From positions 21,209-85,208 of the forward strand of contig JALAGS010000080.1 in NCBI GenBank assembly GCA_022712315.1: a DNA stretch of 64,000 nt, given 5' to 3'. This document shows positions 1-64,000 of the stretch, one piece after another. Each line of letters starts with the position of its first letter. Within the stretch, counting starts at the first letter, position 1. The DNA comes from Sphingobacterium sp. (GTDB lineage: Bacteria > Bacteroidota > Bacteroidia > Sphingobacteriales > Sphingobacteriaceae). The position numbers were made by a program, and so were the translations under genes. Below the pieces are notes generated by a model that was not told the DNA's origin, ran no database searches, and saw nothing but the letters and a program-made list of their open reading frames with translations.

Positions 1-1230
1 TTCCTCCTGCGGATTTTGCCCGGGCTCATACAATTTGACACCACTAATTTCTTTGGGCAGAAATTCCTGAACGACAAAATTCCCCGGATAGGCATGTGCA
101 TATTTGTATTCGGCGCCATAATTTAAGTCCTTCATCAATTTGGTCGGCGCATTACGGATATGCAACGGTACAGACAGATCTCCGGTTTGTTTCACCAAGG
201 CCTGCGCCTTATTGATCGCCTCGTAAGATGCATTGCTTTTGACCGAGGTAGCCAAATAGATCACTGTTTGCGAAAGAATAATACGTGATTCGGGCCATCC
301 AATGACATTCACTGCCTGAAAACAATTGTTGGCCAACAGTAAGGCATTGGGATTGGCATTACCGATGTCTTCCGAAGCCAAAATCAATAGCCGCCGTGCA
401 ATAAAGGATGGATCCTCTCCGCCTTCGATCATCCGTGCAAGCCAATAGACTGCGGCATTCGGATCAGACCCACGGATGGATTTGATAAAAGCGGATATGA
501 TATCGTAATGCTGCTCGCCCGCCTTGTCATAAATAGCCATATTTTGCTGCACCTGTTTCAGGACAAAGGCATTCGTAATTGGCTCTTTGTGCAATACTGC
601 CGCATTGACAACCAGCTCGAGTACATTTAACAATTTACGTGCGTCGCCACCAGACAGCCGCAACAAGGCCTCATATTCTTCGACAACAATTGCCTGCTTT
701 TGTAAGTATTCATCCTCATGCAATGCTTTTTGGATCAATCCAATAAGATCTTCTTCCGAAAGATGTTCCAATACATAGACTTGGCAACGCGAGAGCAATG
801 CGGAGATAACTTCAAACGAGGGGTTTTCTGTTGTTGCACCAATAAGTGTCACCAGCCCACGTTCAACAGCCCCTAAAAGTGAATCTTGCTGCGACTTGGA
901 AAAACGGTGAATCTCATCAATAAATAAAATGGGTTGATCTTGATTAAAGTTCATCAGCCGTTCAGCCTTTTCGATGACTTCACGAATATCTTTCACACCT
1001 GCCTGAATCGCACTTAATGAAAAGAAAGGTCGATCGAGTTCTCGAGCGATTAATAAAGCTAAACTTGTTTTCCCAACCCCTGGAGGCCCCCATAGAATCA
1101 TGGAAGGAATATTCTTTTGCTGGATGGCATGATAGAGTACTGCATCTGGCCCAACAATATGCTGTTGTCCCACATAATCGCTCAATTGCCGCGGTCTAAG
1201 TCGTTCTGCTAATGGAATTCGTGTTGCCAT
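1..1230 (-). CDS. rarA: Replication-associated recombination protein A (RarA/MgsA AAA+ ATPase), 3' end runs off window
   Basis: Not in ORF track (open at edge). Manual reverse translation from ATG at 1230: MATRIPLAERLRPRQLSDYVGQQH...ILWGPPGVGKT (Walker A)...LFIDEIHRFSKSQQD...LIGATTENPSF. Confidence 0.95.
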   Translation of the reverse strand, partial: MATRIPLAERLRPRQLSDYVGQQHIVGPDAVLYHAIQQKNIPSMILWGPPGVGKTSLALLIARELDRPFFSLSAIQAGVKDIREVIEKAERLMNFNQDQPILFIDEIHRFSKSQQDSLLGAVERGLVTLIGATTENPSFEVISALLSRCQVYVLEHLSEEDLIGLIQKALHEDEYLQKQAIVVEEYEALLRLSGGDARKLLNVLELVVNAAVLHKEPITNAFVLKQVQQNMAIYDKAGEQHYDIISAFIKSIRGSDPNAAVYWLARMIEGGEDPSFIARRLLILASEDIGNANPNALLLANNCFQAVNVIGWPESRIILSQTVIYLATSVKSNASYEAINKAQALVKQTGDLSVPLHIRNAPTKLMKDLNYGAEYKYAHAYPGNFVVQEFLPKEISGVKLYEPGQNPQEE

Positions 1231-1234
1231 AACA

Positions 1235-1242
1235 CAAAGTTA
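1235..1242 (-). promoter_or_regulatory. Bacteroidota housekeeping-sigma -7 element (TAACTTTG) for rarA
   Basis: Exact TAnnTTTG match just upstream of the start codon. Confidence 0.55.
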
Positions 1243-1544
1243 AACATTAAAACAGCACAACAGCTAAATATTTTAGCTTTATTCAGCAAAATTCCACCAT
1301 TAAATTTTCACAAAGCGATAAGCCTCAAGCTTTCACCAGTTCAGTTTCAGCCCTCATTATTCGCGTATCGATATTACTTTAACATTTTTTCACACAATTT
1401 TTCGGCATATTTGCTCTATGATATATGTAAATTGCTTTTGGCAGAACATCATCGAGCGTACAATTTTATCGAAGTAAGCAGTAGATTGTTCGAATATGCC
1501 ATTTAGCTAAATTTATGTAAACGTTAATTATAACGTAATCTTTT

Positions 1545-2648
1545 ATGAGAATGACAAAATACTGGATCTCTATATTTACCATCCTGGCCTTGTCCATGAA
1601 TATACCTAGTCAGGTAATGGCGCAAAGTGCAGACAAGGATTATACAGGCGCAATAAAAAAATACGATGCTTCATTTAAGGGGATTGGTCCCGAGGTCTAT
1701 TTTTTACCGCCACCGAAAACCGCCAATGAAATATTGGTAGAGAATTATGCGGACAAGAAACCATTTAGCAAAGAAATTGCAAGGCGGCTCCTGCTCCAGC
1801 GACTACTATTGCAACTACGAAGCACCAATAACCTGGGACATTTTCAATATTTAATGAATCCCTTGCCAGCTACAGCAAATAGCTGGAACGATGCAATTGA
1901 AGGCCAGAAAAAAGCGCAAAATTGGATTGCGGGTTATGCCCTGTCGAATGAAGCGGCCTTATTTTCCATTAAAAATAACGATAGCAGCAATGCATCAAAA
2001 TTTCTATATCAGGCACTTTCCCTGGCAAATCGTACCGACAATAGGGATGATATCGCTACCATAAATATGAACATCAGCAATTTTCAGCTATATAGCGGTG
2101 ACTTTGTTCGCGCCGAGGAGAGCGCTCAAAATTATCATACCTATGCGATGACGAGCAAAAGCTATGCGGAGCAGGCCAATGCCTGGCTTTTAATTGCCAT
2201 GGCCCGGGCGGGCCAGGGAAATTATAAAACTGCCGAAAATAATATTATCCGCAGCGCAATCCCGCTATTCAATAAGGCTAAAGCCTATGAAGGGAAAATC
2301 TTTGCCTGGGAAATGCTCGCTGAAATTTATTTTAAACAGAATAAATTTACCGAGGCCCAGTGGTTTCTGCTTCAAGCGCGCGACTTGGCCAATGCAAAAA
2401 AATTAAGTAGCGAGCTTGCTGAAATCGAATACTTGCTGGCCTCATCGAAACAGAAGGATGGTAATTACAAAGTGGCGATCAAAGAGTTTGTACAGGCGGC
2501 AGAATTGGCTTCAGATGAGAATAATAAACAATTGTCACTCGCTATACTGGACAAACTTGGTGAAGTATACCTTGTTTTAAAAGACTACCCTTCGGCAGAT
2601 CAGACCTATAAAGCCTATACACAGTTGAAAAATGAACTGTACAATTGA
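1545..2648 (+). CDS. Exported tetratricopeptide-repeat (TPR) protein
   Basis: N-terminal signal peptide; repeated helical A/G/Y-patterned TPR-like units in the C-terminal two-thirds. Confidence 0.8.
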   Translation: MRMTKYWISIFTILALSMNIPSQVMAQSADKDYTGAIKKYDASFKGIGPEVYFLPPPKTANEILVENYADKKPFSKEIARRLLLQRLLLQLRSTNNLGHFQYLMNPLPATANSWNDAIEGQKKAQNWIAGYALSNEAALFSIKNNDSSNASKFLYQALSLANRTDNRDDIATINMNISNFQLYSGDFVRAEESAQNYHTYAMTSKSYAEQANAWLLIAMARAGQGNYKTAENNIIRSAIPLFNKAKAYEGKIFAWEMLAEIYFKQNKFTEAQWFLLQARDLANAKKLSSELAEIEYLLASSKQKDGNYKVAIKEFVQAAELASDENNKQLSLAILDKLGEVYLVLKDYPSADQTYKAYTQLKNELYN

Positions 2649-2855
2649 AACAGTTAAAACAATCTGCCTCTTCCATTGGTCTGTTGAAAGAGCAGTTCAC
2701 AAAGCGATTTTAAGCTTTTTGTAAATATTAAAGGATAAATCAAATAAATTTTTAGATTCTGCGATATTGTGCTACGAATTTCACTAAATTTAGCACGCTT
2801 ATCAATAAGAGCTGAATATTTTTTAAAAAGAATGATTATTAAAACCGTCGAAAAT

Positions 2856-4982
2856 ATGTTTAGGAAACTCATATTTGCACTTTTTGTTGTATCCATTGTT
2901 TCTTGTGGTTCAAAACCACGCGTAGCGCTGCCTGAAGATGGAGGACTTAAACCAAGTACACAACATCAGATCATCGCGAAAGAAGTCTCTGGATTATTGG
3001 AAAATGCGAGCTACAAAAAGGTCAAAATGAATGATTCGATATCGGGCATCATATACGATAATCTAATCAAAAGTCTGGATCAGGGAAAAAATTACTTGCT
3101 TCAATCGGATATTGATGAATTTCAAGCGTACAGAAACAATCTTGCACAGGATATCAAAAATGGCGATCTTTCTGCGGCATTCCATATTTTCAATGTCTAT
3201 TCGAAGAGATACCTGGACAGAATGCAATATGCGCTTTCAGAAATCGACAAGAAACAGGACTATACAAAGGATGAGTATTACCAACCTAACCGTGAAAAAC
3301 TAGGCTGGTTCAAAACGGCAGATGAGGCCAACGACCAATGGCGCAAACGCGTAAAATACGATCTGCTCAACTTAGAAACCGCGAGTGGCAAGTCTACCGA
3401 CAGTGCGAAGACCAAACAGGTGGAAACACTAAAGAAACGCTATGTCAATTTGATCTCACAGGCAAAGAAAACAAATGCAAACGATGCTTTTCAGGTAGTG
3501 ATGCAAGCATTGACAGATGCTGTTGACCCGCATACATCTTATTTTAATCCATCCTTTGCACAGGCATTCAATGAAGGAATGGCCAATACCTTTGAAGGAA
3601 TCGGGGCAAGACTTGTCGTCGATAACGAGGCCGTAAGCATCTTCGAAATTATCCCGGGCGGACCAATATTCAAAGACAAGAGCATTCATGTCAACGATAA
3701 GATCATTGCAGTTGCCCAAGGAAAAGATGGTGAATTTGAAGACATTATTGGCTGGAGACTCGATGCTGCTGTAGCAAAAATCAAAGGGCCAAAAGGAACA
3801 ATTGTTCGCCTAAAAATTATACCTGCGGGTCAGCCAATGAACTCTCATCCTCGCATTGTCTCTTTAGTACGTGAGAAAATCGTCGTTGAAGAAGAGTCTG
3901 CGAAGAAAGAGATCATGAACGTGAAAGGTGCAGACGGAAAAATGTATAAGGTAGGTATCATCAACATTCCTAAATTCTACATGGATTTTGACGCTTACAG
4001 AAGACGCGATCCAAACTATAAGAGCACAACGCGAGACGTCAGGTTAATCCTAGACACCTTGAAGCAAGAAAAAGTTGATGCTGTGGTCATCGATCTACGC
4101 TTCAATGGCGGCGGATCATTACCTGAGGCAATTGATTTAACAGGTCTATTTATTGACAGAGGTCCAGTTGTACAAGTAAAGGATACAAAAAATAATATCG
4201 ATGTCGAAGAAGATAAAAACGCGGGTGTATCTTGGGATGGTCCATTGGGCATCATGATCAACCGCTTCTCGGCTTCGGCTTCTGAAATCTTTGCCGGTGC
4301 TATTCAGGATTATGGAAGAGGTATTATCTTAGGCTCTCAAAGTTATGGTAAAGGGACAGTGCAATCGGCAATCGATATGTCACGTGTTATCAGTCCGACC
4401 AGCCGCCTGCTGTTAAAAGCCTCAGGAGAAAAAGATCCGGACACCCCAGAAGGTGCTCCTCAATATGGGCAGATCAATATCACGCTGGGCAAATTCTATC
4501 GTGTAAACGGTAGTAGTACACAACATAAGGGGGTTACACCTGACATCGTATTCCCGTCTCAATTCTCCGCAGAAAAATTCGGCGAGAGCTCAGAAAAATC
4601 AGCACTCCCTTGGGATCAAATCCAATCGAGCAACTTCAAAAAAGTAGCTGATCTAAGTGCTGTTGACAAAAAGTTAGAAGCAATGCATGAGGCACGCATT
4701 AAAAACTCATTGGAATATAAGTATCTGAAAGAGGATATTGAAGAAGCTCAAAAAGATGAGGATGTTAAAATTCCATTGGAGCTGAACAAGTTCAAGAAAG
4801 AGAAAGATGACAACCTCAAGAAAAACAGAGACCGCATCAACGCTTTATTGAAATTACAGGGCAAACCGGCTTGGGAAGAAGGAAAATCCCAACCTAAAAT
4901 TGACCTGGATTTTGTGAAAGACGAAAGTGCCAAGGTGATGACTGACTATATCATCAACTTTGGAACTAAAAAACCGTTATAA
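2856..4982 (+). CDS. prc: Carboxy-terminal processing (tail-specific) protease, S41A family, predicted lipoprotein
   Basis: PDZ (FEGIGA), DLRFNGGGSL, catalytic SASASEIFAG and GKGTVQ motifs; start moved from 2769 to ATG 2856, which gives signal MFRKLIFALFVVSIVSC. Confidence 0.93.
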   Translation: MFRKLIFALFVVSIVSCGSKPRVALPEDGGLKPSTQHQIIAKEVSGLLENASYKKVKMNDSISGIIYDNLIKSLDQGKNYLLQSDIDEFQAYRNNLAQDIKNGDLSAAFHIFNVYSKRYLDRMQYALSEIDKKQDYTKDEYYQPNREKLGWFKTADEANDQWRKRVKYDLLNLETASGKSTDSAKTKQVETLKKRYVNLISQAKKTNANDAFQVVMQALTDAVDPHTSYFNPSFAQAFNEGMANTFEGIGARLVVDNEAVSIFEIIPGGPIFKDKSIHVNDKIIAVAQGKDGEFEDIIGWRLDAAVAKIKGPKGTIVRLKIIPAGQPMNSHPRIVSLVREKIVVEEESAKKEIMNVKGADGKMYKVGIINIPKFYMDFDAYRRRDPNYKSTTRDVRLILDTLKQEKVDAVVIDLRFNGGGSLPEAIDLTGLFIDRGPVVQVKDTKNNIDVEEDKNAGVSWDGPLGIMINRFSASASEIFAGAIQDYGRGIILGSQSYGKGTVQSAIDMSRVISPTSRLLLKASGEKDPDTPEGAPQYGQINITLGKFYRVNGSSTQHKGVTPDIVFPSQFSAEKFGESSEKSALPWDQIQSSNFKKVADLSAVDKKLEAMHEARIKNSLEYKYLKEDIEEAQKDEDVKIPLELNKFKKEKDDNLKKNRDRINALLKLQGKPAWEEGKSQPKIDLDFVKDESAKVMTDYIINFGTKKPL

Positions 4983-5016
4983 TTTCATGAGTAGCAGAAG
5001 TGATCATTAAGCTAAG

Positions 5017-5047
5017 AAAAGGCAACCGTCATGACGGTTGCCTTTTT
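5017..5047. terminator. Intrinsic terminator after prc
   Basis: GGCAACCGTC/GACGGTTGCC stem flanked by A- and T-runs. Confidence 0.85.
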
Positions 5048-5233
5048 CTATGATTCTCATCACAATGGAAGGGGTTTAACGTTAAATTCACGTTTTCTTT
5101 GTAACTTATCACTACATTAATTGTTTTAATCATATACTCCATTGCGCGAGATCTCCATTGTTCATGTAGATCATATTCATTTTGGACAACAGCGCAGCAG
5201 GTACTAGAAATTAAACATATAAAAAAGAACATC

Positions 5234-6064
5234 ATGAAACGTATTCTCCTGTTAACCGACTTTTCAGACAATGCTCTTCTTGCAGCAAAACAAGTTGCTC
5301 TTTGTACAGAGGCCTGGAAGACTGAAAAAGTTATTGTCTACCATACTTACAATAGCGTTACCATTGTCAATAACGAGCCGATTGTTATTGTCAATGATGA
5401 GGTCAAAGAGACCAAAGAGAAGGAATTGACTCAGTGGTTTGACCAAATTAGATTGTTGTTTCCACCACAAGTGGAACTATCCCATCAGATGGAAGATATT
5501 GATTTACCCATGGGAGTCAGTGACATGTGCAAATCGCACAATATTGACCTTGTCGCACTGGGTATTACAGGACAAACAGGCTTTGCGAAGATCCTGGTAG
5601 GAAGTAATGCCATTACATTGATGGATATCTGCAATAAGCCGATGCTTATTGTTTCGCACAAGGTTAATCCTGCTGTTCCCAAAAATGTATTGGCGACAAC
5701 CGATCTGAAAGAGGTGGACCGAAAATTGGATTTATTCAACCTGGATCAGGTTTTGGATACCTTCCATGCGCAATTGTATGTTTTGAACGTCGCTAAAAAA
5801 GAAGGTTCGGCTGCAGACCTGGCACAGGAACTAAAGCATCTGCACGAGCGCTTAGACAAATATCATCCTATTTACGACTATATCAGCCATGATGATATTA
5901 CAGAAGGTATAGCCGAATATGCCAAAGAGAAACATATCGATCTCATCCTTTCCTTCCATAAAAAGCAAGGACTACTGGCGAGTCTATTTAAAGCCAGCAT
6001 ATCGAAAAAAATAGCCTGGAATGGTGCCGCGAACTTGCTTGTCATCCCCATGGAGAGGTCATAG
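5234..6064 (+). CDS. Universal stress protein (tandem UspA domains)
   Basis: MKRILLLTDFSDNA N-terminus; DLVALGITG...GSNA motif. Confidence 0.9.
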   Translation: MKRILLLTDFSDNALLAAKQVALCTEAWKTEKVIVYHTYNSVTIVNNEPIVIVNDEVKETKEKELTQWFDQIRLLFPPQVELSHQMEDIDLPMGVSDMCKSHNIDLVALGITGQTGFAKILVGSNAITLMDICNKPMLIVSHKVNPAVPKNVLATTDLKEVDRKLDLFNLDQVLDTFHAQLYVLNVAKKEGSAADLAQELKHLHERLDKYHPIYDYISHDDITEGIAEYAKEKHIDLILSFHKKQGLLASLFKASISKKIAWNGAANLLVIPMERS

Positions 6065-6101
6065 GAGAAAAATAGCAATAGTTCTTCCACGGGGAAGCTT
6101 C

Positions 6102-6509
6102 TTATTTCTTGTCAACGGAATGTTTACCAGGTCCGATCAGGATAAGGCCTAAAAACACAAAACATAGTTCAATTGCATGGGATGCGTCGGAGATACCATC
6201 CCCTTTGGAAAGGTGCATTAATCCGGCAATGACCATCGTAAAGGCAAGTAACAATGCCGCTGGCCTGAAAAAAAGGCCCAGCGATAAAAATAGACCGCCA
6301 ACAGTTTCGGTAGCAGCAGCCATAAATCCCCAAAAAGTAGGCATAAAATGAATACCGATATTTCCCATTGATTTACCTACACCAGCCCATAGTTCAGGGC
6401 CGCCCTGTAATTTGGGCAGACCGTGCATGATCATCATCACCCCCAGTCCAATACGTAAGATCAACAATCCTGTATCTCTATATTTACCCAATGAATTCCA
6501 AATTGCCAT
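6102..6509 (-). CDS. DoxX-family membrane protein
   Basis: LLILRIGLGVMMIMHGLPKL, E-x-x-GG, GLFFRPAA, GPGKHSVD motifs; four hydrophobic segments. Confidence 0.88.
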   Translation of the reverse strand: MAIWNSLGKYRDTGLLILRIGLGVMMIMHGLPKLQGGPELWAGVGKSMGNIGIHFMPTFWGFMAAATETVGGLFLSLGLFFRPAALLLAFTMVIAGLMHLSKGDGISDASHAIELCFVFLGLILIGPGKHSVDKK

Positions 6510-6746
6510 AAAAAACGGTTAAATTATTAAAACTTAAATTACCAATCTCCCTAAATTAATGAAATTATTTAATTTGAGCACCCCATAGGATCTGTTATAT
6601 TCATAAAACTATTGGATTTATGATACTTAATGTGTAATTTAATGGCTATAGACCCGATTATAATGCGATGGAAAAGCACACAAATACCGTCGAAGGCTTG
6701 TACAATACTTAGCCGCGGATTATGGATAAACAAATAACGAATAAGG

Positions 6747-7577
6747 ATGAAAAACCTACTCTTGCTAACAGACTTTTCGGACAACGCCTACGCTGCAGCT
6801 CGATATGCTGCACAATTAGCTCCACTCTGGGGTATTGAGAAGGTTGTCCTATACCATACCTATGAAGTAATTCCTACTGTGGGCACTGAACCTGTTGTCA
6901 TCAGCAACTCAGAAATACTGGAAGAAAAGCAAAAAGATCTGAATACCTGGCAGCAGGAGCTGATGTTGCTTTTCCCCGAGGGCATCGCTTGGAAATCAGT
7001 ACTCGAAGAATATGAGTTGAGCTACGGCGTAAACCGCACCTGTGCGGAAGAAGACATTGACCTTGTGATCGTCGGCACTGCAGGTAAAAGCGGCATCAAG
7101 AAACTGCTTCTTGGCAGCAATACCCTCAAGCTGATCGAAAATTGTCACACCCCCTTACTGGTGGTCCCTGCCCGGGCAGCGTTCAGAGTACCCAAAAAGA
7201 TGTTGATCGCTACCAATCTCAAGGAAATAAAACTAAAATTAAACCGCCTTTTGGTTAATGCATCCGAAGTATTGCGCAAAAGTGAGGTCTATGTCGTCCA
7301 TGTGACCAAGGAAGATCCTACAAATAAAGCGGTAGAAGCCGAGATAACCATTATGCAGGATCTACTGGCCCCCTATCATCCCTTGTATAGCTATATACTC
7401 AATGCAGACATTGCATCGGGGATCAACCAATACATCAAGGAAAATCATATCGACATGATGGTCACTTTTCACCGCGACAAGGGCTTATTAAGTCGGATAT
7501 TCAATACGAGTATAGCACAAAAGATGGCCTGGAAGAGCCAGGCTGCCATGATGGTCATTCCGGTACACTCAGGTTAA
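6747..7577 (+). CDS. Universal stress protein (paralog of 5234..6064)
   Basis: MKNLLLLTDFSDNA; DLVIVGTAG...LLGSNT; same length (276 aa) as the first copy. Confidence 0.9.
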   Translation: MKNLLLLTDFSDNAYAAARYAAQLAPLWGIEKVVLYHTYEVIPTVGTEPVVISNSEILEEKQKDLNTWQQELMLLFPEGIAWKSVLEEYELSYGVNRTCAEEDIDLVIVGTAGKSGIKKLLLGSNTLKLIENCHTPLLVVPARAAFRVPKKMLIATNLKEIKLKLNRLLVNASEVLRKSEVYVVHVTKEDPTNKAVEAEITIMQDLLAPYHPLYSYILNADIASGINQYIKENHIDMMVTFHRDKGLLSRIFNTSIAQKMAWKSQAAMMVIPVHSG

Positions 7578-7616
7578 TCAAGATATATAATTGGGCAGAA
7601 TTCTGTTCAGCGCCTC

Positions 7617-8519
7617 TTACAAATAAGTTAACTGAACAGAATTCTCTGTAGTTTTCAGCGCGACCTTTCGCCCCAATACAAGAGCATGATTGTCATCAAT
7701 ATGCCCTGCAGGGTAAGCAAATGCTACAGGGAAATCGTACTCTTTGACTTTATCCCAGACGATTTCCTCTACACTTTGCCCAAAAGTTGGATCGTTGTCT
7801 TTCATGGCAGAGAAGCCACCGACAATCAGACCATTTAATTTTTTGAGTTTTCCAGCACGTTTCAATGCCCAAAGCATTCTGTCTATGGAATAATAAGCTT
7901 CACCGACATCTTCAATAAATAATATTTTATTCTTGTAATTGACATCCGAATCGGATGCAAGCACAGACAGTAAGATCGCCAGATTTCCGCCCACCAGTTT
8001 TCCTTCTCCCTCGCCTGCACGATTGGGAAATAAGGTTTGCTCGTAGGCAAAGTCCATAGGATGACCGAACAATGCATTTTGTAAGGTTTCTAAAGATGCT
8101 TTGGTCCCGGTTTCGAAAGACTTGGGCATCTGTCCATGTATGGTCGCAACTTTAAAATTGCGCTGGATATGGCTATGCAAGACGGTAATATCGCTAAATC
8201 CAACCAGCCATTTGGGATGACGCTCAAAATTTGAAAAATCAATTTCATCAACAATACGAACACAACCGTAACCTCCGCGCGCGGCAAAAACCGCTTTAAT
8301 CGACGGATCGTCCAGCGCCCATTGCAGGTCAGCCGCGCGTAAATCATCATCTCCGGCAAATTGATGGAACGATGTCTCGACTGTCTTCCCCACCACAACC
8401 TCCAAGCCCCAGCTTTCCAATGTTTTTATACCTATATCAATGGAGCCGCGGATAAAACTTGCAGGACAAACGATAGCGACTTTATCGCCTTTTTTCAGAA
8501 AATCAGGTATTTTGGACAT
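7617..8519 (-). CDS. LD-carboxypeptidase, peptidase S66 (LdcA/MccF family)
   Basis: ARGGYG, GFSDIT (catalytic Ser), GGNL, LFIEDV, GH motifs. Confidence 0.92.
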   Translation of the reverse strand: MSKIPDFLKKGDKVAIVCPASFIRGSIDIGIKTLESWGLEVVVGKTVETSFHQFAGDDDLRAADLQWALDDPSIKAVFAARGGYGCVRIVDEIDFSNFERHPKWLVGFSDITVLHSHIQRNFKVATIHGQMPKSFETGTKASLETLQNALFGHPMDFAYEQTLFPNRAGEGEGKLVGGNLAILLSVLASDSDVNYKNKILFIEDVGEAYYSIDRMLWALKRAGKLKKLNGLIVGGFSAMKDNDPTFGQSVEEIVWDKVKEYDFPVAFAYPAGHIDDNHALVLGRKVALKTTENSVQLTYL

Positions 8520-8850
8520 ATTTTTTATCGCTAATGATCAAACAAAACCTTCATGATTTCGCAGACACCAACAGCTATGAAAGCGAACTGAAGGTTGTTT
8601 CCGGACCTTTTCACTATAAAGTCCGATTATAAATTTTACTTGCTATATGATGCTTATATGTACAAATAAACGTAAATTTATCTAAGTTTTCTACCGCTAT
8701 TTTGAATAATATTTCGACAGCAACAAGCAAGTAAATAGCAACGCATCTTGATCAGGCTGAAACAATCATAGGGAGCTGTCAGAACAAGAATTCAAGAATA
8801 AATTGTTAGATATGGCACGCATTTATATTGCATATAAACAGCAATTTATC

Positions 8851-8858
8851 TAAGTTTG
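8851..8858 (+). promoter_or_regulatory. -7 promoter element (TAAGTTTG) for metG, with TTG (-33) at 8828-8830
   Basis: TTG-N20-TAnnTTTG spacing. Confidence 0.65.
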
Positions 8859-8898
8859 CCAAAGAAAACAAGTACACACTTTAATATACTTTCAAGCA

Positions 8899-10968
8899 TT
8901 GAGTATTCTAGATAAAAAACGTTATACCATCACATCGGCATTACCTTATGCCAATGGTCCTTTACATATCGGACACCTTGCCGGAGCTTATATCCCTGGA
9001 GATATCTTTGTTCGTTATCTGCGTCTAAATCAGAAAGATGTAGTCTATGTATGTGGTTCAGATGAGCATGGTGCGGCGATTACCATCCGTGCAAAAAAAG
9101 AGGGCATTACCCCACAGCAAATCATTGATAAATACAACAAACAAATCAAAGAAAGCTTTGAAGAGTTTGGCATTTCTTTCGATATCTATCACCGTACATC
9201 GGAACCTATCCATCATCAGTTATCCCAGGATTTCTTCTTGAACCTTTACAACAAAGGTGAATTTGTCGAGAAATTTTCCGAGCAATACTATGATGAGGAA
9301 TACCACCAATTCCTGGCAGACCGCTACATTACGGGAACTTGTCCAAATTGTAAGTCTGAAGGCGCCTATGGTGACCAATGTGAAAAATGTGGTACATCGC
9401 TAAGCCCGACAGATCTGATTAATCCGATTTCCACCTTAAGCGGAAAGACACCGGTTCTGAAAGAAACAAAACACTGGTATCTTCCTCTGGATAAATATCA
9501 GCCTTGGCTTGAAAAATGGCTGATCGAAGGAAAGAAAAATATGCTGAAATCCAACGTTTTTGGCCAATGTCAATCTTGGCTTAAATCTGGCTTACAACCA
9601 CGTTCAATGACAAGAGATTTGGACTGGGGGGTTGATGTTCCTTTGGCAGAAGCACAGGGCAAGAAACTATATGTATGGCTAGATGCACCGATAGGTTATA
9701 TTTCAGCAACAAAACAATGGGCTTTGGACCATGGCAAAAACTGGGAAGACTATTGGAAAACGCATGAAAATCCAGCAGACGATTCTACATTGATCCATTT
9801 TATCGGAAAAGATAATATTGTTTTCCACTGCATTATCTTTCCGGCAATTCTTCATGCGCACGGTGACTATATTTTACCAGAAAATATTCCTGCAAACGAG
9901 TTCCTTAACCTGGAAGGCGACAAACTATCTACTTCTAGAAACCATGCGGTTTGGTTACATGAGTACCTACAGGAATTCCCCGATAAACAAGATGAATTGC
10001 GTTATGTCTTGACTTCGATATTACCGGAAACATCGGATGCGGAGTTTACCTGGAAAGATTTCCAAGCTAGGATCAACAATGAGCTTGTTGCCATCTTCGG
10101 AAACTTTGTCAATCGGGTAATGGTGCTTTCGCACAAATATTTTGATGGCAAAGTATTGAATGGCTCACCATTAACAGCGGTAGATCAAGCGGTATTGGAT
10201 GAACTGAAATCATACCCTGCTTCGATCAAATCTTCTTTGGAGCAATTCCGTTTCCGTGAGGCTTTGGCAGAATTTATGAATGTCGCTCGTCTCGGCAACA
10301 AATATCTTGCAGATGAAGAACCATGGAAAATCATCAAAACAGATGAGGAACGTGTCAAAACAATCTTACATGTAGCTGCTCAGATCGTGGCCAATCTTGC
10401 TGTTCTTGCACAGCCGTTCTTACCAAAAACAGCGATCAAATTATTTGAAATGCTCAATTTCCCTCAAGGGAACTGGAATGATGCAGGGTCGGATACTTTG
10501 ATCCAAGCTGGACACCAATTGGGTGAAGTGCAATTGTTATTTGACAAAATAACCGATGAACAAGTCGACTTTCAGCTAAACAAACTTGCTGAAGCAAAAG
10601 CGAAAAACCTAGCCGACAACGCCAAGGTTGCTCCTGTAAAAGAAAACATCAGCTTCGATGACTTTGTTAAAATGGATATCCGTGTCGGAACTATTGCAGC
10701 CGCTGAAAAAGTTGCCAAAACCAAGAAATTACTAAAATTGACGATAGACACCGGCTTAGATACACGTACCGTCGTTTCGGGTATCGCGGAGTTCTTCAGT
10801 CCTGAGGAAATCGTAGGCCGTCAAGTATCCATCTTGGTCAATCTTGAGCCTCGTGAAATCAAAGGAATTATGTCACAGGGAATGATCCTGATGGCAGAAG
10901 ACGCTGATGGTCGACTTGATTTTGTCAAACCAGATACAACCATTAAAGTAGGAAGTACAGTACGCTAA
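8899..10968 (+). CDS. metG: Methionine--tRNA ligase with C-terminal tRNA-binding domain (TTG start)
   Basis: [13 protein letters not shown] (HIGH), Zn-knuckle CxxC, KLSTS (KMSKS), C-terminal DIRVG..SQGM OB-fold. Confidence 0.97.
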
Positions 10969-10993
10969 TTTAAAACGCACATTCCTTTTATAT

Positions 10994-11032
10994 AAAACGG
11001 GGCTATCCAACTTTCTTGGATAGCCCCGTTTT
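10994..11032. terminator. Bidirectional hairpin terminator after metG (member of repeated hairpin family)
   Basis: 17-bp perfect stem AAAACGGGGCTATCCAA/TTGGATAGCCCCGTTTT. Confidence 0.85.
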
Positions 11033-11136
11033 TATGCCATTTTATGCGTCGCGCCCTCAACAGCATTTCAGCTATTCATTCTCGAAGGGTTTGACCAGAC
11101 TTTTAGCCCCTTCGCTTTTTTCTGTTATTACTTTCG

Positions 11137-11931
11137 CTAGAACAGTATACTCTGCAACCGCTTCTTAAACGCCTTCTCATCCAGATAGTCATAAACGGTA
11201 TCTTTCAGCTTCTTTACGATTTCTGCCCTGGATTCCGCAACAACTTTTTTCTTTTTGGTCAGGACATTCGAAAATGCAGTATTGGTAATTTCGACCTTTG
11301 TTGCAAACATATTTACGTTCATACTCGGGATGGATATCCCCATGACCAGCCCTGGGAGGCCATGAATGAGTTCGGGACCGCCCGAGATGGGAATTTGTCC
11401 CGCAAAAAAAGCGACAACATAGACCGAATCCTGAATAATACCATTGGCTCTCCGGCAATCATACCCAGCAATATTTCGGTATTCATCGGTATACTTCCAT
11501 TTTACCGCAGGTAATGAATCTTTGAGCAACAGCTGTTCATCTCCAAAAGGGAGCAATTTTAAAAATTCCTGATTCTGAAAATTAATATATGTCTTTGAAT
11601 CTGGAAGAATGGAATTATAGTGGGTCACATTACGATAATTTGCAGGATAATCTTCCTGTACCGTTTCAAACAGGGTTTCGTTATCGTAAAATTTAAGAAT
11701 ATGATGGGTCACAACTTCAGCAGGCCCATTCTTCACCGCATTATCGACCATCAGCTTATCCCATGTATCTAAATCTGGCTTGCTGAGATAATTACGCTTT
11801 AAGAAATTCTGCACATGGAACTTCCGTTCATAAGTCACCGTTCCACTGCTTGGAAAATAAGCATGTTGTGCATGAGCCGTAGTCGTAGACAGCAGTAGGA
11901 CCCAAAACATCAATTTAAAATACTTTATCAT
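11137..11931 (-). CDS. GLPGLI family protein
   Basis: Signal peptide; WKYTDEYRNIAGYDCRRA and GGPELIHGLPGLVM signature. Confidence 0.9.
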   Translation of the reverse strand: MIKYFKLMFWVLLLSTTTAHAQHAYFPSSGTVTYERKFHVQNFLKRNYLSKPDLDTWDKLMVDNAVKNGPAEVVTHHILKFYDNETLFETVQEDYPANYRNVTHYNSILPDSKTYINFQNQEFLKLLPFGDEQLLLKDSLPAVKWKYTDEYRNIAGYDCRRANGIIQDSVYVVAFFAGQIPISGGPELIHGLPGLVMGISIPSMNVNMFATKVEITNTAFSNVLTKKKKVVAESRAEIVKKLKDTVYDYLDEKAFKKRLQSILF

Positions 11932-12001
11932 TTGGCATCTCCTTTCATCTGTAAATAATTTAATTTTTCCATCGGCCAGATGGCTTTTTCTGTTAATTTA
12001 A

Positions 12002-14788
12002 TCATGGACGGTTCATTGTTGTAAAATTGTAGATCACTTTTAGCATTCCATAACGGCGCAATACATCGTTACTGGTCTGGATAAATGACGTTCCATTCTG
12101 GTAACGATACACTCCATTATTTTTGTTCAAAATATCATTGACAAATACCTGTACCTCGAGGGACTTATCTTTCAATAATTTTTTGGAAACATAACCATTC
12201 ATATTAATCATATTAATAGATTCAAGCGTTTTCGTCGCGGCCTGATAATTCTGGTTTGTCGACAGGGAAATTTTGAAATCTTTTGGTAAATAATACGTAA
12301 TCTCCGAGAACGTCCTAAATTTAAACGTCGTGCGATTTAACTCAGGTTGCAAATAGGAATTCATCTGCTCCACACCAGGACTCATGGAGATGTAAAAATC
12401 CATTTTATTGGCCTTGTATCGACTGAAACCAAGGCTCGGCGCCACACTCCATGTTTGATTTCTATTGAGCTCAGGCGCTTCGTTGTAAGAAGACAAATAG
12501 CTAAACTGGCTGTTATACTGCGCATTCATGCCCAGATTCATTTTTAATCCCCATTTTTTCTTCAATACAAAACTGTATCCTCCACCGCCATACATACGCC
12601 AATTGTCTTTATCAATATTGACGTAGGAAATTTGCTGCGTACCTTTATCTAGATCATAGCGCACGCTATTGTTGATACTTTTCTTTCCTTGATCTGCACT
12701 GACATAAAAATAAATACTCTGATCCTTTAACTGCTTGTAGTTATTGAAATTAATGGAATAGGAATTATTAAAGCCCGCTTTCAGATCTGGATTGTCCAAA
12801 TACTCAACGAGTGGCTGGGCATTTTGTTTCAACGGCTCTATTTGCGTCAACGAAGGCTGGCTCGTGCGACCGCTGTAGCGGAAGCTCACATTTTTGCTTT
12901 TCGAGATTTTGTAGTTGACGGAAAGAACTGGGGCAACAGATGTCTGGTCCCGCTGCAGTATTGTATTCAGGTTGTTGTAGGTTCTCTTGACCTGCTCAAA
13001 ATCGACTCTATTGCTCACATTTACGGTTAATGTGTTCGACTTGTAATTCAAAGAGGCGTTAACACCATTTTTTAAACTATTAAAATCAAAATCATTTAAC
13101 AGGTTTTCATCGAGTACCGTATATTTTCCTGTAACCGGATCTCTATCAAATGACTGATTGAGTGTTTCCGATTGATTCTGATTGAAGGCATAACCTATTG
13201 CAGCTGTCAGCCTTTTAGACAAAGGCTCTGAATAGGTTACTGAAGCACCGTACGTAGTGTTGGTCAACTTATCGTTTTTATATTGATCGATCAAGGTTGT
13301 ATCTTCGGAAATTTGAAAGAAGTTTTCCGAAAAATACTGTGTTTTGTTGCGATTTTGATCAGTATTTGCATTGACATTGAAAGTAATGGAACGGCGATCC
13401 TTTTTGAAACGGCGTGTAAGCATTGCATTTACATTAAACTTATCCTGATCGTTATTTAAATCTGTCTTGGACGAAGTCCGTGTAATCAATGTGCCATCCA
13501 ATTTACGCTGATCTGCTTCGGAATTGGATAAATTGTCGCGGCTAGATTTGGTAAAGCCCATGGTGACGGTCAAATCTGCGAGCGAATCAAGCTTATAGTC
13601 ATACCTTAGATTCGCGATATTTGCCTGTGTTTCTGTTTCAGATGTTGTCACATTATTATCGACCTGCGCGCGTTCAGGAAGATTGTTCTGCGCATTATAG
13701 GTGCTGGTATTATTGACATTGATCTGATTCCGTTTGAAGTTGACATTGATCTTATGCTTATCATCTTTGGATTTGTCCGAATAGCTTGCCCCCATATTGA
13801 CAGCTTTGGGTACACCGCCACCATAATATTTCCCATCCCATCCTCCATCAGAACCATCGCCACTAGAAGAAACCATGATGCCGCCGCCGTCCATCACTTG
13901 CACATTGCTGCTTCCGCCCACACCATATTTCTGGCTATCTTCAAATCCTAGGCCGACCATACCATCATTGGCCAGGATACCATAGGCTGCTATTTTTTGC
14001 GAGCCCTTAAATTTATTGAGCATGACTTTGCCACCATAATATTTATCTGTCCCCGCTCCCGCGACTGCCTGACCGAACATCCCCTTTTTCTTATCTTCTT
14101 TGAGCTTGATATCAATCGTCTGCGTACGTTCTCCGTCATCCACGCCCGTACGCACGGCAAGATCAGATTTCTTTTCATAGACCTGCACTTTGCTGACCAT
14201 ATCTGACCGGATATTTTTAGTGATCAAGGTTGGGTCATCGCCGAAAAACTCTTCACCGTCAAGCAATACCTTTTTTACTTCCTTACCCTGTGCGATAATC
14301 TTACCTGATCCATCCATGGTAATACCAGGCAATACCTTCAGCAGGTCTTCTACTTTGGCATCTTTCTCTACTTTAAAACTACCTGCATCATATTCTATCG
14401 TATCGCCTTTGATCACCACAGGAATTTTACCGTTCACCTGAACCTCTTCCAAGAGCAAAGCCGCTTTAGACAGTTTTACCATACCAAGATCCATGTCTTG
14501 AGCATCGATACGAATATCCTTGACTAAATCTGCATATTGGGGATAGGAAACGACCATTTTATAGGTACCAGTATCGAGACCAGCAATTTGGAACGATCCA
14601 TTTTCCTTTGTCCGGCCAAATTTTACCAGAATCGAATCTTTGGGGTTAAGCAGCGCGACTGAAGCTTGATGTAGTTTTGCAAGATCTTTAACATCTACCA
14701 CCGACCCGACCAACTTATGCTGCGCATAGGAATGGGAACTCAGGACAGAAAGTAAAAGAAACAAAACTAGGGAATAGGTTAGTTTCAT
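12002..14788 (-). CDS. Outer-membrane beta-barrel protein (TonB-dependent-receptor-like) with N-terminal carboxypeptidase-regulatory-like domain
   Basis: Start at 14788 gives signal MKLTYSLVLFLLLSVLSSHSYA; KGDTIEY..VEDLLKVLPG, GEEFFGDDP plug-like segment; alternating beta-strand pattern ending YGMLKVIYNF. Confidence 0.85.
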   Translation of the reverse strand: MKLTYSLVLFLLLSVLSSHSYAQHKLVGSVVDVKDLAKLHQASVALLNPKDSILVKFGRTKENGSFQIAGLDTGTYKMVVSYPQYADLVKDIRIDAQDMDLGMVKLSKAALLLEEVQVNGKIPVVIKGDTIEYDAGSFKVEKDAKVEDLLKVLPGITMDGSGKIIAQGKEVKKVLLDGEEFFGDDPTLITKNIRSDMVSKVQVYEKKSDLAVRTGVDDGERTQTIDIKLKEDKKKGMFGQAVAGAGTDKYYGGKVMLNKFKGSQKIAAYGILANDGMVGLGFEDSQKYGVGGSSNVQVMDGGGIMVSSSGDGSDGGWDGKYYGGGVPKAVNMGASYSDKSKDDKHKINVNFKRNQINVNNTSTYNAQNNLPERAQVDNNVTTSETETQANIANLRYDYKLDSLADLTVTMGFTKSSRDNLSNSEADQRKLDGTLITRTSSKTDLNNDQDKFNVNAMLTRRFKKDRRSITFNVNANTDQNRNKTQYFSENFFQISEDTTLIDQYKNDKLTNTTYGASVTYSEPLSKRLTAAIGYAFNQNQSETLNQSFDRDPVTGKYTVLDENLLNDFDFNSLKNGVNASLNYKSNTLTVNVSNRVDFEQVKRTYNNLNTILQRDQTSVAPVLSVNYKISKSKNVSFRYSGRTSQPSLTQIEPLKQNAQPLVEYLDNPDLKAGFNNSYSINFNNYKQLKDQSIYFYVSADQGKKSINNSVRYDLDKGTQQISYVNIDKDNWRMYGGGGYSFVLKKKWGLKMNLGMNAQYNSQFSYLSSYNEAPELNRNQTWSVAPSLGFSRYKANKMDFYISMSPGVEQMNSYLQPELNRTTFKFRTFSEITYYLPKDFKISLSTNQNYQAATKTLESINMINMNGYVSKKLLKDKSLEVQVFVNDILNKNNGVYRYQNGTSFIQTSNDVLRRYGMLKVIYNFTTMNRP

Positions 14789-14939
14789 AAATTTTCGTTT
14801 ATATATTGTCGACGTAAATATATAAATGTTGCTACGGAAAATTCGTAAAATAATGTTAAATAATTGTATGATTAATAAAGAAACGTAATTCAGAATAAAC
14901 AAAAGGCCCTAATCTCCTTTATTCTAACGATTTCCTCTT

Positions 14940-14972
14940 AAAAAAAGAGGCGTAACTTGTTTGTTACGCCTC
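14940..14972 (-). terminator. Intrinsic terminator of Rrf2 gene
   Basis: GAGGCGTAAC/GTTACGCCTC stem with T-run on the minus strand. Confidence 0.8.
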
Positions 14973-15003
14973 AACTATAGATAGAAAAATATATTTATTT
15001 ATG

Positions 15004-15444
15004 TTAATCTACATTTAAGTTCAATTCTTTTTCCTTATTGATTAAATGGGCAATACTTGTATCGTTCAAAATCTGTAGCATGGCATTTCTCACCTCAACA
15101 AAAGTATCGCGTATGCCACATGCGTGCTCCTGCGTACATTCCTCACATGACCGGTAGAAGTTTAAACTCACGCAGGGTAGCAAGGCTATTGGCCCATCGA
15201 TTAGGCGCATCACCTGGGATAAAAACACATCTTCAGGAGCCTTATTGAGGCTGTAACCACCACCAGCACCTTTTTTGCTGTAGAGAATTCCAGCATTGCG
15301 CATCTCCAGCAGAATTTGTTCCAGGAATTTTTTTGGAATATTCTCCTCCTGTGCAATCTTCACGATTTGCATAGGTTCATTCCCGTAGTTACGACCAAGC
15401 ACCATAAGTGCCTTTATTGCATATTTTGTCTTTTTGGAAAGCAT
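15004..15444 (-). CDS. Rrf2-family transcriptional regulator (Cys-rich, possible Fe-S)
   Basis: MLSKKTKYAIKAL, IPKKFLEQIL, GAGGGYSL, IDGPIALLPC..C..C..C. Confidence 0.92.
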   Translation of the reverse strand: MLSKKTKYAIKALMVLGRNYGNEPMQIVKIAQEENIPKKFLEQILLEMRNAGILYSKKGAGGGYSLNKAPEDVFLSQVMRLIDGPIALLPCVSLNFYRSCEECTQEHACGIRDTFVEVRNAMLQILNDTSIAHLINKEKELNLNVD

Positions 15445-15469
15445 AATTTGTTAACCCCCTGTTGAATTG

Positions 15470-15477
15470 CAAATTTA
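15470..15477 (-). promoter_or_regulatory. -7 promoter element (TAAATTTG) for Rrf2 gene
   Basis: Exact TAnnTTTG match. Confidence 0.55.
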
Positions 15478-15519
15478 CGTTTTTTATTCAATAGAATAAA
15501 ACACGCAAAGTCCGCTGAT

Positions 15520-15573
15520 AAAAAAGAGCCCTTAGCACAATTTCATCCAATCGGATAACAATATGCTAAGGGC
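15520..15573 (-). terminator. Probable terminator of pafA
   Basis: GCCCTTAGCA/TGCTAAGGGC arms with a long loop, followed by T-run on the minus strand. Confidence 0.5.
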
Positions 15574-15596
15574 AAATCGTATTAAGAATTTAATTG

Positions 15597-17240
15597 TTAT
15601 TGTCCCAATACCGCCGTGATCGGCTTTCCGATACTACCATTAGGTTCGGTAATGTGCAATAGCGACGAAATTGTCGGCGCGATATCCACAATATGCACCT
15701 CCGTATTAGATACACCTGGTTTAATTCCCCAACCCATAAATACCAAAGGAATATGGGAATCATAGCCAGACCAGGTACCGTGTGTCGTACCGGTTGAACG
15801 CGGTGTACCATCGTACCATTGCGGCTCACAAACGATCTGTATGGCACCGCTGCGTTTAAAGTTGTAACCATTGATCATTTTTTCACGGATAGGTGCTGGA
15901 ATCATCAGGCTTTCTCCCTTCTCCATATCAGCAACATAAGCGACACCTTCTGTATGGCGAAGCTCCCGAATAATCGTCTCTTTTATTTTATCACGATCCA
16001 GATTCAAAGAATCGATCAATTGATTGTCTAAATGTACCTGATAATTCATCATGCTTTTCACCAGCTTCTCCTGCCCAAATTTCTCTTTAAGGGTTTTGTT
16101 AAGCCCTGTAATAATCTGGCGGGAATAGAAATAACCACCATTTCCTTTCATATCCATAAAGAACCTGGAGTTATAAGAAGCACCATGATCTGCCGTTAGG
16201 AAGAACGTATAGTTCCCTTTGCCGACGGTGTTATCTAGGTACTTGAAAAAATCAGCAAGCTGTTTATCAAGTTGCAGATAGATATCTTCAATCTCGACAG
16301 CAGTCAATGAGTAACGGTGTCCAACATAATCTGTTGCTGAAAGGCTCACACAAAGGAAATCGGTATTTTTAGTAGGATTATTTCCCATCTGCTCATTTTT
16401 AATGGCTTCCATAGCGAGATCCAAGGTAAACTGATTGCCCATCGGTGTGGTTTTGATCAGCTCATAGCCCTCATCTTTCATCAGCTTAGAAGTTGCGCGC
16501 GGCAATGTCGGTTTTTCTTCACCCGGATACTTGCCCTCATAGATATTATCATCTGCAATACTGTTGGCGCCATAAGTACTGATATCGTACATCGGCTTCC
16601 AGTCTCCTTTTAGGTACTTTTCAGCCAATTTCCGCTTATTGAAGTCCACCACCCATTTTGGTAATTTATCCATGTAGAAATTAGATGTGATCCAGTCACC
16701 GGATTTTGCTTCGAACCAATACGCCGCATCAGCAAAATGCCCTGCTGGCAAAATACCGCCGCGATCTTTGATGGCGATACCGATTACCTTAGACTTAAAG
16801 TTAGAAGCTAACTTCAATTGGTCAGTTACAGTAGATGCCAGCAAATTACGTGGCGACTGCTGTCCCTCCTTAGCGGTAGTACCTACACCGACAACATTGT
16901 CGTCCTGCGTACAATACATGTTCTTACCAGTCTGCTCTTCAATCCAGTCATTACCCGCAATACCATGTATGGAGGGAACTGAACCCGTATAAACCGAACT
17001 GTGTCCAATGGCCGTATAGGTCGGAATATAATTAATCAATGTGTTTTCACAGGAGAACCCTTCTTTCAAAAGTCGTTTGAAACCATCATTCCCGTAGCGG
17101 TCCGCAAAGCGATATAGATAATCCCAACGCATTTGGTCCACCATCAGGCCGACAACCAATTTTGGTCTTTCCGGTTGCTGCGCCATGGACGAAAGCGCCG
17201 CTATTCCAAGGACGACACTTAAAAAAAATCTTTTAATCAT
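15597..17240 (-). CDS. pafA: PafA-type alkaline phosphatase
   Basis: Signal peptide; PKLVVGLMVDQMRWDY, PTYTAIGH (Thr nucleophile), IAIKDRGGILPAGH, TADHG, HG motifs. Confidence 0.9.
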   Translation of the reverse strand: MIKRFFLSVVLGIAALSSMAQQPERPKLVVGLMVDQMRWDYLYRFADRYGNDGFKRLLKEGFSCENTLINYIPTYTAIGHSSVYTGSVPSIHGIAGNDWIEEQTGKNMYCTQDDNVVGVGTTAKEGQQSPRNLLASTVTDQLKLASNFKSKVIGIAIKDRGGILPAGHFADAAYWFEAKSGDWITSNFYMDKLPKWVVDFNKRKLAEKYLKGDWKPMYDISTYGANSIADDNIYEGKYPGEEKPTLPRATSKLMKDEGYELIKTTPMGNQFTLDLAMEAIKNEQMGNNPTKNTDFLCVSLSATDYVGHRYSLTAVEIEDIYLQLDKQLADFFKYLDNTVGKGNYTFFLTADHGASYNSRFFMDMKGNGGYFYSRQIITGLNKTLKEKFGQEKLVKSMMNYQVHLDNQLIDSLNLDRDKIKETIIRELRHTEGVAYVADMEKGESLMIPAPIREKMINGYNFKRSGAIQIVCEPQWYDGTPRSTGTTHGTWSGYDSHIPLVFMGWGIKPGVSNTEVHIVDIAPTISSLLHITEPNGSIGKPITAVLGQ

Positions 17241-17330
17241 ATTTATAAGTATTGAGTATTGAGATATTTTTAATCCTTATTCGCTGATCCAAGCTTTCTA
17301 GATCCGTTTTCAGGAACACTAAAGTAGGAT

Positions 17331-20132
17331 TTAATCTTTTAAATGTGCTTTTAAAAATTGGCCTGTATAAGAATCTTTACAATGGATGAGTTCTTCAGGA
17401 AGGCCAGCAAAGACTAGTTTCCCTCCTTTATTCCCTCCTTCCGGACCAATATCAATCACCCAGTCCGCCGATTTGATCATATCCATATTATGCTCGATAA
17501 CCAATATGCTATTACCCAAAGCAATGAGCGCGTCAAATGATTTCAACAGCTTTTTAATATCCTGAAAGTGCAGGCCTGTCGTAGGTTCATCAAAGATAAA
17601 TAGTGTCTTCTTGCTGTTATTTCCCTTAATCAGGAAAGAGGCCAATTTAATGCGCTGTGCTTCACCACCAGACAAGGTACTTGAAGATTGTCCGAGCTTC
17701 ACGTAGCCAAGCCCAACGTCCTGTAAAGGCTGTAACTTAGCCAATATCTTCGGCTGGTCTGCAAAAAACAGGATCGCTTCATCCACACTCAACTCAAGAA
17801 CATCCGCAACCGACTTATTTTTGTAATGTACATCAAGTACAAATTGCTTAAATCTTTTTCCTCCACAGGCCTCACATGGCAAAATAATATCGGCCATAAA
17901 TTGCATCTCAATCTTCACCTCGCCTTCGCCCTGACAGACATCACAACGTCCACCTTCCACATTAAATGAAAAGGCTGCCGGTTTTAACCCTGCCGCTTTG
18001 GCCGGCGCCTGGTTGGCATATAAAGCCCTGATCTCATCCCAAGCTTTCACGTAAGTCACCGGATTTGACCGTGAAGAGCGACCGATTGGATTTTGATCGA
18101 CCATTTCAACTTGTTCTACCTGTGCAATATCCCCTTCGATCGCATCATAAACACCTGTTTGTTCACCCGAATAATTACCGATTGATTTTTGTAAAGCCGG
18201 ATAAAGAATACGCTTGACCAAAGAAGTCTTTCCGGATCCCGAAACCCCTGTGACCACGGTGAATGTATTTAAGGGAAACTGAACGTCAATCCCCTTCAGA
18301 TTATTCTCGTGTGCGCCTTTAATAGTCACACTATTAGACCATGAACGGCGCTTCTGAGGGACTTCTATCTGGCTTTTTCCACTGAGATAGTGCCCAGTCA
18401 AGCTTTTAGCATCTTTCAGAATCTCCTTGTAAGTCCCTGCGAAGACCATCTCACCACCGTTGATCCCTGCTTCAGGACCGATATCGATCAGATAATCCGC
18501 AGCCTCCATCATTTCCTGCTCATGTTCGACCACAACCACTGTATTCCCAACATCGCGTAGCGATTTTAGCACGGAGATCAGACGCTGTGTATCTCGGGGA
18601 TGGAGCCCAATACTTGGTTCATCCAGTACATAAATAGATCCTACAAGCGAACTTCCCAAGGAAGTTGCTAGGTTGATCCGCTGTGATTCTCCTCCCGAAA
18701 GCGTATTTGACAACCGATTCAAGGTCAGGTAACTTAATCCAACATCACATAGAAATTGTAATCTATTATTGATTTCGGCCAGCAGCCGCTTGGCAATGAC
18801 CAGCTCATTACCGACCAGCGGTAACGTTTTAAAAAATCCCAGTGCTTCCTCTAAAGGCATCAATACGATGTCGGTAATGGATTTTCCGCCCACTTTTAAA
18901 TAAGTGGCATCCTTACGCAACCTGGTTCCACGGCAGTCTGGGCAGTCTGTTTTGCCACGATAGCGGGACAACATCACGCGATATTGAATTTTATAGGTCT
19001 GGGCTTCCAGTTCTTCAAAGAACTGCGTAAGGCCCGCAAAATATTTATTCCCGGTCCACAGCAGCTCTTTCTGTGCTGTCGTTAAATCCATATAAGCACG
19101 ATGTATCGGGAAATCAAATTTTAAGGAGTTTTTTACAAGCACCTGCAGCCACTCCCCCATTTTCTCTCCACGCCAAGGTGCAATTGCTCCATCGTAGACC
19201 GAACGGCTTTTGTCAGGGATCACAAGGTCAGGATCAATACCAATAATTTTTCCATAACCTTCACATCGCCGGCAGGCGCCATAAGGGTTATTGAAACTGA
19301 AGAAGTTTGGTGTAGGTTCTTCAAAAGTTATCCCATCAAGTTCAAATTTATGGGAGAAATGATGACGCTGACCATTTTCTTCCATATAGAGCTCACCTTT
19401 GCCTTCGAAGAAACCTGTCTGGACAGAATCAGAAAGTCGATTAATGGTATCATCATCCTGTTCTATACGGACACGGTCGACGACAATAAGCACTTCTCCA
19501 TCCTGCAAATCTTTATTGGCAATCGCCTTATCGTCGACGATAGCTTCAATTTTCTGCATGTTATCCTGATAGACGACCCGTACAAAACCTTTCTGCAGCA
19601 ATAACGACAACTCTTCCTTGAGTTTCCGTCCATGCGAAGGCACTAGCGGGGCCAAAAGTGTCAGGGTTGTCCCCTCTTCTAATTTCAGGGCAAAATCCAC
19701 CACAGAACTCACACTGTCTTTGGTCACCTCGCGACCGGATATCGGAGAAATTGTCTTTCCAATACGGGCATATAACAATTTCAGATAATCATAGATCTCG
19801 GTCGATGTTCCTACCGTCGAGCGCGGGTTGGAAGTAATCACACGTTGCTCAATCGCAATCGCCGGAGCGATACCTTTGATGTAATCCACCTCTGGCTTGT
19901 TCATACGTCCCATAAATTGTCTCGCATAGGACGACAGGCTCTCCACATAGCGCCGCTGACCTTCCGCATAAAGTGTATCGAAAGCTAAGGATGATTTTCC
20001 TGAGCCCGACATTCCAGTGATAACAACTAATTTATTTTTAGGGATATCAACATCAATATTCTTTAAATTATTGACCCTTGCACCCTTAATCTGAATATAT
20101 TCTTTTGGAGTATGCTCCACTTGTTTACTCAT
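17331..20132 (-). CDS. uvrA: Excinuclease ABC subunit A (UvrA paralog)
   Basis: Two ABC modules ([18 protein letters not shown]; [18 protein letters not shown]), CxxC Zn pairs; start moved to 20132 because a TAACTTTG promoter lies at 20151-20158. Confidence 0.93.
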
Positions 20133-20150
20133 AATAATCCTTATCTCACA

Positions 20151-20158
20151 CAAAGTTA
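20151..20158 (-). promoter_or_regulatory. -7 promoter element for uvrA
   Basis: TAACTTTG on the minus strand. Confidence 0.6.
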
Positions 20159-20584
20159 CGTATTCTTGGCTGATTATATTCCTGCGAATTAAAAAGCAAT
20201 TCAGCTTTCTATCACCTGAATTTCAAAAAACGTTTATGATCTCGCATGCACCGATAGCGTTGACAGTAAATTGAGGGTTCTTTCTCTTAGATAACCAATA
20301 ACCGAACTTGGTCTGTTCATTGATCCCTGCATGAACAGATGTCAATCAGTCATTTTCTAATTTTTAGTTTCCCAAACAATTATTTTCTACAATTTTTCGT
20401 TTTACAATTAATCCTTCCGAAAACAATACAGTCCCATAGGTGTTAATCTTCTACAAGAATGTAGCACTTTTTGTAGATAAAGCGTTTAAAAAAACAAATG
20501 AATCAGGTCATATTTGTTATTTTCGATAAAAAACACAAAACAAATAGATAACAAATAGGTCTTTAAAAATCAAATAACAGCGAT

Positions 20585-21091
20585 ATGAAAAAAAATGTAT
20601 TTACTGTAATAATGCTTTTAATGATTGCATTAGTATCCTCAACAACTATAAGCAAAGCGCAAATGGTTATCGACAAAATGGACTTAAGCATTTTTCCTAC
20701 CCCAGAAAAAGGTTATAAAAAGATGGTGATTGAAGTTCCTTACTCCGAAAGTGACAAGAACAAAAAAATTGAATTTTCAGTCGGTAAGTGGATGGAAGTA
20801 GATGGATGTAATTCCTTTAACCTATCGGGCACGCTGGAGAAAAAGGATCTTCAGGGCTGGGGGTACGATTACTATGTGTTCAAAACAAATGGCAATGTGG
20901 CGGGTACGTTAATGGCTTGTCCAAACAAAGAAAAAAGAAACCTTTTCGTTTCGGCGCAACCGGAAACTGTACGTTACAATGGCAGAATGCCGATTGTGAT
21001 TTATGTGCCGGAAGGGTATGATGTACAATTCAAGATTTACACCACTGATGGCGATACCTACCGCGCTGCAGAGGTAAGAACAAAAAAGTAA
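20585..21091 (+). CDS. eco: Ecotin-family serine protease inhibitor
   Basis: Signal peptide; VDGCN, LQGWGYDYY, GTLMACP reactive loop, RYNGRMPIVIYVPEGYDVQF. Confidence 0.9.
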   Translation: MKKNVFTVIMLLMIALVSSTTISKAQMVIDKMDLSIFPTPEKGYKKMVIEVPYSESDKNKKIEFSVGKWMEVDGCNSFNLSGTLEKKDLQGWGYDYYVFKTNGNVAGTLMACPNKEKRNLFVSAQPETVRYNGRMPIVIYVPEGYDVQFKIYTTDGDTYRAAEVRTKK

Positions 21092-21137
21092 CACCCATAA
21101 GTCGTTGCCAAAGCAACGCTTTAAATCATCCATAACG

Positions 21138-21171
21138 AAAAAAGCCATCGAATCAGATTCGATGGCTTTTT
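21138..21171. terminator. Bidirectional terminator between ecotin and typA
   Basis: AAAAAGCCATCGAATC/GATTCGATGGCTTTTT perfect stem. Confidence 0.88.
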
Positions 21172-21191
21172 ATATAGCGTTTAACTATTGA

Positions 21192-22997
21192 CTATTGGAA
21201 TTTTTTCGCGTTAACTTTACGCTCATTTTCAGTCAGATAGATTTTACGTAGACGCATAGATTGTGGTGTTACCTCAATGTACTCGTCAGCTTGAATATAC
21301 TCCATACATTCTTCCAATGAGAATTTGATTGCAGGTGCAATACGTGTATTATCATCAGAACCAGAAGCACGCATATTTGTCAGCTGTTTTCCTTTTGTCA
21401 CGTTGATTGTTAAATCGTTGTCACGGATGTGCTCACCTAAGATTTGTCCTTCATATACATCCACACCTGGATCTACGAAGAAACGACCACGGTCTTGTAA
21501 TTTATCAATTGAGTACGCAGTTGTTGAACCCGTATCCAAAGAGATCAATACACCTGCCAAACGACCAGGGATTGTACCTTTCCAAGGCTCGTAACCTTTC
21601 AAACGGTGCGCCATAACAGCTTCACCAGCTGTTGCTGTCAATACGTTGTTACGTAAACCGATGATACCGCGAGAAGGAATAGAGAACTCAAGATGTTGCA
21701 TATCTCCTCTAGCTTCCATGATCAATAACTCGCCTTTACGTTGTGTAACCAACTCAATTACTTTTCCTGATACATCAGAAGGTACGTCAACAACAAGTTC
21801 TTCGATTGGCTCACATTTTTGACCATCGATTTCTTTGATGATAACCTGTGGCTGGCCTACCTGCAACTCATAACCTTCGCGACGCATTGTTTCGATCAAT
21901 ACGGACAAGTGAAGGATACCACGTCCGTACACCAACCAAGCATCTGGAGATTCAGTAGGAACTACGCGTAAGGCTAAGTTTTTCTCCAGCTCTTTTTGTA
22001 AACGATCGTAGATGTTACGTGATGTAACCAATTTACCTTCTTTACCGAAGAACGGGGAGTTGTTGATGGTAAACAACATATTCATTGTTGGTTCATCAAT
22101 GCTGATAACTTCCAATTGCTCTGGATTTTCGAAATCTGCGATTGTATCACCAATATCGAAACCTTCAATACCTACAACAGCACAGATATCACCCGCATGT
22201 ACTTCGGATACTTTGATACGGCCAAGGCCCTCGAATACCTGAAGTTCTTTCACTCTTGATTTCACAACTTTTCCATCGCGTTTTACCAAAGAAACCGGTT
22301 GGTTTTCTTTGATCGTACCACGGGCAACACGGCCGATAGCGATACGTCCGACGAAAGTGGAATAATCCAACGATGTTACCTGCATTTGCAAAGTACCTTC
22401 AGATACTTCTGGAGCAGGGATATATTTGATGATTGCTTCCAATAAATCTGTGAAGTCTTCAGTACGGTTTTTCCAATCTGTAGACATCCATCCTTGTTTT
22501 GAAGAACCGTATAATACCGGGAAGTCCAATTGTTCTTCAGTAGCGCCTAAGTTGAAGAATAAGTCAAAAACGTGTTCGTAAACCTCTTCTGGACGACAGT
22601 TTTCTTTATCGACTTTATTGACAACAACAATCGGTTTGATACCTAATCCTAAAGCTTTACCTGTAACGAAACGTGTTTGAGGCATTGGACCTTCAAAGGC
22701 ATCTACCAATAGCACGACGCCATCAGCCATCTTCAATACACGCTCTACTTCACCACCGAAATCGGCGTGACCTGGGGTATCGATGATATTGATTTTAACA
22801 CCTTTATATGTTACTGATACGTTCTTAGATACAATAGTGATCCCGCGCTCACGCTCTAAATCATTATTGTCTAGGATTAATTCACCAGCATTTTCATTTT
22901 CTCTGAATTGATTGGTAAAATATAAAATTTTGTCTACAAGCGTAGTTTTACCGTGGTCGACGTGAGCGATGATCGCAATGTTTCTAATGTTTTGCAT
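21192..22997 (-). CDS. typA: Translational GTPase TypA/BipA
   Basis: [47 protein letters not shown]. Confidence 0.97.
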
Positions 22998-23030
22998 TGA
23001 GCAAGAATATTTTTATAAAATTTTAGGGTG

Positions 23031-23038
23031 CAAAGATA
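23031..23038 (-). promoter_or_regulatory. -7 promoter element for typA
   Basis: TATCTTTG on the minus strand. Confidence 0.6.
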
Positions 23039-23075
23039 AACATTTTGCACCATAAAATTTATAACTATGTGTATT

Positions 23076-24266
23076 TTATTTAATTACACCTAATTCTTTA
23101 CCAACTTTGGTAAAGGCGGCGATTGCTTTATCCAAGTGAGCGACTTCATGTCCGGCCGAAATCTGAACGCGGATACGAGCTTTTCCCTGAGGTACAACAG
23201 GATAGTAAAAACCGATGACATAGATTCCCTCGTCCAGCATCTTGGCGGCAAACTCTTGTGCCAATTTCGCATCATACAGCATCACAGGCACGATTGGATG
23301 GAAACCTGGTTTGATATCAAATCCAGCAGCTGTCATTTTTTCACGGAAGTATTTTGTGTTTGCTTCCAGTTTGTCGCGCAATTCAGTTGTTTCACTGAGC
23401 ATATCCAATACTGCAACCGAAGCCCCTGCAATTGCCGGTGCCAAGGTATTCGAAAATAAATAGGGGCGTGAACGCTGACGTAACAAATCGATGATTTCCT
23501 TTTTACCGGAAGTAAAACCTCCAGAAGCACCGCCTAAGGCTTTACCTAGAGTTCCTGTAATGATGTCAACGCGATCGATTACATTGAACAGTTCGTGTGT
23601 ACCGCGACCTGTTGCACCAATAAATCCAGTACAATGCGACTCATCGATCATAACCAAGGCTTGGTATTTATCCGCAAGATCACAGATCTGATCCAATGGC
23701 GCTACAGAGCCGTCCATCGAAAATGCACCGTCTGTAACAATGATTTTATGTCGGGCACCAGATGCAGCTTGTAATTGGGCTTCTAGATCAGCCATATCCG
23801 CATTTTTATAACGGAATCGCTGTGCTTTACACAAACGAACACCGTCGATAATTGATGCATGATTCAACTCGTCGGAAATGATGGCATCTTCTGCACCAAA
23901 CAATGGCTCAAATACACCACCGTTAGCATCGAATGCTGCCGCATATAAAATAGTATCTTCAGTTCCCAGGAACGTAGAAATTTTTGCTTCTAATTCTTTA
24001 TGCACATCCTGAGTACCACAGATAAAACGTACCGAAGACATTCCATAACCGTGTGTATCAATTGCTTTCTTAGCAGCCTCGATTACTTTGGGGTGGGAAG
24101 ACAGGCCCAAATAATTGTTCGCACAAAAATTGACAACTTCCTGTCCTGTGCTCACTTTGATGTCTGCTCCCTGAGGAGTAACGATCACTCGCTCTTGTTT
24201 ATACAATCCCGCTTCTTTGATTGCTTCCAATTCCTTTTCTAAAACTGGTTGTAATGTATTGTACAT
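23076..24266 (-). CDS. kbl: Glycine C-acetyltransferase (2-amino-3-ketobutyrate CoA ligase)
   Basis: [34 protein letters not shown] (PLP Lys), [12 protein letters not shown]. Confidence 0.95.
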
Positions 24267-24600
24267 AATTCGAATTTATTTTTTATACAATATTACAGTT
24301 TTTTCATTGGAATAAGTTGTTTGGCCTTTCCAGAAAAAGGCTATTCACGGAGAATTCACCCCAAATCAATGATTTGGTAACATTAAAACGATTGCATAAA
24401 ATTCCTTTTTCTGGCCGATTCGATTTTTTGCTGCCATCGCTCTATAGCCATGCCCCGACGATGCCCCCCCATTTCCGATAAAAAACGCACGAATTCACTC
24501 GGGTAAATAGTAGCCCGAAACTAGATCGTTTAAAGCTATTGCCCAACAAAAGATCTTGTCTTCGATAAAACACTTAAAAAGGCAGAAATATACGGAAGGT

Positions 24601-25848
24601 TTACTCGTAACGAAGTGCGTCCACAGGATCCAGTTTAGAGGCTTTTGAAGCGGGGTAATAGCCCGATAGCATGCCAACCAGTCCACACACCGCAAACCCC
24701 ATGATAATCGCACCCCAAGGGATGATAAAAGAGGTACCCAGCTGCAGCGCCAGGAGATTACCGATTAGGATACCAATAAAGATTCCTGCAACACCGCCGA
24801 TCATGCAGATTACAATAGCCTCCATCAAAAATTGCTTACGTATCACACTCGGGGTCGCACCGATCGCCTTGCGTATACCGATCTCCCGTGTACGTTCAGT
24901 GACCGAGACCAGCATAATGTTCATCAATCCGATTGAAGCGCCCACAAGGGTTATAAAAGCGATCACCACAGCACCCAAAGTAACCATCGCCATATTTTGC
25001 ATCAGCATCTGCGCAACAGCATCAGATTTGGTGATTTCGAAATCATTTGATTGTCTGGATGATAGGCCGCGGATATTTCTAAATACAATTGTTGCTTCGC
25101 CTATGGCTGCTTCCAATCGCATTGGATCGTTGGAGGAAACTGTAATCACATACGAAGGTTCAGTACCCTGCATCACCGCCCGGGCTTTAATAAGCGGAAT
25201 AAAGCATGCCCTATCCCCTCCCATACCTGAGGAAGAGCCCTTACTTTTTAGAACCCCAATAACCAAATAGCGGATATTGTTGACGGTAATAAACTGTCCT
25301 ATCGGATCGATAATCTCGTTGAACAGCATCTTGCTCACTTCACTGCCAATAATAATGACACCGCTGCCTGTTTCGACCTCCCGAGTGGAAAAATTACGTC
25401 CCTCACTGACTACATAACCCGATGTTTGAAGATAATTTTCATCGGTCCCAATCAGCCCTATATTAGGGTTTGTCTTCTTAGACTGAAATTTTGCAGTTGT
25501 ATTCCAGCTGACATTGGCACTGATGGATGTCAATGCATTAAAGTGAAAATCCTGTCTAAATCTCGCCGATTGCGCATAGGTAATATTGGCAAAGACTTTT
25601 GAGCGTGTCCCTTCATTACCGATCCGAACATTCAAGCCCCGGTTGCGAATGTTGAAAGAGTTTGAGCCCATCGATGAGAAGGAATCTGTCAGTGAATTTT
25701 TCATGGCATCGATGGAAGTCAATACACCGATCAATGCCATCATCCCTATGGCGATAATCAGTGCTGTTAAAAATGTCCTGAGCTTGTTCCCTACAATGGA
25801 CTGCAGCGCAAGCTTGACATTTTCAACATAAGACATTTTTACGGCCAT
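24601..25848 (-). CDS. MacB/FtsX-family ABC transporter permease
   Basis: KLRTFLTALIIAIG, large periplasmic domain, IGLMNIMLVSVTERTREIGIRKAIGA, PASKASKLDPVDALRYE. Confidence 0.92.
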   Translation of the reverse strand: MAVKMSYVENVKLALQSIVGNKLRTFLTALIIAIGMMALIGVLTSIDAMKNSLTDSFSSMGSNSFNIRNRGLNVRIGNEGTRSKVFANITYAQSARFRQDFHFNALTSISANVSWNTTAKFQSKKTNPNIGLIGTDENYLQTSGYVVSEGRNFSTREVETGSGVIIIGSEVSKMLFNEIIDPIGQFITVNNIRYLVIGVLKSKGSSSGMGGDRACFIPLIKARAVMQGTEPSYVITVSSNDPMRLEAAIGEATIVFRNIRGLSSRQSNDFEITKSDAVAQMLMQNMAMVTLGAVVIAFITLVGASIGLMNIMLVSVTERTREIGIRKAIGATPSVIRKQFLMEAIVICMIGGVAGIFIGILIGNLLALQLGTSFIIPWGAIIMGFAVCGLVGMLSGYYPASKASKLDPVDALRYE

Positions 25849-26001
25849 AAAGCTGGGTATTTATAATTTATAGGGATGAAAATACTGTAAATCCAGCACA
25901 AAACCAAAAGGCAATTTATTTCCATGAAATAAACTGCCTTTTTGATGCAAACCAATCCATCCAAGCAAGTGGACTAGCTTAGTTTAGAACCGTTTTCCGT
26001 C

Positions 26002-26427
26002 TTAATTAATTCTTTTCCATGTCTCTGTACGTCCAAGCAAGCTTACACCGACATATCCCCTGATATCAAGTTTATCCCCTTTTAAAGTCATCTTGCAGCT
26101 ATACGTTTTGCCCGACTTTGGATCATAAATCTTTCCATCCGCATAAGTATTGCCATCTTTTTCAAAATTGGTCAAGATTTCGAGCCCCTGTACATTTCTG
26201 CTCTGCAACGCTTTATCTGGGTTTTTTATATCTTTCTTTGGCTGACCTGCTTCGTTATTTGGAAATTTCAGCCAAAAGAGCTTACCAAAAAACTTATCGC
26301 CTTTCTTGTAAATTTCAACACGGCCCTCACCGCTTGGATTTTCCCACTTTCCGATAATGGGATCTGTTTGCGCAAATAATGCTACTGTTGTAAGCAACAT
26401 TATGAATGATAACATAACTTTCTTCAT
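26002..26427 (-). CDS. DUF2147 domain exported protein
   Basis: Signal peptide; IIGKW, GKIYDPKSGKTYSC, RGYVGVSLLGRTETWKR. Confidence 0.88.
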   Translation of the reverse strand: MKKVMLSFIMLLTTVALFAQTDPIIGKWENPSGEGRVEIYKKGDKFFGKLFWLKFPNNEAGQPKKDIKNPDKALQSRNVQGLEILTNFEKDGNTYADGKIYDPKSGKTYSCKMTLKGDKLDIRGYVGVSLLGRTETWKRIN

Positions 26428-26785
26428 GAGTCTATTTTTTATGAACTTAAATTCTTCAATCTATGACCTGAACTCTTTCCCATTTTTTCGCACCACCCCC
26501 ATCTAAATTCCTTGTTTAGTGTTCAGGTATCTCCCCTTATCCTTATCCAGCGCCGACCGCAACACTCCTGCTGGACAAACCGCCTAGCAGCTGATGATCA
26601 AAAGCTTGCACCATAGCGCTGAAATAAATATACAAAATATTTACTATGCTTGCATACATTTATTTTCTGTACACTTAATTTTCAAATAAACATAGCATCC
26701 ATTGCGGAACAATAGTTCACACAGACATGAAAAATGTAATGGCGCTTTTTTCGTTTACAAGTTAGCTCGCCACATGTGCGAACTG

Positions 26786-26977
26786 TTCGGGACAGCTTCG
26801 TCCTTTGCTCGCCTTTTGTTCGCCCCTGCTTCGGAAATTCTCTTATGTTTCTCTACAGATTCCCTACTGATGGCCTAACTGCCGGTAGAGAATCTGTAGA
26901 GAAAAGGTAGAAAATGGGTAGAGAATTTCCGAACAAGCTCCGAAGAAGGTCCGAACGGGTTACGAAGAACATACGAA
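26786..26977. repeat. Large imperfect inverted repeat with 11-bp periodic TTCG/CGAA and CTAC/GTAG cores
   Basis: TTCG-like at 26786, 26797, 26808 (CTCG), 26819, 26830; CGAA at 26930, 26941, 26952, 26963, 26974; GTAG at 26885, 26896, 26907, 26918; perfect 13-bp IR 26830-26842/26921-26933; inner 19-bp IR 26849-26867/26885-26903 with 1 mismatch. Confidence 0.9.
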
Positions 26978-26989
26978 GAGGCGTAAAGT

Positions 26990-27006
26990 TTGGCATCGGG
27001 TTTGCA
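26990..27006 (+). promoter_or_regulatory. Sigma54 (RpoN)-type -24/-12 promoter
   Basis: TTGGCATCGGGTTTGCA: GG (26992-93) and GC (27004-05) separated by exactly 10 nt. Confidence 0.65.
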
Positions 27007-27058
27007 CGAAACTGATTATATTATTACTTTATTTACTCTTTATAAATTAGCACATATT

Positions 27059-27400
27059 ATGAAATTTATTATTAGTCTTTTACTTACTGGAGTTGTCGTC
27101 GCGGTTGCGTGCTGGGTCGTACCCGGAGCTCATGTTGCTGGATTCGGCTGGGCTATCGTTACCGGACTTGTCATTGGATTTGTCAATGCGACTGTGGGAT
27201 CGATTTTAAGGTTATTTACTTTCCCATTGAATTGGCTTACACTCGGCCTGGTTTCGTTTATTATTACGGTATTAATGGTCTTGTTGACAGATTCGCTGCT
27301 CGGTTCCAAATTTGATGTAAATGGCTTTTGGACCGCTGCGCTATTTGCCATTGTCGTTGCCATATTGGAAATGATTATTGGCAGCACTTCAAAAGATTAA
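27059..27400 (+). CDS. YvlD/phage-holin-superfamily-IV membrane protein (no phage context)
   Basis: Start at ATG 27059; four TM segments; VPGAHVAGFGWA, VIGFVNATVGSILRLFTFPLNWLTLGL, FWTAALFAIV. Confidence 0.85.
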   Translation: MKFIISLLLTGVVVAVACWVVPGAHVAGFGWAIVTGLVIGFVNATVGSILRLFTFPLNWLTLGLVSFIITVLMVLLTDSLLGSKFDVNGFWTAALFAIVVAILEMIIGSTSKD

Positions 27401-27429
27401 AAATAAGTTTACTGTCGCTATTGCGCATG

Positions 27430-27467
27430 AAAAAGGCTGCTTCACGCTGGAGTGAAACAGCCTTTTT
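27430..27467 (+). terminator. Intrinsic terminator after holin-like gene
   Basis: AAAAAGGCTG..TTCAC/GTGAA..CAGCCTTTTT stem. Confidence 0.8.
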
Positions 27468-27634
27468 GCTTGAATACCTCTTGCATCCTTTCAGGCGCTT
27501 TCCTGATTTAGAATCCAGTGGCCGCGATTTATTCCTCCGATATAAAACGGGGTTTACGATGGTTTTTATCGCTACTTCCCTCTTTTTTTACCCTGGAATT
27601 CGCTAAATTTAATCATTCAAAAGAACCCTGATAT

Positions 27635-29551
27635 ATGTGCGAACACAACCACGAGCATAGCCATACAGCACAAGAACACGGCCACACGATACAGGAACGT
27701 CCCTGGTGGATTTCCCAATGCAAGCTTCTTATTGCGCTTGTCATTCTGCTTACTTTACTGCTATTGAAATATGCTTTGAAGATCAGCCTCCCCTTTAGCC
27801 TCCTGTTAGTCGTAAATGGTATCGCGTATCTTCTCGCGGGCATACCTGTTATTCAGATGGCATTCCGGAAGGCAAGCCGCGGCGATTTTTTTAATGAATT
27901 CTTTTTGATGACTGTAGCAACCTTGGGAGCATTTGCGATCGGAGAATTTGAAGAAGGGGTTGCTGTCATGGTATTCTACCAAATCGGAGAATGGTTTCAG
28001 GATACTGCCGTTGACAATGCCAAAAAATCAATCAAATCACTATTGGATATCCGACCCGATAAAGTCACGGTGCTGCGGAGTGGGCAACAGCAGCAGGTAA
28101 ATCCTAAAACGGTTGCAATTGGCGAGACGATCCTGGTGAAAGCGGGAGAAAAAGTCGCGCTGGATGGTAAATTGACCACAGCGAAGGCCGCATTTAATAC
28201 GGCTGCACTGACCGGGGAGAGCAAACCCGACACAAAATATGCAGGTGACGCTGTTTTTGCGGGTATGATCAATTTGGAAACCGTTGTTGAAATCGAGGTA
28301 TCCAGTGCTTTTGAAGACAGCAAATTGAGCAAAATACTCGAAATGGTACAGGATGCCACGGCACGCAAATCGAAAACACAGTTGTTTATCGCTCGATTTG
28401 CTAAAATATATGTCCCCATTATCTTTGGTCTTGCGTTATTAGTTCTCGTGGCCCCCTTGTTCTTTGTCGACGACTATAGTTTTAAGGATTGGTTCTACCG
28501 TAGTCTGGTCTTCTTGGTGATCAGCTGCCCCTGTGCCTTGGTTGTCTCTATTCCACTGGGTTATTTTGGCGGAATTGGTTTAGCATCCCGAAATGGCATC
28601 TTATTTAAAGGCGGAAATTTCCTTGATGCCATCACCACAGTCGATACCATTGTTATGGATAAAACAGGTACGCTGACAGCAGGTGTATTTGAAGTCAGGG
28701 AGGTTTTTGCCGTCAATGGAAATCAAGAGGAATTGCTGAATTATGCCAAAGCTATTGAGGCACATTCAACACATCCCATTGCGAAGGCAATCGCGGGCTA
28801 TCACCCTGGCAAGCCAGCTTTACAGGCCGAGGAAATTCAGGAAATAGCAGGTCATGGCCTCCAGGCAACGGTCAATGGAAAACGCACCCTTGCTGGTAAC
28901 AGCAAGTTATTGGACAAATTCAATATAAGCTATCCGGAAGATCTAAAGCAAATGGTATATTCCATTGTACTGTTTGCCATCGAAGGTGAGTATGCGGGTT
29001 ATATCACTGTAGCGGACCGGAATAAACCAGACGCAAAGAAAGTTATCAGCGCGATGCGTGCCCAAGGACTTTATACCGTCATGCTATCCGGAGACAAAAC
29101 AGCTGTTGTCAACGAAGTGTCCAAAGAACTTGGGCTCGACAAAGCCTATGGTGATCTCCTTCCGGAGGATAAGGTCAGCCATGTACAGCAACTGATTGAT
29201 CAGGGACGCCGTGTTGCCTTCGCCGGCGACGGTGTCAATGACGCACCCGTCGTTGCCTTGGCACAGGTTGGCATCGCAATGGGCGGACTCGGGGCAGATG
29301 CAACCATCGAAACTGCTGATGTTGTGATCCAGAACGACGAGCCCCGTAAAATCCTGTCGGCTATCAAAATCGGCAAAATCACCCGGAGCATTGTCTGGCA
29401 GAACGTCATCCTCGCGATGGGGATCAAAATCATTGTGCTGATTCTTGGCGCAGGCGGTATTGCAACACTTTGGGAAGCAGTGATTGCGGATGTAGGGGTG
29501 GCTCTTCTAGCTATTTTAAATGCCATTCGTATCCAGCATAAAACGGTATAA
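27635..29551 (+). CDS. Heavy-metal P1B-type ATPase (Zn/Cd/Pb, CadA/ZntA-like)
   Basis: His-rich N-terminus, TGES, CPC, DKTGT, HP, GDGVNDAP; Lys and Asp in the last TMs. Confidence 0.92.
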   Translation: MCEHNHEHSHTAQEHGHTIQERPWWISQCKLLIALVILLTLLLLKYALKISLPFSLLLVVNGIAYLLAGIPVIQMAFRKASRGDFFNEFFLMTVATLGAFAIGEFEEGVAVMVFYQIGEWFQDTAVDNAKKSIKSLLDIRPDKVTVLRSGQQQQVNPKTVAIGETILVKAGEKVALDGKLTTAKAAFNTAALTGESKPDTKYAGDAVFAGMINLETVVEIEVSSAFEDSKLSKILEMVQDATARKSKTQLFIARFAKIYVPIIFGLALLVLVAPLFFVDDYSFKDWFYRSLVFLVISCPCALVVSIPLGYFGGIGLASRNGILFKGGNFLDAITTVDTIVMDKTGTLTAGVFEVREVFAVNGNQEELLNYAKAIEAHSTHPIAKAIAGYHPGKPALQAEEIQEIAGHGLQATVNGKRTLAGNSKLLDKFNISYPEDLKQMVYSIVLFAIEGEYAGYITVADRNKPDAKKVISAMRAQGLYTVMLSGDKTAVVNEVSKELGLDKAYGDLLPEDKVSHVQQLIDQGRRVAFAGDGVNDAPVVALAQVGIAMGGLGADATIETADVVIQNDEPRKILSAIKIGKITRSIVWQNVILAMGIKIIVLILGAGGIATLWEAVIADVGVALLAILNAIRIQHKTV

Positions 29552-29638
29552 AAAAGAAGATATCCAAAAATCAGGTCAACACTTTTAAGAATAGGATAGC
29601 AGAAAATATTCTAGTGGCCTATACATAAAATTGAATAA

Positions 29639-29672
29639 AAGCGGGGCTGTTCAAAGTTGAACAGCCCCGCTT
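29639..29672. terminator. Bidirectional hairpin between ATPase and pgi (hairpin family member)
   Basis: GCGGGGCTGTTCAA/TTGAACAGCCCCGC perfect stem. Confidence 0.8.
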
Positions 29673-29715
29673 CCCATGTTTAATCCGCGATATACTTTAA
29701 ATAGCGATTAGCAAT

Positions 29716-31464
<1,749 letters not shown>

Positions 31465-31604
31465 TTATATGAAGGTTTATTCCGTTGACAATACCAAAAC
31501 TAAAAAAAAAAGGTCACATATCCGGTATTTGGCATTTGATATTGAGCGCTAAGTTATTCGCCAGAAACAGGGATTTATTAATTAAAATTTCTACTTTAGC
31601 AGAT

Positions 31605-32688
31605 ATGACAAAAGAACAAATTCAAGACTTGAGGGATCGTGTTACTTCCCTGAGGAGGCATCTTTGACATCGATGCACGCAAAGAAGAAATAGAAAGAGA
31701 CCAGGCCGTTACGCTTGAAGCAAGCTTTTGGGATGATTCCAAAGCTGCAGAGAAAATACTCTTGGCCATAAAAAACCAAAAGGTGTGGACAGACCACTTC
31801 GACGAAGTTGCAGCGGCGGTTGAAGACGCCTATGTGATGTATGAATTCTTTCAGTCTGGCGACGCCGACGAAAAGGAAGTGGACGACCAATATAAACTTG
31901 CTCTAGCTAAAGTCGAGGAGCTCGAATTCAAAAACATGCTTAGCGCTGAGGAAGATCAACTGGATGCGATCTTACAGATTACAGCCGGTGCCGGCGGCAC
32001 TGAAAGCTGTGACTGGGCAGCCATGCTGATGCGTATGTATATTATGTGGGGTGAGAAAAATGGGTACCGGGTAACCGAACAAGATTCACAGGAAGGTGAT
32101 GTGGCTGGTATCAAGAGCGTCACTTTACAGATATCCGGTGATTTTGCTTATGGCTACCTTAAGGGAGAGAATGGTGTACACAGGCTCGTTCGGATTTCTC
32201 CTTTCGATTCCAATGCAAAACGCCACACCTCTTTCGCTTCTGTCTACGTATATCCGTTGATCGATGATAATATAGAGATTGAAGTCAAGGATTCGGAAAT
32301 CGAATGGGATACGTTCCGCTCGGGCGGTGCCGGAGGCCAAAACGTGAATAAGGTAGAAACAGCCGTTCGTTTACACCACAAACCTACAGGCATTATTATT
32401 AAAAATCAGGAATCCAGATCGCAGTTACAAAATAAAGAAAATGCGATGCGCTTATTGAAATCCCAATTGTACGAGATCGAGATGCGTAAGCGTCAGGAAG
32501 CTACGGCCGCTATTGAAGGTAATAAAAAGAAAATTGAATGGGGATCCCAGATTCGAAATTACGTCCTGCATCCTTATAAGCTTATTAAAGATTTAAGGAC
32601 AAATTACGAAACCTCCAATACCCAAGCTGTATTGGATGGTGATTTAAATGATTTCCTTAAAAATTATCTAATGGAATTTGGCGGATAA
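31605..32688 (+). CDS. prfB: Peptide chain release factor 2, translated via programmed +1 frameshift at CTT-TGA-C (31662-31668)
   Basis: Frame 0 [20 protein letters not shown]-stop; +1 frame continues DIDARKEE... into ORF 31762..32688 with SPF and GGQ motifs. Confidence 0.96.
31653..31668 (+). promoter_or_regulatory. prfB frameshift cassette: internal SD AGGAGG, 3-nt spacer, CTT TGA C
   Basis: Direct read; matches the canonical RF2 autoregulatory site. Confidence 0.93.
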
Positions 32689-32716
32689 ATGAGATCCAGA
32701 AATCTTCATGATATCG

Positions 32717-32746
32717 AAGACGCTCTCTTTTGGGAGCGTCTTTTTT
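32717..32746 (+). terminator. Intrinsic terminator after prfB
   Basis: AAGACGCTCTC/GGGAGCGTCTT stem plus T-run. Confidence 0.85.
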
Positions 32747-33032
32747 CTTTCCTTATGCCTCAATTTCCTCGTCAGTTTAAACTCATTTTCCTCCACTGGC
32801 CTATTGGCCCCTTTCCTAAACAGTTTGTCACACAAACTGTCAATTTCTCTTAAGAATAAGGGCGCAAATGTTAAAAAATCTTAAAAGTCTATTGAATAGA
32901 TCGTTGATATATTTCAACCGATTTCAGCCGTAACAAAACAACAAACACCTGAAAAACAACATTTTAAATCACAACAATTTGTATCAAGAACGTTACAATT
33001 AAAGCGAACCGATCATTTTTGGCACAAAATAA

Positions 33033-33047
33033 AGGCATGTCTTTTGC
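33033..33047 (+). promoter_or_regulatory. Candidate sigma54-type promoter for GT2 operon
   Basis: AGGCATGTCTTTTGC: GG-N10-GC; first base deviates from consensus T. Confidence 0.4.
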
Positions 33048-33143
33048 GTTTATGGAATCGTAATATTTTCATTACAAATGATTCGATTCAACGATCGAAT
33101 TAAATATTGAATGAACGAAATGTATATCTAAAATAGAACGGTT

Positions 33144-34589
33144 ATGAATTACATGAAAGAAAACTCGATCGTATCCAAGCAGATGACCAAACAATGGCAG
33201 CCTGCTGTATACGATGTAAATGCAGCGGAAAAGCGATCTGAGAATACAGTGAGCAAAAAGGAAGAAAGCAACTTTGGTCCGAAGGAATACGTTATTTTTG
33301 GGGCAACATTTTTTATCTTATTTGCGTCAGTTTTTGGCGTATATATGCTTCAGCCCGATTTTGATGCTTTACGTTTCCAACGTCTGGATAGTATCGGCGG
33401 AACATTCTTAATTGTCTTGGGTATATTATTAGCGGTTATCGCGATCAGCTTTTTGATTTTTTTGATTGTACTGCATCGTAAATATAAGCCCATCGCTTCT
33501 GTATCGGACAATGAGCTACCAACTTGTACGATTATTGTTCCGGCTTATAATGAAGGACAGTTAGTCTATGATACCTTACATAGTTTGGCTAGCAGCGATT
33601 ATCCGGAGAAGAAACTTCAGATTATTGCGATTGACGACGGAAGTAAGGATAACACTTTTGCCTGGATACAACGTGCCAAAATGGAATTGGGCGACCGTGT
33701 GGAAATTTATCAGCAGCCCAAAAATATGGGTAAAAGACATGCCCTATACCGTGGATTTAAGTTAGGTACTGGAGAGATCTTTATCACGGTTGATAGTGAT
33801 TCAATTGTTAAAAAAGATACCATACGCAATATGGCCAGTCCTTTTGTGACAAACAAGGAATGTGGAGCAGTAGCAGGTAACGTGCGTGTATTGAATACTA
33901 AAAAGGCGATTATACCGCGGATGTTGAATGTCAGCTTTGTATTTAGTTTTGAATTTGTACGTTCAGCTCAAAGTATGTTGGGTACTGTCATGTGTACTCC
34001 GGGAGCTTTATCGGGTTACCGTAAAGAGGCTGTCATGAACTGTTTAGAGGATTGGATCAATCAGACATTTATGGGACAGCCGTCTGACATCGGTGAAGAT
34101 CGTGCGATGACGAATATGATCTTAAAACAAGGTTATCATGTGTTATTTCAATCCAATGCATATGTGTATACCGACACACCGGTACGTTATAAAAACCTGT
34201 ACAAGATGTTTATCCGTTGGGAACGAAGCAATGTGCGTGAAAACATCGCGATGAGTCAATTTGCTTTTAAGAATTTCCGTCAAGGGCCTAAATGGGGAGC
34301 ACGTATCTTATTGCTCATGCAATGGAAAAAGGTATTGTTAGCGTATCCAATGATGCTATTGATGCTGTGGACTGTATTTCATTATCCATTGATGTTCTTA
34401 AGTTCTACTTTGGTAGGTATCTTAATATTCTCAAGCATTCAGGCTTATTTCTTTGCCTCCAAAAACTCAGACGCCAAAGAAGCATTCTGGGCATATAGCT
34501 ACAGCATATTCTACGCCTTCAGTTTATTCTGGATTACCCCATATGCCATAGCAACAGCTGGACGCAGAGGTTGGTTGACAAGAGGTTAA
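33144..34589 (+). CDS. Processive GT2 glycosyltransferase, class-I hyaluronan synthase/NodC-like
   Basis: 2 N-terminal TMs; IVPAYNE, DDGS, GKRHAL, TVDSD, GEDRAMTN, FIRWERS (QxxRW-like); C-terminal TMs ending YAIATAGRRGWLTR. Confidence 0.8.
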   Translation: MNYMKENSIVSKQMTKQWQPAVYDVNAAEKRSENTVSKKEESNFGPKEYVIFGATFFILFASVFGVYMLQPDFDALRFQRLDSIGGTFLIVLGILLAVIAISFLIFLIVLHRKYKPIASVSDNELPTCTIIVPAYNEGQLVYDTLHSLASSDYPEKKLQIIAIDDGSKDNTFAWIQRAKMELGDRVEIYQQPKNMGKRHALYRGFKLGTGEIFITVDSDSIVKKDTIRNMASPFVTNKECGAVAGNVRVLNTKKAIIPRMLNVSFVFSFEFVRSAQSMLGTVMCTPGALSGYRKEAVMNCLEDWINQTFMGQPSDIGEDRAMTNMILKQGYHVLFQSNAYVYTDTPVRYKNLYKMFIRWERSNVRENIAMSQFAFKNFRQGPKWGARILLLMQWKKVLLAYPMMLLMLWTVFHYPLMFLSSTLVGILIFSSIQAYFFASKNSDAKEAFWAYSYSIFYAFSLFWITPYAIATAGRRGWLTRG

Positions 34590-34623
34590 ATTTAAAGCAA
34601 AGAACGTATATTTACAGCTATAT

Positions 34624-35925
34624 ATGAGAGATTTTCAGGTAAAAAAAATTGCCATCATTGGTCAAGGATATGTCGGGTTGCCATTAGCAATAGCGTTTTC
34701 CGACTATTTCCCCGTGATTGGATTTGATATTAATGAAACACGTATTGATGAACTTAGGCGCGGTGTTGACCGTACACTGGAAGCTGATAAAAAAGAACTG
34801 GAACTTGCAAGAGAGCTATTTACCACATCAAACCAAAGTAAGGGGTATAATGCAAGTAGTTCTACCGCAGACATTGCTGATGCAAACGTATATATAGTCA
34901 CCGTACCAACTCCTATTGATCGCTATAATTCACCCGATCTATCTCCATTGCTGGAGGCATCTAAAATGATTGGCGGATTATTAAATCCGGGCGATTTGGT
35001 TATTTATGAATCTACGGTCTATCCGGGCTGTACAGAAGAGGAATGTGTCCCGGTTTTGGAGAAGTTTTCGGGCTTAAAGTTTAATCAAGATTTTTTTGTC
35101 GGCTATTCTCCGGAACGAATTAATCCGGGGGATAAAGTAAATTCACTTCAAAAAGTAGTGAAGGTAACGTCTGGAAGTACTCCAGAGGCTGGATTAGCGG
35201 TAGATGGACTCTATAAAAAAATTATTGAGGCCGGCACGCACTTAGCACCATCGATCAAGGTAGCAGAAGCAGCAAAAGTTATCGAAAATGCACAACGCGA
35301 TGTGAATATTTCTTTTATGAATGAACTTGCACTGATCTTTGATCGTGTAGGTATAGACACGCAGGATGTCTTGGATGCCGCTGGAACAAAATACAACTTT
35401 TTACGTTTCAAGCCAGGTTTAGTCGGTGGGCACTGTATTTCTGTCGACCCTTATTATCTCGCTCAAAAAGCAACTCAACTAGGATATCACCCGCATGTTA
35501 TTTTATCTGGAAGAGAAGTGAATGATCAGATAGCCTCCTTCATTGCTTCAAAAGTCGTTAAACTGATGATTCAGAAAAATATCAGGTTTGAGGGAGCTAA
35601 AGCTTTGGTGCTGGGGATCACTTTTAAAGAAAATTGCCCTGATATCAGGAATAGTAAAGTCATTGACATGATCTATGACCTTCAAGAATTCGGACTGAAA
35701 GTAGATATTTATGATCCATGGGCAAATATAAATGAGGTGAAAAAGCATTTTAATCTGGACCTGTTATCAAATCTTCCTGAATCTGGAAATTATGATAGCG
35801 TTATACTTGCTGTCGGACACAGAGAGTTTTTACATTTAGATCTTAACAATCTTAAAAATAATCCTTCAGTTGTTTTTGATATCAAGGGTATACTCGACCG
35901 AAAATTGGTAGATGCCCGCTTATAA
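34624..35925 (+). CDS. Nucleotide-sugar dehydrogenase, TviB/WbpO/WecC-type (UDP-N-acetylhexosamine 6-dehydrogenase-like)
   Basis: GQGYVGLPLA, YSPERINPG, EAAKVIENAQRDVNI, PGLVGGHCISVDPYYL, LGITFKENCPDIRNSK. Confidence 0.9.
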   Translation: MRDFQVKKIAIIGQGYVGLPLAIAFSDYFPVIGFDINETRIDELRRGVDRTLEADKKELELARELFTTSNQSKGYNASSSTADIADANVYIVTVPTPIDRYNSPDLSPLLEASKMIGGLLNPGDLVIYESTVYPGCTEEECVPVLEKFSGLKFNQDFFVGYSPERINPGDKVNSLQKVVKVTSGSTPEAGLAVDGLYKKIIEAGTHLAPSIKVAEAAKVIENAQRDVNISFMNELALIFDRVGIDTQDVLDAAGTKYNFLRFKPGLVGGHCISVDPYYLAQKATQLGYHPHVILSGREVNDQIASFIASKVVKLMIQKNIRFEGAKALVLGITFKENCPDIRNSKVIDMIYDLQEFGLKVDIYDPWANINEVKKHFNLDLLSNLPESGNYDSVILAVGHREFLHLDLNNLKNNPSVVFDIKGILDRKLVDARL

Positions 35926-35950
35926 AGATCCGTTCTAATTATATTTTTTC

Positions 35951-35995
35951 AAATCCTGATCTGCTTAAATTCGTGACAAGTAGATCAGGATTTTT
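35951..35995 (+). terminator. Terminator closing the GT2-dehydrogenase operon
   Basis: AAATCCTGATCT/AGATCAGGATTT stem plus T-run. Confidence 0.8.
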
Positions 35996-36080
35996 ACGAT
36001 CTGGCATTTTATGCAATCGTTTGATTAAAAAAAACATTACTATATTTTTTGTTTTTAATACTAACTTAACACCACAATTA

Positions 36081-36088
36081 TAAATTTG
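36081..36088 (+). promoter_or_regulatory. -7 promoter element for ECF sigma gene
   Basis: TAAATTTG exact match. Confidence 0.55.
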
Positions 36089-36128
36089 GCCTAATTAAAC
36101 TAAGGGAGTTACACAAATTGCGGTAATT

Positions 36129-36668
36129 ATGGAACAGTTAGATGACACCGAACTATTCGCTGGGATTCAAGCAAATGACCGTCATGCTTTTTCGGAATTA
36201 GTCAATCGCTATTCGGCTATACTTTTTCGATTTATACAGCGTCGTGTTTCCTGTGTCGAAGACAGTGAAGACATCCTGCAGGAAGTATTTGTGTCCCTCT
36301 GGAACAACAGGCACAAGATCAACATCGAATACTCCCTTTATCCGTATCTTTTTAAAACAGCCAAGTACAAAATAATCGACTGGACCATACAAGAGCAGCG
36401 GAAGGTTGCCCGTGCTGAAGCCCTCTTACAGACCTACCAAACCCAGTCTACAACAACATCTGAAGAAGAACTCTTGGCAAAAGAGCTATCGGTACTTATC
36501 GAACAAGAAATAGACAAGATGCCTACCACAATGAAATCTGCATTCTCGCTCAGCCGAAAGGAATCCATGTCCATTAAAGATATTGCCACCGAGCTTGCAT
36601 TATCCGAACAAACCGTAAAAAATAATATCTCCCTGGCTCTGGGCTGGCTCAAGCTTCGATTTAAATAA
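36129..36668 (+). CDS. ECF sigma-70 factor (Bacteroidota PUL-associated)
   Basis: AFSELVNRY, EDILQEVFVSLW, AFSLSRKESMSIKDIA..LSEQTVKNNISLAL. Confidence 0.92.
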   Translation: MEQLDDTELFAGIQANDRHAFSELVNRYSAILFRFIQRRVSCVEDSEDILQEVFVSLWNNRHKINIEYSLYPYLFKTAKYKIIDWTIQEQRKVARAEALLQTYQTQSTTTSEEELLAKELSVLIEQEIDKMPTTMKSAFSLSRKESMSIKDIATELALSEQTVKNNISLALGWLKLRFK

Positions 36669-36870
36669 TAAATCCAGGCTCGCTTTCCACCCACAGTGTT
36701 CCTTTGTGGTTCACGATAATCTCATGCGAAACATAGAGCCCCATTCTCAATAGCATCTTCAGCACTTCTCACTCTTCTTAAATATTTTATCCAGCTCAAA
36801 TACAGGTACTTATATTATTTTCAAATTTTTCTTCGGTACTTTCTGTCGATTAGAGGGATTATAGGTCTGT

Positions 36871-37995
36871 ATGAAGGAACAAGAATCATCAGATCAAGCA
36901 AAAGCGTTGCTCAAAAAATATTTGGCAGGCCAATGTACAGCAGCGGAAGAACAACAAGTGCTCCGTTGGTTCTATACATTGGATCAATCCGATAAAGAGC
37001 AATTTCAGGAAGAGCTGCCAGCGAACGAAACTCCGCCCCACCTGGCGTCGCGCATCAATGCTAGATTGGACGCCCAGCTATTTGATGAACCAACCCCTAT
37101 CAAACGGCTTACCTGGATGCGGTCCAAATGGATGGTGGCCGCCCTGATGTTGGCAATCTCGGGATTTAGTTTTTGGCTTTATCAAAAAGTGTCTTCGACT
37201 GCAGCAACAACAATGACACTGGCGGCCGAGATTCCTTCGCAAAGCAAGACATTTCACAACGACATCCTTCCCGGAGGACATTATGCAAAAATTATAACGC
37301 CTACAGGAAAAGAGCAGCAGCTCGCAGATCCATTTATTCAGCAGCATAATCCAACAACAGAAATAGCGGGGAAAAATTTCCGTGTTGATGTACCAAAGGC
37401 CGGTACATATATGGTCATTTTAGAAGATGGGACAAAAGTATGGCTCAATTCGCTTACCCAGCTTTCTTACCCAACACATTTTGAAACCGATCAACGACAA
37501 GTTACCTTAACCGGAGAAGCTTATTTTAAGGTTGCTAAGGATGCCAGCCGGCCTTTCCGAATCAATGCCAATGGGACAATGATTGAAGTCCTGGGAACCA
37601 CATTCAATGTAAATGCTTACGAAAAGGAGGTGTCAACATCACTTGTCGAAGGAAGTGTAAAAATTGTTAAAGAGGGGAAACAAACAATTATTAAACCCGG
37701 TGAGCAAGCAACAACACTGGCTAACGATATTCAGGTCCAACTGAGCGACCTGACTAAAAATACAGCATGGCAACGCGAAGAATTTTACTTTGATGGCAAT
37801 AATTTCAGCGATATCACACAGCAAATTGCACGGTGGTACAATGTTGAATTTGAAAATATCGAAGCCATGAATAACACTTCAACATATAAAGGCTCTATAA
37901 GCAGAAATAGCAAACTTTCGGAAGTATTACAAATCCTCGCTTTAGCGACAGGACGAAAATTTGACATCAACGGAAGGAAAGTCCTCGTGCAATGA
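36871..37995 (+). CDS. FecR-family anti-sigma factor
   Basis: LLKKYLAGQCT..EE N-terminus, single TM, LEDGTKVWLNS, LTGEAYFKVAKD, VLGTTFNV, SLVEGSV. Confidence 0.92.
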   Translation: MKEQESSDQAKALLKKYLAGQCTAAEEQQVLRWFYTLDQSDKEQFQEELPANETPPHLASRINARLDAQLFDEPTPIKRLTWMRSKWMVAALMLAISGFSFWLYQKVSSTAATTMTLAAEIPSQSKTFHNDILPGGHYAKIITPTGKEQQLADPFIQQHNPTTEIAGKNFRVDVPKAGTYMVILEDGTKVWLNSLTQLSYPTHFETDQRQVTLTGEAYFKVAKDASRPFRINANGTMIEVLGTTFNVNAYEKEVSTSLVEGSVKIVKEGKQTIIKPGEQATTLANDIQVQLSDLTKNTAWQREEFYFDGNNFSDITQQIARWYNVEFENIEAMNNTSTYKGSISRNSKLSEVLQILALATGRKFDINGRKVLVQ

Positions 37996-38059
37996 AATTG
38001 ATTATCTACCTTAAAAATACATCTATGGCATAAATATCGACTTATCGCCTGGCTATAAC

Positions 38060-38085
38060 AAAAAAGGGGATGTTGACGCATCCCC
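38060..38085 (-). terminator. Hairpin oriented as a minus-strand (antisense) intrinsic terminator between fecR and susC
   Basis: GGGGATG/CATCCCC stem; T6 tail only on the minus strand. Confidence 0.6.
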
Positions 38086-38153
38086 GGTTAAATCCAAGGC
38101 TTATTTTACTGATTACCAACAGAAATTTAAAACCTCAAAAATCATTCTAATTT

Positions 38154-41100
38154 ATGAATTTTTTTTCTCCAATGAAAAGGCAGGAGAAAACACGGGAATT
38201 CCGGATCCCTCCAGCCTTTAAAACTTTATGTATGATAAAGTTAAGCACTATTTCTTTGCTTTCCCTTGCTTTGGGAGCACATGCCTCGGGAACTGCGCAA
38301 ACAGTCAATCTCTCCCTAAAAAAGGTAAAGGTTGAGAAAGTCTTGCAAGAAATTTCCAAGCAGACAGATTTACGGTTTTTTTATGATGAAAAACTGCTGG
38401 ATAACCTACAGCCCATCAGTGTGGATGCAAACCATGCGTCTATTTCACAAGTACTGTCAAAGGCATTAAAAGGACAGAATCTAAGCTATCAGATTCTTAA
38501 CAACACCATCGTAATTTCCGAAAAACAACGTACTGATATCGAAATAACGGGTACTGTTCGCGATTCGCAATCAGCACTTGCTGGTGTGACGGTAGCTGTT
38601 GAAGGCAATTCTGCTTTATCTACAAAAACAGATGCGAATGGTCACTTTTCACTTCGGATTCCCGAGAAAGCGATTCTTATATTTCAGTATGTGGGATACA
38701 CAACAGAGCGCATATCGGTAGGCAATCAACGCACATTGAATGTAACTTTGCAAGCAAGCAACTCTCAATTGGATGAGGTCGTTGTTGTAGGCTATGGCAC
38801 ACAAAGGAAAGTCAATCTTACCGGAGCTGTTGATATGGTCTCTTCAAAACAATTAGAAAGTCGCCCTATCGCCAACCTGGGTGCTGGATTACAGGGGTTG
38901 ATTCCAAATCTTAATATCACAAGTGCAAATGGGCGCGCAACAACAAATCCTTCTTTTAACGTTCGCGGTTTTACAAGCTTAAATGGTGGAGAGCCACTGA
39001 TTTTGGTTGATAATATTCCTTACTCATCCGACGAAGTAGCCCGCATCAACCCAAATGACGTGGAGAATGTGTCTGTACTTAAAGATGCCGCTTCGGCAGC
39101 AATCTATGGTGCCCGCGGGGGATTTGGCGTGGTACTGATTACCACTAAAAAAGCAAAAAGCGACAAATTAGATATCGCTTTCAGTAGCAATGTGGGGTAT
39201 AGAACACTAGGAAAGCTTCCTAAATTTATTACGGATCCTTATCAGGTCATGGACATCAAAACAGAAGCTGGAAAGCCTTTGTATAATCTCTACCCAGAAT
39301 CTGCACGTGAGTATGCAAAAAAACGCTCACTAGATCCATCGTTGCCTGCCGTAACCTTGTCTGACAATGGTCAGGATTGGGTATATACCGGTACCACAGA
39401 CTGGTTAAAAGAAGCTTATAACAATACCGCCCCCACCTACAATGCAAATTTAAGTATTGCTAAGAAATCCGATAAGATCGGTTATTATTTATCTAGTGAT
39501 TACTATAGACAGGACGGACTTCTAAAATACGGTAACGATATTTACAAACGTTACAACGTCAGAGGAAAAGTCGATCTTGATGTGACAAATTGGCTACAGA
39601 TTTCCAATAATACCCTATTAACGAGTACAAACTACGAAGCTCCTGTTTTCCTGGATGGTGATTTTTTCTGGAATGTCAACCGCACGAACTCCCTGGATGT
39701 ACCTTTTAATCCCGATGGAACCTGGACAAAAGCAGGTGCACAGGTACTGGGTGCTTTACAGCAAGGCGGGAGAAAAGACAACCGCATCAATGAGTTTATC
39801 ACAACATTTGCCGCCAAAGCTTCATTAATAAAAGGAGTATGGGACTTAAACGCCGACGCAACCATTCGGAGAACCGCGGGAACAACCCGTTCGTACGATG
39901 TACCCTCCATGTATAAAACAGGCCTACAAGCTGTATTAACACCGACATTCTCCAATACCTACGCGAGAAATGATAATTCAACGACTAGATATAATGTGTA
40001 CAATATCTACACAGATTTTCATAAGGAGTTTGGAGACCATTATTTCCAAGCAATGGTAGGTTACAATCAAGAATATTACTATACGAACAACAATTGGATA
40101 AAAGCACTTAACTTAATATCTTCATCTGTCCCATCAATTGGTACTGCAACGGGAAATATTACGAAAGATGAACAAATCAAGGACTGGGCGGTGCAAGGTA
40201 TCTTCTCGCGTATAAGTTATAATTACAAAGAGAAATACCTAGCAGAATTCAACGGTCGCTTTGATGGGTCTTCCCGTTTCCCGAAAGGTAATCGCTGGGG
40301 CTTTTTTCCATCCATTTCAGCAGGTTGGGCCGTTTCAAAAGAGAGTTTCTTCGAACCGGTAAAGCAAGCACTGTCGATGGATTTCTTAAAGATCAGAGGA
40401 TCTTATGGTTCGCTGGGGAACCAACTATTCTCATACAATAATGACAGACCTTACTACGACACGTATCCGTATATCCCAATTATGAATAACAAACAGACGG
40501 ATTATATTCTGGGAACTGGAAAACCTCAGGCTGTCTATAGCCCTAATGCTGTTTCCGACACCTTTACTTGGGAAACCATTCAGACGGTCAATGCAGGGAT
40601 TGACATGAATTTTTTCAATAGCAAACTAGGTGTCAATTTTGACAAATATACGCGTTACACCAAAGATATGCTGGTACCCGGAAAAGAGCTTCCAGGGCCA
40701 TTCGGCACCGTAATTCCCGTAGAAAATGCAGGTGACCTGAAAACAAAAGGCTGGGAATTACGTCTCACCTGGCGCGATAGCAAAGAAGTCGGCGGCTCAC
40801 CTTTCTGGTACAATATTGCGCTAACTTTGGCCGACAACCGCTCCTGGATAACACGCTTTGACAACCCGAGCAAATCTTTGGGAGACAACTGGATAAGAAA
40901 TTATGTAGGGCAAGAAATCGGAGAAATCTGGGGGGCGGATATTACCGGCTTCTTCAAAAGCGATGCTGATGTAGCACAACATCCAAATCAAACAGCCATG
41001 GGGACAGACGATCAATCGTACAAGTTCTATGCAGGCGATCCGATCTTTGCTGACCGTAATGGGGACGGCAAGGTCGACATGGGAAAGAAAACAGTAGATG

Positions 41101-41657
41101 ATCCGGGAGATATGCATATTATCGGCAACAACAGCTCGCGACTTCCCTATAGTATTGACCTTTCAACAGGGTGGAAAGGTTTTGACTTCCGGGTATTCCT
41201 ACAGGGCATCGGAAAACGTGACTGGTATCCAGGCGGTTCTAACATCTATTTTTGGGGAGTGAATGCGCAGCCATGGACAAATCCAACCGTTCAAAATGCA
41301 GATCATTGGACTCCTGATAATCAAAATGCTTACTTCCCGGCGATACGCGCTTATTCGGCAGAAGACAATTACCAGCAACTTGGTATACCGAACAAACGTT
41401 ATATGCAAAATGGAGCCTATATGCGTGTGAAAAACCTAACCGTGGGTTACACGCTGCCTCAGTCGGTATTGCAAAGCCTTAAATTACATAAAGTGCGTTT
41501 CTTCTTTAGTGCAGAAAACGTGTTCGAAATCTCACACCTCAAAGTTAAGTTAGATCCAGAATCTCTGGGCGGTATATATCCATCGTCGGCAAACAGGGTA
41601 CAGGCGGCCTATCCTTTTCAACGGACATTTACTTTCGGCCTAAACATGAATCTTTAA
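38154..41657 (+). CDS. SusC/RagA TonB-dependent transducer with N-terminal STN signalling domain
   Basis: STN (VLQEISKQTDLRFFY), LDEVVVVGYGTQ, VLKDAASAAIYGARGGFGVVLITTK, C-terminal YPFQRTFTFGLNMNL; exact start uncertain. Confidence 0.95.
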   Translation: MNFFSPMKRQEKTREFRIPPAFKTLCMIKLSTISLLSLALGAHASGTAQTVNLSLKKVKVEKVLQEISKQTDLRFFYDEKLLDNLQPISVDANHASISQVLSKALKGQNLSYQILNNTIVISEKQRTDIEITGTVRDSQSALAGVTVAVEGNSALSTKTDANGHFSLRIPEKAILIFQYVGYTTERISVGNQRTLNVTLQASNSQLDEVVVVGYGTQRKVNLTGAVDMVSSKQLESRPIANLGAGLQGLIPNLNITSANGRATTNPSFNVRGFTSLNGGEPLILVDNIPYSSDEVARINPNDVENVSVLKDAASAAIYGARGGFGVVLITTKKAKSDKLDIAFSSNVGYRTLGKLPKFITDPYQVMDIKTEAGKPLYNLYPESAREYAKKRSLDPSLPAVTLSDNGQDWVYTGTTDWLKEAYNNTAPTYNANLSIAKKSDKIGYYLSSDYYRQDGLLKYGNDIYKRYNVRGKVDLDVTNWLQISNNTLLTSTNYEAPVFLDGDFFWNVNRTNSLDVPFNPDGTWTKAGAQVLGALQQGGRKDNRINEFITTFAAKASLIKGVWDLNADATIRRTAGTTRSYDVPSMYKTGLQAVLTPTFSNTYARNDNSTTRYNVYNIYTDFHKEFGDHYFQAMVGYNQEYYYTNNNWIKALNLISSSVPSIGTATGNITKDEQIKDWAVQGIFSRISYNYKEKYLAEFNGRFDGSSRFPKGNRWGFFPSISAGWAVSKESFFEPVKQALSMDFLKIRGSYGSLGNQLFSYNNDRPYYDTYPYIPIMNNKQTDYILGTGKPQAVYSPNAVSDTFTWETIQTVNAGIDMNFFNSKLGVNFDKYTRYTKDMLVPGKELPGPFGTVIPVENAGDLKTKGWELRLTWRDSKEVGGSPFWYNIALTLADNRSWITRFDNPSKSLGDNWIRNYVGQEIGEIWGADITGFFKSDADVAQHPNQTAMGTDDQSYKFYAGDPIFADRNGDGKVDMGKKTVDDPGDMHIIGNNSSRLPYSIDLSTGWKGFDFRVFLQGIGKRDWYPGGSNIYFWGVNAQPWTNPTVQNADHWTPDNQNAYFPAIRAYSAEDNYQQLGIPNKRYMQNGAYMRVKNLTVGYTLPQSVLQSLKLHKVRFFFSAENVFEISHLKVKLDPESLGGIYPSSANRVQAAYPFQRTFTFGLNMNL

Positions 41658-41674
41658 TTTCTAAAACTAAAAAA

Positions 41675-43468
41675 ATGAAACGTATCAATTATATCGCTTT
41701 AGCATCCCTTGTTCTTCTGGGTGCTTCTTGCAAAAAAGACTATCTGGACCGAACCTCCGGTTCTGCGATCACCAAGGAGGTCTTTTTTAATACACCTGAA
41801 GATCTCGCGACCTACACAAACGGTCTTTATAAACAAATGCGTGCGGAATACACAGATCTTTATTCAGACAATATTGCATTGAGCAACAACGATCAAAATG
41901 CCGAAGTGAGGACATTGCTGGCCGGCACATTGTCCCCTGCAACTGTTAAAGGATGGGATAAGGATGTATGGGCTCCTTTACGCGATGTGAACTATATGCT
42001 AGACAATGCCGGCAAAGTTGCTGGTGACCCCGCCGTCATCAATCATTATATCGGAATTGCACGCCTGCTCCGGGCTAATTTCTATTATAAAATGGTAAAA
42101 AAATACGGCGATGTGCCTTGGTACTCACATGTATTAGGGACTACGTCAGAGGAACTATATAAGGCGAAGGATCCACGGACCGCAGTTGTGGACTCGGTGA
42201 TGAAAGACCTTGAATTTGCTGCGGCAAATGTGCTCCCTGCACGTACAGATAATTCCTTCATAACAAAATGGAGCGCTTTGACCCTATTGTCCAGAATTTC
42301 GCTCCATGAAGGAACATTCCGAAAATACCATACAGAATTGAATCTGCAGAGCACTGCGCAGACATTTCTGGAAAGAGCAATTTCTGCTTCCCAAGAAATC
42401 ATGAGCAATGGTGGTTTTTCAATCTCGGGAAACAGTGTTACAGATTACAGGGCACTTTTTTCCAGCAATAATCTTTCGACGAATAAGGAGATTATCTTTT
42501 TACAAAAAAACAGCCGTGATCTAGGTGTTGCAAACAATACCCATACAGTCCTGGATTGGCAGTGGGCGTTAAGCGCAAACTTAGCGAATGAGTTTTTAAT
42601 GAAGGACGGAACTCCATTTACTTCTGTTACAGATTACGATAAGAAAAATTTCACAGAGATTTTCAAAGATCGCGACCCTCGCCTAGCGGAAACCGTCATG
42701 CCTCCGGGTTTTAGCAACAATGCTGCCAGCACACCTTATATCACACGCCCGGACTTCGGTGGATTACTACAAATTAAGTTTTACCCACGTGATCCTGCAC
42801 TCCGCGGCGGATGGGAGCTGAATTATACTGATCTTCCTATCATGCGGTATGCCGAAGTCTTGTTGATTAATGCCGAAGCGAAAGCTGAATTAGGAAAGCT
42901 AAGTCAGGCAGACATTGACGCGACAATAAATAAGGTCCGTGGTCGTGTAGGCATGCCTACATTAAATCTCACGACAGCCAACGCAGCACCAGACGCTTAT
43001 CTTGCGAAGCAATATCCAGCTGTAAGCGGAGCAAACAAAGGGGTTTTACTGGAAATTCGACGTGAGCGCCGTGTTGAGCTTGCTTGTGAAGGGTTCCGCT
43101 TTGACGATCTTTATCGATGGAAAGCAGGAGCACTGCTTGCTCAATCACCTTCTGGAATGTACATTCCTGCCTTAGGAGGAATAGACGTTACCGGAGATGG
43201 GGTTGCCGACATAGCTATTCTAAAAAAAGGAGATGATACCCCTATCGCAGGCCTTCCTGCCGCTGTAAAAGAAAAGATAGCCAAGTTTTATATTAATGAA
43301 GGGACTTTCTATCTCTCCAATGAGACTTCCGGAAAGATTATGTTCCTAGATGATAAAGCACCGCAACGTCCACGAAGCTTTGACGAAGCTAAATATTATT
43401 ATTTTCCGATACCAATCGAACAGACTGTATTGAATCCAAAACTGGAACAAACTACAGGCTGGAAGTAA
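41675..43468 (+). CDS. SusD/RagB lipoprotein
   Basis: Lipobox LGASC; YGDVPW, RYAEVLLINAEA, ERRVELACEGFRFDDLYRW, YYFPIP..LNPKLEQ..GW. Confidence 0.94.
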   Translation: MKRINYIALASLVLLGASCKKDYLDRTSGSAITKEVFFNTPEDLATYTNGLYKQMRAEYTDLYSDNIALSNNDQNAEVRTLLAGTLSPATVKGWDKDVWAPLRDVNYMLDNAGKVAGDPAVINHYIGIARLLRANFYYKMVKKYGDVPWYSHVLGTTSEELYKAKDPRTAVVDSVMKDLEFAAANVLPARTDNSFITKWSALTLLSRISLHEGTFRKYHTELNLQSTAQTFLERAISASQEIMSNGGFSISGNSVTDYRALFSSNNLSTNKEIIFLQKNSRDLGVANNTHTVLDWQWALSANLANEFLMKDGTPFTSVTDYDKKNFTEIFKDRDPRLAETVMPPGFSNNAASTPYITRPDFGGLLQIKFYPRDPALRGGWELNYTDLPIMRYAEVLLINAEAKAELGKLSQADIDATINKVRGRVGMPTLNLTTANAAPDAYLAKQYPAVSGANKGVLLEIRRERRVELACEGFRFDDLYRWKAGALLAQSPSGMYIPALGGIDVTGDGVADIAILKKGDDTPIAGLPAAVKEKIAKFYINEGTFYLSNETSGKIMFLDDKAPQRPRSFDEAKYYYFPIPIEQTVLNPKLEQTTGWK

Positions 43469-43489
43469 TAGTTTGATCTAAAACAATAA

Positions 43490-43522
43490 TGAGCCAGCTC
43501 TTCCTTGGATGCAGCTGGCTCA
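43490..43522 (+). other. Intra-operon hairpin between susD and phosphoesterase gene
   Basis: TGAGCCAGCT/AGCTGGCTCA 10-bp stem followed by ATTTTTA. Confidence 0.6.
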
Positions 43523-43539
43523 ATTTTTATTTAAACAAC

Positions 43540-45921
43540 ATGAAATTACTCAATTTATTTGTCTGCTGTCTCCTTCCGATTCCCTCCCTTTTTGCACAAC
43601 AGCGCGTCGGCCGGGTTTTTGAAGATCAGAATGCGAATAACCTCTTCGAACAGAACGAGAATCTACTTAGCGGAATCACTGTATCCGATGGCTATGATGT
43701 AGTAAAAACCAATAAAGACGGAACGTATACACTGCCCCATAACCCCAATGCCCGCTTTTTGTCTGTCACCGTCCCTAGTGGTTACAAGGCGACCAAAACG
43801 CATTACATTCCACTGCGTGCGGATGTAAAAAGTTGGGATTTTGGGTTAGTCAAAGATGACGTCCAACAAAACGATTTTCTGCGATTTATTCAGATCACTG
43901 ACACAGAAACACCTCTATATGGACCTTGGATCGATAATGTCAGAAACTACGCCAAACAACAGCGTGCAAGTCTGATCATGCATACCGGAGATATCTGCTA
44001 TGAACCGGGCATGCTTTTTCATGCCAAACAGGTTAACAGTGACCTAATGGGCAGACCGACCTATTATACTGTCGGAAATCATGACCTTGTCAAAGGTGAA
44101 TATGGCGAAAAGTTATTTGAGGATCTTTTTGGACCGACCTATTACTCGTTCGATGCGGGACCGGCACACTTTGTCGTTACACCAATGCCAAATGGAGATT
44201 ACAAGCCCAGCTACACCGCTGATCAGATCATTGCCTGGTTAAAAAAAGATCTAGCCTCAATGGATAAATCCAAGCCGTTGATCTTTATTAACCACGACTT
44301 CTTTGCAGGAACTGACTTTGTACTTAAAGGTGAAAAAGAACAGATCGATTTAAAGCAATACAACCTTAAAGCTTGGTTCTACGGACATTGGCACAACAAT
44401 TTTGTCTTCAAACAAAATGGTGTCTATGTAGTTTGTTCGAACGCCCCTAATAAAGGCGGTATCGATAACTCTGCCGCACAATTTGTTGTTGTCGATGTTG
44501 ACAAACAAGGGATCAAGAATATCAAACCTGTCTATACCAATCTACGTGACCACATCCAATTGGTGCGACCTGTGCTCAATCAGCCATTAAATGCGGGTCA
44601 AACACTTCCAGTATTGATCAACGCCTACGATAGTGAACGACAAATACAGGGCGTAGACCTCACGATATACTCGCATGATACCGGAAATCGCATCACCTCA
44701 ACTTCGCTGACTCCTGCTGGCGACTGGGCATGGCAGGCCAACATCCCTTTCAAGAAACAAAGCCAAAAGGAGCAATATGATGCCCTTATTACGATTCGTT
44801 ATGAGAATGGAGAGCAGACATTAAAGAAAGAAACGTTTAAACTCACCGCCGCAGAAAATAGCACGATTAAACTACAGTGGTTCACTTCGGCAAGCGGAAA
44901 TATCTGGAAGACAAGTCCACTGGTTGCTGGCGATAAGCTTTTTGTAGCAACAATAGATGATGGCTTGGGAACCAACCACACGATCAAGGCATTGGATAAA
45001 CGTAGCGGAAAAGTACTATGGTCGCTGCCAACGATCAATTCCCTCAAGCATAAATTACGTTTCAGCGATGGTATATTGCTGGCCACTGATGTTGAAACCA
45101 ATGTCTATGCGATAGATGCAAATTCAGGTAAAGTCCTGTGGACAAAGAAACCTTCGGCGCCAAACCTCCCAACCTTTGTTTCTGGCGCTGCTCTTGACAA
45201 TGGCATTTATTATACCGGGCTAGGAAAACGTATGTCGGCGATTGATATCCATACGGGCAAGCCTCTTTGGGAGGGTGTTGAACCATCAGGAGGAGAAGCT
45301 ACGCCTGCAGAGCTATCTGTTGTCGGTCAAGTTCTTTTAGCTGGATACAACTGGAATGCGCTCTGTGCTTATGACATCCATAACGGGAAACTTCTCTGGA
45401 AACGTCAGGAAGATGGTTTACGTTTTAGAAGTGGCGGGGTGACAGCTCAAAATGATTACATCTATACAACCGGCCTCAATGGCATCTTTAAGATCGATCT
45501 AAAAACAGGAGAAATCTTACAGAAGAGCATTAAAACTGACGATTTTAAGGTAATGACAGCTCCGAAAATCGCTGGCGATCTTTTGGTCATGCCAACTTCC
45601 ACCAATGGAATCAAAGCCTATGATCTGCAGACGCTGGAAGAGAAGTGGCATTTTTCTACAGAAGAAGCGCTTGTTTATTCCTCGGCATATAGTAGTCCTG
45701 ATAACCACAAACTGGTCGGTACGGTTGAAGCGGCAGTCATTGAGGTGAAAGACAAGTTAGTTTTTGGTGCTTCAGACGGCTATGTCTACGTCCTTAATAA
45801 AGCGGGTAAATTAATAACAAAATTTAGCCTGGGTTCGCCTATATTTTCGGACATCACTGCCGATGGCGATTGCATTTATGTTGCTGATTTCGCAGGAAAT
45901 GTTTCTTGTTTTAAACTGTAG
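43540..45921 (+). CDS. Exported calcineurin-like metallophosphoesterase fused to a PQQ-type beta-propeller
   Basis: Signal peptide from ATG 43540; ITD, HTGD, GNHD, GHWH metal motifs; repeated xxGxxxW propeller motifs in the C-terminal half. Confidence 0.85.
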   Translation: MKLLNLFVCCLLPIPSLFAQQRVGRVFEDQNANNLFEQNENLLSGITVSDGYDVVKTNKDGTYTLPHNPNARFLSVTVPSGYKATKTHYIPLRADVKSWDFGLVKDDVQQNDFLRFIQITDTETPLYGPWIDNVRNYAKQQRASLIMHTGDICYEPGMLFHAKQVNSDLMGRPTYYTVGNHDLVKGEYGEKLFEDLFGPTYYSFDAGPAHFVVTPMPNGDYKPSYTADQIIAWLKKDLASMDKSKPLIFINHDFFAGTDFVLKGEKEQIDLKQYNLKAWFYGHWHNNFVFKQNGVYVVCSNAPNKGGIDNSAAQFVVVDVDKQGIKNIKPVYTNLRDHIQLVRPVLNQPLNAGQTLPVLINAYDSERQIQGVDLTIYSHDTGNRITSTSLTPAGDWAWQANIPFKKQSQKEQYDALITIRYENGEQTLKKETFKLTAAENSTIKLQWFTSASGNIWKTSPLVAGDKLFVATIDDGLGTNHTIKALDKRSGKVLWSLPTINSLKHKLRFSDGILLATDVETNVYAIDANSGKVLWTKKPSAPNLPTFVSGAALDNGIYYTGLGKRMSAIDIHTGKPLWEGVEPSGGEATPAELSVVGQVLLAGYNWNALCAYDIHNGKLLWKRQEDGLRFRSGGVTAQNDYIYTTGLNGIFKIDLKTGEILQKSIKTDDFKVMTAPKIAGDLLVMPTSTNGIKAYDLQTLEEKWHFSTEEALVYSSAYSSPDNHKLVGTVEAAVIEVKDKLVFGASDGYVYVLNKAGKLITKFSLGSPIFSDITADGDCIYVADFAGNVSCFKL

Positions 45922-45938
45922 CATGTATACGTAAAGCC

Positions 45939-45991
45939 AAAAAAGGGAGTTGCTAACTTCAGAACGAGTTAGCAACTCCCTTTTTCTTTTT
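45939..45991. terminator. Terminator closing the SusCD locus
   Basis: 19-bp stem AAAAAGGGAGTTGCTAACT/AGTTAGCAACTCCCTTTTT. Confidence 0.9.
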
Positions 45992-46122
45992 ATTCATAAA
46001 AATTGTAGACCACCTTTCGGTTTAAGATGAACAAATCTTTGGGTACCTAATCTTAACTAAAGTCAGATACACGTGTCCATCCTTTATTATGATCACCAAA
46101 CCTGTACGTCAGCTTTAGCAGC

Positions 46123-46758
46123 TTACATCCAAGTTACGCTACCAGTTTCAACGTCATAGTTTGCGCCCACAATCTTAATTTTACCTTCTTCTTCAAGCTT
46201 ACGGAGCGTTGAACTTTGTCTGCGGATGTCTCGGATCGCATGCTTAATGTTCTGTTGGTTTAGCTTTTCAAGCAGCACACTATTTTTTGACGAACGTTCT
46301 TCCCCCTGGTCGATCACCTCATTAATGATCGGGTCGAAATGGTTAATCAGGTGGTTCAGGTTATCCATTCCCATGCCCTCAATCTGCGCAGCATCCAATC
46401 CTCCTTTTAATGCACCACATTTGGTATGCCCCAGAACGACAACAAGTTTAGAACCGGCCACATTGCAACCAAACTCCATCGATCCTAAAATATCCTGATT
46501 GACAAAATTTCCGGCAATCCGGATACTGAAGATATCGCCCAGTCCCTGATCAAATATAAGTTCAGCTGAAGTACGGCTATCTATGCAGCTTAGCACCACG
46601 GCAAATGGCCACTGTCCTTCACGCGTAGCGTTCACCTGCTCGAGCAGATCGCGGTTAGCTTTCAGATTATTAACAAAGCGTTGATTTCCTTCTTTCAAAA
46701 AATCCAATGCCTTTTGCGGTGTAATCGTTGATTGTGTTTCGTAGGTATGTGCCTTCAT
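46123..46758 (-). CDS. Beta-class carbonic anhydrase
   Basis: LSCIDSR, DIFSIRIAGN, VLGHTKCGA Zn ligands. Confidence 0.93.
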   Translation of the reverse strand: MKAHTYETQSTITPQKALDFLKEGNQRFVNNLKANRDLLEQVNATREGQWPFAVVLSCIDSRTSAELIFDQGLGDIFSIRIAGNFVNQDILGSMEFGCNVAGSKLVVVLGHTKCGALKGGLDAAQIEGMGMDNLNHLINHFDPIINEVIDQGEERSSKNSVLLEKLNQQNIKHAIRDIRRQSSTLRKLEEEGKIKIVGANYDVETGSVTWM

Positions 46759-46923
46759 AAAATTTTATTATTTGGAATATTAACGGTAAAATTAATAGGT
46801 TAGATTTATATTACCAACGGGACAAAATACGTGTAATTTGTTTTATTGTTTTACCCCACGCTTATGCAAGAGTTGTTTTCCAGTCCTCAACGCAAAACCC
46901 AACCAATATTCCCCAACCTTTTC

Positions 46924-47910
46924 TTATTTAGCTACAGTGACTTCGTTCTTTGCGTGATAATCCATCCAAGCTTTAATTCTTCCGACAAACATTTTAAGAT
47001 AGTTTTCTGTCAAAAATATGTTGGACCAATCAAATCTTTGTGCCTGTACCCCAAGATAAAAAATAAAAATAGAAGCGCCAGCTTTTGGTATTAACCTGAG
47101 CTCTTTTTCAGATAAAAATCTGTTAGTCTGGTATCCCCGTATGAAGCTTTGAATTTTTAATTCATACTGCTCTTTATCTGATTCTATGAAAAACAGTTGT
47201 TTGCAGAAATATCCAACATCTAAAATTTGCCATCCATTTCCACAAAAGTCAAAGTCAAAAATCGTAATCTCCCTTTCGTCGGTAACGGCCATATTATCAT
47301 ACCATATATCCATATGTATAATTCCTTTTTTCGTATGATCAAAATCTGAATTTTGAAAATTTCTTCCAAACTCCCTAATGAATTCCATTTCTGGCAACTT
47401 GTCTGCAAAGAACTGTTTTAGGTACTTATAAGGTAGTTCTATAAGAGACTCCTTATTGTAAGATAGTCGTTTAATGTTCTTGTTTTCGGTATAGTTGTGG
47501 ATATTTGCCATTAGAGAACCTATTCGAAAGCAAGTTTCGTTGTCCATAAATCTGATTTTTTCACCTTGAGCAAAGGAAAAAAGTACAACGTATCGGGTTC
47601 CTTCAGGTGCATTTATTTCTTGAATGAACACTCCGTCTTTATCTTCAATTGGAAAAGAAACACTTAAATTATTATTCTTTAATGATTTTAAAAGTTCAAG
47701 CTCTTCAATAATTTCGGTTTTTGACCTCCAATTATGACTATAAACTCGTAAAACGTATTTCGTTTCGGTATTGGAAAGAAAATACGTGTGATTCATTCCC
47801 GTTCTGAATAAGGTACAATTGTATTTGTCGTCTAGGCCATATCTATCTTTCACAAAATCTCCTAATTGTTTGGCAGAAAGAGTAGAGGCAATAACAGGAA
47901 ATGTTGTCAT
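46924..47910 (-). CDS. APH/homoserine-kinase-type-II-like phosphotransferase
   Basis: YVLRVY, IIHMDIWYDN (HxD), IFDFD motifs; start MTTFPVI at 47910; AT-rich. Confidence 0.82.
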   Translation of the reverse strand: MTTFPVIASTLSAKQLGDFVKDRYGLDDKYNCTLFRTGMNHTYFLSNTETKYVLRVYSHNWRSKTEIIEELELLKSLKNNNLSVSFPIEDKDGVFIQEINAPEGTRYVVLFSFAQGEKIRFMDNETCFRIGSLMANIHNYTENKNIKRLSYNKESLIELPYKYLKQFFADKLPEMEFIREFGRNFQNSDFDHTKKGIIHMDIWYDNMAVTDEREITIFDFDFCGNGWQILDVGYFCKQLFFIESDKEQYELKIQSFIRGYQTNRFLSEKELRLIPKAGASIFIFYLGVQAQRFDWSNIFLTENYLKMFVGRIKAWMDYHAKNEVTVAK

Positions 47911-48005
47911 TTTTTTTTCGCTAAATTTTTTATCCACCCACAACTTTTGTTTATGATTCACTTCTTTCTTGGGAGTTCGTATAGGTTTTGTAGATACTAA
48001 AAGAC

Positions 48006-48041
48006 AAAAAAAGCTTACAATATGAATTGCAAGCTTTTTTT
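48006..48041 (-). terminator. Terminator downstream of tRNA-Glu
   Basis: AAAAAAAGCTT..CAA/TTG..AAGCTTTTTTT stem. Confidence 0.75.
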
Positions 48042-48054
48042 ATCTTTCGATCTG

Positions 48055-48126
48055 TAGCCCGTAGGGGAATCGAACCCCTGTTTCAAGAATGAAAATCTTG
48101 CGTCCTAACCCCTAGACGAACGGGCC
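48055..48126 (-). tRNA. tRNA-Glu (TTC), CCA not encoded
   Basis: GGCCCGT acceptor stem, CAAGA-TT TTC AT-TCTTG anticodon arm, GGTTCGATTCC T-arm; 72 nt. Confidence 0.97.
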
Positions 48127-48144
48127 GTTTTCTGTTTCGGTGTG

Positions 48145-48175
48145 CAAATATAGAAATATTTATAAATGTGTCAAA
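48145..48175 (-). promoter_or_regulatory. Full Bacteroidota promoter TTTG-N19-TATATTTG for tRNA-Glu
   Basis: Both -33 and -7 elements at canonical spacing. Confidence 0.75.
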
Positions 48176-48266
48176 ATTTTTATATTTTTTTTATTCATTT
48201 TTTTTGAAATAGATCATAAACCCCTCTAGAATAGCTATATTTAAAGTCATTGAAAAAGTAACCAAC

Positions 48267-50783
48267 ATGACTAATTTAAAAAAAATCAAAAAACCGCTAC
48301 TCTATGCCGGACTGGCCTTGGCTTTATTAAGTCAGGAAGCCTATGCCCAAAAGTCGAGTGCAATCGCAGATCAACTGCAACTCACCTGGAAGGTTAAGGA
48401 CGGACAGAATATCCGCAAAAATCCAGTATCCACCATTATTTTAAAGAACAAAGGTAAAAGTGCCATCAAACTTAACGATTGGAGCCTATGGTTTAATTTT
48501 ATCCGGTCTATTGATCCCGATAAGGTAGATAATCGTTTTGCTATCGACCACAGAAACGGTGACCTTTTTCAAGTAAGCTTTAAGAAGAATAACTTTTTAT
48601 TAAATGCGCAAGATACCGTCCATATCGATTTCATCACGACTGGACTGGTCAACTATACTGATGGCCCCATTGGCCTCTATTTAAAAAATAACCAAACTGG
48701 ACTTGCCACAAATATTTCGGATTATTCAGCGAGTAAAACGGCACCTCAATCGGAAACTGAAAAGACGGACTACTTTGCTTATAAATACACGCAAAACAAA
48801 CTTGTCGAAGGTGTAGAAGCACAGCCGATTATTCCTTTGCCGAGCAGCATCAGCATCAACAATCAAGAAAAATTCAATGTATCTACAGGGACAAAACTTT
48901 TTGTGGACAATGAATTTGCGAAGGAGGCAACTTTTCTGACAGATTTCCTGAGCACCTATTCAGGCATTAAACTATCGGCTTCTTCCGGACAGGGAGAGGG
49001 CATTGCAATTGTCAAAACGAACAACCTAAAACCCGAATCTTATCGCTTGACGATCGGTGCTATGGGTGTACGAATAGAAGCTTCAGATAAAGCGGGTGCA
49101 TTTTATGCCATACAATCGCTAAAATCGCTGATCAATCATCGTCAATGGAATAAGACTGCAAAATCAATAGCAGTACCTTATGGCAACATTGAAGATAGCC
49201 CGCGCTATGGCTACCGAGGATTTATGTTAGACGCTGCCCGTAATTTCCATAGCAAGGCTGAGGTTTTAAGGCTATTGGATCTTATGGCTGCGTATAAGTT
49301 GAACAAGTTCCATTTCCACTTCATTGACGACGAAGGCTGGCGATTGGAAATCCCATCTTTACCTGAACTCACGGCTGTTGGAGCCAATCGTTCGGCTAAT
49401 TTTGAAGATGGAAAAGCAATACAGTCTGCTTATGGATCTGGAGCGGTGGCCAAATCGAATCAATTCTACAGTGTTGCCGACTATATCGAAATTTTAAAAT
49501 ATGCGCAGGCAAGACATATCGATGTTATACCTGAGGTAGAAACACCGGGGCATGCTCGTGCAGCTATCAAGGCAATGCGTGCGCGTTTTGCCCATTACTC
49601 AAAACTTGGCGATAAGCAAAAAGCAGAAGAATTCTTGCTGGACGATTCAGAGGACAAATCCATTTACAACTCTGCACAAAACTGGAATGACAATGTCATG
49701 AACCCTGCCCTGCCCTCAACGTATCACTTCCTAAGCAAGGTGATCGATGAAATCAAAGCAATTCATGAGCAAGCTGGAGTTCCGTTGAAAATTATCGACC
49801 TGGGCGGCGACGAGACGCCAAGTGGTGTTTGGGAGAAATCGCCGAAGGTATTGGCCTTTATGAAAGAAAATAATATCGCCAATGTACTCGATGTATGGCC
49901 GCTGTATATTACCAAGATTAATGCCCTTGTTCAAGAAAAGGGACTGACGATGTCCGGATGGGAAGAGATGGGCATGCGCAACAAAGGTAAAGGCATGGTC
50001 GTAAACGCTGACCTGGGAAAATCGGGCATTCACCTGAATGTGTGGAACAATCTCCCTGGCCAAGGACAGGAAGACCTTGCCTATCGATTGGCCAACGCAG
50101 GGTATAAAGTTGTTTATACGAGTGCGGCCAATAACTACCTGGATATGTCATGGGACCGTGACTTTGCAGATCCGGGACACAGCTGGGTGGGTACGGTTAA
50201 TTTGAATAGAACCTATTCATTTTCCCCTGAAAATTTCTTTATCAATCTACGCAAGGATGATATAGGAAAAGATCTGGTGAAGGAAGCTTATACCAACAAA
50301 GAACAGCTCACGGCCGAAGGGAAGAAAAACCTACTCGGGATAAAAGGCGCCCTGTGGGCAGAAAAGGTATCTACAGACCACCGTCTCGAAGAAATGATCT
50401 TTCCACGTTTAATTGCGATTGCTGATCGCGCGTGGGCACCCGAACAGGCCTGGGAAAAAGGGGATTCTTTTGACGAAGCTACTTATCGTAAATCGTATAC
50501 CTCCTTTATCAAAAAATTGGGGGAAGATGAATTGAGAAAACTGGATAGGATAAATGGAGGCTATACCTATCGACTTCCAAAAATTGGAGTTAAGAAAGAG
50601 GGAAACCAACTCCTTATCAATACCGATTATCCTGGTTTCAAAGTCTATTATAGCGACAACGGTAGTACACCAACATTGAAATCTAAAACTGTGAGCGGCC
50701 CGATACCATTCCAGACTGGCAAAAAATACTTATTTAAAGTATTTGATGCTAATGGACGATCAGGTGATGTGATCAGCTATTAA
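48267..50783 (+). CDS. GH20 beta-N-acetylhexosaminidase (chitobiase-like)
   Basis: Signal peptide; DSPRYGYRGFMLDAARNFH, HFHFIDDEGWRLEI, PEVETPGHA, LGGDE catalytic motif. Confidence 0.92.
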   Translation: MTNLKKIKKPLLYAGLALALLSQEAYAQKSSAIADQLQLTWKVKDGQNIRKNPVSTIILKNKGKSAIKLNDWSLWFNFIRSIDPDKVDNRFAIDHRNGDLFQVSFKKNNFLLNAQDTVHIDFITTGLVNYTDGPIGLYLKNNQTGLATNISDYSASKTAPQSETEKTDYFAYKYTQNKLVEGVEAQPIIPLPSSISINNQEKFNVSTGTKLFVDNEFAKEATFLTDFLSTYSGIKLSASSGQGEGIAIVKTNNLKPESYRLTIGAMGVRIEASDKAGAFYAIQSLKSLINHRQWNKTAKSIAVPYGNIEDSPRYGYRGFMLDAARNFHSKAEVLRLLDLMAAYKLNKFHFHFIDDEGWRLEIPSLPELTAVGANRSANFEDGKAIQSAYGSGAVAKSNQFYSVADYIEILKYAQARHIDVIPEVETPGHARAAIKAMRARFAHYSKLGDKQKAEEFLLDDSEDKSIYNSAQNWNDNVMNPALPSTYHFLSKVIDEIKAIHEQAGVPLKIIDLGGDETPSGVWEKSPKVLAFMKENNIANVLDVWPLYITKINALVQEKGLTMSGWEEMGMRNKGKGMVVNADLGKSGIHLNVWNNLPGQGQEDLAYRLANAGYKVVYTSAANNYLDMSWDRDFADPGHSWVGTVNLNRTYSFSPENFFINLRKDDIGKDLVKEAYTNKEQLTAEGKKNLLGIKGALWAEKVSTDHRLEEMIFPRLIAIADRAWAPEQAWEKGDSFDEATYRKSYTSFIKKLGEDELRKLDRINGGYTYRLPKIGVKKEGNQLLINTDYPGFKVYYSDNGSTPTLKSKTVSGPIPFQTGKKYLFKVFDANGRSGDVISY

Positions 50784-50920
50784 TTCATTGGGATTCAAAA
50801 TAATGATTGCTATTGACGTTGATAACGCCAAAAAAGTAGCCTAAAATAACATCAGTCACTCCAGGAGCCAGCTATTTGAGATGGCACTTAAGCGCGATAA
50901 AGGCAACATAGAATAAAAAT

Positions 50921-50949
50921 AGGGCTGTCCAACTTCTTTGGACAGCCCT
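50921..50949. terminator. Bidirectional hairpin (hairpin family member)
   Basis: AGGGCTGTCCAA/TTGGACAGCCCT perfect stem. Confidence 0.8.
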
Positions 50950-50972
50950 TCTGTTTTATAGACTCTGTATCT

Positions 50973-53462
50973 TTAAAACTTATAACTCAACGCAACAGCT
51001 GCATTTCTTGGATCAATCTGATTGATAAAACCACCACGGAAGTATGAATTCAATCCAATCTCATTGGTGATATTATTTACAAAGACTTTCGCATCAAATT
51101 TGCGCCATTTGTAGCCTACCTGCGCATTTAATGTGGTATATGCGGGCATATTGAAAGGTTCTGTACCATAATATTCGCCGTGTCCATTTGGGGTTAAGCT
51201 ATATTCATTGACAGGTCGGTCTCCAACATAATAGACTCCCGCACTTAAACTCAGGTTGCGAAGAGCTCCTTGATTAAATACATATTGTATCCATGCATTT
51301 GCCGTATGTTTTGGTGCATTCATCGGTGCTGATCCATCCATATAGGAAGGCGAATTTTTATATCGTGCATCTAAATAAGCATAGCCTAACATCACCGTCA
51401 AATTTTCCAATACACGGCCATTCAACTCAGCCTCAATACCGTCACGTACCAGATCCCCAGCCTTAAAGTATAATCCTGTAGGATCATTAGTCCCAACCTT
51501 ATACTCCGCATTGGTCAAGTTAGAGGTATAAATATGGAAATAGGTTAAATTGAAACGTAAGCGATTATTCAGCCAATCGGATTTAATTCCCCCCTCAAAT
51601 TGTTCCGTTTTAGAAGCTCCTGCTGCTGTGCCATCTGTCAATGGATTCGCAGCATTCCTTAAATTGGTTGAGTTCGTATAAGACCCAAATACATTGAAAT
51701 TCTCAAATGGTGTAACAATCACCCCTGCCATTGGATTCCAGGCCGACTCTCGTTTATTACCGTTTGATGTGAAATCTTTTGTTGTGATTTCAGAATAACG
51801 TAAACCTAATACAGCCTTAAGGTATTTATTAAATTCGATCACATCCTGCCCCATAAATCCGATAGAGGAGTAATAACTGCGTACAGGAGTTCCGGCGGTA
51901 TAGCTGATTTGCTTTCCTTTGCGTTGGTTGCCCAAAGAATCGACATAGACAACTTCCGAGAGATCATTTACCCAATCACCATGGATATCAATAATGTCTA
52001 TAACCGAACTATTTTGATCTGCCTTTTTCAAAAGGACATTTTTCTCCAGCGGACTTAATTTACCTGCAAAAGAAGTTGTTGTCGCATCTGCGATACGATA
52101 ATCTACCCCTGCCTGAACCAAATGTTTTACTTTACCTGTATAAAGGTCTTTTCCGATCAGGTCAAACTGGAACGTTTTATTCTTATCATCGCGCAGGTTT
52201 TTGCTCATTGAGCGCGAGAATGTATTATATTGTTTTGCATCATCTTTAATCAATGAAGAAGATGATGACTGGTTATCAACCTGATAAGATGATGTAGCAA
52301 TAGAAGCTCTAATACTCCAGCGATCGGTCAATTCATGATTGATCTGAGCCATAAAGCTCTTCATCTCCGTGTTATTATTGTCTGAATTGAAACCCAAAAA
52401 CTTATTGTTTGGGATAACATATAGCGCATTCACCCCTTGGGATGGATTTAAATTGACCGCAGAATTAACCGGTGTACGATTATCGTTAAAATAATCGCCC
52501 TCCAGTGTAATTGTCGTCTTATCTGTCGGTTTCCAGGCCAAAGATGGGTTTAGATAGACTCGGTTGGACGATACACTTTTGCGATAGCTATCGCTGCGCT
52601 CATACGCTCCATCCATTCGAAAAGCGACAGTCTGTTTTTTATCCAATACAGTTTGGAAATCAAAGGTCGGACGGAATTGCCCCCAGCTTCCGGCACGTAC
52701 GCCAATTTCACCAGAATTCGTAAAATTGGGTGTTTTAGTAACCACATTGATTACTCCACCTGCATTACCAATATCTGTAATAACACCTTGTGTCACAGCT
52801 GCAGACCCTTTAATCATCTGGATAGATTCCACACCCTGCATATCAACTACGCCGGACGCCGTCTGAAATTGCGAATCCATCCGCACGCCATTCTTCAATA
52901 CAGGTACCCCTCTGAAACCACGTGTTGACAAGGATTCTTTAACCCCACCATAAGAGCCAAACAAGGTTACACCCGGAATATTTCTTACTGCATCAGTCAA
53001 CGTAAGAATACCTTGGTCTTGAATTACCTTATTGGAGATAACAGAAATACTCTGTATTTGATCCGAAGGCTTCAATGGCATACGTGTAATCATTTCCAGG
53101 CCCTTTGGTTTTTTGTTGCGTTCACCAAACACTTCTACTTCATCAATAGCTTGCTCATTGCTAATCAGGGTAATTGGGTCAATAACCACTTCACGGCTTG
53201 CTGAACTAAAAACATAATCAATAGCCGTTGTCTGATAACCCATATAAGAGAATTTGATCACCGTATTTTGGTCTACGCCATGTAGCCTAAAATGACCTCT
53301 GTGGTCTGTCCGCACTTTTTTATCTCCTATTGAAACGGTTACTGAACGTAGTGGATTATTTTGACCATCAACAACTTTTCCTTTGACGATCCCCGAAGTC
53401 TGACCATATACTGCACCTCCGATTAAAAATGTAGAAGCAAGAGCTAGTAAGTGTTTGTCCAT
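50973..53462 (-). CDS. TonB-dependent siderophore/iron receptor
   Basis: Signal peptide, carboxypeptidase-regulatory-like domain, plug (DAVRNIPGV..RGF..KGSAAV..GGVINVVTK), C-terminal PRNAAVALSYKF; upstream Fur-like boxes. Confidence 0.88.
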   Translation of the reverse strand: MDKHLLALASTFLIGGAVYGQTSGIVKGKVVDGQNNPLRSVTVSIGDKKVRTDHRGHFRLHGVDQNTVIKFSYMGYQTTAIDYVFSSASREVVIDPITLISNEQAIDEVEVFGERNKKPKGLEMITRMPLKPSDQIQSISVISNKVIQDQGILTLTDAVRNIPGVTLFGSYGGVKESLSTRGFRGVPVLKNGVRMDSQFQTASGVVDMQGVESIQMIKGSAAVTQGVITDIGNAGGVINVVTKTPNFTNSGEIGVRAGSWGQFRPTFDFQTVLDKKQTVAFRMDGAYERSDSYRKSVSSNRVYLNPSLAWKPTDKTTITLEGDYFNDNRTPVNSAVNLNPSQGVNALYVIPNNKFLGFNSDNNNTEMKSFMAQINHELTDRWSIRASIATSSYQVDNQSSSSSLIKDDAKQYNTFSRSMSKNLRDDKNKTFQFDLIGKDLYTGKVKHLVQAGVDYRIADATTTSFAGKLSPLEKNVLLKKADQNSSVIDIIDIHGDWVNDLSEVVYVDSLGNQRKGKQISYTAGTPVRSYYSSIGFMGQDVIEFNKYLKAVLGLRYSEITTKDFTSNGNKRESAWNPMAGVIVTPFENFNVFGSYTNSTNLRNAANPLTDGTAAGASKTEQFEGGIKSDWLNNRLRFNLTYFHIYTSNLTNAEYKVGTNDPTGLYFKAGDLVRDGIEAELNGRVLENLTVMLGYAYLDARYKNSPSYMDGSAPMNAPKHTANAWIQYVFNQGALRNLSLSAGVYYVGDRPVNEYSLTPNGHGEYYGTEPFNMPAYTTLNAQVGYKWRKFDAKVFVNNITNEIGLNSYFRGGFINQIDPRNAAVALSYKF

Positions 53463-53480
53463 GTTAATAATTTTGGGTAA

Positions 53481-53550
53481 TTATTTTTAATTATTCTAAA
53501 TAACACCGCAAAGGTATAAAAAATAAGCTATTTAGAATGATTAAAAATAA
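53481..53550 (-). promoter_or_regulatory. Two inverted Fur-box-like operators flanking the -7 element (TACCTTTG, 53509-53516) of the TonB receptor
   Basis: TTATTTTTAATTATTCTAAATAA (53481-53503) and CTATTTAGAATGATTAAAAATAA (53528-53550), near reverse complements of each other. Confidence 0.65.
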
Positions 53551-53585
53551 AAAAGTCCTGAACCACCTAAGGCTCAGGACTTTTT
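53550..53585 (-). terminator. Terminator after nagB
   Basis: AAAAAGTCCTGA/TCAGGACTTTTT stem. Confidence 0.8.
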
Positions 53586-53604
53586 ATTTATCTAGACAAT
53601 TATT

Positions 53605-55533
53605 TTAGTCAAATTTCCATCTTACAAATGCTTCAATCGCTTCATAGTTTGCTAGACCTAATTGGTCATATAAAGCTGCTGTTTCGCTTGTACGATCTTC
53701 AGCACGTACCCAGAATTCGCGTGGATCATCACCAGGGAATACAGGTAAATCCTTTTGAGATTGATGTTTAAAGATGGCTAAACGTTTGCGATAAACTTCT
53801 TGTGGAGATAGAGGAACGGCCATTTGGATCTCGTGAATTGGATATTCATGCCAAGCACCTCTATATAACCATAACCAACAATCTTTGGTCCATTCGTCTG
53901 TCTTGCTCAATCTGCTCAATGCCTCAAACAGGATATCGAAACATACTTTGTGTGTGCCGTGCGGGTCAGCAAAGTCACCTGCAGCAAATACCTGATGTGG
54001 TTTTACATGACGCAGTAATTCCATCGTCTGTTGAATATCATCTTCAAAAGATACATTTTTTGAAAACTTCTGTCTATCGTAGAATGGTAGATCCTGGAAA
54101 TGGATATTTTCATCTGGCAAACCAACCAAACGCGCTCCCGCAATTGCCTCACCTTTACGGATCAATGCTTTGATTTTACGGACAAGTTCAGTATCGATCT
54201 GATTTGGTTTTTTTGTTGCAAAAATTGCCCTTTCCTCATCATAAATCCGAGAGATCTGAGCAGCTTCAGCATCTGCCCCTATTTGTTTCGCTAAATCTTC
54301 AGCAAACTCGAGATAACGGACGACATCATCATCCCAAACCGCTGTATTACCACAAGTTTGATAAGCGACATGGACATTGTGCCCTTGGTCGGCCAGGCGA
54401 ATAAATGTACCGCCCATCGAGATCACATCATCATCGGGGTGTGGCGAAAATACAATCACATTTTTCTTCGCTGGATTGGCGCGCTCAGGACGTTGTGAAT
54501 CGTCTACATTGGGTTTACCTCCCGGCCATCCAGTAATTGTATGTTGAAGTTCATTGAATATACGGATGTTGATATTATATGCCGGACCGGTCTCTGTCAC
54601 CAGCTTGGCCATACCGTGCGCATTATAATCTTCGTCTGTCAGTTTCAAGATTGGTTTTTTAATCTCCAAAGCCAACCAAACAACGGCCTTCTTAATTAGT
54701 TCAGGTGTCCAGGTAACATCTTCTGCCAACCAAGGAAGATCAAAACGTGTCAACAAGGAAGCGGCAGCTTCATCAAGAATAAATTCAACGTTATCCGATA
54801 ACTGAAGATAAGTTGCAGGAATCTCTGAGGAGATTTCACCCTCAACTGCTTTTTTAATGATCTCAGCCTTTGTCTCGGTCCAAGCCATTAAAATAATCTC
54901 TCTTGCTTTGAAGATTGTACCTACTCCCATCGTAATCGCTTTTGTTGGTACATTTTCTTTTCCACCAAAAGCACGGGAAGCATCGCGACGGGTCAAATCG
55001 TCTAACGTTACTACACGTGTACCTGAGTTAGGCGCAGAACCCGGCTCATTGAAACCGATATGGCCTGTACGACCAATACCTAATAATTGAATATCTAAAC
55101 CTCCCGCAGCTGTAATTTTCTGCTCGTAAGCCTCACAGAATGCATTTACTTGATCAGGAGCTAAGGTACCATCTGGAATATTTACATTTGCCGCATCGAT
55201 ATCGACATGATCGAACAAGTTTTTGTTCATAAATGTCACATAGCTCTGATCGGCATCAGGTTGCATAGGATAGTATTCGTCAAGATTGAAGGTAATCACG
55301 TTCTTAAAGCTTAAACCTTCTTCTTTGTGCAAGCGAATCAATTCTTGATAGACTTTTACTGGTGTGGCACCAGTTGCAAGGCCCAGCACAGCTTTCTCAC
55401 CTTTCTCTTGCTTTGCACGAATAATTTCAGCAATACGATTTGCAACGTTTTTCGAAGCTGAATTTTGATCTGGATAGACGCTCACAGGGACTTTTTCGAA
55501 GCGTGTTTCTTCCAATAAATTTAATCTAGCCAT
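53605..55533 (-). CDS. nagB: Glucosamine-6-phosphate deaminase fused to a C-terminal PIG-L/LmbE deacetylase-like domain
   Basis: LGLATGATP, FNLDEYYP, LGIGRTGHIGFNEPG; C-terminal SPHPDDDVIS and DPHGTH. Confidence 0.93.
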   Translation of the reverse strand: MARLNLLEETRFEKVPVSVYPDQNSASKNVANRIAEIIRAKQEKGEKAVLGLATGATPVKVYQELIRLHKEEGLSFKNVITFNLDEYYPMQPDADQSYVTFMNKNLFDHVDIDAANVNIPDGTLAPDQVNAFCEAYEQKITAAGGLDIQLLGIGRTGHIGFNEPGSAPNSGTRVVTLDDLTRRDASRAFGGKENVPTKAITMGVGTIFKAREIILMAWTETKAEIIKKAVEGEISSEIPATYLQLSDNVEFILDEAAASLLTRFDLPWLAEDVTWTPELIKKAVVWLALEIKKPILKLTDEDYNAHGMAKLVTETGPAYNINIRIFNELQHTITGWPGGKPNVDDSQRPERANPAKKNVIVFSPHPDDDVISMGGTFIRLADQGHNVHVAYQTCGNTAVWDDDVVRYLEFAEDLAKQIGADAEAAQISRIYDEERAIFATKKPNQIDTELVRKIKALIRKGEAIAGARLVGLPDENIHFQDLPFYDRQKFSKNVSFEDDIQQTMELLRHVKPHQVFAAGDFADPHGTHKVCFDILFEALSRLSKTDEWTKDCWLWLYRGAWHEYPIHEIQMAVPLSPQEVYRKRLAIFKHQSQKDLPVFPGDDPREFWVRAEDRTSETAALYDQLGLANYEAIEAFVRWKFD

Positions 55534-55562
55534 TTTATGGGTATGTTGATAAACGTGAATTA

Positions 55563-55570
55563 CAAATTTA
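55563..55570 (-). promoter_or_regulatory. -7 promoter element for nagB
   Basis: TAAATTTG on the minus strand. Confidence 0.55.
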
Positions 55571-55674
55571 TAAAATTAGTACCTCAAGTTGAAGTAAAAT
55601 TTTAATAAAGTAGTTCATTCTTAACAATATTTTAAATAAAACCTTTTAGCTATAATTTTAGCCGATAAATAACC

Positions 55675-56823
55675 CTAAATCTTTTTCAGAATCTCAACTG
55701 CTTTCCATAACGTTTCGTCCTTTTTAGCGAAACAAACGCGTAAAACCTGCTGATTTGTAACCTCTTTATAGAACGCAGAGAGTGGAATTGTCGCAATTTT
55801 ATATTGCTCCGTTAGCGAACAGGCAAACTCAAACTCCTTTTCCTGGCTAATCGAACTATAATCTATATTAAGGAAATAAGTCCCCTCGCAGGGAAGAATC
55901 TTAAACCGCGATTCCTTTAATCCATCCTTCAATAGATTTCTTTTCTGCTCAAAAAAGGCTGGAAGCCCCTTTACATAACTTAAATCACCCAAATATTCAG
56001 CTATGGCAAACTGCATGGGGCTGTTGACACTAAAGACGTTAAATTGATGTACCTTCCTGAATTCTTGTGTCAGCAGGGCTGGTGCAATACAGTAGCCTAT
56101 TTTCCAGCCGGTTGTATGCAATAGTTTTCCGAAGGAGGCAATGACAAAGCTTCGCTCGCGCAAAGTAGGAATTCCAATGACGGATTGGGGCAGGACCCCA
56201 TCAAAAACGATATGTTCGTACACTTCATCACTCAGCAACAGTGTGCTGGTGCCTTCCAATAAGGTCCCTAACTTAATCAGCTCTTCTTTATCCAATACTT
56301 TTCCCGTTGGATTGTTTGGATTATTGATGATTATCAATCGCGTTTTGGCATTAATTAATGTGGCCACGTAATCCCAGTCAATCCGAAAATCGGGCGCCAA
56401 TAATCGTACAGGTACAACTTTGCCACCAAACAGCTCGATAGTCGGCGCATAACAATCATATGCAGGTTCAAATATAATAACTTCATCCTCCGGTCTAACA
56501 ACGGTCGCGATAGCTGTAAAAATGGCCTGCGTACCTCCTGCGGTGATAGTAAGTTCTTCCGTTGCATCGACTTCAACGTCATAAATCTCCTTGTATTTCT
56601 TGATTATCACATCCCGTAAGGGTTGTGCTCCGATCATTGGCGCGTATTGGTTATATCCCTTTTCCATAGCCTGAGCAACCAATTGGACCAATTTCGGGTC
56701 GGTCTCAAAATCGGGAAAACCCTGGGAGAGATTTAATGCCTGCTGCGCATTGGCCAGCATGGTCATTTTGGTAAAGATCGTCGTGCCGACATGTGGAAGT
56801 TTAGAAGTTAGGTTCAAGTTCAT
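55675..56823 (-). CDS. PLP-dependent class I/II aminotransferase (YbdL/methionine aminotransferase-like)
   Basis: SKLPHVGTTIF, NLSQGFPDF, NNPNNPTG, SDEVYEH, SFGKLLHTTGWKIGY. Confidence 0.9.
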   Translation of the reverse strand: MNLNLTSKLPHVGTTIFTKMTMLANAQQALNLSQGFPDFETDPKLVQLVAQAMEKGYNQYAPMIGAQPLRDVIIKKYKEIYDVEVDATEELTITAGGTQAIFTAIATVVRPEDEVIIFEPAYDCYAPTIELFGGKVVPVRLLAPDFRIDWDYVATLINAKTRLIIINNPNNPTGKVLDKEELIKLGTLLEGTSTLLLSDEVYEHIVFDGVLPQSVIGIPTLRERSFVIASFGKLLHTTGWKIGYCIAPALLTQEFRKVHQFNVFSVNSPMQFAIAEYLGDLSYVKGLPAFFEQKRNLLKDGLKESRFKILPCEGTYFLNIDYSSISQEKEFEFACSLTEQYKIATIPLSAFYKEVTNQQVLRVCFAKKDETLWKAVEILKKI

Positions 56824-56895
56824 TTTTTGACATTTTATTAATCTACTAAATTAGTGGATTTTCTTATATTTGTAAATATATATAAGAATAGTAAC

Positions 56896-57579
56896 ATGAT
56901 AAAATACATCACACTACTTTTTTTGGTTCTGCCATTCTTCGGATCCGCACAGAAAAAGGAACTTACTAAAGAGGAGTACATCGCCCGTGTCAAGGCTGCT
57001 CCAGATTCGATCTCTACATTGGTTGACTTACGCCGCGTTGGTGGTTATGATCCAGTCTACCCCGAGCTTCAGACACTCTATAATACACTGAGTAAAAATG
57101 TAAAGAATTCCAATGAGGGAAAAGAGTTTCAAGCGTATTTAAATACCTTAGAAACAGTTCAGATTGGGAAAATTGCACCAGCATTTACGCAAAATGATAC
57201 CAGTGGCAATCCTGTAAAACTTTCAGATTTTAAAGGAAAATATGTGCTGCTTGATTTTTGGGCATCTTGGTGTCCCGATTGTCGTGTTGAAAGTCCAGAT
57301 CTTGTAAAAACATACCAACAGTTCAAAGGTGAAAACTTTGAAATATTAGGTATTTCCTTTGATAAGGACCGCAACTCCTGGATTAAGGCCATTCATGCAG
57401 ATAAATTACACTGGAGACATGTTTCAGATTTAAAACGTTGGCAGAATGATGTCGGAACCCTATACGCCGTAAAATCTATTCCGCAGAATGTCCTGATTGA
57501 TCCCAATGGGAAAATTGTCGCGAAGAACTTACATGGGGATGCCTTGCGCACAAAACTGAAAGAAGTATTGAAAAAGTAA
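56896..57579 (+). CDS. Exported TlpA-family thiol:disulfide oxidoreductase
   Basis: Signal from ATG 56896; LLDFWASWCPDC, SIPQNVLIDPNGKI. Confidence 0.88.
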   Translation: MIKYITLLFLVLPFFGSAQKKELTKEEYIARVKAAPDSISTLVDLRRVGGYDPVYPELQTLYNTLSKNVKNSNEGKEFQAYLNTLETVQIGKIAPAFTQNDTSGNPVKLSDFKGKYVLLDFWASWCPDCRVESPDLVKTYQQFKGENFEILGISFDKDRNSWIKAIHADKLHWRHVSDLKRWQNDVGTLYAVKSIPQNVLIDPNGKIVAKNLHGDALRTKLKEVLKK

Positions 57580-57600
57580 TATATAGACAATCATTAAACT

Positions 57601-57636
57601 AAAAAGACCATGCCTTTATAAAAGCATGGTCTTTTT
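57601..57636. terminator. Bidirectional terminator between TlpA gene and radA
   Basis: AAAAAGACCATGC/GCATGGTCTTTTT stem. Confidence 0.85.
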
Positions 57637-57740
57637 AGTTTAACAATGAATGTGTTTCTAATCGGAAAGACAGAGAAAGATTGTCCAAACAAATAAGGCC
57701 ATTAAACTATCGCGTGCATTCCATAACATAGCCGTATCTC

Positions 57741-59126
57741 CTAACCAAATAAGGCACTGAATATATCCTCCAACTTGGCGACAGGGCGAATAGCAATATT
57801 ATATTTTTTCGCGTCCAGCCCTTTGGTGTTAAATTTAGAAATAAAAATTCCGTCGAACCCCAGCTTTTCTGCCTCCTGTATCCGTTGTTCGATCCGATTT
57901 ACAGCTCTTATCTCGCCCGATAAACCTACCTCACCTGCGAAAGTCAGATTGGAGCGAATCGGAATATCCTGCTGTGAGGAAATAATCGCCACAACAACAG
58001 CCAGATCAATTGCAGGATCTTCTACGCGCAATCCGCCGGCGATATTCAAGAATACATCTTGTGCACTCAGCCTGAAACCAAAGCGTTTCTCCAAAACGGC
58101 CAAAAGCATATTTAACCGTTTCGTATCGTAACCCGTAGAAGAACGCTGTGCAGTACCAAATGCCGAGTTACTTACCAGTGCCTGTACTTCAATCATCATC
58201 GGTCGCATTCCTTCCAGCATTGCCGCAATGGAAACCCCACTAACAGGTTCGTCACGTTGCGAAATCATAATCTCAGAAGGGTTTGTCACTTCTCTCAGTC
58301 CTGATCCCTGCATTTCGTAAATACCGAGTTCTGAAGCCGATCCAAAGCGATTTTTTACAGCCCGTAGAATCCGGTAGACATGGTGGCGATCGCCTTCAAA
58401 TTGGAGCACCGTATCCACCATATGCTCCAAAACCTTGGGGCCAGCAATTGATCCGTCTTTGGTAATATGTCCCACAATAAAGACTGGCGTGCTCGTTTCC
58501 TTGGCAAACCGCAGCAATTCAGCGGTACATTCCCGTACCTGAGAAACCGACCCTGGGGCCGATTCAATCTGTGAAGAATGCAGAGTCTGTATGGAATCGA
58601 TGACAATAACATTGGGCTGTACCGTCTCGATCTGCTTGAAGATATTTTGAGTGGATGTTTCTGTAAGAATATAGCAATTGGCTTTGGATGATTGCGACAA
58701 TCGTTCGGCCCGCATCTTAATCTGCTGTTCACTTTCCTCCCCAGAAATATAAAGTGTCTTGACTTGCGGGATAGACAACGCAAGCTGCAACATCAAAGTC
58801 GACTTACCAATCCCAGGCTCTCCACCGATAAGCACCAGTGATCCCGGAACAATACCGCCACCAAGAACCCGATTGAACTCTTGGTCAGGCGTGGATATAC
58901 GTGACTCATCTTGGTAAACAATTTCATGAATAATCGCAGCTTTATTCGCCCTTTTCGTACTACCTCCTGTTGTAGAACTACGCCATTCGGGGACTTTTGA
59001 ACTCGTTTTTTCGACGACTTCTTCAACAAAACTGTTCCATTGCTTGCAAGAAGGACATTGTCCCATCCATTTGGGAGACTCATACCCACAGTTTTGACAG
59101 AAGTATGCTGATTTTGATTTTGCCAT
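57741..59126 (-). CDS. radA: DNA repair protein RadA/Sms
   Basis: CQNCG..CPSC Zn finger, GGEPGIGKST, KNRFG, Lon-like C-terminus. Confidence 0.97.
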   Translation of the reverse strand: MAKSKSAYFCQNCGYESPKWMGQCPSCKQWNSFVEEVVEKTSSKVPEWRSSTTGGSTKRANKAAIIHEIVYQDESRISTPDQEFNRVLGGGIVPGSLVLIGGEPGIGKSTLMLQLALSIPQVKTLYISGEESEQQIKMRAERLSQSSKANCYILTETSTQNIFKQIETVQPNVIVIDSIQTLHSSQIESAPGSVSQVRECTAELLRFAKETSTPVFIVGHITKDGSIAGPKVLEHMVDTVLQFEGDRHHVYRILRAVKNRFGSASELGIYEMQGSGLREVTNPSEIMISQRDEPVSGVSIAAMLEGMRPMMIEVQALVSNSAFGTAQRSSTGYDTKRLNMLLAVLEKRFGFRLSAQDVFLNIAGGLRVEDPAIDLAVVVAIISSQQDIPIRSNLTFAGEVGLSGEIRAVNRIEQRIQEAEKLGFDGIFISKFNTKGLDAKKYNIAIRPVAKLEDIFSALFG

Positions 59127-59138
59127 GCTACGAATTTA

Positions 59139-59146
59139 CAAATTTA
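59139..59146 (-). promoter_or_regulatory. -7 promoter element for radA
   Basis: TAAATTTG on the minus strand. Confidence 0.55.
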
Positions 59147-59273
59147 TAGCTGTTAAAAGCGTCATGATATGCCGCACGCATTATATATTCCCAAGATAGT
59201 ACCTAAGGGCTGATCAGCCTTTCAATAATGCTACTTCTATAGCGGTTTAAGTTAATATGCAGTATATTACTAT

Positions 59274-59323
59274 ATACAGTCTCAATGCTGTAGCAATACG
59301 TCAACAATACTGCATGTATACTG
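59274..59323. repeat. 11-bp periodic ATAC/ATGC tract
   Basis: ATAC at 59274, 59296, 59307, 59318 and ATGC at 59285; 9-bp IR 59257-59265/59307-59315. Confidence 0.6.
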
Positions 59324-59359
59324 GAACCTCACTCAAAAGTCTTAAAAAAACCAAAGAGG

Positions 59360-60520
59360 TTATCGCTCATTTTCTTTTAAAATCCGTAAGAAATTTTGCC
59401 CCATAATTTTTGCTATATCCGCATTTGAATATCCTCGTTCCAGCAGCGCTTTAGTTAATAGCGGAAATTTAGAAACATCTTCCAAACCTTGGGGTGAGGA
59501 TTCTATGCCATCGAAGTCAGAGCCTACCGCAACGTGATCAATACCCACTTTTTTGACCAGATAGTCAATATGATCCAATAATTTCGATAGTGGAGCATCA
59601 GCTTGCTGTTGAAGTTCTTTGGGCAACTTTTCATACATAAACCAAGTACTCAATTTTGTATCCCCCTGATCGCCAAATTTACTTACATACAAACCCTTGA
59701 GCCTTGTTTCATAGGCTGGATCCAAAAAACCCGAATAAAAATTCACTCCAACCACACCGCCATTTTTTTTCAGCGCCTCCAATTGCGCATCTTTCAGATT
59801 GCGGAAATGTGGACATAAATGATAGGCATTGCTATGGGATACCAAGATAGGCTTGGTCGTTATCGCCAGCACGTCATAAAAAGTCTGTTCGCCACCGTGG
59901 GATAGATCAACCATCATGCCTAGTTCGTTCATCTTCCGGATAATGGCCCGTCCTTGGTCTGTTAACCCCTTATCCTTAGCGTTCATACCAGCCGATTCCA
60001 TCGCGGCACAACTCGCCCAGGACAAATTGTAGTTCCAGGTCAACGTCAGGTATCTGGCGCCACGCTTATAGAGCCGCACGAGATTATCAATACTTCCTTC
60101 GATCATATTCCCCCCTTCCACACCGATCAAAGCGACTATTTTTCCTGTTTTCAATATCGAATCGATATCTCCTGAAGACTTTGCCAAACTTATTTTATCG
60201 GTATTCGCAGCAATCATTTTCTCCAAGGCATCTATTTGGTCATTTGCGTGCTTGAATGCATCAGATTTCCATTTAGTATCATCTGACCATACGGCAAATA
60301 CCTGGACATCTACCCCTCCCTCCTGAAGCCGCGGCAAATCAGTCGCTCCTGACTTTAATCGCTGACCGATATTCTTCCCCTGAAAAATTGATTCATAAAT
60401 CACATCATTGTGTCCATCGACGACAACCAAATCCTGATGTATCTGCTTATAGTCTTGGCCGTACACAGCACTATTGAGCACCGTCATTCCTAGTCCGATT
60501 AATAAGAGGTCCTTGATCAT
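59360..60520 (-). CDS. Exported membrane dipeptidase (M19, renal-dipeptidase family)
   Basis: VDGHND, GVEGG, YLTLTWN, MVDLSH, SHSN, GSDFDG, IMGQNFLR. Confidence 0.92.
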   Translation of the reverse strand: MIKDLLLIGLGMTVLNSAVYGQDYKQIHQDLVVVDGHNDVIYESIFQGKNIGQRLKSGATDLPRLQEGGVDVQVFAVWSDDTKWKSDAFKHANDQIDALEKMIAANTDKISLAKSSGDIDSILKTGKIVALIGVEGGNMIEGSIDNLVRLYKRGARYLTLTWNYNLSWASCAAMESAGMNAKDKGLTDQGRAIIRKMNELGMMVDLSHGGEQTFYDVLAITTKPILVSHSNAYHLCPHFRNLKDAQLEALKKNGGVVGVNFYSGFLDPAYETRLKGLYVSKFGDQGDTKLSTWFMYEKLPKELQQQADAPLSKLLDHIDYLVKKVGIDHVAVGSDFDGIESSPQGLEDVSKFPLLTKALLERGYSNADIAKIMGQNFLRILKENER

Positions 60521-62241
60521 TTTTGACTTTCGTTTATCGATTCATAAATAGCATCCTGAATCCTGCTTCTGATATTCAGGTCCAAGAGCTTGGTACTCAC
60601 CTGAGGATGTACGCGATTAGACAAAAAGATATAGATCAATTGGTTTTGCGGATCAATCCAGATGCATGTCCCCGTATACCCAGTATGTCCAAATACAGAA
60701 CTATTCGCCAGCTTAGATGGATATTCGTTTTTTGGATTTGGATCCCAGCGATCAAATCCCAGTCCTCGACGGCTTGTGGCAGATTGCTTGGAGGTAAATA
60801 GATCTATTGTTTCAGTTTTAAAATATCGCTCACCACCGTACTCGCCTCTATTCAATAAAAGCTGACCATAGATTGCCAGATCGTTTGCGGTAGCAAATAA
60901 CCCGGCATGCCCGGCAATCCCACCTGCCATTGCAGCCCCCTGGTCGTGTACATAACCTTCTAACAATACTTTCCGAAAGGAGGTGTCTTGCTCCGTAGGA
61001 ACAATTTCATCTTTTGCAAAACGCTCTCTGGGAAGATAACCAGCACGCGTCATCCCCAAAGGTTTATAAAAATTTTCCTGCACATAATCTTGTAGCGGCT
61101 CAGCAGTCTGATGTTCAGCAACTTCTTTCATCACATACATGCTGATATCGCTATACACATAGTTTCCTGTGGGTTTAACCGGTGATTTTAGCATTTCCGG
61201 CCACATGACATCGCGGTAATAATGATTGAGAATATAGCTATTGTCTGCCATTTTCACTTGATGGTTGTCATCGTGTACCGATACAACATCTCCTGTTTTC
61301 AAATATTTATAAAAAGGAATAAAAGGCGTAAATCCCGCTTCATGCAGCATGACGGAACGGAGCTTAATATCTTTTTTATTGCTATACTTTGCCTGCCATA
61401 GGTAGTGTCCCATGGTACTATCTAGATTAATGACATTCCGTTCGGTAAGACGCATAATTACGGGCGTAGTACCTGCAATCTTACTAACAGACGCTAGATC
61501 AAATATATCATTGATTTTTGTGGAGATGTCTTTGGAGTAGGTGTGAAATCCGTAAGATTTCTCCAATAAAACCTGTCCATCCTTCACAACCATAACCACG
61601 GCACCCGGCGTTGCTTGCTTATCAATGGCTTCTTGTGCGATGGCATCAATTTTCTTGGTCAGCTTTGCCAGGTTTAGATTAGAGCTTGATGCAGCACCAT
61701 ACTGTAATCTTGTCTGTGAAGTTTTGATATGACCGGCAGTGATCGGGGCTCCGCCAAAAATTGACATCGCCAGATGGCGCTGCCCTATTTCTGAATCAGG
61801 CGCGAGCAATTCAACCAAGTCAGACTGCAGGTGTTCAGATAAACTCTTTTTGCGTTTTTCATTTTCAAAAAAATGGCAAAGGATCACTTTTTTATTGTTT
61901 AATACAGCCTGTTTTAACTGTGCTAGGCAATCAGCATCCAAGTCATCTTCCTTTCCAGCTACAATAATCGTATTGTAATATTTGATATCCTCATCAAATT
62001 TGCTAAAATCAAAAATTTTAGTGTTTGCATAACGGGCCAATTGTTCCGTGAATACACTATATTTCGCAGCATTAGGAACAACAACTGCTATATGGAGCTG
62101 ATCTAGATTTTTCAGAGGCAATAGCTGATCCAGGTTATTGAAAAGAATCGTTTCATTTTTAATCGTGGATTTATACTGAGCAAACAAGGGGGAAATACAG
62201 AACAAACCTGCAAATAACACCCCGAAAAATTGTTTTTTCAT
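60517..62241 (-). CDS. Exported serine hydrolase (beta-lactamase/AmiE-like) with an N-terminal GH3-C-terminal-like domain
   Basis: SxxK (ASVSK), YSD, GHTGYTG; N-terminus NETILFNN..LLPL resembles the GH3 C-domain start; ATGA overlap with dipeptidase. Confidence 0.85.
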   Translation of the reverse strand: MKKQFFGVLFAGLFCISPLFAQYKSTIKNETILFNNLDQLLPLKNLDQLHIAVVVPNAAKYSVFTEQLARYANTKIFDFSKFDEDIKYYNTIIVAGKEDDLDADCLAQLKQAVLNNKKVILCHFFENEKRKKSLSEHLQSDLVELLAPDSEIGQRHLAMSIFGGAPITAGHIKTSQTRLQYGAASSSNLNLAKLTKKIDAIAQEAIDKQATPGAVVMVVKDGQVLLEKSYGFHTYSKDISTKINDIFDLASVSKIAGTTPVIMRLTERNVINLDSTMGHYLWQAKYSNKKDIKLRSVMLHEAGFTPFIPFYKYLKTGDVVSVHDDNHQVKMADNSYILNHYYRDVMWPEMLKSPVKPTGNYVYSDISMYVMKEVAEHQTAEPLQDYVQENFYKPLGMTRAGYLPRERFAKDEIVPTEQDTSFRKVLLEGYVHDQGAAMAGGIAGHAGLFATANDLAIYGQLLLNRGEYGGERYFKTETIDLFTSKQSATSRRGLGFDRWDPNPKNEYPSKLANSSVFGHTGYTGTCIWIDPQNQLIYIFLSNRVHPQVSTKLLDLNIRSRIQDAIYESINESQK

Positions 62242-62434
62242 TCTGCTTTTATCGTTTTTTAGGTTCTATCAAATAAAAATACGAATAAAATCATGAAGCA
62301 ATAGGACTCTCTGAAAAAAAATCAATTTTGTTACTCTTGTAGCCTTTGTGGATGTATACATCCATTCAGCAGTTAACCATAGCCCATTAGCATTTTGAGC
62401 AAATTTCCAACAGGCTTGAATTAATCGGTCCCGA

Positions 62435-62465
62435 TTGCATCATGAAGGTTTTTTCTGTAAGTTTG
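62435..62465 (+). promoter_or_regulatory. Promoter TTG-N20-TAAGTTTG ending 4 nt before the xseA ATG
   Basis: Direct read. Confidence 0.6.
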
Positions 62466-62469
62466 ATTA

Positions 62470-63756
62470 ATGCCAGAATTGATTCAAGATAAAACAATAT
62501 TTTCCTTACTGGAAGTCAGCCGCAGTATCCAAAAGACGCTTGCAGAACGGTATAAGAGTTTGTATTGGATTAAAGCCGAAATGAATAAGCTTAATCATTA
62601 TACACATTCGGGCCATTGCTATCCTGAACTGGTCGAAAAACAGGATGGCAAAATTGTCGCCGAGATTCGGTCCATCTTATGGAAAGCTGATTATAATCGG
62701 ATCAACAGCAATTTCCTTAAAATTGCTCAAGAACCGCTACGGGAGGGGATCACGATGTTATTTCAGGCAAGTATCTCCTATGATCCCATGTACGGGCTTA
62801 GTCTACGTATTGTTGATATTGATCCGACATTTACCCTGGGTGAACTTGAAAAGGAGAAGATAGACAGTATTCGAAAGCTGAAAGCAGAGGGCATTTACGA
62901 GTCCAATAAATCACTTCCCTTTCCCGTCGTTCCCAAACGGTTGGCGATTATTTCAGTGGAAACAAGTAAAGGGCTTTCGGATTTTTACAAGATTATCAAC
63001 CAAAATCCCTGGGGCTACCGCATCGAATGCACGCTCTTCCCGGCCTTATTACAAGGGGACAAGTCAGTACCTTCTATTATCAATCAACTTGCTGTTATAG
63101 CCGAAAGAATTAGCATGTATGATGTTGTCGCTATTATTCGCGGTGGCGGTGGGGAGGTCGGACTTTCCAGTTACAACAATTATCTATTGGCACGGGCTAT
63201 TGCTATATTTCCCATCCCTGTATTGACTGGAATTGGGCATTCGACCAACTATACTGTTAGCGAAATGGTCGCCTATAAGAATGCGATTACCCCCAGTGAA
63301 CTTGCCGATTTTCTGATCCAGAAGTTTCATAATTTTGCCATCCCAATCGATCGGGCTGCAGAGCGTATACAGCAGCTGATTCTTACCCGATTTAAAGAAG
63401 AACGTCATACACTGTCTCAACTGGCAACGCATATTCAATGGGTCGGAAAAAGAGAAATTCAGATCTCAAGCACGGCTATACAACAAATTCAAAATGAGCT
63501 TCACTCACTAATAAAATTACGATTTTATGAATGCAAAACGGCTCTGGCACATACCGAGCGGATTATTCAGCTCTCTGATCCAATTCGCCTTTTAAAACAA
63601 GGCTTTTCAATTACGAAGGTCAATGGTAAACTGCTTCAATCCGTTACGCAAGTATCTCCGGGAGATGTCATACAGACGATACTTGAATATGGAGAACTTA
63701 CCAGTACGGTAACGGATAAATCGCCGCAAGAAACTCATGAAGATACCAAAAATTAA
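62470..63756 (+). CDS. xseA: Exodeoxyribonuclease VII large subunit
   Basis: WIKAEM..SGHCYPEL OB-fold, RGGGG, GIGH..AYKNAITPSE, LKQGFSI. Confidence 0.93.
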   Translation: MPELIQDKTIFSLLEVSRSIQKTLAERYKSLYWIKAEMNKLNHYTHSGHCYPELVEKQDGKIVAEIRSILWKADYNRINSNFLKIAQEPLREGITMLFQASISYDPMYGLSLRIVDIDPTFTLGELEKEKIDSIRKLKAEGIYESNKSLPFPVVPKRLAIISVETSKGLSDFYKIINQNPWGYRIECTLFPALLQGDKSVPSIINQLAVIAERISMYDVVAIIRGGGGEVGLSSYNNYLLARAIAIFPIPVLTGIGHSTNYTVSEMVAYKNAITPSELADFLIQKFHNFAIPIDRAAERIQQLILTRFKEERHTLSQLATHIQWVGKREIQISSTAIQQIQNELHSLIKLRFYECKTALAHTERIIQLSDPIRLLKQGFSITKVNGKLLQSVTQVSPGDVIQTILEYGELTSTVTDKSPQETHEDTKN

Positions 63757-63798
63757 GTGAAGCTATTGAGCAAAAAAAATTTTAAACAAGAATAAAGA

Positions 63799-64000
63799 AT
63801 GGAACAGCATTATACGTATACAGATGCCTTTAATGAGTTACAGATCATTGTAAGGGAGATTGAAAATGGAACAACTAATATTGATGAGCTCGCCGGAAAA
63901 ATCAAAAGAGCATCCGATCTTATTCAAATCTGTAAAGCCAAATTAACAGCGACAGAAGACGAAGTGAACAGTTTATTGCAAAAGCTATCCCCGGATCAGG
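63799..64000 (+). CDS. xseB: Exodeoxyribonuclease VII small subunit (runs off window)
   Basis: Manual translation MEQHYTYTDAFNELQIIVREIENG..IDEL..KIKRASDLIQICKAKL; follows xseA. Confidence 0.9.
   Translation, partial: MEQHYTYTDAFNELQIIVREIENGTTNIDELAGKIKRASDLIQICKAKLTATEDEVNSLLQKLSPDQ

Follow-up and report, generated by a model that had tools for sequence, protein, structure and literature searches.

The ~190-bp symmetric element at positions 26786 to 26977 of the window (the whole 64,000-nt stretch analyzed here, contig C35 of a 6.19-Mb, 40% GC Sphingobacterium genome labeled G000) belongs to a dispersed family of palindromes in which short boxes recur every 11 nt, is missing at the same site from its closest relative, and shares its phased architecture with arrays that recur in an HTH_17/DUF6266 gene cassette. 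We read it, at about even confidence, as an orphan docking array for a protein of the HTH_17 type, gained and lost in the manner of REP or MITE sequences. The usual explanation for palindromes of the REP, BIME, and MITE classes is a transposase that recognizes a hairpin; the phased-box family instead conserves boxes one helical turn apart, and the same architecture, with varied boxes, recurs after an excisionase-like HTH gene in an uncharacterized lysin cassette. This raises the hypothesis that filament-forming proteins of the Xis/BldC type have genome-wide arrays of docking sites in the Sphingobacteriaceae.

Architecture and distribution of a phased-box family

Reading of the sequence bore out the predicted layout of the element: TTCG, CTAC, GTAG, and CGAA boxes fall on an exact 11-nt grid (all arrays are given on the forward strand). 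The left outer array (26786 to 26840) consists of five 11-nt units whose boxes start at 26786, 26797, 26808, 26819, and 26830; the third box is CTCG, and the other four are TTCG. The left inner array (26842 to 26867) comprises a degenerate unit and then two CTAC units 11 nt apart (box starts at 26853 and 26864, with the degenerate unit one period leftward), and the central loop of the palindrome occupies the following 17 nt (26868 to 26884). The right inner array (26885 to 26929) holds four (G)TAGAG-type units, one more than the left arm (GTAG box starts at 26885, 26896, 26907, and 26918), and the right outer array (26930 to 26977) holds five CGAA boxes exactly 11 nt apart (starts at 26930, 26941, 26952, 26963, and 26974). 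Each GTAG box stands at the head of an A-rich 11-nt unit and not of a hairpin, and phased A-tracts are present in the inner units. Two perfect inverted repeats link the arms: one of 13 bp, as originally predicted (26850 to 26862 with 26890 to 26902), and one of 14 bp (26830 to 26843 with 26920 to 26933). The element is noncoding, and the outer spacers of its two arms are not complementary, a point on which the original prediction was also correct.

This phased architecture far exceeds chance: four CGAA boxes at 11-nt spacing (≤1 mismatch) match four times in the window, versus 0.01 expected from shuffles, and three GTAG boxes at the same spacing match twice, versus 0.00 expected. When folded, the element reaches about −80 kcal/mol on either strand (z-scores of −4.7 and −5.3).

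A gapped-pattern and period search of G000 returned dispersed copies and a strong specificity for period 11. At least three TTCG or CGAA boxes spaced by 11 nt occur at 39 places, representing at least 25 loci; four-box TTCG/CGAA runs (≥15 of 16 letters) occur at 27 loci at period 11 and at 0 to 3 loci at periods 9, 10, 12, and 13. Another copy (C221:14379-14530) shares the inner boxes of the window element, is 72% identical to it, and lies between convergent genes. We distinguish four subtypes among the family loci: type A is short, with one copy in the rpsO-pnp spacer; type B forms long, asymmetric arrays; type C (11 copies) has three TTCG(T/G)AC units, a 108-nt center of TGNNCAG 11-nt units, and three mirrored units; and type D, the window type, has CTAC/GTAG(AG) inner units. 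Most copies are intergenic, with an excess between convergent genes (7 of the 16 loci that could be scored, with gene calls around the elements made by a simple open-reading-frame heuristic). Long 5′ leaders contain some members, in the rpsO-pnp spacer and ahead of TlpA-like/SusC-like operons.

Across the 11 type-C copies, outer boxes are intact in 65 of 66 cases, and centers and spacers are ~60 to 70% identical (estimated by eye, not computed). To test for bias from copy selection, we built an HMM from the type-C center alone; it recovered exactly the known 11 copies and no degenerate extras, so the selection bias in box conservation is small. RNAalifold, applied to paralogues, yielded a covariation term of +0.69 and a consensus energy of −17 kcal/mol and thus no compensatory support. 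What is conserved among paralogues, judging from these alignments, is box identity together with the 11-nt phase, not arm pairing, as had been proposed from the window copy. Boxes and phase under constraint with spacers that drift argue for recognition box by box, one per helical turn.

Within the genus, four phased TTCG boxes were found in 61 of 101 sampled Sphingobacterium genomes, at 0 to ~250 matches per genome, and a reversed-pattern control gave ~0 matches in this sample. Across the phylum, 17 of 401 genomes had any match, all at low counts, and some of these were plain tandem repeats. The family is, therefore, essentially genus-specific and patchy within Sphingobacterium. The original suggestion of a dispersed palindromic family is supported both by the number of related loci in G000 and by this spread through the genus, and we found no description of the family in the literature on Sphingobacterium repeats, GxxExxY, or DUF6266.

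Genome G155 and its sister G187 carry ~120 near-identical copies, located inside mosaic repeat clusters. The two are 93 to 95% identical, with copies at orthologous positions, and so count as one lineage. The 104 intervals between copies over four long contigs have a mode of 25 to 35 kb and are all at least 16 kb long; their coefficient of variation is 0.27 to 0.64, versus 0.96 for random placement, and a minimum interval this large has P <5e-5 under random placement. Intervals near twice the mode arise because the search patterns missed some copies. The ~30-kb spacing could not be confirmed in lineages independent of G155/G187: the genomes G163 and G178 have only ~10 long arrays each. Its possible causes include exclusion resembling target immunity, selection for spacing, and loss of close pairs by recombination; if it holds, such spacing would point to chromosome organization or to target immunity, both of which would be unusual for elements this small.

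A variable spacer upstream of a sigma-54 promoter

The left-hand neighbor of the element is a divergently oriented DUF2147 gene (26002 to 26427, reverse strand), and the right-hand neighbor is a yvlD-like gene (27059 to 27400, forward strand; Pfam Phage_holin_4_2). A sigma-54-type promoter, TGGCAT-N5-TTGCA (26991 to 27006, forward strand), serves this holin-family gene; it lies outside the element, 13 nt beyond the last box, where the original prediction had placed it. Toward the DUF2147 gene, an intergenic block of ~40 nt (26625 to 26665) is 87 to 98% conserved across species, contains TATGC-TT-GCATA, and may be a promoter or an upstream activating site. Relatives keep the DUF2147 gene, this block, the sigma-54 promoter, and the leader, and the spacer between block and promoter, where the element resides, is highly variable.

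The closest record, L112, has flanks that are 95 to 98% identical and an empty site: ~264 nt (window positions 26716 to 26979), which comprise the element and ~70 nt of left-hand sequence, are absent, such that the L112 sequence passes from ...ATAG directly into GGGCGTAAAG. Comparison of the filled and empty junctions (26716/26979) revealed neither a target-site duplication nor a terminal inverted repeat. Of the original proposal that the element is mobile, the part that stands is one clean presence/absence difference at the DUF2147/yvlD locus; neither the target-site duplication envisaged there nor a mobilizing enzyme was found.

Other relatives show what else this spacer can hold. L113 and L117 contain decayed type-D orthologues of the window element, in which the GTAG units are lost and several boxes are mutated; G020, G018, and G017 contain a different phased-box element or a remnant; G019 contains an insertion sequence; and G005 and L120 contain a CCAT microsatellite. 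The element is also absent from G005, G008, and G010, all of which keep the promoter and leader. From this comparison, we conclude that an ancestor acquired the window element, that at least one loss followed, and that the element is slowly decaying; the spacer itself looks like a permissive landing zone. Because its orthologues show box decay, the window copy may have ceased to bind any protein.

The sigma-54 promoter is kept in all Sphingobacterium relatives of the clade, with the element present or absent, which indicates that the element is dispensable for the promoter. Within G000, no sigma-54 site was found near the other catalogued copies (0 of 22), and arrays are absent at the other three of the four strict sigma-54 sites. 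The enhancer role that had been entertained for the element is not supported by these comparisons, in which promoter and 5′ untranslated region are conserved without it, and annotators should keep the element separate from the sigma-54 promoter.

Arrays in HTH_17/DUF6266 cassettes

When the open reading frames around arrays at 41 loci, drawn from many genomes, were clustered, a ~215-aa DUF6266 protein (PF19781) proved to adjoin the arrays in six of these loci, three of which come from other families of the class. In G000, an array of 11-nt period lies 150 to 400 nt upstream of DUF6266 at each of the five testable loci: the boxes are TTCG at C205, C239, and C1 and of a TTCA type at C209 (TTCAGTGCTTG), and C188 has an inverted TTAGG/CCTAA set. 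At three of the G000 loci, the array starts just past a gene for HTH_17, an excisionase-like winged-helix protein (PHROGs annotation, “excisionase and transcriptional regulator”). HTH_17 proteins of the G000 cassettes are encoded at C205:36542-36988, C239:43132-43515, and C1:53591-53896. The full cassette order is a LytTR-type regulator, HTH_17, the array, DUF6266, a lysin (DUF5675 or CHAP), and small membrane proteins.

The order HTH_17-array-DUF6266 is also present in five further genomes (G011, G156, G167, G153, and G122), in Pedobacter, and in one metagenome genome. The period in the cassettes of other genomes is again 11 nt, the boxes are cassette-specific, and the array sets in 5 to 25 nt past the HTH_17 stop codon. 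One cassette, in G167, has five TAGAG-N6 units upstream of DUF6266, which match in kind the inner GTAGAG units of the window element. The DUF6266 genes of G155 and G187 have an array ~250 nt upstream, with no HTH_17 gene seen adjacent, and this array belongs to the same subtype as the ~120 orphan copies of those genomes; in G073, an 11-nt array is likewise upstream of DUF6266.

Across the genus, the presence of DUF6266 tracks the presence of arrays (55/6/13/27; odds ratio, 19; P = 2e-9, a statistic that ignores shared ancestry), and six genus genomes have arrays without a detected DUF6266. No 11-nt array was present at several DUF6266 loci outside the Sphingobacteriaceae, and neither HTH_17 nor DUF6266 genes were found near the window copy or near most orphan copies. 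An AlphaFold model of DUF6266 (pLDDT, 82) combines a conserved but disordered N terminus with two helices and a beta-sandwich of the FN3 type that is similar to phage tail/tip domains. The modeled fold is neither a nuclease nor a recombinase, and we rejected DUF6266 as the mobilizing enzyme. Sequence searches of the PDB with DUF6266 and the HTH domain returned nothing useful.

Proposed docking arrays and alternative explanations

Small winged-helix proteins offer the closest parallel to this grammar. Recombination directionality factors and their relatives occupy direct repeats spaced by one helical turn, binding them cooperatively and bending the DNA; Apl, for example, binds five and seven repeats at 10- to 11-bp spacing and requires at least three adjacent operators (PMC7498355). 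Head-to-tail binding to direct repeats that vary in number and lie one turn apart, with few base contacts, is known for BldC, a small winged-helix protein of the MerR/Xis-like kind (PMC5859096). The window element offers five one-turn direct repeats in each outer arm and four in the right inner arm. It is this agreement of the phased boxes with the Apl/BldC grammar, together with the adjacent HTH_17 gene in the cassettes, that leads us to the docking-array reading. Under this reading, each arm would be an array of 11-nt units, one helical turn per unit, each with a short conserved box, which is TTCG/CGAA in the outer units and subfamily-specific in the inner units (CTAC/GTAG(AG) in the window). 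The arrays would serve as docking platforms for a small winged-helix protein polymerizing head to tail on the one-turn direct repeats, with the HTH_17 proteins encoded directly upstream in the LytTR-HTH_17-array-DUF6266-lysin cassettes as candidate binders. Two inverted arrays might then load two converging filaments and so bend or wrap ~150 to 200 bp of DNA, with possible effects on neighboring genes. Orphan copies would come and go in intergenic DNA as REP and MITE sequences do, although no target-site duplication, terminal inverted repeat, or transposase was found that could account for their spread. The phased multi-site binding array of the original prediction thus fits the constraint on boxes and phase; the enhancer function attached to it is unsupported.

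The family resembles the operators of lambda Xis, 186 Apl, P2 Cox, and Streptomyces BldC in having from three to at least seven short direct repeats 10 to 11 bp apart (PMC7498355, PMC5859096, PMC3936717), few specified bases per repeat, a variable number of repeats, and, in cassette-borne copies, an adjacent gene for the putative cognate small HTH protein; the window copy, in contrast, is flanked by the DUF2147 and holin-family genes. It also departs from these operators in several respects. Its facing arrays form a 150- to 200-bp palindrome, often with a second, inner type of box, its arrays reach 10 to 14 units, most of its copies are dispersed orphans (up to ~120 per genome), and no integrase or attachment-site context was seen, whereas the known operators of recombination directionality factors are single direct arrays, neither arranged in long inverted pairs nor dispersed in tens to hundreds.

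A purely selfish, hairpin-mobilized repeat (REP, REPIN, or MITE-like), the TTCG boxes of which are read by a transposase or nuclease on folded single-stranded DNA, would account for much of the same evidence, with the cassette being either favored for landing or the place where the mobilizing gene resides. Dispersal through intergenic DNA with enrichment between convergent genes, copy numbers that range from 0 to >100 among species with homogeneous copies in the high-copy genomes, the clean presence/absence difference at the window locus, assembly breaks that fall at copies, and the folding potential of both strands all favor such a repeat. We consider it less likely than the docking array but still a serious rival. 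None of the candidate partner genes tracks the arrays: Y1_Tnp is missing from G000, G155, and G187 and is negatively associated with arrays in the genus, GxxExxY is uncorrelated with arrays, and PF05635 is absent from G000. Moreover, the window locus lacks a target-site duplication or terminal inverted repeats, no array pair was seen to bracket a gene, the arms lack covariation and the outer spacers of the window copy are unpaired, and boxes remain intact in all center-defined type-C paralogues, which is unexpected for neutral relics. Based on the spacing of copies in G155 and G187, the palindromes could alternatively be genome-wide loading sites for a filament-forming winged-helix protein, sites that either structure the chromosome or spread in a transposition-like manner with target immunity. 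We regard this extension as improbable; were it true, the HTH_17-array-DUF6266-lysin cassette would be the home locus of the family.

Two further readings place the function of the element at the locus itself. As a local regulatory device of the yvlD-like gene, it would act as a sigma-54 enhancer or as an intrinsically bent or wrapped segment that aids looping between activator and promoter, and its end 13 bp upstream of a consensus sigma-54 promoter, the phased A-tracts of its inner units, and the holin-family identity of the downstream gene (array-bearing cassettes encode lysins and small membrane proteins) could all be taken in this sense. Sigma-54 activator sites are, however, usually ~80 to 150 bp from the promoter, farther than the 13 bp seen here; in addition, the promoter and leader are kept in L112, G005, G008, and G010 without the element, and in relatives with an insertion sequence or microsatellite in its place, sigma-54 sites are absent from the vicinity of every other copy, and the orthologues show decay, all of which makes this reading very unlikely. 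Scarcely probable at all is a structured RNA (a small RNA or cis-acting leader) with the long hairpin as its functional unit. Hairpins are predicted to be stable on both strands and some members occur in long 5′ leaders, but the paralogues give no compensatory support, the symmetry of the element offers no strand preference, and the window copy lies upstream of the only recognizable promoter of the right-hand gene. Nor does any Rfam family match: searches with the window, six other copies, and a G155 cluster, under E-value and gathering thresholds, returned only sub-threshold miRNA-like hairpins (at best 22 bits against a 90-bit gathering threshold, to generic miRNA hairpin models), in keeping with the original statement that no named feature was known to match.

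Returning to the docking-array family, its relation to named repeat classes is one of partial resemblance. Like REP, BIME, and REPIN sequences, it is dispersed, mostly extragenic, and palindromic, varies in copy number between species, and, in high-copy genomes, intermingles with other repeats in mosaic clusters; unlike them, it is built of 11-nt phased boxes and not of a GTAG-headed, GC-rich hairpin. A REP is a 20- to 40-nt imperfect palindrome with a conserved GTAG head, whereas the GTAG units of the window precede A-rich spacers. The link to REP-recognizing transposases that had been drawn from the GTAG boxes did not hold: no gene for a REP-associated tyrosine transposase (RAYT; Y1_Tnp, PF01797), which REPs typically flank, is present in G000, G155, or G187, the odds ratio for Y1_Tnp and arrays across the genus is 0.22, and the GTAG units are lost from the orthologous copies in L113 and L117. 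We accordingly exclude the element from the REP/REPIN-RAYT class, as well as from MITEs, for which the 26716/26979 junctions lack the expected duplication and terminal repeats and no gene-bracketing array pair occurs in G000.

GxxExxY was also considered as a partner gene. In the bacterial family of the window, such genes are indeed flanked by inverted arrays. These arrays have a period of ~10 nt, in contrast with the 11 nt of the phased-box family, whose recurrent neighbor is HTH_17 with DUF6266. Neither GxxExxY (TIGR04256, PF13366) nor the 23S-IVS protein family (PF05635) has a match in G000, the GxxExxY gene occurs in 8 of 101 genus genomes without association with arrays, and that of G068 is not flanked by TTCG arrays; we therefore rejected it as the partner of the 11-nt TTCG family.

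The one-turn box grammar is also widespread among viruses. At least 117 viral contigs contain five phased TTCG boxes (TTCG-N7, 11-nt period), always as direct arrays, and in 41 of 117 cases the array lies inside lambda-O-like or DnaD-like replication-organizer genes that adjoin DnaB-like helicase genes, a location that marks these arrays as origin iterons. The window element shares their TTCG-N7 units and 11-nt period. Iterons of the lambda-O type are, however, direct only, contained in the initiator gene, and present once per phage, whereas the window element is noncoding, inverted, dispersed, and flanked by unrelated genes; given this difference in context, we treat the phage iterons as an analogue and reject the element as a phage origin.

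The spacer upstream of the sigma-54 promoter

Most of the spacer between the DUF2147 gene and the yvlD-like gene is highly variable among Sphingobacterium species, except for a block of ~40 nt (26625–26665) that is 87 to 98% conserved and contains the inverted repeat TATGC-TT-GCATA. This block could be the DUF2147 promoter or an activator-binding site for the sigma-54 promoter (TGGCAT-N5-TTGCA, 26991–27006). At the position orthologous to 26700–26985 in relatives (loci L010, L011, L120, and L134), the spacer holds an insertion sequence of ~1 kb in genome G019 and, in G005 and in the S. siyangense and S. multivorum records, a (CCAT)n microsatellite whose length varies; the spacer directly upstream of the sigma-54 promoter is therefore an insertion hot spot.

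Regular spacing of copies in a sister-species pair

Two genomes, G155 (contigs C4, C6, and C7) and G187 (C1 and C2), each carry ~120 near-identical phased-box elements (for example, L224:9894–10050). The distance from one copy to the next has its mode at 25 to 35 kb, all 104 intervals measure at least 16 kb, and the coefficient of variation of the intervals is 0.27 to 0.64, versus 0.96 under random placement. Because these genomes represent sister species with copies at orthologous positions, the regular spacing counts as that of one lineage only.

In G155, phased-box copies share mosaic clusters with canonical-looking REP doublets (L224:9569–9664 and 9775–9810), in which GTAG is followed by a GC-rich palindrome (GGTCGAWGCATGCWTCGACC). 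Despite these doublets, no gene with the RAYT transposase domain Y1_Tnp was detected in G155.

Arrays in leaders and in a lysin-encoding cassette

In the genome that holds the window (G000), long type B arrays lie in a conserved, noncoding leader of ~900 nt that is open in one reading frame (C165:38800–39800, C154:16500–17650, and C231:925–1775) and is flanked on one side by a functionally uncharacterized 124-aa gene and on the other by TlpA-like/SusC-like TonB-receptor operons. Long arrays again occur upstream of such operons in other species (G018, G159, and G163). A short type A phased-box hairpin (C125:116629–116760) fills the rpsO–pnp intergenic leader, the position at which the pnp regulatory hairpin processed by RNase III lies in Escherichia coli.

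An 11-nt array also resides in a cassette (G000 C205:35392–39300, C239:40900–44650, and C1:50957–55797; also loci L398 and L401) whose gene order is conserved: a LytTR-type regulator, the excisionase-like HTH_17 gene, a long spacer containing the array, DUF6266 (one or two genes), a lysin (DUF5675 or CHAP), and small membrane proteins. Structure prediction models DUF6266 as an FN3-like sandwich similar to phage tail domains. The cassette, of which we found no description in the literature searched, may be a regulated lysis module or a phage-derived module.

Similar arrays in phages and beside GxxExxY genes

Many uncultured phages (viral contigs, loci L255–L371; e.g., L258, L269, and L285) contain direct arrays in which TTCG-N7 units recur every 11 nt; these arrays, presumably origin iterons, lie inside lambda-O-like or DnaD-like replication-organizer genes adjoined by DnaB-like helicase genes. 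In other genera of the same family (loci L045–L060), GxxExxY (TIGR04256) genes lie between inverted arrays whose boxes, for example CGCAAAG or CGCAGAG, repeat every ~10 nt.

Follow-up and report, generated by a model that had tools for sequence, protein, structure and literature searches.

A 192-bp mirror-symmetric element in Sphingobacterium as a likely copy of an apparently undescribed, MITE-like repeat family with a strict 11-bp period

Between the divergent genes of a DUF2147 protein and a YvlD-like membrane protein, a Sphingobacterium genome carries a symmetric element in which short cores recur every 11 bp, just upstream of a sigma-54-type promoter. Its position raises the question of whether the element serves that promoter or whether it belongs to something larger that merely happens to lie there. 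The initial annotation of the window (the whole 64,000-nt stretch of DNA that was analysed) had considered an enhancer, a link to the GTAG tag of REP elements and, as an alternative, a new class of dispersed palindromic element, and it had proposed a scan for 11-bp spacing, a gapped TTCG-N7 search of related genomes and a check for insertion polymorphism at the DUF2147/yvlD locus. All three were carried out. With moderate confidence we consider the element to be one diverged, expanded copy of a dispersed, non-autonomous, MITE-like palindromic repeat family of Sphingobacterium and its relatives, which apparently has been undescribed so far.

The element occupies positions 26786-26977 of the window (192 bp) and its parts are reported in Table 1. 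Inside every array the cores are spaced by exactly 11 bp and TTCG, CTAC, GTAG and CGAA are arranged in mirror order, with a register slip of +1 between arrays (23 bp from 26830 to 26853 and 12 bp from 26918 to 26930). The pattern CGAA-N7 x4 returned two matches in the window against 0.00 expected from 100 shuffles, and the coordinates confirmed that the mirrored cores at an exact 11-bp period, as first described, are far beyond chance. The element contains two perfect inverted repeats, one of 14 bp (TTCTCTACAGATTC, 26849-62, versus GAATCTGTAGAGAA, 26890-903) and one of 11 bp (TTCGGAAATTC, 26830-40, versus GAATTTCCGAA, 26923-33), and the inner arms are 81% complementary across 31 nt. The outer-arm spacers of this copy are mostly non-complementary, as had been stated for the spacers before. 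The overlapping open reading frames encode only 44-58 aa and the two longest (58 and 47 aa) showed no Pfam match. The earlier view of a non-coding, non-tandem symmetric element is supported.

Table 1. Parts of the element and features of its neighbourhood (positions in the window)
Feature	Positions	Strand	Description
DUF2147 gene, divergent upstream neighbour	26002..26427	-	Pfam
Conserved box	26622..26656		AAATAAATATACAAAATATTTACTATGCTTGCATA, includes ATGC-TT-GCAT; genus-wide; neighbour of the element
Non-periodic 70 nt	26716..26785		Missing along with the element in the closest relative (pairwise alignment with L041); part of the variable segment or co-deleted
Left outer arm	26786..26840		Five 11-bp modules, core TTCG (26786, 26797, 26819, 26830) with one in-register CTCG (26808); homologous to the family's CGAA end; aligns to the consensus of the copies in the source genome and in G068
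Left inner arm	26841..26867		CTAC modules (26853, 26864), reading ..TCTACAGATTC..; equivalent to the (A/C)CAGA modules of canonical copies
Centre/loop of the palindrome	26868..26884		TGATGGCCTAACTGCCG; most variable part among orthologous copies; different centres in L043/L045 and L055/L056
Right inner arm	26885..26929		Four 11-bp GTAGAGAAnnn modules (26885, 26896, 26907, 26918); from the family's TCTG(T/G) modules; number varies among orthologs
Right outer arm	26930..26981		Five CGAA-core modules (26930, 26941, 26952, 26963, 26974), ending ..TTACGAA..ATACGAAGAG; equivalent to the family's TTCGTAy end on the other strand
Sigma-54-type promoter of the yvlD-like gene	26991..27006	+	TGGCAT-CGGGT-TTGCA (TGGCAT-N5-TTGCA); neighbour, outside the element
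PF04020 (Phage_holin_4_2 / YvlD-like) membrane protein gene, downstream	27059..27400	+	Pfam

The genomic setting is that of an ordinary chromosome, with surrounding genes for UvrA, ecotin, BipA, an aminotransferase, a MacB-like permease, a P-type ATPase, PGI and RF2. A Sphingobacterium MAG encodes a YvlD-like protein with 100% identity to the one found here, and for those of S. puteale, S. paramultivorum and S. siyangense the identity is 96%. The promoter starts 13 nt past the last CGAA of the element, as the initial annotation had it, and is kept in 23 Sphingobacterium loci, with a TGGCAC-type variant occurring in more distant species. The source genome encodes RpoN and seven full-length PF00158 proteins (bEBP, sigma-54 activators); no sigma-54 activator gene lies within the window. 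Counted from the TGGCAT at 26991, the element extends from -14 to -205 and thus lies where an upstream activating sequence of a sigma-54 promoter is placed (roughly 80-200 bp upstream).

The history of the locus speaks against such a role. The conserved box and the promoter are the parts of the intergenic region conserved across the genus, the sequence between them being hypervariable, and their distance ranges from 88 to ~365 nt depending on what intervenes. Pairwise alignment with the closest relative (L041), whose flanks are ~95% identical, showed that this genome is cleanly without positions 26716-26981. Among the other relatives compared, which are samples of their groups, in L042 and L046 the orthologous copies differ by whole modules, in L043/L045 and L055/L056 the TTCG and CGAA arms enclose other centres, the S. 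siyangense and S. multivorum-type genomes show a (CCAT)n microsatellite in place of the element, and in the remaining ones nothing recognisable was found between box and promoter. The promoter is present without the element in L041, L044, L047, L049, L050, L052-54, L059, L063 and others, so that it has no need of it, and promoter and element are not co-conserved among the orthologs. Furthermore, only 3 of the 57 period-11 loci of the source genome have a sigma-54-like site nearby, in two cases one without the GC of the -12 box. A dedicated sigma-54 enhancer, as suggested at first, was therefore rejected.

A plain BLAST search of the element against its own genome (99.8% complete) returned a single further copy, on C221 (C221:14379-14530). 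The family surfaced only through a search with the end motifs TTCGTA-N5-TTCG and CGAA-N5-TACGAA, which yielded at least 13 copies in the source genome, so that the element is not the single-copy sequence that would have spoken against its first description. The family ends read TTCGTAy-N4-TTCGkA and CGAA-N5-rTACGAA, with a fuzzy outermost boundary. The start-to-start distance of the end motifs is 132-133 nt in nine copies and differs from this by multiples of 11 in the others; the flanks of the copies are unrelated. Their alignment returned a canonical copy of ~165 bp, consisting of TTCG x3, (A/C)CAGA x4-5, a loop, TCTG(G/T) x4 and CGAA x3. Each arm is a stack of 11-bp modules with three outer [GT][CG]TTCG[GA] cores and about four inner CAGA or TCTG cores, mirrored around the short loop, and over its full length the element forms an imperfect palindrome.

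The focal copy is a diverged variant of this scheme, in which both layers gained modules in 11-bp steps up to the length of 192 bp, and it shares ~72% identity with its closest paralog, the C221 copy. The inner modules of these two copies read TCTGTAGAGAA, indicating that their GTAG arose from TCTGTAc (TCTGTAc to TCTGTAg). Arrays of GTAGA x3 occur in the source genome only at these two loci and are essentially absent from 150 family genomes.

The same arms were found in another Sphingobacterium (G068, 4.1 Mb), where ~37 copies carry TTCGGAC/TTCGGAG arms to which those of the focal element align. The copies of this subfamily have a short loop, an extra outer layer of CCACTCT/AGAGTGG 11-mers and unrelated flanks; several lie at contig ends and many are flanked by heptamer arrays. 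Their contexts were tandem in 13 cases, divergent in 6 and convergent in 4, which are roughly random proportions and show no preference. An empty-site comparison for a G068 copy was based on relatives 77-80% identical, too distant for the definition of boundaries.

The period itself was evaluated by scanning the source genome for four occurrences of any one 4-mer at constant intervals, with periods from 5 to 20. Period 11 stood out with 58 loci versus 0-15 at each other period, and 47 of 57 of these loci were intergenic according to a crude gene call (ATG-initiated ORFs of 90 aa or more). They comprise several sequence families, with cores including TTCG/CGAA, TTCGGTGCTT, CACTGA and CCTAAAC. 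Of 151 Sphingobacteriaceae genomes, 33, from 12 of 37 genera, contain the gapped pattern TTCG-N7 x4, with as many as 46 matches in one genome and ~0 for the reversed-pattern control, and so do 15 of the 301 genomes of a phylum-wide sample; since these scans require exact cores, degenerate copies are under-counted. Array-rich genomes are, for example, G068, G081, G107, G103 and G169, whereas G098, G121, G154 and G181 carry no arrays. Five array-rich genomes from four genera gave 36-46 matches of the TTCG core at period 11 versus 0 at periods 10 and 12. The modules of the source genome and of the other genera have an identical logo, [GT][CG]TTCG[GA] plus four positions without information, and the arrays of those genera show the same mirrored layout despite unrelated spacers. 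As period and logo are shared while spacers are not, core and phasing are the conserved features at the superfamily level, in agreement with the first description, which had singled out core identity and strict 11-bp phasing. The number of copies in the two Sphingobacterium genomes and the spread over 12 of 37 genera back the alternative of a new class of dispersed palindromic element.

The family is small, non-coding and dispersed in many copies, has terminal inverted repeats and shows insertion polymorphism, all of which are features of a MITE. Its copies occupy unrelated intergenic sites, keep a strict period of 11, change in length by whole modules and are present or absent at orthologous sites in close relatives. 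Besides the locus between DUF2147 and yvlD, where the proposed check gave the presence/absence pattern reported above, such polymorphism was observed at the C221 site. This site lies between convergent genes, and four relatives carry there an ordinary A-stem-T terminator hairpin instead of the element, no other terminator-like site being found at that position. In a further genome, G008, the TTCG arms enclose a centre of CCCAC/GTGGG 11-mers. The possibility of a second dispersed element nested at the palindrome centre was ruled out, the G008 centre being single-copy in its genome and the focal centre deriving from the family's own inner modules. Target-site duplications were not discernible, either at the junction between L041 and the source genome or among the aligned copies, where the frayed ends leave room for 1-2 bp.

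The assignment to a MITE-like family is supported by the end motifs shared by at least 13 copies with unrelated flanks and by the strict period across genera. Against it stand the lack of any transposase associated with the family and of an autonomous copy in the source genome, where all left-right end pairs within 12 kb were 101-144 nt apart and no transposase-bearing version was found. The low identity of the focal copy to its C221 paralog gives no sign of recent movement in this genome.

A possible mechanism follows from the geometry of the modules. If one module corresponds to one helical turn, every core of an arm would face the same side of the duplex and, with all cores on one face, a cognate protein could coat the arm cooperatively. 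Such a putative protein would then pair the two mirror arms; binding of the arms would keep ends and phasing conserved and leave the centre free to change. The focal element would be a passenger between the operator-like box and the sigma-54 promoter, altering their spacing. As far as the sequence goes, protein binding by the phased cores, taken as candidate sites, is plausible. Multi-site ends are found in transposons such as En/Spm (CACTA) and Ac, with their subterminal repeats, Tn7, with its TnsB sites, and Mu, with its end sites. These systems share with the present family several short motifs per end, bound by protein in their case, together with inverted ends and a variable interior, and they provide the working model that we propose: by analogy, the phased cores probably represent putative cooperative multi-site protein-binding ends. 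Unlike the present family, for which neither was found, they have a known transposase gene, which their ends flank or derive from, and produce target-site duplications; the spacing of their sites is not strictly 11 bp.

Nothing in the searchable literature on 11-nt/11-bp repeats, on periodicity and on Sphingobacteriaceae repeats was found to describe these elements. Long simple-sequence repeats with 5-11-bp units were reportedly described by Mrazek in 2007. Other short-unit intergenic tandem repeats are the TAACTGA heptamers and STRR (PMC4679880). Like the present family, all these short-unit repeats are intergenic sequences confined to certain lineages, vary in copy number and await an explanation; however, they are simple, one-directional repeats of identical units, with neither modules of core plus variable spacer nor mirroring. 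The nearest described thing is BrickBuilt of Porphyromonas gingivalis, a MITE with an internal minisatellite (PMC4596501). BrickBuilt is a small, strictly intergenic element of a member of the Bacteroidota, dispersed in tens of copies, with short tandem "bricks" of variable number, inverted ends and no transposase of its own. Its array is made of identical 23-nt bricks running in one direction between a leader and a tail, whereas the present element consists of 11-nt modules that share only a 4-8-nt core and form two layers with different cores and mirror halves.

A different reading places the function in the host. The dispersed copies might be architectural or regulatory arrays, in which a putative protein polymerises on one face of the DNA at the phased [GT][CG]TTCG[GA] cores, and might act as DNA-bending or looping modules (insulators or enhancers), here in a position directly upstream of a sigma-54 promoter. 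An OmpR/PhoB-type winged-helix regulator, a ParR-like ribbon-helix-helix protein or a nucleoid-associated protein would be the candidates. We regard this reading as unlikely, although several observations are in its favour. The period and the 7-8-bp core are conserved across genera with unrelated spacers. Among two sets of three orthologous copies, 85 of 106 core positions were invariant versus 134 of 199 spacer positions (odds ratio 1.96, p = 0.023), a modest conservation that clearly decays in the distal modules; the greater invariance of the cores is a hint of host-level constraint rather than of a purely selfish element. The element is held at the same site in several species, ending 8-13 nt before the -24 box, which weighs for a host function and against a MITE-like origin. 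Finally, the TTCG strand coincides with the leading strand at 12 of the 13 loci of the complete genome G169.

Multi-repeat operators are known for this class of regulators, as in the sites of ArcA. In Streptomyces, the PhoP operator consists of 11-nt direct repeat units, so that direct repeats spaced by 11 bp are a known binding mode of an OmpR/PhoB-family protein (PMC2275107). The arrays of this family combine a 6-7-bp core with a spacer of 4-5 bp, so that the centres are 11 bp apart, and their 2-6 repeats are bound cooperatively on one helix face; the modules described here have the same construction ([GT][CG]TTCG[GA]N4, at period 11 only). However, OmpR/PhoB-family arrays lie in the promoters of a functional regulon and are neither palindromic, nor 165 bp long, nor members of a dispersed repeat family. 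No coherent regulon emerged here, the neighbours being unrelated and the contexts convergent, divergent and tandem alike. The genes adjoining copies of another period-11 family were also functionally unrelated.

The centromere parC of plasmid R1 offers a second comparison, since its central region is framed by two blocks, each of five 11-bp repeats, and it is bound by ParR. The 11-bp parC repeats are noted in 10.1101/462192. The likeness lies in the numbers of blocks and repeats and in the central region, whereas the R1 blocks are direct repeats that flank the par promoter and adjoin parMR on a plasmid; the present blocks are inverted and lie in a chromosomal housekeeping setting. A ParR/parC-type centromere was rejected, the neighbours being DUF2147, yvlD-like, P-type ATPase, PGI, RF2, UvrA and comparable genes, with no par genes and no plasmid match; searches of plasmid and phage collections returned no match to the family. 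PhoP-type operators, R1 parC and the CACTA/Ac/Tn7/Mu ends are mechanistic analogies, not families to which the element belongs.

Further evidence weakens the proposal of a host array. The flanking genes, together with the promoter, are conserved without the element in L041, L044, L047, L049, L063 and others, there is no gene for an enhancer-binding protein or regulator nearby, and the period-11 loci are seldom close to sigma-54-like sites. Moreover, the inner layers hold the period of 11 with changed cores (GTAG in the focal copy, CCCAC/GTGGG in G008), so that a single core-specific protein would be insufficient, a point that also counts against the MITE-like reading. A calculation of predicted curvature was set aside, because any 11-bp-periodic sequence scores as curved by construction.

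A broader and more speculative proposal, to which we give a similarly low credence, is that of an unrecognised class of "helical-turn modular" DNA elements, made of mirrored stacks of 11-bp modules and distributed in Sphingobacteriaceae and sporadically in other Bacteroidota. A putative lineage-specific protein would read the cores once per turn on one face, either mobilising the elements, by a transposase-independent or novel-recombinase route, or using them as architectural sites, and the palindrome centre would generate new 11-bp arrays. The leading-strand bias in G169 hints at architectural use of this kind, for example in a replication-oriented organisation of the nucleoid.

The element might also act as RNA, or as single-stranded DNA, in the form of a hairpin as for REP/ERIC sequences, serving as a bidirectional terminator, a stabilising or insulating hairpin or a substrate of RNase III. 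In favour of this, 11 nt make up one turn of an A-form helix. Either strand of the focal stretch folds into a single long hairpin (-77 kcal/mol, z -4.9 and -5.6), a single coaxial hairpin with 30 or more pairs is likewise formed by 34 of the 57 period-11 loci of the source genome, and the C221 copy occupies the exact position of the terminator of four relatives. We nevertheless consider a transcribed hairpin improbable. Compensatory double changes were found at 0 of 28 predicted pairs among 27 paralogous G068 copies, which are very alike and make this a weak test. The spacers of the focal outer arms are mostly non-complementary, no terminator-like tail or U-tract was found at the element, and among the G068 copies no context is favoured. 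A transcript end is not expected at the focal copy, which sits between divergent genes and upstream of the promoters of both. A search of Rfam 15 at permissive E-values with the focal region and 20 other array loci returned only sub-threshold miRNA-hairpin noise, and the earlier statement that no named family fits the element holds for this set.

Even less credit is due to the idea of a pure mutational by-product, namely a palindromic minisatellite grown in place by 11-nt slippage and intrastrand template switching, with neither a trans factor nor a function. Tandem repeats with 5-11-bp units are said to expand in large-genome bacteria, again following Mrazek in 2007, a study cited in PMC4679880. 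Growth of this kind agrees with the variable number of modules among orthologs, with the replacement of the centre by locus-specific 11-mer arrays, as in the single-copy CCCAC/GTGGG centre of G008, and with the arms of young copies, which are near-perfect complements while adjacent modules differ. In-place growth, however, cannot yield 13 to 37 copies sharing more than 130 nt at unrelated loci, and it leaves unexplained both the core logo and period shared by different genera and the constant 133-nt size of most copies in the source genome.

An IS607-type serine transposase was rejected as well, since the source genome has just two large serine recombinases (490 and 531 aa) and no small one. 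The initial link to GTAG, REP and TnpA(REP) can practically be discarded: a REP/BIME-type element mobilised by a RAYT (TnpA-REP) through its GTAG tag would account for a dispersed extragenic palindrome containing that tetranucleotide and for nothing else (PMC3733652), but REPs measure 20-40 bp, occur in hundreds of copies, bear GTAG or CGTC at one end and come with a Y1 HUH gene (PMC3733652, PMC2817692), whereas the present element is 165-190 bp long and differs in copy number, its GTAG is internal and periodic, being a mutated TCTGTAc module found as GTAGA arrays at two loci only, and PF01797 (Y1 transposase) gave 0 matches in the source genome and 0 in five array-rich genomes, while control genomes do match.

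The dispersed intergenic repeats of Bacteroidota are almost unstudied, and the MITE-like family described here adds to them an architecture made of a one-helical-turn module, two layers with different cores and mirror symmetry, with no associated transposase. Its copies are numerous enough for assemblies to break at them, and they can replace terminators and shift conserved operator boxes hundreds of bp away from promoters; in genome annotation, such elements should not be taken as locus-specific enhancers. Kept by genera whose spacers are unrelated, the strict 11-bp rule provides a clear signature that can be tested and that points either to a protein binding DNA cooperatively or to an unusual mechanism by which repeats are generated. 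The responsible factor, if found, could reveal a new mobilisation or nucleoid-organising system.

The region C221:14300-14600 of G000, the genome containing the window, holds the closest paralog of the focal palindrome and was compared with the orthologous sites in G005, G019, G018, G020 and G008. Four relatives carry a terminator hairpin between the convergent genes, consisting of an A-run, a GATCCCAG stem and a T-run. In G000 and G008 the hairpin is replaced by palindromes built on 11-bp modules, whose centres differ between the two genomes.

The orientation of the arrays of TTCG cores with a strict 11-bp period was analyzed in the complete genome of G169 (C1), where 12 of 13 loci with one-armed arrays carry the TTCG strand as the leading strand. 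The GC skew, sampled at intervals of 240 kb, changes sign near 1.2 and 3.9 Mb. This bias may reflect either gene orientation or a link to replication.

Upstream of the sigma-54 promoter, a box conserved in the genus and containing the inverted repeat ATGC-TT-GCAT is found at a fixed distance from DUF2147, and its distance from the promoter ranges from 88 to about 365 nt depending on the species; the box is probably an operator. In S. siyangense and in genomes of the S. multivorum type, the box and the promoter are separated by a (CCAT)n tetranucleotide microsatellite of 8 to about 25 units, which could act as a phase-variable spacer, and G019 additionally bears an IS1595-like insertion at the orthologous site.

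Other repeats were observed in G000 (see table). The CCTAAACTAAA 11-mer arrays, with TTAGG as mirror arms, stop about 20 nt 5' of an ATG start codon and are reminiscent of the heptamer repeats that in Beggiatoaceae and Flexibacter are located immediately 5' of start codons (PMC4679880). Another period-11 palindrome family consists of TATTTCTTTGC and GCAAnnnnnTA modules. Long CTTCG/CCGAAG 11-mer palindromes also occur in four regions, paralogous to one another and each about 1 kb long, that have a 124-aa gene of no assigned family on one side and TlpA-like/SusC/SusD genes on the other; one frame stays open for about 330 codons despite the palindromes, and the regions may be coding or a large non-coding leader. 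A second dispersed family comprises 14 copies of about 220 nt with about 75% identity, in which 2-6 CACTGAnnnnn 11-mers stand in tandem and the 5' and 3' segments are conserved. These copies adjoin unrelated genes and returned no match in Rfam; they could represent either a small RNA encoded in multiple copies or a further type of repeat.

Coordinates of the repeat features and the conserved box
Feature	Genome or locus	Position
Box AAATAAATATACAAAATATTTACTATGCTTGCATA	window	26622-26656
(CCAT)n	L049, L063, L003 (G005), L002 (G019)	orthologous to window ~26700-26980
CCTAAACTAAA arrays	G000	C137:12977-13031, C72:13942-13996, C179:44199-44264, C14:373, C188:67613, C93:13623
TATTTCTTTGC/GCAAnnnnnTA	G000	C100:47860-47990, C117:41081-41200
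~1-kb regions	G000	C165:38600-39806, C231:925-1900, C85:6300-7278, C154:16500-17658
CACTGA family	G000	C204:42781-43004, C112:14064, C125:24472, C38:15700, C209:27090, C216:26506, C150:4227, C11:12101, C113:35662, C73:182572, C100:47625, C189:5410, C176:73611, C169:33170

Finally, many TTCGGA-armed elements of G068, another Sphingobacterium (loci L148-L176), showed (CATCTCA)n and (ATGTCTT)n heptamer arrays on one flank, and short REP-like palindromes of the GGTTGGTGnnnCCACCAACC type also border these elements. The intergenic regions holding them are mosaics of several repeat classes.

Follow-up and report, generated by a model that had tools for sequence, protein, structure and literature searches.

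To our knowledge, each of the known classes of small dispersed repeats that shape bacterial genomes (such as REP, BIME, MITE and BOX) has one recognisable sequence and, where the class is understood, one enzyme. R1 parC, a type II plasmid centromere and one of the ribbon-helix-helix operator arrays, is built of two blocks of five 11-bp repeats, on which the small DNA-binding protein ParR polymerises and wraps the DNA; these repeats share the same orientation, flank the par promoter and adjoin parM and parR. Eukaryotic Foldback (FB) transposons have long inverted arms composed of short tandem sub-repeats, the number of which is variable. A REP element is a single hairpin of 20-40 bp that bears a GTAG or CGTC tag at its end (PMC3733652). 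Among insertion sequences of the IS607 family, the TnpA protein of IS1535/IS607 nucleates on four helically phased 9-bp direct repeats; the repeats are located 20-60 bp from the end, TnpA dimers spread from them as a filament and capture the other end, and strand exchange, which takes place over an identical dinucleotide, leaves no duplicated target (PMC6188088). Finally, BrickBuilt is a tandem-repeat-containing MITE/minisatellite of Porphyromonas gingivalis, a member of the same phylum as the organism studied here (PMC4596501).

In this study we analysed a 64,000-nucleotide stretch of a Sphingobacterium sp. genome, hereafter the window. At 26786-26983 it contains an element of 18 units which, read in 11-bp steps from its first base, follow a single unbroken register (Table 1). 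Nine units on the left face nine on the right about a dyad centred at 26881.5, and all the left cores are the reverse complement of the mirrored right core, the left inner units mirroring the four GTAG units. Within the units, the first four to five bases are conserved and the last six to seven are not: the spacers of the left outer arm are pyrimidine-rich and unconserved, and those of the right outer arm are purine-rich. Tandem Repeats Finder reports a period of 11 for this element, which also contains an inverted repeat with 31-nt arms (81%) including a perfect 13-mer, and is overlapped by short, spurious open reading frames only. The initial annotation had described the cores, their 11-bp spacing and the inverted repeats, and all are present. 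Its count of units, 5 + 2 for the left arm and 4 + 5 for the right, missed two degenerate left units which complete the 9 + 9 arrangement.

Table 1. Features of the array copy in the window and of its surroundings, in window coordinates.
Feature	Positions	Strand	Unit starts	Basis
Conserved 40-bp block with palindrome TATGCTTGCATA at 26645-26656 (context)	26626..26665	.		congener comparison
Whole insertion/deletion unit, 263 bp; ends slide by 2 bp since AG suits both sides	26714..26976	.		contig joints
Left 72-bp module without 11-bp phasing, inside the indel	26714..26785	.		sequence, folds
Left outer arm, five 11-bp units, core TTCG (third CTCG)	26786..26840	+	TTCG 26786, 26797; CTCG 26808; TTCG 26819, 26830	register table
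Left inner arm, four units, cores CTTA, CTAC, CTAC, CTAA	26841..26884	+	tCTTA 26841; tCTAC 26852; cCTAC 26863; cCTAA 26874	register table
Right inner arm, four units, core GTAG(A)	26885..26928	+	GTAG 26885, 26896, 26907, 26918	register table, inverted-repeat search
Right outer arm, five units, core CGAA	26929..26983	+	cCGAA/aCGAA 26929, 26940, 26951, 26962, 26973 (CGAA cores at 26930, 26941, 26952, 26963, 26974)	register table, inverted-repeat search, indel
AG dinucleotide repeating 26714-26715, sole sequence common to both junctions	26977..26978	.		
Sigma-54-type -24/-12 promoter TGGCAT-N5-TTGCA (context, not part of the element)	26991..27006	+		sequence
Phage_holin_4_2 (yvlD-like) gene downstream of the promoter	27059-27400			Pfam

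Positions 25900-28900 were compared with contigs of four public DNA runs from different studies; six RNA runs contained only small shares of the region. In contigs of all four runs, position 26713 is joined directly to 26977, so that 263 bp are skipped with a 2-letter AG overlap. This empty joint is the main form in run X3, at a depth of 112, and is spanned by a 1715-nt contig in run X8, while run X2 contains both alleles, the filled form being represented by a 328-nt contig with 0 differences. The flanks in these contigs are 95-99% identical to the window, which indicates that the contigs come from strains belonging to the same species or to a very close one. Between conspecific strains the window copy is thus either present or cleanly absent, and the 263-bp indel lies at the DUF2147/yvlD locus, where the initial annotation had proposed to test for insertion polymorphism. 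The extent first assigned to the element, 26786-26977, was too small, the real unit being this indel, placed to within 2 bp on either side. Its right edge falls inside the last CGAA core, and on the left the unit reaches 72 bp beyond the phased array. The additional left module is itself an imperfect palindrome (AGTTCACACAGACATG ... CATGTGCGAACT) starting with a degenerate core, TTCA, and no paralogue of it was found in the genome.

As to a target-site duplication, the two junctions share only 2 bp (AG), an overlap with a 1-in-16 chance of coincidence, and the congener spacer is unalignable here. The window copy is absent from the orthologous locus of five congeners, which have kept both flanking genes, the promoter and the 40-bp palindrome block, with a species-specific intervening stretch that contains no array. 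We tentatively infer that the event at this locus was an insertion rather than a deletion. As no paralogue in the genome comes closer to the window copy than 72% identity, recent copy-and-paste is unlikely, which leaves cut-and-paste, import by recombination, or loss of the unit by deletion from the other strains.

The genome to which the window belongs (G000) is a metagenome bin of 6.19 Mb with 40% G+C, in 240 contigs, none of which is under 2.5 kb. The pattern (TTCG-N7)x3-TTCG occurs in it 11 times on each strand (11 + 11), compared with about 0.001 expected from base composition. Runs of at least three TTCG/CGAA cores number 39 at period 11 versus 0 to 5 at periods 8-10 and 12-14, and there are 8 at period 22, which is 2 x 11. 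A motif-blind scan, which called for at least three copies of a non-trivial 4-mer followed within 250 bp by at least three of its reverse complement at the same period, returned 22 loci at period 11 and none at periods 7-10 and 12-16. Moreover, 56 loci have at least four identical 4-mers at period 11, and the register usually crosses the dyad, half of the array pairs having a left-to-right offset of 1 mod 11. A chance origin of the 11-bp array is excluded: the gapped-pattern and period searches suggested by the initial annotation reveal dozens of period-11 loci in this genome.

Members of the family are either simple or composite. Simple members are made of (TTCGG-N6)x4-5 followed directly by (CGAA-N7)x4-6, and composite ones have TTCG/CGAA outer arms around an inner module in the same register. 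This inner module is CTAC versus GTAG in the window copy and in the copy C221, and TACAG, ACCAG / CTGGT, CTGTA in a 165-bp TTCG/ACAG/CCAG family with ten copies in both orientations; the string (GTAG-N7)x3-GTAG occurs only once in the genome, as the right inner arm of the window copy. Other core pairs follow the same plan (CAGTG/CACTGA, TTAGG/CCTAA, TAGGT/ACCTA, ATCGG/CCGAT, GCAC/GTGC, GTGCG/CGCAC and also CGGACT), so that a single genome has more than ten core types. One of these families, CACTGA, is a dispersed repeat of 200-350 bp; its copies, at least 11 in number, are 72-88% identical, and their flanks are unrelated. Arrays are intergenic, whether the genes on either side are convergent, divergent or in tandem, and their neighbours are unrelated, including pnp, valS, a TonB-dependent receptor, HlyD/OEP and redoxin-domain paralogues.

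We found no description of a period-11 mirrored-array architecture in the open-access literature that was searched. Rfam gave nothing near the gathering score in the window with E-values up to 10, and nothing at the gathering score on 14 further array loci except one tRNA, so that known RNA families, which the initial annotation had wished to see excluded, match none of these arrays. No association with rRNA or tRNA genes was found for the arrays near contig ends or for the long arrays of the array genome G081, and the element of the congener G072 has no match in plasmid and phage collections. With dozens of loci in the genome and a strain-level indel, the 190-bp element is apparently one copy of an undescribed family of small dispersed elements, which supports the second of the two readings offered by the initial annotation, a new class of dispersed or mobile palindromic element.

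The four-unit TTCG pattern is present in 74 of the 121 genomes sampled in the genus, with 1 to about 250 occurrences per genome, and a reversed control pattern is almost absent; the other 47 are without TTCG arrays. Outside the genus it was found in 5 of 249 genomes sampled evenly over the phylum. The arrays are thus concentrated in the genus and sporadic elsewhere. A scan for five units, in which each prokaryotic species was represented by one genome, gave matches mostly in Bacteroidota, among them Sphingobacterium alkalisoli, S. daejeonense, S. lactis, Daejeonella, Parapedobacter, Chitinophaga, Niastella, Flavobacterium, Capnocytophaga, Prevotella and Tannerella. The genes flanking the array locus of S. 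daejeonense have 76-78% identity to those of the window genome, and S. lactis carries an array family of the G072 type.

Individual copies are gained, lost and sometimes long retained. The C221 copy (TTCG, CTAC / GTAG, CGAA) is absent from the orthologous site of four out of five congeners; the fifth, G008, has a homologous outer right arm with inner cores CCCAC/GTGGG, its inner module having been either replaced or altered jointly in the two arms. In G005 and G008 the C205 copy is retained with 81-88% identity (about 93% in the outer arms), which is as good as for the neighbouring genes, and the C5 copy, still present in G005, is half-decayed in G008. In retained copies the cores are better conserved than the spacers, among paralogues and among orthologues. 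The conservation of some copies at the level of neighbouring genes suggests host-level constraint, which pure selfish mobility does not predict. Furthermore, arrays differ within a species and can adjoin promoters, and they are practical strain markers.

Tentatively, and in preference to the alternatives below, we read the family as non-autonomous mobile elements whose arms would be helically phased protein-binding arrays. Each arm is a series of 4-6-bp motifs spaced by exactly one 11-bp step, the two arms facing each other, and the motifs would be sites for a small DNA-binding domain of a recombinase, a transposase or an accessory protein. Polymerising along one face of the duplex, this protein would bring the two arms together, in the way TnpA of IS607 does on helically phased subterminal repeats. 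Arrays could be lengthened or shortened by whole 11-bp units through slippage or duplication, and modules with new cores could arise or insert at the dyad centre, producing a nesting such as outer TTCG and inner CTAC-GTAG. At the window locus, the 263-bp unit would have entered or left at the AG dinucleotide 13-15 bp upstream of the sigma-54-type promoter, and an insertion would have pushed the conserved upstream palindrome about 263 bp further off, possibly with an effect on this promoter.

That the arrays may bind protein, the first reading of the initial annotation, is plausible. Arms can be very unequal, with 6 versus 2 units in G072 and 5 versus 14 in G081, and some arrays of other genera consist of a single arm of 10-18 units. 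Direct 11-bp repetition is therefore what is kept, and not arm-to-arm pairing, which agrees with the early remark that core identity and phasing are conserved with no plain stem. What the array family conserves is its geometry, that is, the exact 11-bp step and the mirrored arms, while the motif differs between families of one genome. Conservation of geometry over motif suggests either that a family of DNA-binding proteins forms filaments on the arrays or that helical phase itself is read by some mechanism. Several observations speak against the reading as mobile elements. More than ten core types per genome would need many proteins, or one that reads shape and not sequence. Searches of array genomes for Y1, IS607-type, TnpB and IstB proteins gave no cognate enzyme, and all-against-all BLASTP of 970 ORFs from about 80 array loci in many taxa gave no recurrent neighbour ORF family; no array pair enclosing a gene, as expected of a full-length element, was seen, and with no gene-enclosing pair, recurrent ORF or plasmid or phage match, a parent autonomous IS with the same ends was not found. 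Absences from the window genome carry little weight, as IS elements may be missing from a metagenome bin.

The congener G072 (4.2 Mb) contains roughly 100-130 copies of one TTCG family with 79-94% identity, which indicates amplification. A contiguous 460 kb of this genome contains exactly 13 copies, 24.7-43.5 kb apart (CV 0.19), and none of 200,000 random non-coding placements matched their minimum distance or their regularity. Genome-wide, among 87 intervals, none is under 10 kb versus 19 expected, and 7 are under 20 kb versus 34.5 expected (P ~3e-11); the mode is 25-35 kb and the spacing about 30 kb. The genes beside these copies are unrelated, and most of the copy positions are common to the sister species G105, at 93-95% identity. 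One closely spaced G072 copy, compared with G105 in search of a second insertion polymorphism, is present in both. Eight of the 13 copies sit in intergenic islands that also contain small repeats of other kinds, among them REP-like GTAG hairpins, and it may therefore be the islands that are regularly spaced; this regularity has been seen only in G072, the one high-copy lineage examined.

Random insertion with an exclusion zone, once saturated, leaves a minimum distance d and nearly all gaps below 2d, as with target immunity of Mu-type range, and the near-absence of G072 copies closer than about 20-25 kb is what target immunity at saturation leads one to expect. Target immunity and selection for evenly spaced architectural sites fit the G072 spacing equally well. 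A possible, if rather unlikely, alternative to non-autonomous mobile elements is that the arrays are architectural sites of the host, on which a nucleoid-associated protein, a topoisomerase/gyrase or an SMC-type factor would wrap DNA or form filaments, marking loops or domains, mobility serving only to spread the sites. The strict 11-bp phase, which in most elements continues over the dyad and puts the cores on about the same side of the duplex, is in its favour, as are the even spacing in G072, the positions largely common to G105, the copies conserved like their flanking genes, and the known analogues that wrap DNA on 11-bp repeats, such as ParR on R1 parC. However, a needed site should not vary between strains, nor be missing from 47 of 121 genomes of the genus, and the many cores argue against one sequence-reading architectural protein. 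The even spacing, for its part, comes from a single high-copy lineage, may be a property of the islands, and is accounted for equally well by target immunity.

Joining the two views, the arrays could be a new kind of punctuation of the bacterial chromosome, namely self-spreading, helically phased wrapping or filament sites, read by an undescribed protein or by a shape-reading mechanism; in high-copy lineages they would settle about every 30 kb and act as anchors of loop or supercoil domains, or be the footprint of a target-immunity system with a range of about 25 kb. We consider this combined proposal doubtful. If the spacing in G072 is functional, the domain organisation of a bacterial chromosome becomes directly testable; if it results from target immunity, it reveals a transposition system not yet known.

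The arrays might also be neutral by-products, namely 11-bp minisatellites or quasi-palindromes generated by slippage and template switching and tolerated in intergenic DNA, with neither a binding protein nor a function. Some arrays are perfect tandem repeats: one in a Flavobacterium consists of 12 nearly identical 11-mers, and others are built of alternating 22-bp units; adjacent units often have common spacers, arm length varies freely, and the elements are confined to non-coding DNA. Slippage, however, should yield many unit lengths, whereas inverted arrays are found at 22 loci for period 11 and at none for the other periods scanned, and this period holds over unrelated cores and spacers. 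Cores that stay intact while the spacers diverge, in paralogues and orthologues alike, also speak against this origin, which moreover leaves the dispersion of 100-130 copies and their regular spacing unaccounted for. We regard it as unlikely.

A structured RNA or a single-stranded DNA hairpin of REP-like type, which would stabilise mRNA 3' ends, terminate transcription or take part in processing or recombination, seems improbable as well. The cores would here be paired rungs, and 11 nt one turn of the A-form. Left and right cores are always reverse complements, whichever the core, and the CTAC/GTAG of C221 versus the CCCAC/GTGGG of G008 constitutes a complementary change in both arms of an orthologous site. 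Young copies (C16 and those of G072) are near-perfect hairpins, folds beat shuffles with z-scores of -2.6 to -5.6, and many copies lie between convergent genes or after terminators. On the other hand, the spacers are mostly non-complementary, which reduces the fold to rungs of 4-6 bp between internal loops of 5-7 nt, and in arrays with arms of 5 versus 14 units, or with one side only, most units are partnerless. The orientation of asymmetric copies is unrelated to the direction of the neighbouring genes, no Rfam family matches, and the window copy, located between divergent genes and before a promoter, is not expected to be transcribed. Pairing may nevertheless have a role in the origin or the maintenance of the symmetry of the arrays.

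The surroundings of the window copy bear on the last alternative. The promoter begins 13-15 bp past the last core, and a DUF2147 gene on the other side of the element is transcribed divergently. The 40-bp block has 87-98% identity in congeners and is also found at other loci of their genomes; the insertion shifts its palindrome away from the -24 GG, which is about 79 bp downstream of it in the empty allele and about 342 bp downstream in the filled one. At least five congeners, and conspecifics, have kept the promoter without the element, and among the four strict TGGCAY-N5-TTGCW sites of the genome only the window one is near an array, so this adjacency looks like the outcome of one insertion event, and the link with sigma-54 drawn by the initial annotation is not supported. 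That the array is a locus-specific enhancer, or upstream activating array, of this promoter is very improbable, for although it ends just before a textbook -24/-12 element, and enhancer-binding proteins work from upstream sites by looping that depends on helical phase, promoter and gene are kept where the element is absent, other copies adjoin unrelated genes in every orientation, and the palindrome displaced by the insertion is a better enhancer candidate. As a general function of the arrays, sigma-54 enhancement is largely refuted.

Compared with type II centromeres, the arrays described here are inverted, chromosomal and spread over dozens of sites with no par genes alongside. We therefore rejected a parC-like centromere: the arms are inverted, the window copy lies between DUF2147 and Phage_holin_4_2, and the neighbours of the other copies are unrelated. 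BrickBuilt has a 23-nt unit repeated in one direction with a leader and a tail (PMC4596501), whereas the unit here is 11 bp and is arranged in two inverted arms; with 11-bp units in inverted arms and no 23-nt unit, the window element does not fit a BrickBuilt MITE. An IS21-type (IstA/IstB) transposon was also rejected, since the array-rich genomes G072, G105, G081 and G096 have no true IstB: their best PF01695 E-values, about 1e-7, correspond to background AAA+ similarity, and genomes with a real IS21 give 1e-50 to 1e-80.

The arrays resemble REP and REPIN elements in being small, extragenic, palindromic, dispersed and often clustered with other repeats, and the window copy contains GTAG. Here, however, GTAG is one of more than ten cores repeated in 11-bp steps, with no adjacent GC-rich hairpin, and most members of the family contain no GTAG. 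No Y1_Tnp gene (PF01797) was found in the window genome, a metagenome bin; in the genus, PF01797 occurs in 30 of 121 genomes, mostly array-free, and is absent from the array-rich G072, G105, G081, G008 and G017. A REP/REPIN-RAYT system was rejected on these grounds, since the GC-rich hairpin is lacking and Y1 genes do not track the arrays in the genus, and with it goes the connection to HUH transposases that the GTAG motif had suggested to the initial annotation.

IS607 is the best precedent for the proposed mechanism, by a resemblance in architecture only. IS607 ends carry subterminal direct repeats in helical phase (10-11 bp), and the arms here are phased direct repeats placed in inverted orientation; IS607 junctions share an identical dinucleotide, and the window indel is bounded by AG on both sides. 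The differences are that IS607 has 2-5 motifs of 9 bp and the dinucleotide GG, whereas we find 5-14 units and AG. No small serine transposase of IS607 type was found in the genomes G000, G072, G105, G008, G017 and G081, their PF00239 matches being large serine recombinases (490-565 aa) or fragments, and TnpB (PF07282) is absent from G000; on the side of the enzyme, an IS607 derivative is therefore not supported.

Foldback transposons differ in being eukaryotic and much longer, with sub-repeats of 10, 20 or 31 bp, and they belong to the Mutator/Foldback superfamily, so that the comparison implies no homology. Ordinary MITEs have the simple terminal inverted repeats of a known IS and a defined target duplication, whereas phased arms and only a 2-bp overlap are seen here. 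The arrays are nonetheless small, multi-copy, dispersed elements with inverted ends, and they share with MITEs a non-coding sequence of 100-300 bp, an intergenic location and presence or absence at the level of strains.

The TTCG arrays are regularly spaced in the high-copy congener G072, where the 13 copies found in C4:1-460000 (loci L195-L198 and L203-L222) lie 24.7-43.5 kb apart with a CV of 0.19, a spacing that was equalled by 0 of 200,000 random placements. Over the whole G072 genome, none of the 87 intervals between arrays of this family is shorter than 10 kb.

At the window locus, the intergenic spacer holding the array is different in every species examined; in the closest congener, G005 (L002), the orthologue of window position ~26900 carries a (CCAT)7 microsatellite in place of the array. 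The DUF2147-proximal part of the spacer also varies between sequencing runs, with a 12-bp insertion, CCTTATCCCCCT, at window position 26534 in the conspecific run X12 and several 1-2-bp indels nearby in other runs. Within the same locus, a 40-bp block containing the palindrome TATGCTTGCATA (window 26626-26665) is 87-98% conserved in congeners, and also occurs at other loci of their genomes, for example G017:C1:4299700, G018:C15:392654 and G010:C32:20995; the block may serve as the operator or enhancer of a small regulon. A sigma-54-type motif, TGGCAY-N5-TTTG(C/A/T) (window 26991-27006; loci L002-L012), precedes the yvlD-like (Phage_holin_4_2) gene by ~50 bp and is conserved genus-wide, although its -12 GC becomes GA or GT in distant congeners.

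The window's own genome, G000, also contains 11-bp phased inverted arrays built on unrelated cores, namely CACTGA, TTAGG, TAGGT, ATCGG and GCAC. Several of them lie within ~1 kb of a contig end and so may break short-read assemblies.

Non-TTCG-core 11-bp phased inverted arrays in G000
Contig	Positions
C112	14122-14210
C204	42839-42935
C38	15771-15850
C179	44144-44265
C72	13887-13997
C188	67613-67720
C85	6935-7010
C87	36276-36390

Very long asymmetric TTCG arrays, with 5 units in one arm and 14 in the other, are present in the congener G081 (C14, L227:5561-6402, as well as L229 and L230), embedded in ~850-930 bp repeats that are 93% identical and lie immediately upstream of paralogous genes for SusC-like TonB-dependent receptors; an open frame starts upstream, crosses the array and continues into the receptor gene. 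A simple array of TTCG units mirrored by CGAA units falls within the opening ~100-130 codons of each of three paralogous maximal ORFs with a redoxin/thioredoxin domain (L233 on C165, L234 on C231 and L235 on C154; 712-826 aa), whose real start codons are probably downstream of the array.

An unrelated ~83-bp dispersed repeat (L147:1633-1715, G000:C5:39733-39815) lies beside an array, and dozens of further copies, 76-89% identical, are present in the congeners G005, G008, G010 and G018. GTAG-tagged REP-like hairpins (GTAGGGTCGA-GCATGC-TCGACC) form inverted pairs in G072:C4 (L195:9560-9660 and 9785-9810), in the same intergenic islands as arrays; no Y1 transposase match was reported for G072. 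Finally, a 688-bp segment has opposite orientations in G072:C4 (L195:14252-14939) and its sister species G105 (C2:617267-617955), and may be invertible, since copies of a ~42-bp dispersed repeat flank the inversion.

Follow-up and report, generated by a model that had tools for sequence, protein, structure and literature searches.

Class I hyaluronan synthases (HAS), comprising streptococcal and Bacillus HasA as well as the Chlorella-virus and vertebrate enzymes, consist of a single GT2 domain flanked by N- and C-terminal transmembrane (TM) helices, and the operon partner of HasA, HasB, is a UDP-glucose 6-dehydrogenase that supplies UDP-GlcA. We analyzed a window of 64,000 nt from Sphingobacterium sp. 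contig JALAGS010000080.1 (all coordinates are window positions) in which, like in the hasA-hasB operon, a synthase gene is immediately followed by a gene for a nucleotide-sugar 6-dehydrogenase. The synthase, a GT2 membrane protein of 481 aa in the structural clade of class I HAS, NodC and chitin synthases (GT; 33144-34589, plus strand), is followed by a spacer of 34 bp (34590-34623, plus strand) and by a 433-aa predicted UDP-N-acetylhexosamine 6-dehydrogenase of the TviB/WbpA/WbpO type (DH; 34624-35925, plus strand), and both open reading frames are located where the original prediction had placed them. Our leading interpretation, which we hold at about even confidence, is that GT is a stand-alone synthase of GlcNAc type to which DH, a gene that is present in some loci and absent from others, is an accessory that would supply UDP-GlcNAcA.

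Pfam assigns GT to GT2 and Chitin_synth_2, and the protein carries VDSDS at residues 216-220, GEDRAMTN at 317-324, FIRW at 356-359 and the C-terminal motif PYAIATAGRRGWLTRG at residues 466-481. Its best matches among solved structures are class I HAS (7sp7, E 1.6e-24, residues 192-481), and the top 13 matches in a Foldseek search with an AF2 model of GT (pLDDT 77.6) are all HAS (TM 0.58-0.66, E down to 8.6e-22). In this model, two long N-terminal TM helices with a short helix between them precede the GT-A domain, which is followed by an interface helix, three long TM helices and one short helix; by the model and its Foldseek matches, GT has the HAS membrane architecture of an N-terminal TM pair, interface helices and channel-forming C-terminal TM helices. 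GT aligns in register with class I HAS in general at GKR, DSD, GEDR..TN, RW and, near the C-terminus, W.TR, and a residue alignment with the Chlorella-virus HAS extends this to C.PGAL, QTF.G, RW..S and W.TRG. The enzymes differ in that identity of GT to class I HAS is only 21-27%, that the GT family has an invariant Met in place of the Gln of QxxRW (KMF[I/T]RW in 30 of 30 members) and that viral and vertebrate HAS have two further last helices, whereas GT ends at W.TRG. Pfam, PDB and Foldseek matches thus uphold the HAS/NodC type that had been proposed from the DSD, GEDR..TN, RW and C-terminal motifs, and we are very confident that GT has the synthase type and fold of HAS, NodC and chitin synthases.

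Among described relatives, NodC is similar in size and aligns over GT residues 116-481 with 27-28% identity; taken together, the alignments to NodC and Bacillus HasA reach the extreme C-terminus at 26-28% identity. PgaC/IcaA, the poly-beta-1,6-GlcNAc synthase, has the GT2 core in common with GT (26% identity) but not the C-terminal motif, with the PgaC alignment ending at residue 414. The NodC model is the best NCBIfam match, and we nevertheless rejected GT as a NodC equivalog at 154.9 bits against a cut-off of 550 bits (TIGR04242); a search of the window around the pair found no nodA, nodB or nodIJ, and the bacterium does not belong to the rhizobia. Assignment to PgaC/IcaA was likewise rejected at 139.7 bits against a cut-off of 422.3 bits (TIGR03937), with pgaABD and icaDBC partners absent among the neighbours. 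HasA was compared by pairwise statistics, where named HasA matches came only from Bacillus anthracis/cereus plasmids. A weak Pfam match to Glyco_transf_21 (ceramide glucosyltransferase; E 1.5e-5) and the missing canonical Gln of QxxRW might be taken to indicate a non-processive enzyme that transfers a single sugar onto a lipid or polyprenyl phosphate, yet the top fold matches are all full-length processive synthases with channel-forming C-terminal helices, and RW, GEDR and the C-terminal W.TR are invariant across the GT family. For ArnC and DPMS, which attach sugars to polyprenyl phosphate, the match is limited to about residues 123-230, the first ca. 100 of the GT-A domain, and we regard a non-processive GT as very improbable. 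GT is best described as an inner-membrane single-domain beta-glycosyltransferase of a distinct, usually stand-alone family.

DH carries the motif KPGLVGGHCISVDPYYL and, according to Pfam, all three UDPG_MGDP_dh domains, matching the three-domain architecture and GGHC catalytic-Cys motif of TviB, WbpA and WbpO from capsule or O-antigen loci of the Wzx/Wzy or ABC type. Its NCBIfam score is 509.8 bits for TviB compared to ca. 205 for WecC and 130-156 for Ugd, which sets it apart from HasB and agrees with the UDP-HexNAc rather than Ugd type originally suggested; since 509.8 bits fall somewhat short of the 592 set as the strict equivalog cut-off for TviB, DH is a member of this family and not a proven TviB equivalog. 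From these sequence comparisons, activity as a UDP-HexNAc 6-dehydrogenase is predicted with high confidence. TviB-type relatives at 59-68% identity are encoded in Bacteroidota capsule loci, the closest of them (66-68%) in loci with Wza/Wzc/Wzx, and a capsule-type paralogue with 61% identity is found beside an epimerase gene elsewhere in the same genome. Unlike the genes in capsule loci, the DH gene is separated from any such locus and linked to a GT of synthase type, and its dN/dS of 0.03-0.04 indicates strong purifying selection.

GT and DH apparently form an isolated, co-transcribed unit without export genes. The upstream neighbours over ca. 5.5 kb encode a P-type ATPase, PGI and RF2, and those in the 10 kb that follow the pair encode ECF sigma/FecR/SusC/SusD; as the original prediction had it, no Wzx or Wzy gene is found among these neighbours, nor is any OPX gene, and the sole ABC-type gene near the locus, located on the opposite strand at a distance of 7 kb upstream, encodes a MacB/FtsX-like permease. 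A search of the GT-DH spacer detected neither a hairpin nor a promoter box, and an intrinsic terminator with a 16-bp stem, an 11-nt loop and a U-run follows DH (35951-35998, plus strand; stem at 35951-35993, dG -23 kcal/mol, z = -4.27 against shuffles), confirming both the short gap and the strong terminator of the earlier description. We consider co-transcription of the two genes likely, and DH, seemingly lacking a promoter of its own, would then be expressed only together with GT. Compared to hasA-hasB, the pairing here is optional within a species group, and the bacterium is a diderm in which the locus lacks an export partner.

Upstream of GT, we found a sigma54-type -24/-12 element, AGGCATGTCTTTTGC (33033-33047, plus strand), with GG at 33034-35 and GC at 33046-47, from which the locus is probably transcribed, the start being predicted near 33058. 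The element has the GG-N10-GC spacing and resembles TGGCAC/TTGC, it lies ca. 110 bp 5' of the ATG in most loci, and it is invariant except for one spacer base across 21 loci of the S. multivorum group; the box of a further locus (L030) is divergent and still matches the pattern, and comparable boxes precede distant relatives. Because the mere presence of this pattern within the window is statistically unremarkable, the evidence for this box is its conservation among orthologs and not its occurrence. The genome encodes rpoN and seven activator genes, none of them adjacent to the locus, and no Bacteroidota -7 box (TAnnTTTG) is present on the plus strand throughout 32689-33143. Further upstream, the TGT-N12-ACA palindrome TGTATCAAnAACGTTACAA (32980-32997, plus strand) is invariant in seven Sphingobacterium species while its flanks vary and may serve as a sigma54-activator binding site. 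Altogether, we give the predicted control of GT by sigma54 a slightly better than even chance. The long leader contains no known riboswitch, given that an Rfam scan of 32600-36200 at E <= 1 matched no RNA family.

Across genomes, GT stands alone with few exceptions and has a terminator to itself. The family is large (512 clusters at E <= 1e-30), patchily distributed (13 of 401 genomes) and well conserved, with 60-70% identity across Bacteroidota classes and a dN/dS of ca. 0.02. At 80 GT loci, we detected no common neighbour beyond genus-level synteny, and Pfam annotation of the recurrent neighbour clusters (PurL, acyl-CoA synthetase, S9 peptidases, DUFs, a LytTR regulator, cyclase-domain proteins, a TonB receptor and a sulfatase) revealed no functional theme. 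All DH-less loci examined have a stable, mostly U-tailed hairpin within ca. 100 nt past the GT stop codon, and solitary genes are also found among relatives of other lineages that share 44-47% identity, of which at least one belongs to a different phylum. Our literature searches found no characterized Bacteroidota member of the GT family and nothing relevant on sigma54-controlled NodC/HAS-like genes, while a previous study of bacterial chitin synthases (PMC5122149) deals with others outside this family. What emerges is a large family, equipped like hyaluronan and chitin synthases, that is encoded by a lone gene in diderms and has no characterized representative in the literature that we found.

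A DH gene next to GT is confined to some members of the S. multivorum group and to Elizabethkingia, which differ in gene arrangement and in DH lineage. It is missing within 6 kb of GT in all 48 loci from other genera and beside GT in 10 of 26 Sphingobacterium loci, some of them in genomes with a GT that is ca. 97-99% identical; as such near-identical GTs occur with and without DH, the specificity of GT is apparently unchanged by gain or loss of this gene. S. multivorum NCTC 11343 is an example of an allele with DH and Sphingobacterium sp. WOUb80 of one without. One locus (L028) retains merely a DH fragment covering residues 312-433, and the absence of DH is scattered across the tree of the syntenic region. 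A 100% complete genome, G091, encodes an intact GT of 64% identity and no member of the UDPG_MGDP_dh family at all. A further 47 of 47 GT-bearing genomes have at least two UDP-sugar dehydrogenase genes each, as do most Bacteroidia, and because TviB-type dehydrogenases are near-universal in the class, co-occurrence of GT and DH at the genome level is uninformative. DH is an optional, repeatedly lost add-on and not the defining partner of the synthase. The original prediction of a conserved hasAB-like operon, which had itself named a lack of conserved pairing as grounds for refutation, is to a large extent contradicted by this distribution.

Taken strictly, that prediction would mean an obligate operon in which GT uses two substrates to build a regular, HexNAcA-containing heteropolymer resembling glycosaminoglycans. 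The HAS-like fold and motifs of GT speak in its favour, as does the position of DH only 34 bp downstream, and K197 and R358 of GT align with K177 and R341 of the Chlorella-virus HAS, which hold the GlcA carboxylate (PMC12987647). It is difficult to reconcile with a pairing that is not conserved, with natural DH-less alleles of a near-identical GT and with the absence of a uronic-acid pathway from G091. To our knowledge, Lys and Arg at these two positions are expected to be conserved in non-uronic synthases as well, and K197 and R358 would for this reason not discriminate between the two kinds of enzyme. We judge such an obligate operon improbable: a HexNAcA-containing product is conceivable for the DH-bearing strains but does not characterize the synthase family as such.

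The same distribution could suggest that DH is a mere passenger whose copy happened to insert at a tolerant position after a monocistronic gene, with GT forming a neutral chitin-like or other beta-glycan oligomer or polymer in all lineages and DH contributing to the formation of capsule or LPS or having no specific role. Stand-alone GT in nearly all lineages, frequent loss of DH with GT unchanged and the case of G091 would all be expected under this scenario, as would the nearest DH relatives in capsule loci and the other DH paralogues found in every DH-less relative examined. However, DH is under strong purifying selection, it would be expressed only with GT for want of a promoter of its own, and the genome already contains a capsule-type copy. 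In addition, GT and DH were juxtaposed a second time and independently in Elizabethkingia, where a DH from a different DH clade lies beside GT in divergent orientation in five of six loci with different outer flanks, forming an isolated pair between unrelated genes. On balance, we find a passenger role rather unlikely; the independent recruitment in Elizabethkingia and the strong purifying selection suggest that the functional link between GT and DH is probably real but accessory.

Under our preferred interpretation of a stand-alone synthase with an accessory dehydrogenase, GT would polymerize a UDP-activated sugar, most likely UDP-GlcNAc given that all characterized near relatives use it, and the resulting beta-linked oligo- or polysaccharide would pass through the enzyme's own transmembrane channel into the periplasm. 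In this lineage of Sphingobacterium, a capsule-type UDP-GlcNAc 6-dehydrogenase gene seems to have been inserted as a second copy between the GT stop codon and the terminator, where it would be co-transcribed with GT and most likely provide UDP-GlcNAcA upon induction of the synthase, so that DH-bearing strains could form a partly acidic product. The core product of GT is likely a neutral oligo- or polysaccharide of GlcNAc type, perhaps acidic where DH is present, and we put the chance that GT actually uses the product of DH slightly below even. The complete scenario, a sigma54-induced stand-alone synthase of diderms that releases a chitin-like glycan to the periplasm without an outer membrane exporter and that, in the clade of Sphingobacterium and Elizabethkingia, accepts UDP-GlcNAcA provided by a dedicated dehydrogenase, is a tentative model that we consider less likely than not. 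If true, the outcome would be a polymer of GlcNAc and GlcNAcA, in effect an "acidic chitin" or an analogue of hyaluronan with both sugars N-acetylated. We know of no such polymer from a synthase-dependent pathway, and our literature searches found neither this polymer nor any poly-GlcNAcA synthase. The alleles with and without DH in near-identical Sphingobacterium strains constitute a natural test of a HAS-type enzyme on a UDP-HexNAc-uronic acid: if GT takes this substrate, it would make a new acidic polysaccharide and add a new substrate class for this type of enzyme, and if it cannot, the locus would be an ordinary orphan synthase plus a passenger gene.

We note that the Elizabethkingia GT is nested within the Sphingobacterium GT clade. 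Six GT residues that had seemed exclusive to the two DH-linked lineages were rejected as a signature of the link to DH and are instead explained by common ancestry, because the four DH-less Sphingobacterium species of this clade appear to share them.

An uncharacterised orphan synthase related to hyaluronan synthase (HAS) and NodC, beside which a probable UDP-GlcNAc dehydrogenase has twice been acquired, is the description that fits the locus best. Two open reading frames share the forward strand, a 481-aa family 2 glycosyltransferase (GT; 33144-34589) and a 433-aa dehydrogenase (DH; 34624-35925), with a 34-bp spacer in which no hairpin was found and a strong terminator 3' of DH (16-bp stem plus U-run, dG -23 kcal/mol, z -4.3). 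The layout given in the original prediction is thereby confirmed. Genes for a P-type ATPase, PGI and RF2 lie upstream, and an ECF-sigma/FecR/SusC/SusD/phosphoesterase locus follows downstream. We indeed found no Wzx, Wzy or OPX gene across ca. 5.5 kb upstream and 10 kb downstream of the pair, in line with the predicted lack of Wzx/Wzy and outer-membrane export genes; the sole ABC-type gene nearby, which lies on the opposite strand at a distance of 7 kb upstream, encodes a MacB/FtsX-like permease. The RF2 gene (prfB; 31606-32688) carries an ordinary, classical programmed +1 frameshift, with its ATG at 31606, an SD-like AGGAGG at 31652-31657, CTT TGA C at 31661-31667 and a main frame that runs to 32688.

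All motifs previously attributed to GT are present (VDSDS, 216-220; GEDRAMTN, 317-324; FIRW, 356-359; C-terminal PYAIATAGRRGWLTRG), and the protein matches the Pfam families Glycos_transf_2, Glyco_tranf_2_3 and Chitin_synth_2. Its best solved structures by sequence are class-I HAS enzymes (Chlorella virus 7sp7, E 1.6e-24; Xenopus HAS1), aligned from residue 192 through to the C-terminus with GKR, DSD, C.PGAL, QTF.G, GEDR..TN, RW..S and W.TRG in register. An AlphaFold2 model from a 30-sequence family alignment (pLDDT 77.6, pTM 0.77) begins with a pair of long TM helices bridged by a short helix, continues through a GT-A domain and a long interface helix (349-374), and ends in three long C-terminal TM helices plus a short one; in a Foldseek search of the PDB, hyaluronan synthases took all of the first 13 places (E to 8.6e-22, TM 0.58-0.66), ahead of an archaeal mannosyltransferase, BcsA and chitin synthases. 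Among proteins of annotated plasmids, NodC (27-28% identity, residues 116-481) and Bacillus HasA (26.5%, residues 114-480) align to the C-terminal end, whereas PgaC (26%) reaches residue 414 only. NCBIfam scores rule out membership in NodC (154.9, cut-off 550) and PgaC (139.7, cut-off 422), and together with the structure and plasmid comparisons they set GT apart as a branch of its own in the HAS/NodC/chitin-synthase clade. In Chlorella-virus HAS, K177 and R341 hold the GlcA carboxylate (PMC12987647). These residues align with K197 and R358 of GT. The same positions are expected to be conserved in non-uronic synthases as well, so that this match would decide nothing about a uronic donor.

The GT family is large, with 4970 proteins at E <= 1e-10 among 8000 candidates scored and 512 clusters at E <= 1e-30 in a representative library clustered at 50% identity, and we found no literature on a characterised member. 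Among the sources of the best 120 proteins (61-97% identity) are Sphingobacterium, Elizabethkingia, Myroides, Aquimarina, Mesonia, Galbibacter, Fulvivirga and Chitinophagaceae. The sequences are extremely conserved (mean column identity 61%), with invariant blocks IGEDRAMTNMILKQG, KMF(I/T)RWERSN and GWLTR and with Met in place of the Gln of QxxRW in all members. Distribution is patchy: in an even sample of 401 Bacteroidota genomes, only 13 have the family, and none of the seven other Sphingobacteriaceae in that sample does. Across 80 GT loci surveyed with 6-kb flanks each, no common neighbour emerged beyond genus-level synteny; the neighbours that recur are a mixture of unrelated housekeeping and miscellaneous genes. 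At all DH-less loci examined, a stable and in most cases U-tailed hairpin follows the GT stop within ca. 100 nt. Relatives with 44-47% identity in other lineages, such as a Desulfovibrionales genome, are solitary too. One 45%-identity relative of 682 aa (locus L107, 6001-8049) is a fusion of the synthase to an LptC-like periplasmic domain at the C-terminus, a hint of periplasmic handling of the family's product. In four Aquimarina loci (L050, L052, L057 and L078; ca. 3300-5700), two tandem adenylate/guanylate-cyclase-domain genes lie just upstream of GT on the opposite strand and may be a lineage-specific regulatory partner; a single such gene lies downstream of GT in locus L041 (8306-9388).

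DH is of the UDP-HexNAc rather than the Ugd type, as had been proposed: it has three UDPG_MGDP_dh domains and the KPGLVGGHCISVDPYYL stretch, and scores 509.8 bits with the NCBIfam TviB model versus ca. 205 with UDP-ManNAc dehydrogenase and 130-156 with Ugd models. TviB-type enzymes occur almost throughout the class (158 of 401 genomes at E <= 1e-100). The closest relatives of DH (66-68% identity) belong to classical capsule loci, ordered CapD-like, Wza, Wzc, DH, oxidoreductase and DegT aminotransferase, or stand beside a Wzx-type flippase. The window's own genome contains another copy of the gene (61% identity) with an epimerase gene after it, as well as a distant Ugd-like gene.

Presence of DH beside GT is variable. 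Among 26 Sphingobacterium loci, 15 have it intact on the same strand (38-43 bp between aligned GT and DH ends), one has a fragment and ten lack it; five of six Elizabethkingia loci have it divergently oriented ca. 600-740 bp off, with one lacking it, as do all 48 loci of other genera. The proposed analogy to the has operon consequently holds for DH as a lineage-specific, dispensable add-on and no further. DH likewise adjoins GT in none of the 12 other GT-bearing genomes of the phylum sample. One of these 12, G091 (100% complete; intact GT, 64% identity), has no UDPG_MGDP_dh family member at all; each of the other 47 GT-bearing genomes that were tested has two or more. Since GT mostly lacks an adjoining DH and G091 lacks the entire family, the synthase family does not depend on a uronic-acid donor. 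In four DH-less Sphingobacterium loci (L009, L011, L014 and L015), GT is 97-99% identical to the window's, and ca. 80 bp with a different terminator stand in for window 34593-36009. Because this segment (ca. 7450-7530 in these loci) is homologous among them and absent from DH-bearing alleles, the two forms look like alternative cassettes swapped by recombination rather than the outcome of independent deletions. In a tree of the syntenic 4.9 kb, loci with and without DH are intermingled, and the genomes with these DH-less alleles have further DH paralogues at other sites. Together, DH-plus and DH-minus alleles offer a clean natural experiment. The DH fragment counted above, in a Sphingobacterium MAG (L028, 7465-7830), comprises only the last third of the gene (residues 312-433), directly past the GT stop, and is a deletion remnant that shows the add-on gene in decay.

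Several observations favour a real link between the two genes. Both are under strong purifying selection (omega ca. 0.02 for GT, 0.03-0.04 for DH), and DH, having neither a promoter box nor an upstream hairpin of its own, can presumably only be expressed together with GT. GT-adjacent DHs of Sphingobacterium form their own clade (100/99), while those of Elizabethkingia group with capsule-locus DHs of two other genomes (95/91), so that a DH was recruited beside this GT on two occasions. The Elizabethkingia pair is kept together as its outer flanks vary (TonB receptor, ChaN-like protein, sulfatase). By rough estimate, chance adjacency in two of ca. 25 genera seems unlikely given one to three DH genes per some 5000. 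Both recruitments fall within one GT clade; six GT residues common to both DH-linked lineages were rejected as convergent changes and are clade markers. The GT of Elizabethkingia (Flavobacteriales; L033-L040) nests inside the Sphingobacterium GT clade (L009-L038; 100/100, 98/83) as sister to those of S. suaedae and S. allocomposti (98/83), which indicates that the synthase moved horizontally between orders.

No Bacteroidota -7 box (TAnnTTTG) occurs on the forward strand in the 455 bp before GT. A block upstream of GT that includes both a TGT-N12-ACA palindrome (32980-32997) and a sigma54-type element, AGGCATGTCTTTTGC, at 33033-33047 (-24 GG/-12 GC spacing, GGCA and TTGC cores) is invariant in seven Sphingobacterium species as its flanks diverge. 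The box occurs in 22 of 22 S. multivorum-group loci, ca. 110 bp 5' of the ATG in most. Weaker boxes are enriched before GT in other genera (at least 9 of 12 matches in 8 of 59 versus 3.7% of background windows), and similar ones precede distant relatives in other phyla, one of them adjoining a sigma54 activator; the window's genome has rpoN and seven activator genes. Since matches to the pattern alone are not unusual in the window, it is from conservation that we infer a sigma54 promoter at AGGCATGTCTTTTGC. UDP-GlcNAc is a substrate of NodC, HAS, chitin synthase and PgaC, so it would be the most plausible UDP-sugar for GT to polymerise, with the chain probably extruded through the enzyme's own channel into the periplasm. 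DH, probably co-transcribed from the putative sigma54 promoter, would raise UDP-GlcNAcA upon synthase induction, and GT may take this up into its product. A second sigma54-like -24/-12 match, TGGCATCGGGTTTGC (26991-27005), lies 14 bp past an 11-bp-periodic symmetric element (26786-26977) and ca. 630 bp ahead of the gene for the P-type ATPase (27635); the periodic element may serve a promoter at TGGCATCGGGTTTGC as an array of activator-binding sites.
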